Of a stretch of DNA of 16,850 nt, positions 1 through 16,850 are shown one piece after another (the stretch's first letter is position 1; the number at the start of each line of letters is the position of its first letter). The DNA is taken from NCBI GenBank assembly GCA_043814985.1, contig JBDRJK010000005.1, positions 1 to 16,850 on the forward strand. Reading direction: 5' to 3'. Both the position numbers and the translations under genes were made by a program. Source of the stretch: Candidatus Aenigmatarchaeota archaeon. GTDB lineage: Archaea > Aenigmatarchaeota > Aenigmatarchaeia > Aenigmatarchaeales > Aenigmatarchaeaceae. A model generated the notes under the pieces. That model was not told the DNA's origin. It did no database searches and saw only the letters and a program-made list of their open reading frames with translations.

Positions 1-28
1 TTATAAAAATAAAAAAAGGTGAAAAAAA

Positions 29-67
29 GTGGCAAAAAAGAAGAAAGCAGCAAAAGCAAAGAAATAG
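29..67 (+). CDS. Putative 12-aa basic micropeptide MAKKKKAAKAKK
   Basis: GTG at 29 is preceded by AGGTGA SD (17-22). An in-frame TGA at 20-22 shows it is not the tail of a longer ORF in this frame. TAG at 65-67 is followed by T-tracts and a hairpin. Confidence 0.5.
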   Translation: MAKKKKAAKAKK

Positions 68-123
68 TTTTTTAACTACTGAAAATTTTTATTTTGGGTG
101 CCTTTTTGCACCCGCTCATTTTT
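68..123 (+). terminator. T-tracts plus GC hairpin (GGGTGC-CTTTTT-GCACCC)
   Basis: Perfect 6-bp stem 96-101/108-113 flanked by oligo-T runs directly after the micro-ORF. Confidence 0.5.
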
Positions 124-192
124 CAACCTAACTTCTAAAAACCCTTTACCATTGCATAAAAGTTTATGTACTAAAAAATTAGTACAATTCTT

Positions 193-849
193 ATGGACAA
201 GGCAAAAATGATCCTCAAATACATAGAGAAAACCTACGGCAGTGACATTGACAACTCCAAACTTAGGAACCAGGGATTATTCGAACTGCTCATAGGGACA
301 ATCCTTTCCCAAAGGTCTAGGGACGAGAACACTGCCAAGGCTGCTGAAAGACTATTTGAAGTTGCAAGGACGCCTGAACAGTTAATTAAATTGCCTGCTA
401 AAAAGATGCATAGTCTGATAAGAATTTCTGGACCTTACAAACAAAAGACTAAGAAAATAAAAATGACTTCAAAAGCAATTCTAAAGAAATACAAAGGAAA
501 GGTTCCCAATACAAGAAAAGAACTAATGAGCCTTTACGGGGTTGGTTACAAGACAGCTGACATTGTTCTCATGTACGGTTTCAACATACCGTCAATAGCC
601 ATTGATACACACTGCAATAGAGTTCCTAAAAGGCTAGGTTTGATTGACAAGAAGGCTAGTGTTGAGCAAGTCAAAGAAAAGCTAGAGAGCTTGTTTCCAA
701 GGAAGAAGTGGTACTTGATAAACCTGGGTCTTGTCAGCTTCGGGAAACAAATATGCAAGCCAGTAAACCCTTTGTGTATTAAGGATCCAAAGAACTGTCC
801 CTTCTCAAAATTCTGCAAGGCCTACAAGACCAAGAAATTCAAGGTTTGA
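193..849 (+). CDS. nth: Endonuclease III (HhH-GPD DNA glycosylase/AP lyase)
   Basis: LIGTILSQRS, HhH motif LYGVGYKTA with catalytic Lys, IDTHCNRV with catalytic Asp, four-Cys C-terminal Fe-S motif. Confidence 0.93.
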   Translation: MDKAKMILKYIEKTYGSDIDNSKLRNQGLFELLIGTILSQRSRDENTAKAAERLFEVARTPEQLIKLPAKKMHSLIRISGPYKQKTKKIKMTSKAILKKYKGKVPNTRKELMSLYGVGYKTADIVLMYGFNIPSIAIDTHCNRVPKRLGLIDKKASVEQVKEKLESLFPRKKWYLINLGLVSFGKQICKPVNPLCIKDPKNCPFSKFCKAYKTKKFKV

Positions 850-1036
850 ATTCTTCTATCAGAACAGTATCGCCTTTGTTGATAAATTTAATACCTTCTT
901 TGGTTTCTAACTTAACCCAATCATCAGATCCTTTGAGGATCCCTATGTATTTTATTGTTACATTTCCCAAGAGTACAACAACTCTTACTTCCTTGCCTAT
1001 CAGACTGACTTTCTTAGCCTTCTTCTTTTTTACCAT
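839..1036 (-). CDS. Small Sm/LSm-fold-like protein with Lys-rich N-terminus
   Basis: LIGKEVRV...YIGILKGSDDWVKLE...FINKGDTVLIE resembles the Sm1/Sm2 beta-strand pattern. 65 aa; convergent overlap with nth. Confidence 0.55.
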   Translation of the reverse strand: MVKKKKAKKVSLIGKEVRVVVLLGNVTIKYIGILKGSDDWVKLETKEGIKFINKGDTVLIEEFKP

Positions 1037-1073
1037 AAACTATTATTGTTTTAGGTTTTTAAAAAATAAAAAA

Positions 1074-1514
1074 TCAGGCAGGAAGTACGTCTATACTGAA
1101 GCTATAGTTTCCTAGTTCTGCATACGGTTGGAATCTGTGCTCTATGTAGAAGTAGAGATCGTCTTCTGGAATTGTTATTGGGTTAGTCAGAGTTATATTC
1201 TTACCCTCATTCACTATTGAGAATTTCAGGTCTTCTTCATTTCCAGCACTATCAGGCAATATTTCAAACACAACACTAACATTGACCTCTTCACCCATGC
1301 TATTCTTGAGCTTTATTTTTGGGGAGTAGACGGTCTCACCTTGGTGCACGGCCTTCAGGTCATAAGTTTCATCATTTGAAGAACCGTATATGTCTGTTGT
1401 TATGCCCTGCTCAACTGTCGCGTAACCTGTTATTGAACCATAGCTTGAAATAACTGCTCCTGCCAAAGCAGCTATTGTCAATATGCCCACTAAGACTAAG
1501 ATTTTTGCCTTCAT
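1074..1514 (-). CDS. Exported/surface beta-rich protein of unknown function
   Basis: Likely start ATG 1514 (MKAKILVLVGILTIAALAGA is a signal peptide or anchor). Acidic beta-rich body with N-glycosylation sequons NVS, NIT and NYS. Confidence 0.7.
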   Translation of the reverse strand: MKAKILVLVGILTIAALAGAVISSYGSITGYATVEQGITTDIYGSSNDETYDLKAVHQGETVYSPKIKLKNSMGEEVNVSVVFEILPDSAGNEEDLKFSIVNEGKNITLTNPITIPEDDLYFYIEHRFQPYAELGNYSFSIDVLPA

Positions 1515-1571
1515 AACATTTCTAAGAACAGACCAAGACAAATTACTCCTTGACAACTAGGAGTGGTAAAA

Positions 1572-2930
1572 CTATTTTCTCTTCAAAACCTTTCCATACT
1601 CATAAAGAACTTTCAATGCCTTGACAGCCCTTTCAGGTGTTGGATAGACGGGAACTCCGTACATTTCCAACTTCCTGTTTCTCTCCAGAACATAGTCGCT
1701 TCCAGCAGAGCATACCACAAATGGCTTTCCATGAGCTTTGGCATCCCTCAGCACGCCTACAATGTCGTCTGTCAAAGTCGGTATCTGCATCAGGGCAATG
1801 ACAACAACCCCGGATACATTCTTATCCTTTAGAACAACATCAAGTGCTTTCTGGTACCTTTCAACAGTTGCGTCGCCTGTAAGGTCAACTGGATTCTTTG
1901 CTATGCCGTATTGAGGTAGGATTTTCTTCAATGCCTTTACAGAACTGTCCTCGAACTGAGGAAGTTCAAGTCCGCATTTGACAGCTGCGTCAGTAGCTAC
2001 TATGCCAAAGCCGCCACCATCAGTCACAATGGCTATCTTGTTGTCTTTCAGTACTGTCTGATTGGCCAAAACCTTTGAAAAGTCAAATATCTCTTCTGAT
2101 GACTCGGCTTCTATTATTCCAGCCTGCTTGAAAGCAGCAGAGTAAATCTTGGCCTCGCCTGCTAGGGCTCCTGTATGCGAAGCAACAGCCTCGCTTCCCT
2201 TTGCTGTCTTGCCAGCCTTGAAAACAACAATAGGCTTTTTCTTTACAACTCTTTTGGCTGTTTTTATGAACTCGTTACCGTCAGAAATCGATTCTAGGTA
2301 AATAGCAATGCAGCGGGTCTTCAAATCCTTTTCTAGATAGTTGATAAGGTCTATCTCGTTCACATCTATCTTGTTGCCTATGGATATAAACTTTGAGACC
2401 CCTACACCATTATAAGCCATCGTATCTAATAAAATAGATCCGAATGCTCCAGACTGTGTTATAAATGAGATAGAACCTACTGGAGGTCTTTTTAGCCTCT
2501 TTCTAGGGAAGAATATCATGTCTAAATCCTTTTTATATACCCCTATACAGTTGGGTCCTATAACACGCATTTTGCTCTTATTAATTATGTCTTTAAGCTC
2601 TAATTCTCTTTCTTTTTCTCCTATCTCTGAATAACCTGAAGATATTATGATAATAGACCTTATTTTCTTCTTTTTACACTCTAAAAGAACATCCTTAACT
2701 ATTTCAACAGGCACCACTATTATGCCAAGGTCAATAGGCTCCTCAACATCCAAGACAGATGAATAAGACGTTAAACCCAATATCTCTCCTGCATTGGGGT
2801 TTATAGGGTATAATTTTTCCTTAAAAGAGTATTTAAGGTTTTCTAGAATAGTAAAGCCTATTTTTTCTGGTGTTCTGCTTGCACCAATAACAGCTATAGA
2901 ACTCGGGTTAAAGAATTTCTCCAATGTCAT
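1572..2930 (-). CDS. acdA: Acetate/acyl-CoA ligase (ADP-forming) alpha subunit
   Basis: FFNPSSIAVIGAS CoA-binding start, IGPNCIG, TQSGA, SIGNK, phosphohistidine motif ASHTGALAG, NPVDLTGDA. Confidence 0.95.
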   Translation of the reverse strand: MTLEKFFNPSSIAVIGASRTPEKIGFTILENLKYSFKEKLYPINPNAGEILGLTSYSSVLDVEEPIDLGIIVVPVEIVKDVLLECKKKKIRSIIIISSGYSEIGEKERELELKDIINKSKMRVIGPNCIGVYKKDLDMIFFPRKRLKRPPVGSISFITQSGAFGSILLDTMAYNGVGVSKFISIGNKIDVNEIDLINYLEKDLKTRCIAIYLESISDGNEFIKTAKRVVKKKPIVVFKAGKTAKGSEAVASHTGALAGEAKIYSAAFKQAGIIEAESSEEIFDFSKVLANQTVLKDNKIAIVTDGGGFGIVATDAAVKCGLELPQFEDSSVKALKKILPQYGIAKNPVDLTGDATVERYQKALDVVLKDKNVSGVVVIALMQIPTLTDDIVGVLRDAKAHGKPFVVCSAGSDYVLERNRKLEMYGVPVYPTPERAVKALKVLYEYGKVLKRK

Positions 2931-2974
2931 GGCTACTTATATGGGTTTCTTTGTATTTATTATTATTTGTGTGC

Positions 2975-3232
2975 TTATTCAATTACTTTGAAGACCTTGG
3001 CTCCCTTACTTGTGCTTTCAGCGACTTTCATGCCTATTGCATCTCCTGCCTTTGCTTCTTGGATGTTTTCATGCTCCATTTGCATCGAGTCAACAACCTG
3101 CTCAAAGGAACCAGACTCTCTCTCAATAGATATCTTGTCCCCAACCTTGAGAGTGCCTTCCAATTCTAACACAGCAACTGATATCTTCGGATAGAAGTGT
3201 ATTATATTGCCAATTAATTTTTTTTCAACCAT
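2975..3232 (-). CDS. Small beta-barrel protein (translation elongation factor domain II-like / U32 C-terminal-like)
   Basis: Start ATG 3232 with AGGTGA SD. The 85-aa sequence IGNIIHFYPKISVAV..LKVGDKI..SMQ..A.AGD.IG.KV is typical of this family. Confidence 0.8.
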   Translation of the reverse strand: MVEKKLIGNIIHFYPKISVAVLELEGTLKVGDKISIERESGSFEQVVDSMQMEHENIQEAKAGDAIGMKVAESTSKGAKVFKVIE

Positions 3233-3323
3233 CAATTCACCTAAAAATATTAGATGATTGAAATATAAAAATCTATTCAGGTTCCAGAAAAGGTTAAATA
3301 CATGTGGACAGCATTTCTTTTCT

Positions 3324-3515
3324 ATGGAAGACACTTTCTTCGATGATGAATTTGTCAAAAGCAGCAAAATTGTTTCTTGCCCATGTTGCAAAAAGCAGTT
3401 CAAAGTGGATCTTAACAACACGGAGGTCTTTTGCAATGGATGTGGGGAACATTTTGAAGAGAAACTAAATGGAATTTCTGAAGATTTTGTATGGCACCCG
3501 ACCCAGAAGTATTGA
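3324..3515 (+). CDS. Small zinc-ribbon protein (CPCC...CNGC)
   Basis: Two CxxC motifs. ATG 3324 lies about 30 nt after GTTAAATA (3293-3300), consistent with a leaderless transcript. Confidence 0.65.
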   Translation: MEDTFFDDEFVKSSKIVSCPCCKKQFKVDLNNTEVFCNGCGEHFEEKLNGISEDFVWHPTQKY

Positions 3516-3554
3516 CCAAAAAAGGGGGTTGAAATCCTCCAGAAGAATTATTTT

Positions 3555-4412
3555 TTATTCTAGAATTATTCTAACATCCGTGGCTATGGCTTTTGTCGGT
3601 GTTGCGAACATAGGATTGATGTCAAGTTCCTTTATTTTGGGATATCTTTCCATTATCTTAGAAACAGCCAAAATGGCATCCACTATTGATTCTGGGTTGG
3701 CTGGCTTTTTCCCTCTAAACCCTTTTAATAACACACTGGAGAATTTGACTTCTCTCAACATTTCTTCTGCATCCATTCTGCTTAATGGAACAATCCTGAA
3801 ACTAACATCCTTTAGAAGTTCTGTGAAAATCCCGCCAGCACCCAGGGCAACCACCCTGCTGAACTGTGGGTCCTTCTTGCCGCCGACTATTATCTCATAG
3901 CCCTCTTCAACCATTTTCTGGACCAGAACCTTTTCAGAACCCTTGATTTTGATAAGTTCGTTGAAATTCTTTCTTGCCTCTTCTTCATTGGTTATGTTGG
4001 TCCTCACGCCGCTGACGTCTGTCTTGTGAATAATCTCTCCTGAAACTTTCATGACGCAAGGATAGCCCACTTTTTTCAAAGCAATTTCCAATTCTTTCTC
4101 GTTTTTGCAGAAATCATAATCAGGAACCTTTATTCTGAATCTTTTCAAAATTTCAAATGCCTTTTCATCAGGCATCTTGTTAAATGAAGGCTTGATTATT
4201 TCGGGCTTCTCAACTTTCTTAACCATTATTTTTTTGGGTTTAACTTTAGGCTTGATTTTTTTAACTGTTTTCATCTTTTTTACCCTTCTTTTAATCTTAG
4301 GTCTTACTCTTCTGACCTTTTTAACCTTTTTCTTTATGCTTCTCTTAACCTTTTTCGGTTTTTTAGCCATTTTCCTTGGTGCACGCTTTTTCGACCTTCC
4401 AAATAAACCCAT
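3555..4412 (-). CDS. acdB: Acetate/acyl-CoA ligase (ADP-forming) beta subunit (ATP-grasp) with basic N-terminal extension
   Basis: GYPCVMKV, IIHKTDVSGV, VLVQKMV, EIIVG..DPQF, GAGGIFTELLKD, ELDINP. Likely start ATG 4412 behind a GGTGA SD. Confidence 0.92.
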   Translation of the reverse strand: MGLFGRSKKRAPRKMAKKPKKVKRSIKKKVKKVRRVRPKIKRRVKKMKTVKKIKPKVKPKKIMVKKVEKPEIIKPSFNKMPDEKAFEILKRFRIKVPDYDFCKNEKELEIALKKVGYPCVMKVSGEIIHKTDVSGVRTNITNEEEARKNFNELIKIKGSEKVLVQKMVEEGYEIIVGGKKDPQFSRVVALGAGGIFTELLKDVSFRIVPLSRMDAEEMLREVKFSSVLLKGFRGKKPANPESIVDAILAVSKIMERYPKIKELDINPMFATPTKAIATDVRIILE

Positions 4413-4416
4413 CAAA

Positions 4417-4758
4417 CTAATCACCACCTACTATATTCTTTTCCAGCCATGATTCAAATAGTTTTGCCAATTCCTCCTTTTTATAGTCTCTCCAGTTCTC
4501 AGCAATACCTGTCAAGACGTCCTTTAGGAGCTCCTCGTCAACCTCGTCCCACAATTTCCTTGATTTCATAACCTTGATAAGCTTTTCAAAGAAGTTCAGG
4601 TAGAACTCTATTTTTTTCTTGTCCTTAAGGGTTGATATTATAAGCAGAACCTCAAACAGCTCCTCCTTGAACTTGGTCATGTCTATTTCATGAGCAAGCT
4701 CTGAGAGCTTGTTCTCTATGGATTCCAATCTTTTTGAAATATCAATATTTTCAGACAT
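4417..4758 (-). CDS. Hypothetical helical/coiled-coil protein
   Basis: 113-aa ORF whose start overlaps the upstream stop and whose end contains the acdB SD. Confidence 0.75.
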   Translation of the reverse strand: MSENIDISKRLESIENKLSELAHEIDMTKFKEELFEVLLIISTLKDKKKIEFYLNFFEKLIKVMKSRKLWDEVDEELLKDVLTGIAENWRDYKKEELAKLFESWLEKNIVGGD

Positions 4759-5432
4759 TATTTACCACGTTTCTTTTGTTTCTTCTTTTTGGATTTCTTC
4801 TCTAACCTTTTTTCTATTGCTTCTATCTTTTCTAGGATAACCTTTTCTGTTTCGTACAATTTCTCTTCCTTTTCGGTTTTACTAGACAACTGGTGCAGCT
4901 TGCCTTCCAAAAACTTGAGCTTCTCATTCACATACATGCTTGAGGGTTTTGCCTCCTCAGACCTCTTGGATGCCATTCTGGATATTCTATCCTGGAGCGA
5001 TTTCAGCTCATTCACAATGTCAGCATACTCTGGGGACCCTATTTCTTCAGTTTCTTCATACTGTCCTACACTCTCCTCAGGTATTTTACTGTGCTTCAAT
5101 TTAGGCATCATCCTCTGTTTGATGGGCTTCCCAGGTATTATCCTGGTGTCAATCTCTATATCTTTCACATTCTCGGCTTCAACCTCTTCTGAGGTCAGTT
5201 CCTTAATTACCACTTCAGGCTCCCCAAAAACAGGATATTTAAGGTCCACAATGCCTTTGTCCTCAAGCGTAAACACCCATTCGTCTAACTGCTTTTGTGT
5301 AACTTTAAGGATTTTAGCAGCCTCGCTTATTCTGATTCTTTTCCTTTTTCTAAGAAGTTTAATGAGTTTGTCTATTGCCGTTTCTATGAAAAACTCAACC
5401 ATAGAATTTATCTGTATTTTCTTACTTATCAA
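4758..5432 (-). CDS. Hypothetical protein with N-terminal winged-HTH-like domain, coiled coil and Lys-rich tail
   Basis: IRISEAAKILKVTQKQLDEWVFTLEDKGIVDL resembles a wHTH; heptad-like C-terminal half. Start is TTG 5432 or ATG 5402. Confidence 0.75.
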   Translation of the reverse strand: MISKKIQINSMVEFFIETAIDKLIKLLRKRKRIRISEAAKILKVTQKQLDEWVFTLEDKGIVDLKYPVFGEPEVVIKELTSEEVEAENVKDIEIDTRIIPGKPIKQRMMPKLKHSKIPEESVGQYEETEEIGSPEYADIVNELKSLQDRISRMASKRSEEAKPSSMYVNEKLKFLEGKLHQLSSKTEKEEKLYETEKVILEKIEAIEKRLEKKSKKKKQKKRGK

Positions 5433-5460
5433 TTTATTCCAAATCAGTAGCCTTAACCAA

Positions 5461-5471
5461 TTTAAATTTAA
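5461..5471. promoter_or_regulatory. Bidirectional TATA-like box (TTTAAATTTAA)
   Basis: Lies about 28-30 nt from both divergent starts (5432 minus, 5489 plus). Confidence 0.45.
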
Positions 5472-5488
5472 GAGACTAAACTATAGTT

Positions 5489-6211
5489 ATGGACTTTGAG
5501 ATGATTGGCATTCTTTTGGACAGGAAGATTTTCGGAAGAGGTTCTCATAATGCCCCATTGGAAATCAGGAGGATTTTCCCTAGAATGGAGACTTTCATCA
5601 ATGGAATAGATTTGGAGGAGCACGGTTTGGTTGATGTGGGGAACATTCTACCCAAGAATTATGACAAGATGATTATTGAGGCAAAAGTAAGGATAGATGG
5701 CAAATTCCCTGTTATCATTGGTGGGGACCATTCAATATCATATGTTGGTGTTAAAACAGTAAAACCCAAGGTTTTTGTCAGTTTTGATGCACATCCTGAT
5801 TGCGAGCCCGGAGAATTGAAGTTTGACTCTGTTACTCGCAAGATAGCCGAGGAAGGCTTCAAAACAGTCTTGTATGGGGTCAGGTCATCCTCGAAGAAAG
5901 AAACAGAATTCATTAAAGCCAAGAAAATAAAGATTGCAAGCTTGGAGGATATGAAAAAGATAAACGAGCCAACCTACCTGTCAATAGACTTTGATGTTCT
6001 TGACTCTTCAATAATGCCTGCTGTCAGCAACCCTGAGCCGGACGGTCTGACCTTCAAGGAAGTGATGGACGGAGTAAGGGCTCTAGCGAAGAATCTCGTG
6101 GCAATAGATTTTGTAGAATTTGTTCCAACAAAAAATACCACTCATACCCTGATGGCAGGAAAATTAATATACCATTCCCTAGCCGAGATTGTCAAGGCTA
6201 AACTTCAGTAG
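5489..6211 (+). CDS. Arginase/agmatinase-family ureohydrolase
   Basis: Metal-binding motifs GGDHS, DAHPD, SIDFDVLD, plus PEPDGL and DFVEFVP. Short at 240 aa. Confidence 0.88.
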   Translation: MDFEMIGILLDRKIFGRGSHNAPLEIRRIFPRMETFINGIDLEEHGLVDVGNILPKNYDKMIIEAKVRIDGKFPVIIGGDHSISYVGVKTVKPKVFVSFDAHPDCEPGELKFDSVTRKIAEEGFKTVLYGVRSSSKKETEFIKAKKIKIASLEDMKKINEPTYLSIDFDVLDSSIMPAVSNPEPDGLTFKEVMDGVRALAKNLVAIDFVEFVPTKNTTHTLMAGKLIYHSLAEIVKAKLQ

Positions 6212-6494
6212 ATTCGAAATTCTCAGGTGCGGCTTCTGGCATTGTAGGTGTTATGTGCTTTATTATGACAACGTCTCCCACACTGGTAACCAGTTGATAT
6301 GGGACTACAACACCTTTCTTGCCGCCAACCATGTCTGCCAAAAACGAGCCCTTTCCAGTCTGGATTACCAAAGCATTGATTCTGAACTTTGACAGGTTGA
6401 CTTCAATGTCAGCTACCCTTCCACAGAAAACTCCCCTGTTGGTAAAGACATCCTTGCCAAATACCTCTGAAAGATTTTTTACTGTTACGACCAT
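6198..6494 (-). CDS. PRC-barrel domain protein (CdpB-like, candidate FtsZ/SepF-associated division protein)
   Basis: LSEVFGKDVFTNRG..GRVADI and VVVPYQLVTSVGDVVII match archaeal PRC-barrels. GGAGG SD upstream. Confidence 0.85.
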   Translation of the reverse strand: MVVTVKNLSEVFGKDVFTNRGVFCGRVADIEVNLSKFRINALVIQTGKGSFLADMVGGKKGVVVPYQLVTSVGDVVIIKHITPTMPEAAPENFESTEV

Positions 6495-6534
6495 TATAAT
6501 TCCTCCAATTGATAATAATAAATTACATCGTAAA

Positions 6535-6542
6535 TATATAAA
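6535..6542. promoter_or_regulatory. TATA box (TATATAAA), probably the original tRNA-operon promoter and possibly bidirectional
   Basis: Begins 30 nt upstream of GCCGAGAT at 6565. The TATA-to-tRNA spacing is 33 nt for tRNA-Glu and 32 nt for tRNA-Leu in this window. Confidence 0.6.
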
Positions 6543-6564
6543 TTCCTATCAGATGTTTTAATTA

Positions 6565-7221
6565 GCCGAGATATTCTATGGAGAGTTTAAAAACAGTCGT
6601 GATGTCTGAAATCTGTGGCATATTTGCTGGAGATGGCACTTTATATAAGACAAATAGAAGCTTCGTTCTTGAGGTTAGGGGAGGAAAAGATGAAAAACTG
6701 TATTATGAAAATGTAGTAAAAACACTATTTGGAACAGCCTTTGATAAAAAATTAACAGTACTAAAAAGGTGCTATAATGGTGGCTATACACTTGGAATAA
6801 GAATTTGTGGCAATTTTGTTATGAACATTTTTCATAATTCTTTTGGTTTTCCTATAGGTAAAAAATCAAATATAGTAGAAGTTCCAAATTTTGTATTAAA
6901 ATCAAACGATCTTGAAATTTGGGCAGGTTATCTAAGAGGTGTGTTTGATACAGACGGTTCGATTTACTTGAAAAAGACCGGAAAAGGTAATAAATACAGA
7001 CAGCCAGTTATATCCTTCACTTCAGTTTCCCATATCCACCTACTTCAGATAAAGGAATTGTTAGATAGAATGGGATTTAATTGTTGGATAGAAAAGACTA
7101 ATTTCAGAGTTAGACTTTGTGGTTGGTCTACAATTGAAAGATTTTTAAAACTTGTAAAACCTAATAATCAAAGGCATTGGACACGAATTAAACAAAAGAT
7201 GCCAAGACTTTATGCCGAGAT
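6565..7221 (+). mobile_element. Putative free-standing homing-endonuclease insertion bounded by 8-bp direct repeat GCCGAGAT (6565-6572, 7214-7221)
   Basis: The repeat equals nt 1-8 of tRNA-Ser. The interval contains only a 5-nt spacer plus the LAGLIDADG ORF and is visibly more AT-rich than neighbouring housekeeping genes. Confidence 0.65.
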
Positions 7222-7228
7222 CGCATAA
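6578..7228 (+). CDS. Two-motif LAGLIDADG homing endonuclease family protein
   Basis: Motif 1 EICGIFAGDGTL, motif 2 GYLRGVFDTDGSI, basic beta-strand DNA-binding segments. No intein splicing motifs. Stop codon is inside tRNA-Ser. Confidence 0.92.
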   Translation: MESLKTVVMSEICGIFAGDGTLYKTNRSFVLEVRGGKDEKLYYENVVKTLFGTAFDKKLTVLKRCYNGGYTLGIRICGNFVMNIFHNSFGFPIGKKSNIVEVPNFVLKSNDLEIWAGYLRGVFDTDGSIYLKKTGKGNKYRQPVISFTSVSHIHLLQIKELLDRMGFNCWIEKTNFRVRLCGWSTIERFLKLVKPNNQRHWTRIKQKMPRLYAEIA

Positions 7229-7328
7229 TCTGGTAGTGCGCTAGATTTCGTAAGAAAGGCGAACCTGCTACCATTGGTGGAAAGTTAGTGGGCGCAAGCC
7301 CTTGAGGGTTCAAATCCCTCTCTCGGCG
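7214..7328 (+). tRNA. tRNA-Ser: tRNA-Ser(GCT) with two introns (7245-7263 at 30/31; 7271-7282 at 37/38)
   Basis: Acceptor GCCGAGA/TCTCGGC, discriminator G, long variable arm GGGC-GCAA-GCCC, T arm GAGGG-TTCAAAT-CCCTC. The spliced anticodon arm is CTAGC-CT-GCT-AA-GTTAG and both introns fold as BHB. Confidence 0.88.
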
Positions 7329-7337
7329 CTCATTTTT

Positions 7338-7410
7338 GGGCCGGTGGTCTAGCGGCTATGACGCCACCCTCACACGGTGGATATCGCAGGTTCGAGTCCT
7401 GCTCGGCCCA
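7338..7410 (+). tRNA. tRNA-Val: tRNA-Val(CAC), intronless
   Basis: GGGCCGG/TCGGCCC acceptor, CCACC-CT-CAC-AC-GGTGG anticodon arm, GCAGG-TTCGAGT-CCTGC T arm. Confidence 0.95.
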
Positions 7411-7411
7411 C

Positions 7412-7425
7412 AAAAACATTTAAAT
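7412..7425 (+). promoter_or_regulatory. BRE/TATA for tRNA-Glu (AAAAACA-TTTAAAT)
   Basis: TTTAAAT starts 33 nt upstream of the tRNA 5' G. Confidence 0.55.
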
Positions 7426-7451
7426 TACTCTGTATAACAATGTCTTAACAA

Positions 7452-7567
7452 GCCCCCATCGTCTAACCCGGTTAAGGACATGAGCCCTTCGAATTCATTT
7501 TCGAAGGATATGACTCAAAGATGAATGAGGTAAGCTCAGGATGTGGGTTCAAATCCCGCTGGGGGCA
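7452..7567 (+). tRNA. tRNA-Glu: tRNA-Glu(TTC) with 41-nt intron at 37/38 (7492-7532); unusual C33
   Basis: GCCCCCA/TGGGGGC acceptor. U11-A24, U13-G22, A46 and a 4-nt variable loop are Glu-type. TGAGC/GCTCA stem; BHB central helix CCTT/GAGG with a 9-bp inner helix. Confidence 0.8.
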
Positions 7568-7571
7568 TTCT

Positions 7572-7617
7572 TTTTCTAAAACACCTCTAAAACGGCGTTT
7601 TTCGAGGGTTTTGAAAA
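7572..7617. repeat. Imperfect 19-bp inverted repeat built from phased AAAAC/GTTTT units
   Basis: TTTTC-T-AAAAC-A-CCTC-T-AAAAC-GGC-GTTTT-TC-GAGG-GTTTT-GAAAA. Confidence 0.7.
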
Positions 7618-7659
7618 CCTTTAAAAAGCTTAGAAATTATGAATAAAGAAGGTGATTTG

Positions 7660-7824
7660 ATGAGTTTAATTGTAAGATCTAAAGTAAAGAAAGCTGCAAA
7701 GGGTGTAAGAGTCTCTGGAGACTTTTATGACGCTTTAGACAAGAAAGTCGAAGAAGTTATCAAAGGTGCTTCTGTAAGAGCAAAGGGAAACAAGAGAGCA
7801 ACACTCAGAGCAGTTGACATATAA
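7660..7824 (+). CDS. Short histone-fold protein (truncated alpha3; DUF1931/face-to-face-like histone)
   Basis: 54 aa from ATG 7660 (GGTGA SD at 7651, TTTAAAAA box at 7620). Contains LIVRSKVK, RVSGDF..ALD..V and RA..NKRATL...D (RxTxxxxD clamp). T-rich terminator follows. Confidence 0.88.
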   Translation: MSLIVRSKVKKAAKGVRVSGDFYDALDKKVEEVIKGASVRAKGNKRATLRAVDI

Positions 7825-7904
7825 TTTAATTTTTAGTTCCACTTTTTCTTTTTCTTTATTGTTTTAGTTAATTTTATATTAGTTCAAAAAATATTTCTCT
7901 ACAA

Positions 7905-7990
7905 GCAGAGGTAGCCAAGTCTGGTCAAAGGCGTAAGACTCAAGATCTTATCGGTTAGTCCGTTCGTCGGTTCGAATCCGGCCCTCTGCA
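7905..7990 (+). tRNA. tRNA-Leu: tRNA-Leu(CAA), intronless
   Basis: GCAGAGG/CCTCTGC acceptor, TAAGA-CT-CAA-GA-TCTTA, long variable arm, TTCGAAT loop. TTTATAT box 32 nt upstream. Confidence 0.95.
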
Positions 7991-8049
7991 TTCCTATTTT
8001 TTTGGAAAACTCTAATGGGTTTAAATAATTTTATATTCTAAAATTTGGT

Positions 8050-8586
8050 ATGACTGTACCAGTAATAAATCCCTTTAAAGATTTAGGTAAATGTTTTTAC
8101 TTTCCTGTAGAGACAACAGAAGGCTTTCTGTCTGGAACAGAACTTGCTGAATTCACAGCTGCTCCTTTAAACAAGATTCGCAGAGACCTTCTAAATAGAC
8201 CTAGATTTTATAACCCCAATGATCTTACCTTTCTGAAGCATTATATGGAAGGTAAAAAAAACAAATTGAAAATATTACCTAAAGAAGGTGTTAGTGTTGC
8301 TATAACATCAATTCATGTTGGACCAGACTATAAAGGTCCTCTAGAACTACCGCCCGGAACAGAGTGTATAAAAATTTATGATTTAGAAAGCAAGGATTAT
8401 CTCGGGGTTCAGGTGATACATTATTGTCACAGATTCAAAGGGAATAATCAAGAAGAAACAAGTTTTATACCCTTTAAAAACGAGATGAGAAGTGCACACA
8501 CTGCAGTAAAAATAGAAGATTTTGGAATCGATGAGGACCTTATTGATATTGAGGACTCATTTTCAACTCTAAAAAATTATTGGTGA
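8050..8586 (+). CDS. Hypothetical protein (orphan-like)
   Basis: 178-aa ORF filling the gap, with a TTTAAATA box about 30 nt upstream. No recognisable motif. Confidence 0.65.
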   Translation: MTVPVINPFKDLGKCFYFPVETTEGFLSGTELAEFTAAPLNKIRRDLLNRPRFYNPNDLTFLKHYMEGKKNKLKILPKEGVSVAITSIHVGPDYKGPLELPPGTECIKIYDLESKDYLGVQVIHYCHRFKGNNQEETSFIPFKNEMRSAHTAVKIEDFGIDEDLIDIEDSFSTLKNYW

Positions 8587-8675
8587 AATTTACATAGAAC
8601 ACTTTTCCTTTTCTAGAGTCCAATAAGCATTTAAATAGTTGAGAACAACACTTCTTTATAATAAAATGAGGAGTA

Positions 8676-8924
8676 ATGAAAATGCCATTCGATAGAAACA
8701 GACGATTTGATGACAGAAGAGGCGGAAGCGGCGGAGGCGGCTTTAGCGGAGGCAGAGGCGGAAGTATGGGCGGAGATAGGAGTTTTGACAGAGGCCCAAG
8801 GGAAATGCATAAAGCTGTTTGTTCTGAGTGCGGGAAGGAATGTGAAGTTCCTTTTAAGCCAACAGAAGGAAAGCCTGTATTTTGTAGAGATTGTTTTGCT
8901 AAGAAAAGACCAAGAAGGTTTTAG
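8676..8924 (+). CDS. CxxC-x17-CxxC zinc-ribbon protein with RGG-rich N-terminus
   Basis: REMHKAVCSECGKECEVPFKPTEGKPVFCRDCF; GAGGAG SD. Confidence 0.9.
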   Translation: MKMPFDRNRRFDDRRGGSGGGGFSGGRGGSMGGDRSFDRGPREMHKAVCSECGKECEVPFKPTEGKPVFCRDCFAKKRPRRF

Positions 8925-8933
8925 TTAGTTTCC

Positions 8934-8981
8934 TAAGAGATTATCTTTCTCTTAATGAGAGCTAGGTTCCGTTTTTTATTT
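8934..8981 (+). terminator. Stem-loop TAAGAGA/TCTCTTA followed by T-tract
   Basis: 7-bp stem 8934-8940/8948-8954; T run at 8972-8977. Confidence 0.4.
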
Positions 8982-9029
8982 ATTAATTTTCAAATAAGAA
9001 TTTAAGATTATTTTTCTATTAGTTGTTCT

Positions 9030-9788
9030 ATGATAAAATCAATAATCCATGCTGGTGGAGAATCAACAAGGCTGAGAGAGGCTTTCGGCGGCCCAAAGGC
9101 ATTGGCTCCAGTAGGAGAGCAAACTCTTCTAAGTCTTCACATGCAGCCACTTCTAAGAGCTGATGTGAAAGACTATGTTTTTACCTTGAGATATCAACAT
9201 AAAACAGTTCAGGAATATGTAGAAAAGTTAGAAAGGGAGCTAAATTTTTCTTCTCAATATATTGTAGAATCTAGCCCTTTGGGTAGAGCTGGAGCTGTAA
9301 AGCTCGGAATAGACAAAGGAATAATTGATACAGACAACTCCTATCTTATGTCACATCCAGACGACCTTATTCCTGTGAATGTGAAAGAGCTGAGTGATTA
9401 TGCTTCAGATGCTGAAAAAAAGGGGAAATCTTTAGTAATGGTAATGGCAAAATACCTGCAGAGCCCATTCGGTGTTGGAGTTATTGAAAATAATGGTGAC
9501 ATAATGGAATTAAAACAGTTCAAGGAAAAGCCAGAAGTTGCCCTTGAAAAAAACCATTATACAAGTACTGGTATGATGATGTTCTTGCCAGGAGCAATGA
9601 GAGAGTTTGAAAATGTTCCTCTAGACAGAATAACACATCCTGAACAACACATTATACCAAAACTAATCAATGAAAACAAGGCTGCTGCCTTTCCAATAAA
9701 TAATTGGCTTTCAGTTAATCATAAGTCAGATTACGATAGAATAAAAGAAATGGGGCCTGAAAAATTGCTAGAATACCTCAGTGTTTAA
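9030..9788 (+). CDS. Sugar-phosphate nucleotidyltransferase family protein
   Basis: HAGGESTRL..PKAL.PV, ESSPLGRAGA, FGVG, FKEKP. No left-handed beta-helix tail. Confidence 0.88.
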   Translation: MIKSIIHAGGESTRLREAFGGPKALAPVGEQTLLSLHMQPLLRADVKDYVFTLRYQHKTVQEYVEKLERELNFSSQYIVESSPLGRAGAVKLGIDKGIIDTDNSYLMSHPDDLIPVNVKELSDYASDAEKKGKSLVMVMAKYLQSPFGVGVIENNGDIMELKQFKEKPEVALEKNHYTSTGMMMFLPGAMREFENVPLDRITHPEQHIIPKLINENKAAAFPINNWLSVNHKSDYDRIKEMGPEKLLEYLSV

Positions 9789-10437
9789 ATCTGGCAACTA
9801 TGAAGGCATGGGCCTTTTCCAACGGATCCAGAGTCTTCCAGTCAACTATCTCAAAATCAGCCTTTCTCAGTTTCTGAATCTCTTCCTTGTATATTCTTCC
9901 AGGCGATTTGGTGATGTCTATGCTCCTTGACTTTATTGACAAGAGCAAGTACCCTTTTGGTTTTAAAAACTCCTTGCAGTTCCGTATTGATATTTCTGTT
10001 TCATCAGGTTGTGCAACGTCTGCAAAGACAACATCTACCTTCTCTATCCAGCAGTAAGTCTCAGGCTTTCTCGCATCAGCCAGAATCGGGATTATGTTCT
10101 TGTACTTGTTGGTTAATGGTATCAGTTCGTTGAAGCACCTTTCGGAGAACTCGACCGCATAAATTATTCCTGTTTCTTTTACTATGTTGGATATGTAACT
10201 AGGTGTCATGCCGTGAGCCGCACCCAAGTAAAGGATTTTGGTTCCTTCAGAAATCGGGACAGACTTTATGCCTTTGGATATTGCAGCAGCGAGTTTCGAT
10301 CTCCTTGGATTCCATACCCTGAATTCCTTGCCTTTTATTTTTAATACGTCTTCATTAAAGGGCCTGTAATCCTTGACGGGATTTTCTGTTGCTAATTTAC
10401 CATCTATTAGAAAAACACCGGGAAACAGTTCTCTCAT
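9778..10437 (-). CDS. flpA: Fibrillarin-like rRNA/tRNA 2'-O-methyltransferase
   Basis: FRVWNPRRSKLAAAI, LYLGAAHG, YAVEFS, PILADARKP, DVAQPDE, IKSRSID. Confidence 0.96.
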   Translation of the reverse strand: MRELFPGVFLIDGKLATENPVKDYRPFNEDVLKIKGKEFRVWNPRRSKLAAAISKGIKSVPISEGTKILYLGAAHGMTPSYISNIVKETGIIYAVEFSERCFNELIPLTNKYKNIIPILADARKPETYCWIEKVDVVFADVAQPDETEISIRNCKEFLKPKGYLLLSIKSRSIDITKSPGRIYKEEIQKLRKADFEIVDWKTLDPLEKAHAFIVARFKH

Positions 10438-11444
10438 TTCTCTCCCCGTATTCTTTTCAGCTTCTCCTTGTAGCTCTTTACAATCTCCTTTGAAATGTCA
10501 TTCTTGGTGTAGAAGTCTGCCCTGGCTGCTAATGTCATCTTGCTTGATAATAATCTGGCAACCTTGCCCTGCAGTTCCCTTTTAGCAGTTGATATGTCAG
10601 GGTGTATAAACAATAAACCGAATTTCGGGGGGCTCTTGATATTTTTGTCCTTCAAGAACCTGAACAGGCTTTTTTCCGCTCCCAACAACTGGACAGATGA
10701 TGATGGCATCTTGGCCAGTTTTTCCAGAGAGCCGGCCAGTGCCAGAACCCTTGCTGTCAGGGTGCTTCCCAACAATGCATTGAGGTTTGGCATCTCCTCA
10801 GGAACAACCCTATCCAGATATTTCTCCATGCTCTTTTTCAGGACGTACATTTCCTTTAGGGATTTGGCATATTCCTGAAGGATTTTAACATCCTCTTCCT
10901 TCAGCTTCATACCCATGCTTCTGGTAAACTTATCAAAGTTCTCTCTGTTTCCATGTTCGGCTATCTTTTCTGCGAACTTCTCATGCTCACTTAAGTCCAA
11001 TTCAGGATAATGGAGGCCATACCATTCCCTAAGCCTCTCGCTCATTGTGTTTAGAATCCTTTCCAGATCGTTCAGAGCGGATACGGTTTGAACTACTAAC
11101 TTGTCCCTCCTCTCAATCTTTGATATTTTCAGCTTGGCCCTTTCAATGGAAACAGCATTTATCAATTTATTTAGTTCAGTATCATCCCTGACAAAATTAG
11201 TATCTAAAATAATCTTCCTGAAGTTCTCCTTGAAATAGTCAGTTGCCTGGTTAGGTTGTTCTATTACCAAATCCTTGAATTCCTTCTTTAAATCATTCAA
11301 TTCCTTGAAATCCTTGCCAGAATCGAATCTACTGAGCTTTTCAGCGATTTCTTCTGGCTTTTTCTCAAAGGCTACATGCTTTAATAGTTTATTCTTCTCA
11401 TTAAGTACAAAGAGACCTGCAACGCTTATGGTGAGGTAATACAT
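10434..11444 (-). CDS. nop5: C/D box sRNP protein Nop5 (Nop56/58)
   Basis: ERLREWYGLHYPEL, PNLNALLG, AKMPSSSVQLLGAEKSLF, PKFG. 4-nt overlap with flpA. Confidence 0.95.
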   Translation of the reverse strand: MYYLTISVAGLFVLNEKNKLLKHVAFEKKPEEIAEKLSRFDSGKDFKELNDLKKEFKDLVIEQPNQATDYFKENFRKIILDTNFVRDDTELNKLINAVSIERAKLKISKIERRDKLVVQTVSALNDLERILNTMSERLREWYGLHYPELDLSEHEKFAEKIAEHGNRENFDKFTRSMGMKLKEEDVKILQEYAKSLKEMYVLKKSMEKYLDRVVPEEMPNLNALLGSTLTARVLALAGSLEKLAKMPSSSVQLLGAEKSLFRFLKDKNIKSPPKFGLLFIHPDISTAKRELQGKVARLLSSKMTLAARADFYTKNDISKEIVKSYKEKLKRIRGEK

Positions 11445-11489
11445 AAGTTATTTATTAACCCCACAAGAATAAAAGGTTACGGTGATTGA

Positions 11490-11675
11490 ATGGGAAGAAT
11501 AAAAACCAAGATGGTAAAGTCAACGGGAAAGCAATTGATAAAGGAATATGGAGACAAGTTCTCTGTAGACTTTGAGAATAACAAGAAGGTTTTAGATGAG
11601 ATGAAGGTATCAGAGCACAAGTCTGTCAGGAATAAGCTCGCAGGTTACATTGTTACTCTAAAGAAAGCTGCTTGA
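11490..11675 (+). CDS. rps17e: 30S ribosomal protein S17e
   Basis: MGRIK...F..DFENNKK...KSVRNKLAGYI; GGTGA SD. Confidence 0.96.
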   Translation: MGRIKTKMVKSTGKQLIKEYGDKFSVDFENNKKVLDEMKVSEHKSVRNKLAGYIVTLKKAA

Positions 11676-11685
11676 AGAATTAAAT

Positions 11686-14535
11686 TTAATATTCAATTCT
11701 AAATTTATGCTTTTTCTTTTTAAATTCAAAAGAACCTGTTGCATGCTCAATGATTGTTTCAAAAACAACAGCAGTTCCACTAGCATGTGCAATAAAATTC
11801 GTTTCATTTTCTAATTCTTGTAATGCTTTATTATCTTTCAAATGAGAACTTACGTTAGGTTGAGATATTATTAGTCCAATTTCCTTTCTATTTTTTTGAA
11901 TGTTTCTAATATATTCTTTTGCAAGCCATTCTGTTTCCAACTTAGGAGTGGCTTCAGTGTCCAGCTCGACTTTCAATTCATCATCCTTATGTTTTTTGAA
12001 TTCAACAGCTTCAACATTCGCCATCTTTTCAATTATGCTGTTTAACTTCTTGATTAACTTGACATCCTTGGCACTCACAGTAAGTTTCTTCAGCTTGTAT
12101 CTTAATTTGATTTCCTTCTCATGCCTTATTGAGTTTGATATCTCGACAATCTTCTTGACAACTTCCATTCCCTCTTCCAAATCCTTGTCCTGATACTTCT
12201 TCTCTATTTCCGGCCAGTCAGTGAAGTGTATGCTTTCGGTTTTCTCAAACTCCCTGAAATAATCCTGATACATTGACTCTGTTATGAACGGCATGAAGGG
12301 GGACAATAGCTTTAGCAGTTCTAGACTCACTTTGTAGAATGTGTTCAGAGTCTCTTCCTTTATCTTTGAATCAACATCCGGCTTTATGACATCCCTTATT
12401 ACCTGTCCGTACCATCTTGACAGTTCGTTCAGGAAGAAATCCTCTAAAATTTTAGTTGCAACATGAGGCTTCAAAGCTTCCAATGAAACGTTCACATCGT
12501 CTTTGAGTTTTTGCATTCTTGATAACAGCCACAAGTTAGATGGATCCTTGACATTTTTTTTGGACGGCTTCATCTTGTTGGCTTCCATGTAGGTCTGCAT
12601 GAACTTTACTGTATTGTACAAGACATTCAGTGTTCTCCTAACTTCTTTTGCTGGGCTGTAACCGAAGGGCAATGGCTGTCCAGGATTCTGCTTGCAATAC
12701 ATCCATCTCATTATGTCTGCTCCCATCTTGTCCAAGGCCTCGTCTACCCAAATGACATTTCCTGCGCTTTTGTGCATTTCTTTGGAATTCTCGTCAAGTA
12801 CCATTCCATTGGTTAGGACAGACTTGTAGGGAGTCTTGCCCTCGATTGTTGTTGATATGAATAGCATTGAGTAGAACCATAGCCTGACTTGCTCGTGCAT
12901 TTCTACAACAAAGTCTGCGGGGAACCATTTATTCCAATACTTCTTGTCCTCATTATACTTCAAGGTTGAATAAGGAACAACACCAGCATCCAGCCAGCAA
13001 TCTCCTGTCTCTTTTACCCTTCTCATTTCCCTCTTGCACTTGGGACATTCTAGAATAATATTGTCTATCCATGGTCTGTGAAGTTCCTTTAATTGGTCCA
13101 TACCACTTGAAGCCTTTTTCTTCAATTCCTTCATGCTTCCTATGACTTCAAGATGACCGCATTGGCATTCCCAAAAAGGCAATGGCAAGCCATAGTATCT
13201 TTTTCTTGAAATGTTCCAGTCCCTTAGATTAGTTAACCAATCTATCATGCTTTTCTCATTCCATTCAGGATACCACTTGACTTTTTTGGCTTCCTTGATC
13301 AACTTCGGTTTTATCTCTTCTGATTTGATGAACCATTCCTTACCTGTTCTGTAAACCAGTTCAGCTTTGCATCTCCAGCAGCACGGATACCTGTGGGTTA
13401 TTGTGCTTTCTCTGAATAGAATGCTTCTCTCCCTTAATTTTTCTAAGACTAATTCATTAGATTCTTTTGCGCCTTTACCTTTGAGCCAGCCAGCATCCTC
13501 AGTGAACCTGCCGTTCTCATCAAGGGGAGACAATATGGGAAGCTTGTATTCTAATCCTAATTGATAATCTTCTGGTCCGTGTCCAGGAGCAATGTGAACC
13601 AAACCAGTTCCTTCTTCCATGCTCACAAACTCTTCAGAAAGAATAACCTTACCATTAACATCCCACTGTATTGGCAACAAATCCTTCATTGGGTTGTCAT
13701 AATTTAGCTCAACCATCTCTCTTCCATAGAAAGAATCTAGTATTATGTAATTCTTTTCAGGGAAAACAGTCTCTAAAAGAGCTTTGGCTAGAATTAATTT
13801 CTCATTATTGACTTCTATCTTGACATATTCCTTGTTGGGATTTGCAGCAACAGCAACATTGGATATGAGAGTCCATGGAGTTGTTGTGTAAATTAACAAT
13901 GATTCGTCCTTGTCCTTTAGTTTGAATTTGACATAAATAGCTGGGTGAGTTTTTTCCTGGTAGCCACTTGAAACCTCGTGTGATGACAATGATGTTCCGC
14001 ATCTGGGACACCATGGCAATACCTTATCTCCCTTGTACAGCCATTTCTTCTCATAACACTTCTTCAGGAAGAACCAGACATACTCAATGTTGTTATCTGA
14101 TAAGGTCAAGTAGGGATTATTCCAGTCCATCCACATACCAAGCTTCTTTGACAGGTCTTTCCAGACATCAACATACTTCAAAACACTACATACACACTTT
14201 GTGGTGAACTTGTCAATGCCATAATCCTCTATCTCCTTCTTGGTTTTTAGGCCGAGTTCCTTCTCAATCCCGACTTCCACCCACAATCCCTGGCAGTCAA
14301 AGCCAGGCTGTTTCCTAGTGTCAAAGCCCTGCATGGTCTTGAACCTCAGGAACAAATCCTTGTAAGCCCTTCCCCAAGCATGATGCACTCCCATTGGGTT
14401 GTTGGCTGTTGGAGGGCCGTCTAAGAATGAAAAGGTCTTCTTACCCTTCCTCAATTCCAATGATTTCTCTATCAATTTGTTCTTTTCCCAAAAGTCCAAT
14501 ATACGCTTTTCTGTTTCTTGCGGTTCATACTGCAT
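11686..14535 (-). CDS. ileS: Isoleucyl-tRNA synthetase (type 2/archaeal-like) with variant signature motifs
   Basis: DGPPTAN, GFDCQGL, editing-domain TTTPWT and GTGLVHIAPGHG, DWNISRKRYYG. HIGH is GVHH and KMSKS is EMHKS. Confidence 0.95.
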   Translation of the reverse strand: MQYEPQETEKRILDFWEKNKLIEKSLELRKGKKTFSFLDGPPTANNPMGVHHAWGRAYKDLFLRFKTMQGFDTRKQPGFDCQGLWVEVGIEKELGLKTKKEIEDYGIDKFTTKCVCSVLKYVDVWKDLSKKLGMWMDWNNPYLTLSDNNIEYVWFFLKKCYEKKWLYKGDKVLPWCPRCGTSLSSHEVSSGYQEKTHPAIYVKFKLKDKDESLLIYTTTPWTLISNVAVAANPNKEYVKIEVNNEKLILAKALLETVFPEKNYIILDSFYGREMVELNYDNPMKDLLPIQWDVNGKVILSEEFVSMEEGTGLVHIAPGHGPEDYQLGLEYKLPILSPLDENGRFTEDAGWLKGKGAKESNELVLEKLRERSILFRESTITHRYPCCWRCKAELVYRTGKEWFIKSEEIKPKLIKEAKKVKWYPEWNEKSMIDWLTNLRDWNISRKRYYGLPLPFWECQCGHLEVIGSMKELKKKASSGMDQLKELHRPWIDNIILECPKCKREMRRVKETGDCWLDAGVVPYSTLKYNEDKKYWNKWFPADFVVEMHEQVRLWFYSMLFISTTIEGKTPYKSVLTNGMVLDENSKEMHKSAGNVIWVDEALDKMGADIMRWMYCKQNPGQPLPFGYSPAKEVRRTLNVLYNTVKFMQTYMEANKMKPSKKNVKDPSNLWLLSRMQKLKDDVNVSLEALKPHVATKILEDFFLNELSRWYGQVIRDVIKPDVDSKIKEETLNTFYKVSLELLKLLSPFMPFITESMYQDYFREFEKTESIHFTDWPEIEKKYQDKDLEEGMEVVKKIVEISNSIRHEKEIKLRYKLKKLTVSAKDVKLIKKLNSIIEKMANVEAVEFKKHKDDELKVELDTEATPKLETEWLAKEYIRNIQKNRKEIGLIISQPNVSSHLKDNKALQELENETNFIAHASGTAVVFETIIEHATGSFEFKKKKHKFRIEY

Positions 14536-14650
14536 CTAAAACACCTAGAATTAATAGATACTTAGGATTAAATAAATCTTTAGAACTGAATTTCTCGTCC
14601 ACCAGTCATACCAACCCAATATTTATTCTTGAAAAATCTATTTATACATA

Positions 14651-15079
14651 ATGGTGGAATGTGTTCTTTGCGGTTCCAAGGCCACTAGGAAGGCCAAAGT
14701 CGAGGGCAGTGTTCTTGATGTCTGCGACGAATGTGTCAAGTTTGGGAAGGAGATTCCCAAGATTGAGATTAGGAAGAAAGAGATGAAAACAACTCAGATA
14801 GAGGAGATGGAACAGGAACTGGTCAAGGACTTCCATAAGATAATAAGAAAGTCCAGGGAGAAGAAGAAGTTGACACAGGATGATTTGGCTAAGAAATTAA
14901 AAGAAAAGGCATCTGTCATAAAGAGGATAGAGGAAGGATGGAAGCCTTCCATGAAACTGATAAAAAAGCTCGAGAGGTTCTTTGAGATAAAGCTGAGGGA
15001 AAAGCTAGAGGAAAGCGTTCTTGACAAGAGGACGGGTTCTAGAAACTTGACAATAGGTGATATTGTTGAAGTCAGTTAG
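14651..15079 (+). CDS. mbf1: Archaeal multiprotein bridging factor aMBF1 (Zn-ribbon + HTH)
   Basis: CVLCG...VEGS.L.VCDECVKFG, HTH LTQDDLAKKL...IKRIE.G, C-terminal LTIGDIV. Confidence 0.92.
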   Translation: MVECVLCGSKATRKAKVEGSVLDVCDECVKFGKEIPKIEIRKKEMKTTQIEEMEQELVKDFHKIIRKSREKKKLTQDDLAKKLKEKASVIKRIEEGWKPSMKLIKKLERFFEIKLREKLEESVLDKRTGSRNLTIGDIVEVS

Positions 15080-15344
15080 GGCGCATGTCCTGATAATAGG
15101 CCTTGTTCATGGCGTCAGTTTCAGGTCGTCCACAAAGCGAAAGGCCGATTCTCTGGGACTAAAAGGTTGGGTTAAGAATCTGGAGAATGACACTGTTGAG
15201 GCTGTTTTTGAGGGGTCTGATGACAAGGTCAAAGAAGTGTTGGAATGGTGCAGCAAGGGGCCCCCATCCGCAAGGGTCGATGACATGGAAACAGAATTGA
15301 GCAATTATATAGGAGACCTGGAAGGCTTTGATATAATTTTATAG
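15066..15344 (+). CDS. acyP: Acylphosphatase
   Basis: GLVHGVSFR, GWVKN, VEAVFEG, GPPSARV. Start is probably TTG 15066 behind GGTGA (15056-15060). Confidence 0.92.
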   Translation: MKSVRAHVLIIGLVHGVSFRSSTKRKADSLGLKGWVKNLENDTVEAVFEGSDDKVKEVLEWCSKGPPSARVDDMETELSNYIGDLEGFDIIL

Positions 15345-15447
15345 ATTTAAATTTCTTTGGAATAAATTATTCTTGTGAGCAAAATGGGTGAATCACTTCA
15401 TCAATAAAACAAGAGATTTATCTATTCCTAATTCTAAAAAATACAAT

Positions 15448-16701
15448 ATGCAAACAGTCAAGGGAACAAGGGACCTGATGCCTGAGGACATGAGGATCAA
15501 ACAGCTGGTTGTAGACAAGCTGAAGAAGGTTTTTGAGGTGTACGGTTTCCAGCCTTTGGACACGCCTGCCCTGGAGTCATGGGATGTTCTATCAGCAAAG
15601 GGTGCTGGTGGGGAGGATGTCATAAAGGAGGCTTATGATTTCGAGGACAAGGGAGGCAGGAGGATAGGCCTGAGGTATGAGTTCACTGTCTCACTGGCCA
15701 GGGTTGTCGCGTCAAACCCCAACATGATCCTGCCTTTCAAGGGGTACCAGACAGGCAAGATATGGAGGTATGATGACGTTTCAAAGGGAAGGTTCAGGGA
15801 GTTCTCGCAGTTCGATGGTGACATTGTAGGTTCTGGTTCTGTAATGGCTGATGCAGAGAACATTTCATGCGCTATTGATTGTCTCAAGTCTTTGGGCTTC
15901 AAGGACTTTTACATAAGGGTTAATAACAGGAAAGTCATAGCAGCCATGGCAAAGTATGCTGGGATAAAGGAAAACAAGATAACTGAAGTCTTCAGGATTA
16001 TTGACAAGCTTGAAAAGATGGGTATGGAAAGCGTCACAGAGCAGTTGGAAGAGGCTGTTACAAAAAAATGCGCCAAGAAGATACTTGATTTCATCATGAT
16101 AAAAGGAAACAACAAGCAGGTCATTGCGAAGGCTGAAAAAATAATAAAGAGCGAGGGCTTGCAGGAGCTGAAGGATGTCATATCCTATGTTAATGATTCA
16201 TCAAAGGTTAAGATTGATTTGAGTCTGGCAAGGGGCTTTGACTATTACACTGGTCTTGTTTATGAAATCTTCGCTGGCAAGGACATTGGAAGCGTTGGCG
16301 GTGGCGGAAGATATGACAAGCTCATAGGCATATTCTTGAAAAGGGATGTTCCTGCTTGCGGCATAAGCTTTGGTCTGGACAGGCTGATAGAGGTCATCAA
16401 GGAAAGGAAACTGCTCAAAGCTGAAAATAGCTTGAAGGTTTTTGTGGTTGCTGTTAATGATAAAGTAAGGGATAATGTTCTTGACATTGTTAGGGAATTG
16501 AGAGGCAAGGGAATACCAACTGACTATGACTTGAGGTCTAGGAAGCTGTCAAAGCAGTTGGAGTATGCCAGCACCATGAAAATACCCTTTGTGGCTATTG
16601 TCGGTGAAAAGGAACTAGCAAAGAAATCAGTCACGCTTAGAAACATGGAAACAGGCAAGGAAGAAATGGTAAAAATAAGTCAGATAGCTAAGAAAATCTA
16701 G
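15448..16701 (+). CDS. hisS: Histidyl-tRNA synthetase
   Basis: KGTRDLMP, GRFREFSQ, LARGFDYYTG, GGGGRYD, anticodon-binding domain. Start is likely ATG 15448. Confidence 0.96.
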   Translation: MQTVKGTRDLMPEDMRIKQLVVDKLKKVFEVYGFQPLDTPALESWDVLSAKGAGGEDVIKEAYDFEDKGGRRIGLRYEFTVSLARVVASNPNMILPFKGYQTGKIWRYDDVSKGRFREFSQFDGDIVGSGSVMADAENISCAIDCLKSLGFKDFYIRVNNRKVIAAMAKYAGIKENKITEVFRIIDKLEKMGMESVTEQLEEAVTKKCAKKILDFIMIKGNNKQVIAKAEKIIKSEGLQELKDVISYVNDSSKVKIDLSLARGFDYYTGLVYEIFAGKDIGSVGGGGRYDKLIGIFLKRDVPACGISFGLDRLIEVIKERKLLKAENSLKVFVVAVNDKVRDNVLDIVRELRGKGIPTDYDLRSRKLSKQLEYASTMKIPFVAIVGEKELAKKSVTLRNMETGKEEMVKISQIAKKI

Positions 16702-16850
16702 CTGCATAATCCCGACTGTTTGTTGTAGCGGCACTCGTATATGGCCTCTACTTCTCCTGCAACAAATATCGAGAGGTCAAAGCCGCCAGCATTCATCATC
16801 TTGGATTTTATATTGTGCACTGTAACAGTGAAATAGCCTGACTCCTTGCT
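16698..16850 (-). CDS. 3' end of a hypothetical protein (runs off window)
   Basis: Open frame ...SKESGYFTVTVHNIK...YECRYNKQSGLCS* with its stop overlapping the hisS stop (CTAG). Confidence 0.6.
   Translation of the reverse strand, partial: SKESGYFTVTVHNIKSKMMNAGGFDLSIFVAGEVEAIYECRYNKQSGLCS

Follow-up and report, generated by a model that had tools for sequence, protein, structure and literature searches.

A putative free-standing LAGLIDADG homing-endonuclease gene in the 5' leader of an archaeal tRNA-Ser(GCU) gene

The usual view is that homing endonuclease genes survive chiefly by residing within self-splicing introns or inteins. In the genome of Candidatus Aenigmatarchaeota archaeon, we have found a LAGLIDADG gene that points to a different refuge, namely a tRNA 5' leader, where it would have inherited a strong constitutive promoter. 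The gene lies outside any intron or intein, abuts tRNA-Ser(GCU) and has a canonical promoter upstream. We consider it probable (roughly 70%) that it represents a free-standing homing-endonuclease gene living in the leader of this tRNA. Comparison with related genomes and metagenomes shows that LAGLIDADG genes directly before tRNA genes form a large and apparently undescribed class. The stretch of DNA analysed, hereafter the window, comprises 16,850 nt of contig JBDRJK010000005.1 (assembly GCA_043814985.1), read on the forward strand.

The tRNA-Ser(GCU) locus and its alleles

The features of the locus are collected in Table 1. An initial reading of the sequence, made without database searches, had listed a TATA box, an 8-mer, a spacer, an ATG, an open reading frame (ORF) and a second 8-mer, all of which lie where it had placed them; the TATA-to-tRNA distances that it had given for neighbouring genes also hold, the boxes beginning at -33 (tRNA at 7452) and -32 (tRNA at 7905). 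Set between the tRNA promoter and the tRNA body, the 649-bp cassette consists of a 5-nt leader and the ORF, although its register is ambiguous by 8 bp and 6565-7213 is equally possible. The last 15 bases of the ORF are nt 1-15 of tRNA-Ser(GCU), with the stop codon TAA (7226-7228) coinciding with tRNA nt 13-15. No host reading frame around the ORF was found in the window. The LAGLIDADG gene is the only ORF within the insert, which contains no integrase or recombinase gene. Downstream, tRNA-Val(CAC) appears to depend, as does tRNA-Ser, on transcription from upstream. A T5 run, in addition to those within the ORF (see below), lies between tRNA-Ser and the promoter-less tRNA-Val.

Table 1. Features of the tRNA-Ser(GCU) locus, in window coordinates
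Feature	Position	Strand	Evidence or remark
TATA box TATATAAA	6535..6542	+	Putative original tRNA-Ser promoter, now ahead of the endonuclease gene; also found upstream of tRNA-Ser in G002, where the site is empty
Upstream copy of tRNA-Ser nt 1-8, GCCGAGAT	6565..6572	+	tRNA start position in the empty G002 and G003 alleles
Spacer ATTCT	6573-6577	+	Between upstream 8-mer and ATG
649-bp insertion relative to empty alleles	6573..7221	+	G002 and G003 alignments; X5 contig; rebuilt empty site
Free-standing double-motif LAGLIDADG ORF, 216 aa	6578..7228	+	Pfam LAGLIDADG_3; conserved motifs; AlphaFold model
Second 8-mer GCCGAGAT	7214-7221	+	Begins the complete tRNA-Ser
tRNA-Ser(GCU), complete, anticodon 7267-7269	7214..7328	+	Matches the Rfam tRNA model with 39.1 bits (gathering score 29); lacks its own TATA box
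19-nt BHB mini-intron, tRNA position 30/31	7245..7263	+	Absent from G002 and G003; BHB test
12-nt BHB mini-intron, canonical position 37/38	7271..7282	+	Absent from G002, G003 and the X5 contig; BHB test
tRNA-Val(CAC), no promoter of its own	7338..7410	+	9 nt behind tRNA-Ser

The identity of the tRNA was established by comparison with its intron-less orthologues in two genomes of the same genus, G002 and G003; the features of the G002 orthologue used for typing were CUAGC-CUGCUAA-GUUAG, a long variable arm and G73. With default settings ARAGORN misses the gene at 7214-7328 and, when introns are allowed, mis-types it as Glu(ttc). The amino-acid calls of this program for intron-bearing tRNAs (for example Glu for Ser, 'Stop' and 'Pyl') were not relied on.

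Alleles at this site were compared among three same-genus genomes (G001, G002 and G003), one genome from another genus (G012) and DNA contigs from four sequencing runs, of which X1 and X2 belong to one study, X3 to another and X5 to an independent study. The search for empty alleles proposed in the sequence-only reading was successful in G002, in G003 and in one environmental contig from X5. In G002 (contig C10), the empty site bears a single 8-mer, and its flanks are 89% identical to those of the window over 1084 nt on the left and 93.8% identical over 290 nt on the right. The predicted result of deleting one repeat together with the interval, a normal promoter-tRNA gene, matches the real G002 sequence at 98 of 101 junction positions. 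The same site is empty in G003 (contig C15), again with a single 8-mer and with the tRNA beginning exactly at the equivalent of 6565, while the X5 contig (12,776 nt) joins 6564 to 7214, skipping 649 bases, with eight letters fitting either side. Both junctions of the occupied form are bridged by contigs of X1, X2 and X3.

A different gene occupies the junction in G001 (contig C5), namely a LAGLIDADG_3 member (E 2e-16) that is 31% identical to the window protein over 120 aa, and a decaying relative, 60% identical and with an internal deletion, is found in G012 (contig C8). Otherwise, the window protein has matches of only about 28-30% identity in the three same-genus genomes, at other places. 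Presence at this one conserved site is therefore sporadic: empty in G002, G003 and X5, occupied in the window, X1-X3 and G012, and taken by a different gene in G001. Within a single genus, the tRNA-Ser gene comes in three forms: empty and intron-less, empty with one intron, or joined to one of two unrelated endonuclease genes, the mini-introns differing between the two. The protein encoded at locus L187 (68% identity to the window protein) has an N-terminus of the G001 type (MNLQITPEKAEI against MNLEITPEKAEI), which indicates mosaic exchange at the tRNA-Ser site. Not every allele can be polarized with certainty, since the empty X5 allele could equally be the product of a precise deletion between the 8-bp repeats.

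The 8-mer GCCGAGAT occurs three times in the window (6182, 6565 and 7214), always on the + strand, against an expectation of 0.17; three copies were reached in 1 of 200 shuffles. The copy at 6182 falls within an agmatinase coding region, is conserved there in G002 and G001, and is best taken as a coincidence of coding sequence. A chance origin of the pair flanking the ORF is ruled out by the empty alleles (the G002 junction and the X5 contig). The sequence-only reading had made an upstream copy of the tRNA 5' end at other tRNA-adjacent LAGLIDADG genes one of its test criteria; as a hallmark of the class, such a copy must be abandoned. An upstream duplicate, with at least 10 of 12 positions matching the tRNA 5' end, accompanies only 4 of 29 and 3 of 47 tRNA-adjacent LAGLIDADG loci in two sets, the same level of match arising in about 0.6% of mismatched locus pairs, and none is present at L187, the closest relative, or in a tRNA-Thr case from G003. 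Because most other such genes lack the upstream copy, the 8-bp duplication is a locus-specific scar rather than a hallmark. Most likely, the upstream 8-mer is a stump of the resident tRNA, whose 5' end stayed behind at the founding insertion and was then inherited with the left arm of the cassette; it is not a target duplication of the transposase type. A decayed copy, GCTGGGAT, lies 30 nt after the start of the TATA box in G012.

Bulge-helix-bulge (BHB) tests separate the insert from the mini-introns of the tRNA behind it. A BHB at the two intron boundaries consists of a 4-bp central helix with a 3-nt bulge on either side, the cut sites lying in the bulges. Over the nine registers allowed by the repeat (0 to 8), none gives a 4-bp central helix, with 0-3 of the four central pairs formed and outer helices of 2 bp or less. 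The mini-introns of 19 nt and 12 nt both form the complete central helix (4/4), with outer helices of 1 and 4 bp and of 3 and 2 bp, respectively; the random rate of a BHB-like fit is 0.65%. The earlier statement that the insert is not BHB-spliced is thereby confirmed. A scan of region 6000-8300 against Rfam (E up to 1) returned no group I or group II intron among eight matches, which comprise four to tRNA, three to plastid UTR models (antisense to tRNAs) and one weak match to the sRNA rli28.

Occupied Ser(GCU) alleles carry mini-introns at 30/31 and 37/38 in the window, at 29/30 in G012, and at 8/9 and 37/38 in G001. Judged from lengths only, and with genomes mixed and lineages not independent, introns are present in about 22 of 29 endonuclease-linked tRNAs versus about 13 of 34 other tRNAs of the window's own genome.

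The LAGLIDADG protein and its relatives before tRNA genes

The ORF matches Pfam LAGLIDADG_3 (PF14528) with 42.1 bits (E 1e-10; cut-off 22.5 bits). Single-chain enzymes of this family have two LAGLIDADG helices, with a catalytic acidic residue at the end of each. In an alignment of 39 homologues, G18-D19-G20 of motif 1 (GIFAGDG) and F123-D124 of motif 2 (RGVFDTDG) are invariant; D126-G127 are present in the window protein, and the second catalytic Asp has been lost in some family members. A search against the sequences of solved structures gave no true match, only a 12.7-bit motif match to I-MsoI. The AlphaFold2 model (pLDDT 95.1, pTM 0.92) shows the order alpha-beta-beta-alpha-beta-beta-alpha twice, and Foldseek returned 144 PDB matches at E <= 0.001, the top ones listed being LAGLIDADG enzymes, inteins, maturases and WhiA. 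The best match is I-Tsp061I (2dch; TM 0.68/0.72), and I-DmoI scores 0.60/0.71, with a sequence identity to these structures of only 11-18%. Against L187, dN is 0.21 and dS is 0.94 (dN/dS about 0.23). Collectively, the catalytic motifs, the confidently predicted fold and the dN/dS ratio argue that the protein has been kept functional, although DNA cleavage and the target are predictions.

Relatives were collected from genomes and metagenomes; in the latter, the single window protein as query did not find them, and a search with a seven-sequence alignment yielded 80 loci. A tRNA on the same strand starts at the end of the ORF in 27 of 66 relatives' loci, in 42 of 66 species-representative loci and in 54 of the 71 metagenome loci with room for a tRNA. 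By comparison, among 725 ORFs of at least 140 aa in the window's own genome, 11 have such a tRNA at their end; four of these 11 are LAGLIDADG genes, leaving 7 of 721 for other ORFs. Of the candidate class of tRNA-leader elements proposed in the sequence-only reading, the broad association of LAGLIDADG genes with tRNA 5' ends consequently stands, but without the duplication. Rfam was applied to 10 of 19 relatives' loci, placing one (L017) inside a 23S rRNA gene and detecting no tRNA at seven others; the remaining nine of the 19 were examined with ARAGORN and a custom tRNA finder.

The association is specific as well as broad. Read by eye, the tRNAs behind close relatives are Ser(GCU) in 10 of 11 cases (L101, L102, L104-L109, L112 and L116, from the tRNAs available for L101-L116 excluding L113-L115; L111 is the one that does not read as such), and the same tRNA stands behind 8 of the 10 closest metagenome loci. 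The proteins themselves record this neighbourhood, 16 of 39 homologues ending in [EQGS][VI]A, the in-frame reading of tRNA-Ser nt 1-12. The lineage of the window protein is tied to tRNA-Ser(GCU) across DPANN archaea. Genes of this kind appear to number in the hundreds among DPANN archaea and, judging from record titles, CPR bacteria. No description of LAGLIDADG genes in tRNA leaders was found in the literature outside subscription journals and supplements.

Promoter capture, leader processing and rival explanations

The sequence-only reading had also proposed that the element captured the promoter of the tRNA. Under a scoring matrix derived from 29 tRNA promoters of the window's own genome, the region before tRNA-Ser reaches only -2.7, versus 3.7 to 9.8 for the 29 control tRNAs, while the TATA box that begins 30 nt ahead of 6565, the first base of the upstream 8-mer, reaches 7.0 and is the only canonical box. 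tRNA-Ser has, as claimed, no canonical promoter of its own. Position 6565 is the probable transcription start, and the ORF begins 13 nt after the start site predicted for the canonical promoter. In a second case, on contig C9 of G003, the ATG of another family member lies exactly at the tRNA-Thr +1 position of three empty alleles. Promoter capture with co-transcription of ORF and tRNA is the best reading of this arrangement.

Some features bear on this reading from the other side. Sense-strand T5 runs inside the ORF, at 6828 and 7142, could end archaeal transcription and thus argue against read-through; however, tRNA-Val, which lacks a promoter, also lies behind such a run. In addition, AATTAAAC at -28 and other A/T-rich stretches in the ORF could represent a weak internal promoter, and in about half of the relatives' endonuclease-linked tRNAs a good box lies inside the 3' end of the ORF.

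The 5' leader of tRNAs is removed by RNase P in every cell, and the RNA component of this enzyme is present in the genome (88.2 bits). In the mechanism we propose, the old tRNA promoter would start an mRNA at or near 6565, and the transcript would extend past the end of the ORF to include both tRNA-Ser and tRNA-Val. RNase P would cut at 7213/7214 and free the tRNA, so that the host would lose nothing, while full-length protein would come only from uncut precursor, because the stop codon sits inside the tRNA. The enzyme would cut endonuclease-free tRNA-Ser alleles, and repair from the occupied allele would copy the cassette in, as in intronless homing. One feature unexplained by the homing reading is the immunity of the occupied allele: as a result of the 8-bp duplication, a recognition site centred near tRNA nt 1-8 would still be largely present at both junctions. 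The suggestion of the sequence-only reading that the insertion splits its own target meets the same difficulty.

This difficulty is addressed by an explanation that is a variant of the homing reading rather than its opposite, and which we regard as possible but clearly the less likely of the forms. Here, the mobile unit would be the endonuclease gene plus a replacement tRNA 5' part or whole tRNA, possibly with mini-introns, and the cassette would land in a resident tRNA gene via a break and partly non-homologous repair. The resident nt 1-8 would then be a dead stump, and the mini-introns would interrupt the true target in the anticodon arm, shielding the occupied allele ('collaborative homing'). 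Supporting evidence comes from contig C13 of the window's own genome, where the feature that defines this variant, a replacement end together with a remnant of the original, is clear. There, a resident tRNA-Arg(CCU) is broken, with nt 1-12 and the last ~30 nt kept and ~36 nt lost. The two pieces are separated by a LAGLIDADG gene, a TATA box and a second tRNA-Arg(CCU), which is new, complete and interrupted by two mini-introns; the T-arm of the new copy is of the G003 allele type, and the tRNA-Arg(CCU) of G002 (contig C61) is intact and intron-less. Elsewhere, upstream stumps vary in length (8 to about 25 nt), and at several loci (L007, L015, L087 and L099) the stump does not have the sequence of the tRNA that follows it; the stump in G012 has T3 in common with that genome's own tRNA. 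Mini-introns occur in the occupied Ser(GCU) alleles of the window, G012 and G001 and in neither of the empty alleles of G002 and G003. Against this, the empty X5 allele retains the 30/31 intron, a near-identical copy of which resides in the paralogous tRNA-Ser(GGA) (C13:26820), so this intron need not have arrived with the cassette; intron-less endonuclease-linked tRNAs are known (the tRNA-Thr of G003:C9, L109 and L194); the window has no 3' stump; and introns, judged from tRNA length, are common in the genome anyway (about 16 of 37 tRNAs). At the window locus, eight bases alone are too few to tell which copy is original, and co-conversion is only hinted at, by the mosaic N-termini (L187) and the allele-type T-arms at C13.

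We consider it improbable that the gene encodes a domesticated LAGLIDADG-fold protein, immobile today and kept beside its client for a tRNA-linked host function, be it in regulating the tRNA operon as a DNA-binding protein similar to WhiA or in helping to process intron-rich pre-tRNAs. The arrangement is indeed old and widespread, the protein is under purifying selection, its fold also matches WhiA (TM 0.67), one source names relatives WhiA, the second catalytic Asp is missing in some members and the linked tRNAs are rich in introns. However, the site is empty in two of three same-genus genomes and holds a 31%-identical gene in the third, copy number varies from 0 to 12 matches among related genomes, and decayed copies exist (G012). 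All homologues aligned have the catalytic Asp of motif 1, and the window protein retains an intact motif 2. WhiA, moreover, carries an extra C-terminal HTH domain, which the 216-aa window protein lacks.

Less probable still is a relic of integrase-mediated integration at the tRNA 5' end, with att duplication and the LAGLIDADG gene as leftover cargo. The direct repeat of tRNA nt 1-8 at both borders would fit, as would the resemblance to the Caldiarchaeum tRNA-Thr locus as described in PMC3293823, but the LAGLIDADG ORF is all that the 649-bp insert contains, 8 bp is far shorter than att sites (44 bp for SSV1, as given in PMC3293823), and members of one protein lineage accompany this tRNA in many lineages, whether or not a repeat is present. 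An intein and a group I or II intron are ruled out, the former by the lack of a host reading frame around the ORF and the latter by the Rfam result; the 39 archaeal group I introns reported by Nawrocki et al. (2018) all sit in rRNA genes. That the insert is an intron of the BHB or group I type, oddly located at tRNA position 0-8 and spliced out of the transcript, is scarcely credible: BHB introns at odd positions are common in the lineage, the same tRNA in G001 having a full one at 8/9 (4/4 central pairs, outer helices of 4 and 3 bp), but no register of the insert exceeds three central pairs whereas all window controls pass, the intron families are absent from the eight Rfam matches, and the downstream tRNA is already complete without an upstream exon.

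Relation to known systems

If co-transcription and cleavage are true, leader removal would be a third general route to harmlessness for the host, beside intron and intein splicing. More tentatively, cassettes of this kind might drive the fragmentation of archaeal tRNA genes and seed odd introns, with RNase P leader removal as the third route. Each invasion would then break a tRNA gene, leave stumps and install a copy with BHB mini-introns that interrupt the recognition site. The mini-introns, moving together with the cassette, would confer immunity and make this an archaeal version of collaborative homing, and RNase P processing of the 650-nt leader would also throttle the enzyme, with excision of the tRNA removing the stop codon of the mRNA. 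The locus also offers a natural experiment on the long-standing question of what makes interrupted and split tRNA genes so common in archaea. At the neighbouring tRNA-Arg locus, a cassette of this type has physically disrupted the resident gene. As small monomers whose predicted targets lie in tRNA genes and are conserved, these enzymes would further represent a pool of natural meganucleases with predictable sites.

The closest structural counterparts, I-Tsp061I and I-DmoI, are single-chain, two-motif enzymes of about 200 aa and the same Pfam family (LAGLIDADG_3), but their genes reside in spliced BHB introns of rRNA genes, whereas the window gene is devoid of a BHB and lies in a tRNA leader. 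In fungal mitochondria, mobile ORF elements of the atp6 type carry a replacement gene end. As in that system, the cassette would bring a copy of the displaced part of its target and leave a dead remnant, which is clear at C13 and possible for the window 8-mer; the atp6-type elements, however, displace a protein C-terminus, while the piece in the window is the 5' end of an RNA gene and only 8 nt long.

With respect to genomic setting, a close parallel is offered by the free-standing homing endonucleases of T-even phages ('intronless homing'), especially SegB of the phage T4 tRNA cluster, described (PMC2330249) as an endonuclease gene outside introns and inteins, beside tRNA genes and missing in relatives, whose spread is presumed to proceed via cutting of the endonuclease-free allele and copying with flanking DNA (PMC2330249). 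SegB is a GIY-YIG enzyme of a phage, whereas the window enzyme is a LAGLIDADG protein of cellular genomes (DPANN and, by record titles, CPR bacteria). Unlike SegB as described there, the window gene is fused to the first bases of the tRNA and borrows from it a stop codon and a promoter, and its product is a predicted rather than a demonstrated DNA-cutting enzyme.

Locus heterogeneity has been reported for tRNA-Thr(GGU) of Caldiarchaeum subterraneum (Sugahara et al. 2012, PMC3293823). According to that account, a tRNA 5' fragment is followed by an insertion with a same-strand ORF just upstream of a complete tRNA with a gained intron, and some close relatives have the insertion where others do not (PMC3293823), both as in the case described here. 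The Caldiarchaeum insert is larger, at 1.8 kb with a repeated region, and duplicates 27 nt of the tRNA (649 bp and 8 nt in the window); its ORF was guessed to be a recombinase, and the model of the authors is site-specific recombination of the integrase type (PMC3293823). Finally, the insertions described in rRNA genes of CPR bacteria (PMC11270868) likewise place LAGLIDADG genes in stable-RNA genes of ultra-small organisms, and there, too, the insertion is absorbed by RNA processing rather than by protein function. Those insertions, as described, lie inside the rRNA genes (PMC11270868), whereas the window gene stands before its tRNA, within the leader.

Layout and turnover of the tRNA-Ser insertion

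Between the promoter and the body of a tRNA-Ser(GCU) gene lies a 649-bp cassette that encodes a LAGLIDADG protein and is bounded by two copies of tRNA nucleotides 1-8. The sequence-only reading had described a TATA box, both 8-mers, a 5-nt spacer, an ATG, the ORF and the tRNA, and each was found where it had been placed. The last five codons and the stop codon of the ORF are nucleotides 1-15 of tRNA-Ser, so that the ORF terminates within the tRNA. Identity as Ser(GCU) is given by exons matching the intron-less tRNA of G002 and G003 (two genomes of the same genus), the anticodon arm CUAGC-CUGCUAA-GUUAG, a long variable arm and G73; ARAGORN misses this tRNA by default and, with introns allowed, wrongly types it as Glu. 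Both mini-introns meet a strict bulge-helix-bulge (BHB) test at the exact boundaries set by the G002 comparison. A further tRNA downstream carries about 47 extra nucleotides around its anticodon, which are probably two introns; it is Arg(tcg) according to ARAGORN and Glu in the sequence-only reading, and a UUUUCGA loop would fit Glu(UUC).

Features of the tRNA-Ser locus, and the other tRNA-linked LAGLIDADG genes of the same genome (G000)
Feature	Position	Remarks
Agmatinase-family gene	5489-6211
Third copy of GCCGAGAT	6182-6189	last codons of the agmatinase-family gene; reads Ala-Glu-Ile
Promoter TATA box TATATAAA	6535-6542	starts 30 nt before the upstream 8-mer
Upstream 8-mer GCCGAGAT	6565-6572	followed by ATTCT
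LAGLIDADG ORF	ATG 6578 to TAA 7226-7228	Pfam LAGLIDADG_3, E 1e-10; before tRNA-Ser(GCU)
T5 runs	6828 and 7142	ORF sense strand
Second GCCGAGAT	from 7214	first bases of the tRNA
tRNA-Ser(GCU)	7214-7328	Rfam 39.1 bits
Mini-intron, position 30/31	7245-7263	19 nt; extra relative to G002; BHB passed
Mini-intron, position 37/38	7271-7282	12 nt; extra relative to G002; BHB passed
tRNA-Val(CAC)		9 nt after tRNA-Ser; without a promoter of its own
tRNA, Arg(tcg) or Glu	7452-7567	Rfam 44 bits
LAGLIDADG gene	C13:9271	before tRNA-Arg(CCU)
LAGLIDADG_3 gene (L181)	C13:26117-26924	E 1e-16; before tRNA-Ser(GGA), fused to its 5' end
LAGLIDADG_3 gene (L182)	C15:37916-38752	E 2e-18; fused to tRNA 5' end

Where 0.17 copies of the 8-mer would be expected, the window has three. 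Because its third copy is coding sequence of the agmatinase-family gene, conserved in G002 and G001 (another genome of the genus), that copy appears coincidental; it encodes the same residues as the tRNA-derived ORF end. A chance origin of the flanking pair is decisively countered by comparison with relatives. On contig C10 of G002 the left flank can be aligned through the upstream 8-mer inclusive (89% over 1084 nt) and the right flank from the second 8-mer on; the two alignments share 8 nt of G002, which therefore has one 8-mer and no ORF. G003 (C15) has the same empty arrangement, and once 649 bp are taken out of the window, 98 of 101 positions across the junction agree with G002. Among environmental sequencing runs, a 12.8-kb contig of X5, from an unrelated study, joins 6564 to 7214, the 8 letters fitting either side, and the occupied form is bridged at both junctions by contigs from X1 and X2, of a single study, and from X3, of another. 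The empty alleles called for by the sequence-only reading thus exist in nature alongside the occupied one.

The site has also held other occupants. In G001 (C5) the interval separating the corresponding promoter from tRNA-Ser(GCU) is occupied by a different LAGLIDADG_3 gene (E 2e-16; locus L097, reverse strand), with only 31% identity to the window protein over 120 aa. The 3' end of that gene reads as a degenerate version of tRNA nucleotides 1-16, and the real tRNA comes next, with mini-introns at 8/9 (full BHB) and 37/38. G012, of another genus of the family, has on C8 an internally deleted relative at 60% identity, together with a decayed upstream 8-mer (GCTGGGAT versus GCTGAGGT in its own tRNA, which has an intron at 29/30). 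Searching with the window protein in the three genomes of the genus gives matches of only about 28-30% identity, all at other places. The closest relative found anywhere, L187 (68% amino acid identity), is located at this site too, following the same gene as in the window, and its ORF ends within tRNA-Ser (...RIYAEVA*). No upstream 8-mer is present there; the ATG comes 31 nt downstream of where the TATA box begins, and residues 1-12 match the G001-type gene. The sequences suggest that rival cassettes have recombined here. Taken together, the different gene in G001, the decaying relative in G012, the same-genus absences and the exchange in L187 point to a site repeatedly invaded, exchanged and vacated. 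Such a pattern is unlike that of a vertically kept gene.

At their 5' ends, the otherwise about 30%-identical endonuclease genes share about 40 nt (TCTATGAACCTT...GCTGA.ATTT) and 11 of 12 N-terminal residues (window 6573-6600 against L187:838-886 and reverse-strand L097). The G001 intron at 8/9, an unusual position, is 18 nt long and pairs at 4/4 central positions, its outer helices measuring 4 and 3 bp; it begins with bases (AGATATTC.AT) similar to the left end of the window cassette (GAGATATTCTAT).

The window protein has been under purifying selection, as judged from dN 0.21 and dS 0.94 against L187. An alignment of 39 homologues (41-66% identity) shows G18-D19-G20 and F123-D124 to be invariant; the second motif (FDTDG), complete here, is lost in several relatives. 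Searching solved structures by sequence alone gave nothing useful. The AlphaFold model, a confident one (pLDDT 95, pTM 0.92), predicts a fold of the I-Tsp061I / I-DmoI type, these archaeal intron endonucleases being its best structural matches (TM 0.68/0.72 and 0.60/0.71); other LAGLIDADG enzymes, inteins, maturases and WhiA rank next. Endonuclease activity and target are both putative.

Splicing and transcription

Since the downstream tRNA is complete, a splice would be limited to nine registers within the repeat. In none of the nine does the 4-bp central helix needed for a BHB form (best 3/4 pairs, with almost no outer helix), and the two mini-introns of the window and the two of G001 all score 4/4; a BHB intron is therefore rejected, as the sequence-only reading had it. 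The intein that it had likewise dismissed is rejected for want of a host reading frame around the ORF, and a catalytic intron because Rfam finds none at the locus.

Promoter capture, with read-through into the tRNA, is the best reading of the window, based on TATA scores and on the position of a start codon in G003. A matrix built from 29 other tRNA promoters of G000 (scores 3.7 to 9.8, median 7.6; most boxes beginning at -29 to -35) gives 7.0, at -30, before the upstream 8-mer and -2.7, lower than all 29 controls, before tRNA-Ser itself. On C9 of G003, the ATG of another family member falls exactly at the +1 of tRNA-Thr(CGU) in the empty G000, G001 and G002 alleles; there the tRNA starts 2 nt past the stop codon, with no duplication. 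The old tRNA promoter would accordingly start an mRNA with a 13-nt leader, and the transcript would continue through the ORF into tRNA-Ser and tRNA-Val. The T5 runs could reduce read-through. An RNase P RNA is present in the genome (88 bits). We infer the RNA-level mechanism at this locus. Elsewhere in G000, the score is -1.8 for the tRNA at C15:38663, 8.8 at C13:9999 and 6.7 at C13:26820. Endonuclease-linked tRNAs of relatives score below the controls (median 5.6, n=23; one-sided Mann-Whitney p = 0.002, with related lineages non-independent), about half having a usable box within the ORF end.

tRNA specificity, the wider class and the origin of the 8-mer

In a scan like the one proposed, a large share of LAGLIDADG ORFs have a same-strand tRNA starting at their end or slightly beyond it. 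Among ORFs of 140-360 aa, a same-strand tRNA lies at the end of 27 of 66 in relatives (72 loci in all; L006, L070 and L090 were just beyond the window used or seen by ARAGORN only) and of 42 of 66 at species-representative loci (80 in all); for metagenome loci with room for a tRNA (80 in all) the figure is 54 of 71. An in-house T-arm/acceptor finder, yielding 37 tRNAs in G000, close to the ARAGORN list, was used. The offsets from ORF end to tRNA start cluster at -10, -15 and -24, that is, at stop codons within the tRNA D arm. Across G000, such a tRNA lies at the end of 11 of 725 ORFs of at least 140 aa, and four of the 11 are LAGLIDADG genes. Typed by eye (a U-GCU-A loop in its stem and a Ser-type D arm), Ser(GCU) stands behind 10 of 11 printed tRNAs of L101-L116 without L113-L115 (L101, L102, L104-L109, L112 and L116; L111 does not read as such) and behind 8 of the 10 closest metagenome loci (L189 and L195 not assigned). 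The ORF end [EQGS][VI]A, an in-frame reading of tRNA-Ser nucleotides 1-12, recurs in 16 of 39 homologues. By record titles, the hosts include Woesearchaeota, Nanoarchaeota, Pacearchaeota, Micrarchaeota, Aenigmatarchaeota, Iainarchaeum and several CPR bacteria.

Several further observations concern this class. Records titled as CPR (Vogelbacteria, Yonathbacteria, Saccharibacteria, Moranbacteria) show ORFs running into type II tRNAs (L137, L157, L164, L166, L168, L174), L137 with an upstream copy of the tRNA 5' end at 10/12 positions. In a second arrangement the ORF is convergent with the tRNA, their 3' ends abutting or overlapping (L009, L018, L024, L062, L066, L076, L138, L146, L149, L175), with 6, 4 and 5 cases in the three samples. 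The L181 ORF ends in a decayed copy of tRNA nucleotides 1-14; upstream, after a promoter resembling that of the window, is a fragment like tRNA-Ser nucleotides ~17-30. G000, rated 91% complete, has only 37 tRNA genes by two methods, among which several isoacceptors (for example Gln, Asn and initiator Met) were not seen; the ARAGORN 'Pyl' and 'Stop' calls are probably intron artefacts, and the genome may hold further disrupted or split tRNA genes. A 344-nt candidate (L186, C19:43282-43625), with matching acceptor and T arm and a very long interior, may represent a tRNA that holds a large insert, or else a spurious call.

The upstream copy of the tRNA 5' end, proposed as a trait of the class, did not generalize. 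Stumps resembling tRNA are up to about 25 nt long or missing altogether, and most do not match the tRNA that follows: at least 10 of 12 positions agree at 4/29 loci in the relatives' sample and 3/47 in the wider one, against about 0.6% of mismatched locus pairs. This variable length rules out a fixed-length target duplication, and the 8-bp repeat is best regarded as a local scar. Locus C13 of G000 offers the clearest model. The matching tRNA-Arg(CCU) of G002 (C61) is intact and intron-less; at G000:C13:9206-10160 (L002:1400-2354) the resident gene is broken, nucleotides 1-12 and the last ~30 nt surviving and ~36 nt gone. Filling the gap is a ~907-bp cassette in which a LAGLIDADG gene (239 aa) and a TATA box accompany a new, complete tRNA-Arg(CCU); this tRNA has two mini-introns and a T arm of the G003 allele type. 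By analogy, we read the 8-mer of the window as a stump of the resident tRNA 5' end, left by a founding, partly non-homologous insertion and since then carried with the left arm of the cassette. The 8-mer is decayed in G012 and absent from L187 and G001, whose left end was exchanged.

The insertion had been thought to split its own target. The left junction retains everything up to nucleotide 8 and the right junction everything from nucleotide 1, so a target centred on nucleotides 1-8 would be only partly disrupted. The recognition site may thus extend far into the promoter spacer, or lie elsewhere in the tRNA and be interrupted by the mini-introns. This latter explanation has some support, in that introns are seen in occupied Ser(GCU) alleles but not in those of G002 and G003, which are empty; however, the empty X5 allele keeps the 30/31 intron, an almost identical one sits in the paralogous tRNA-Ser(GGA) at C13, and some endonuclease-linked tRNAs are intron-less.

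Comparison with known systems

The structural and evolutionary part of the sequence-only reading is supported; the duplication as a class signature is not. We class the locus as a candidate homing endonuclease gene of the free-standing kind, set in a new genomic niche. Subscription-only papers and supplements aside, the literature yielded no description of LAGLIDADG genes fused to tRNA 5' ends. The predicted fold is shared with I-Tsp061I and I-DmoI, whose genes reside in spliced rRNA introns. Architecturally, the closest precedent is a tRNA-Thr locus of Caldiarchaeum, in which a 5' fragment precedes a 1.8-kb insertion whose ORF lies directly before a tRNA that has gained an intron; its authors invoke integrase-type recombination (PMC3293823). 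Functionally, the nearest system is intronless homing in T-even phages, where the endonucleases are free-standing and SegB, of the T4 tRNA cluster, is the notable case (PMC2330249).
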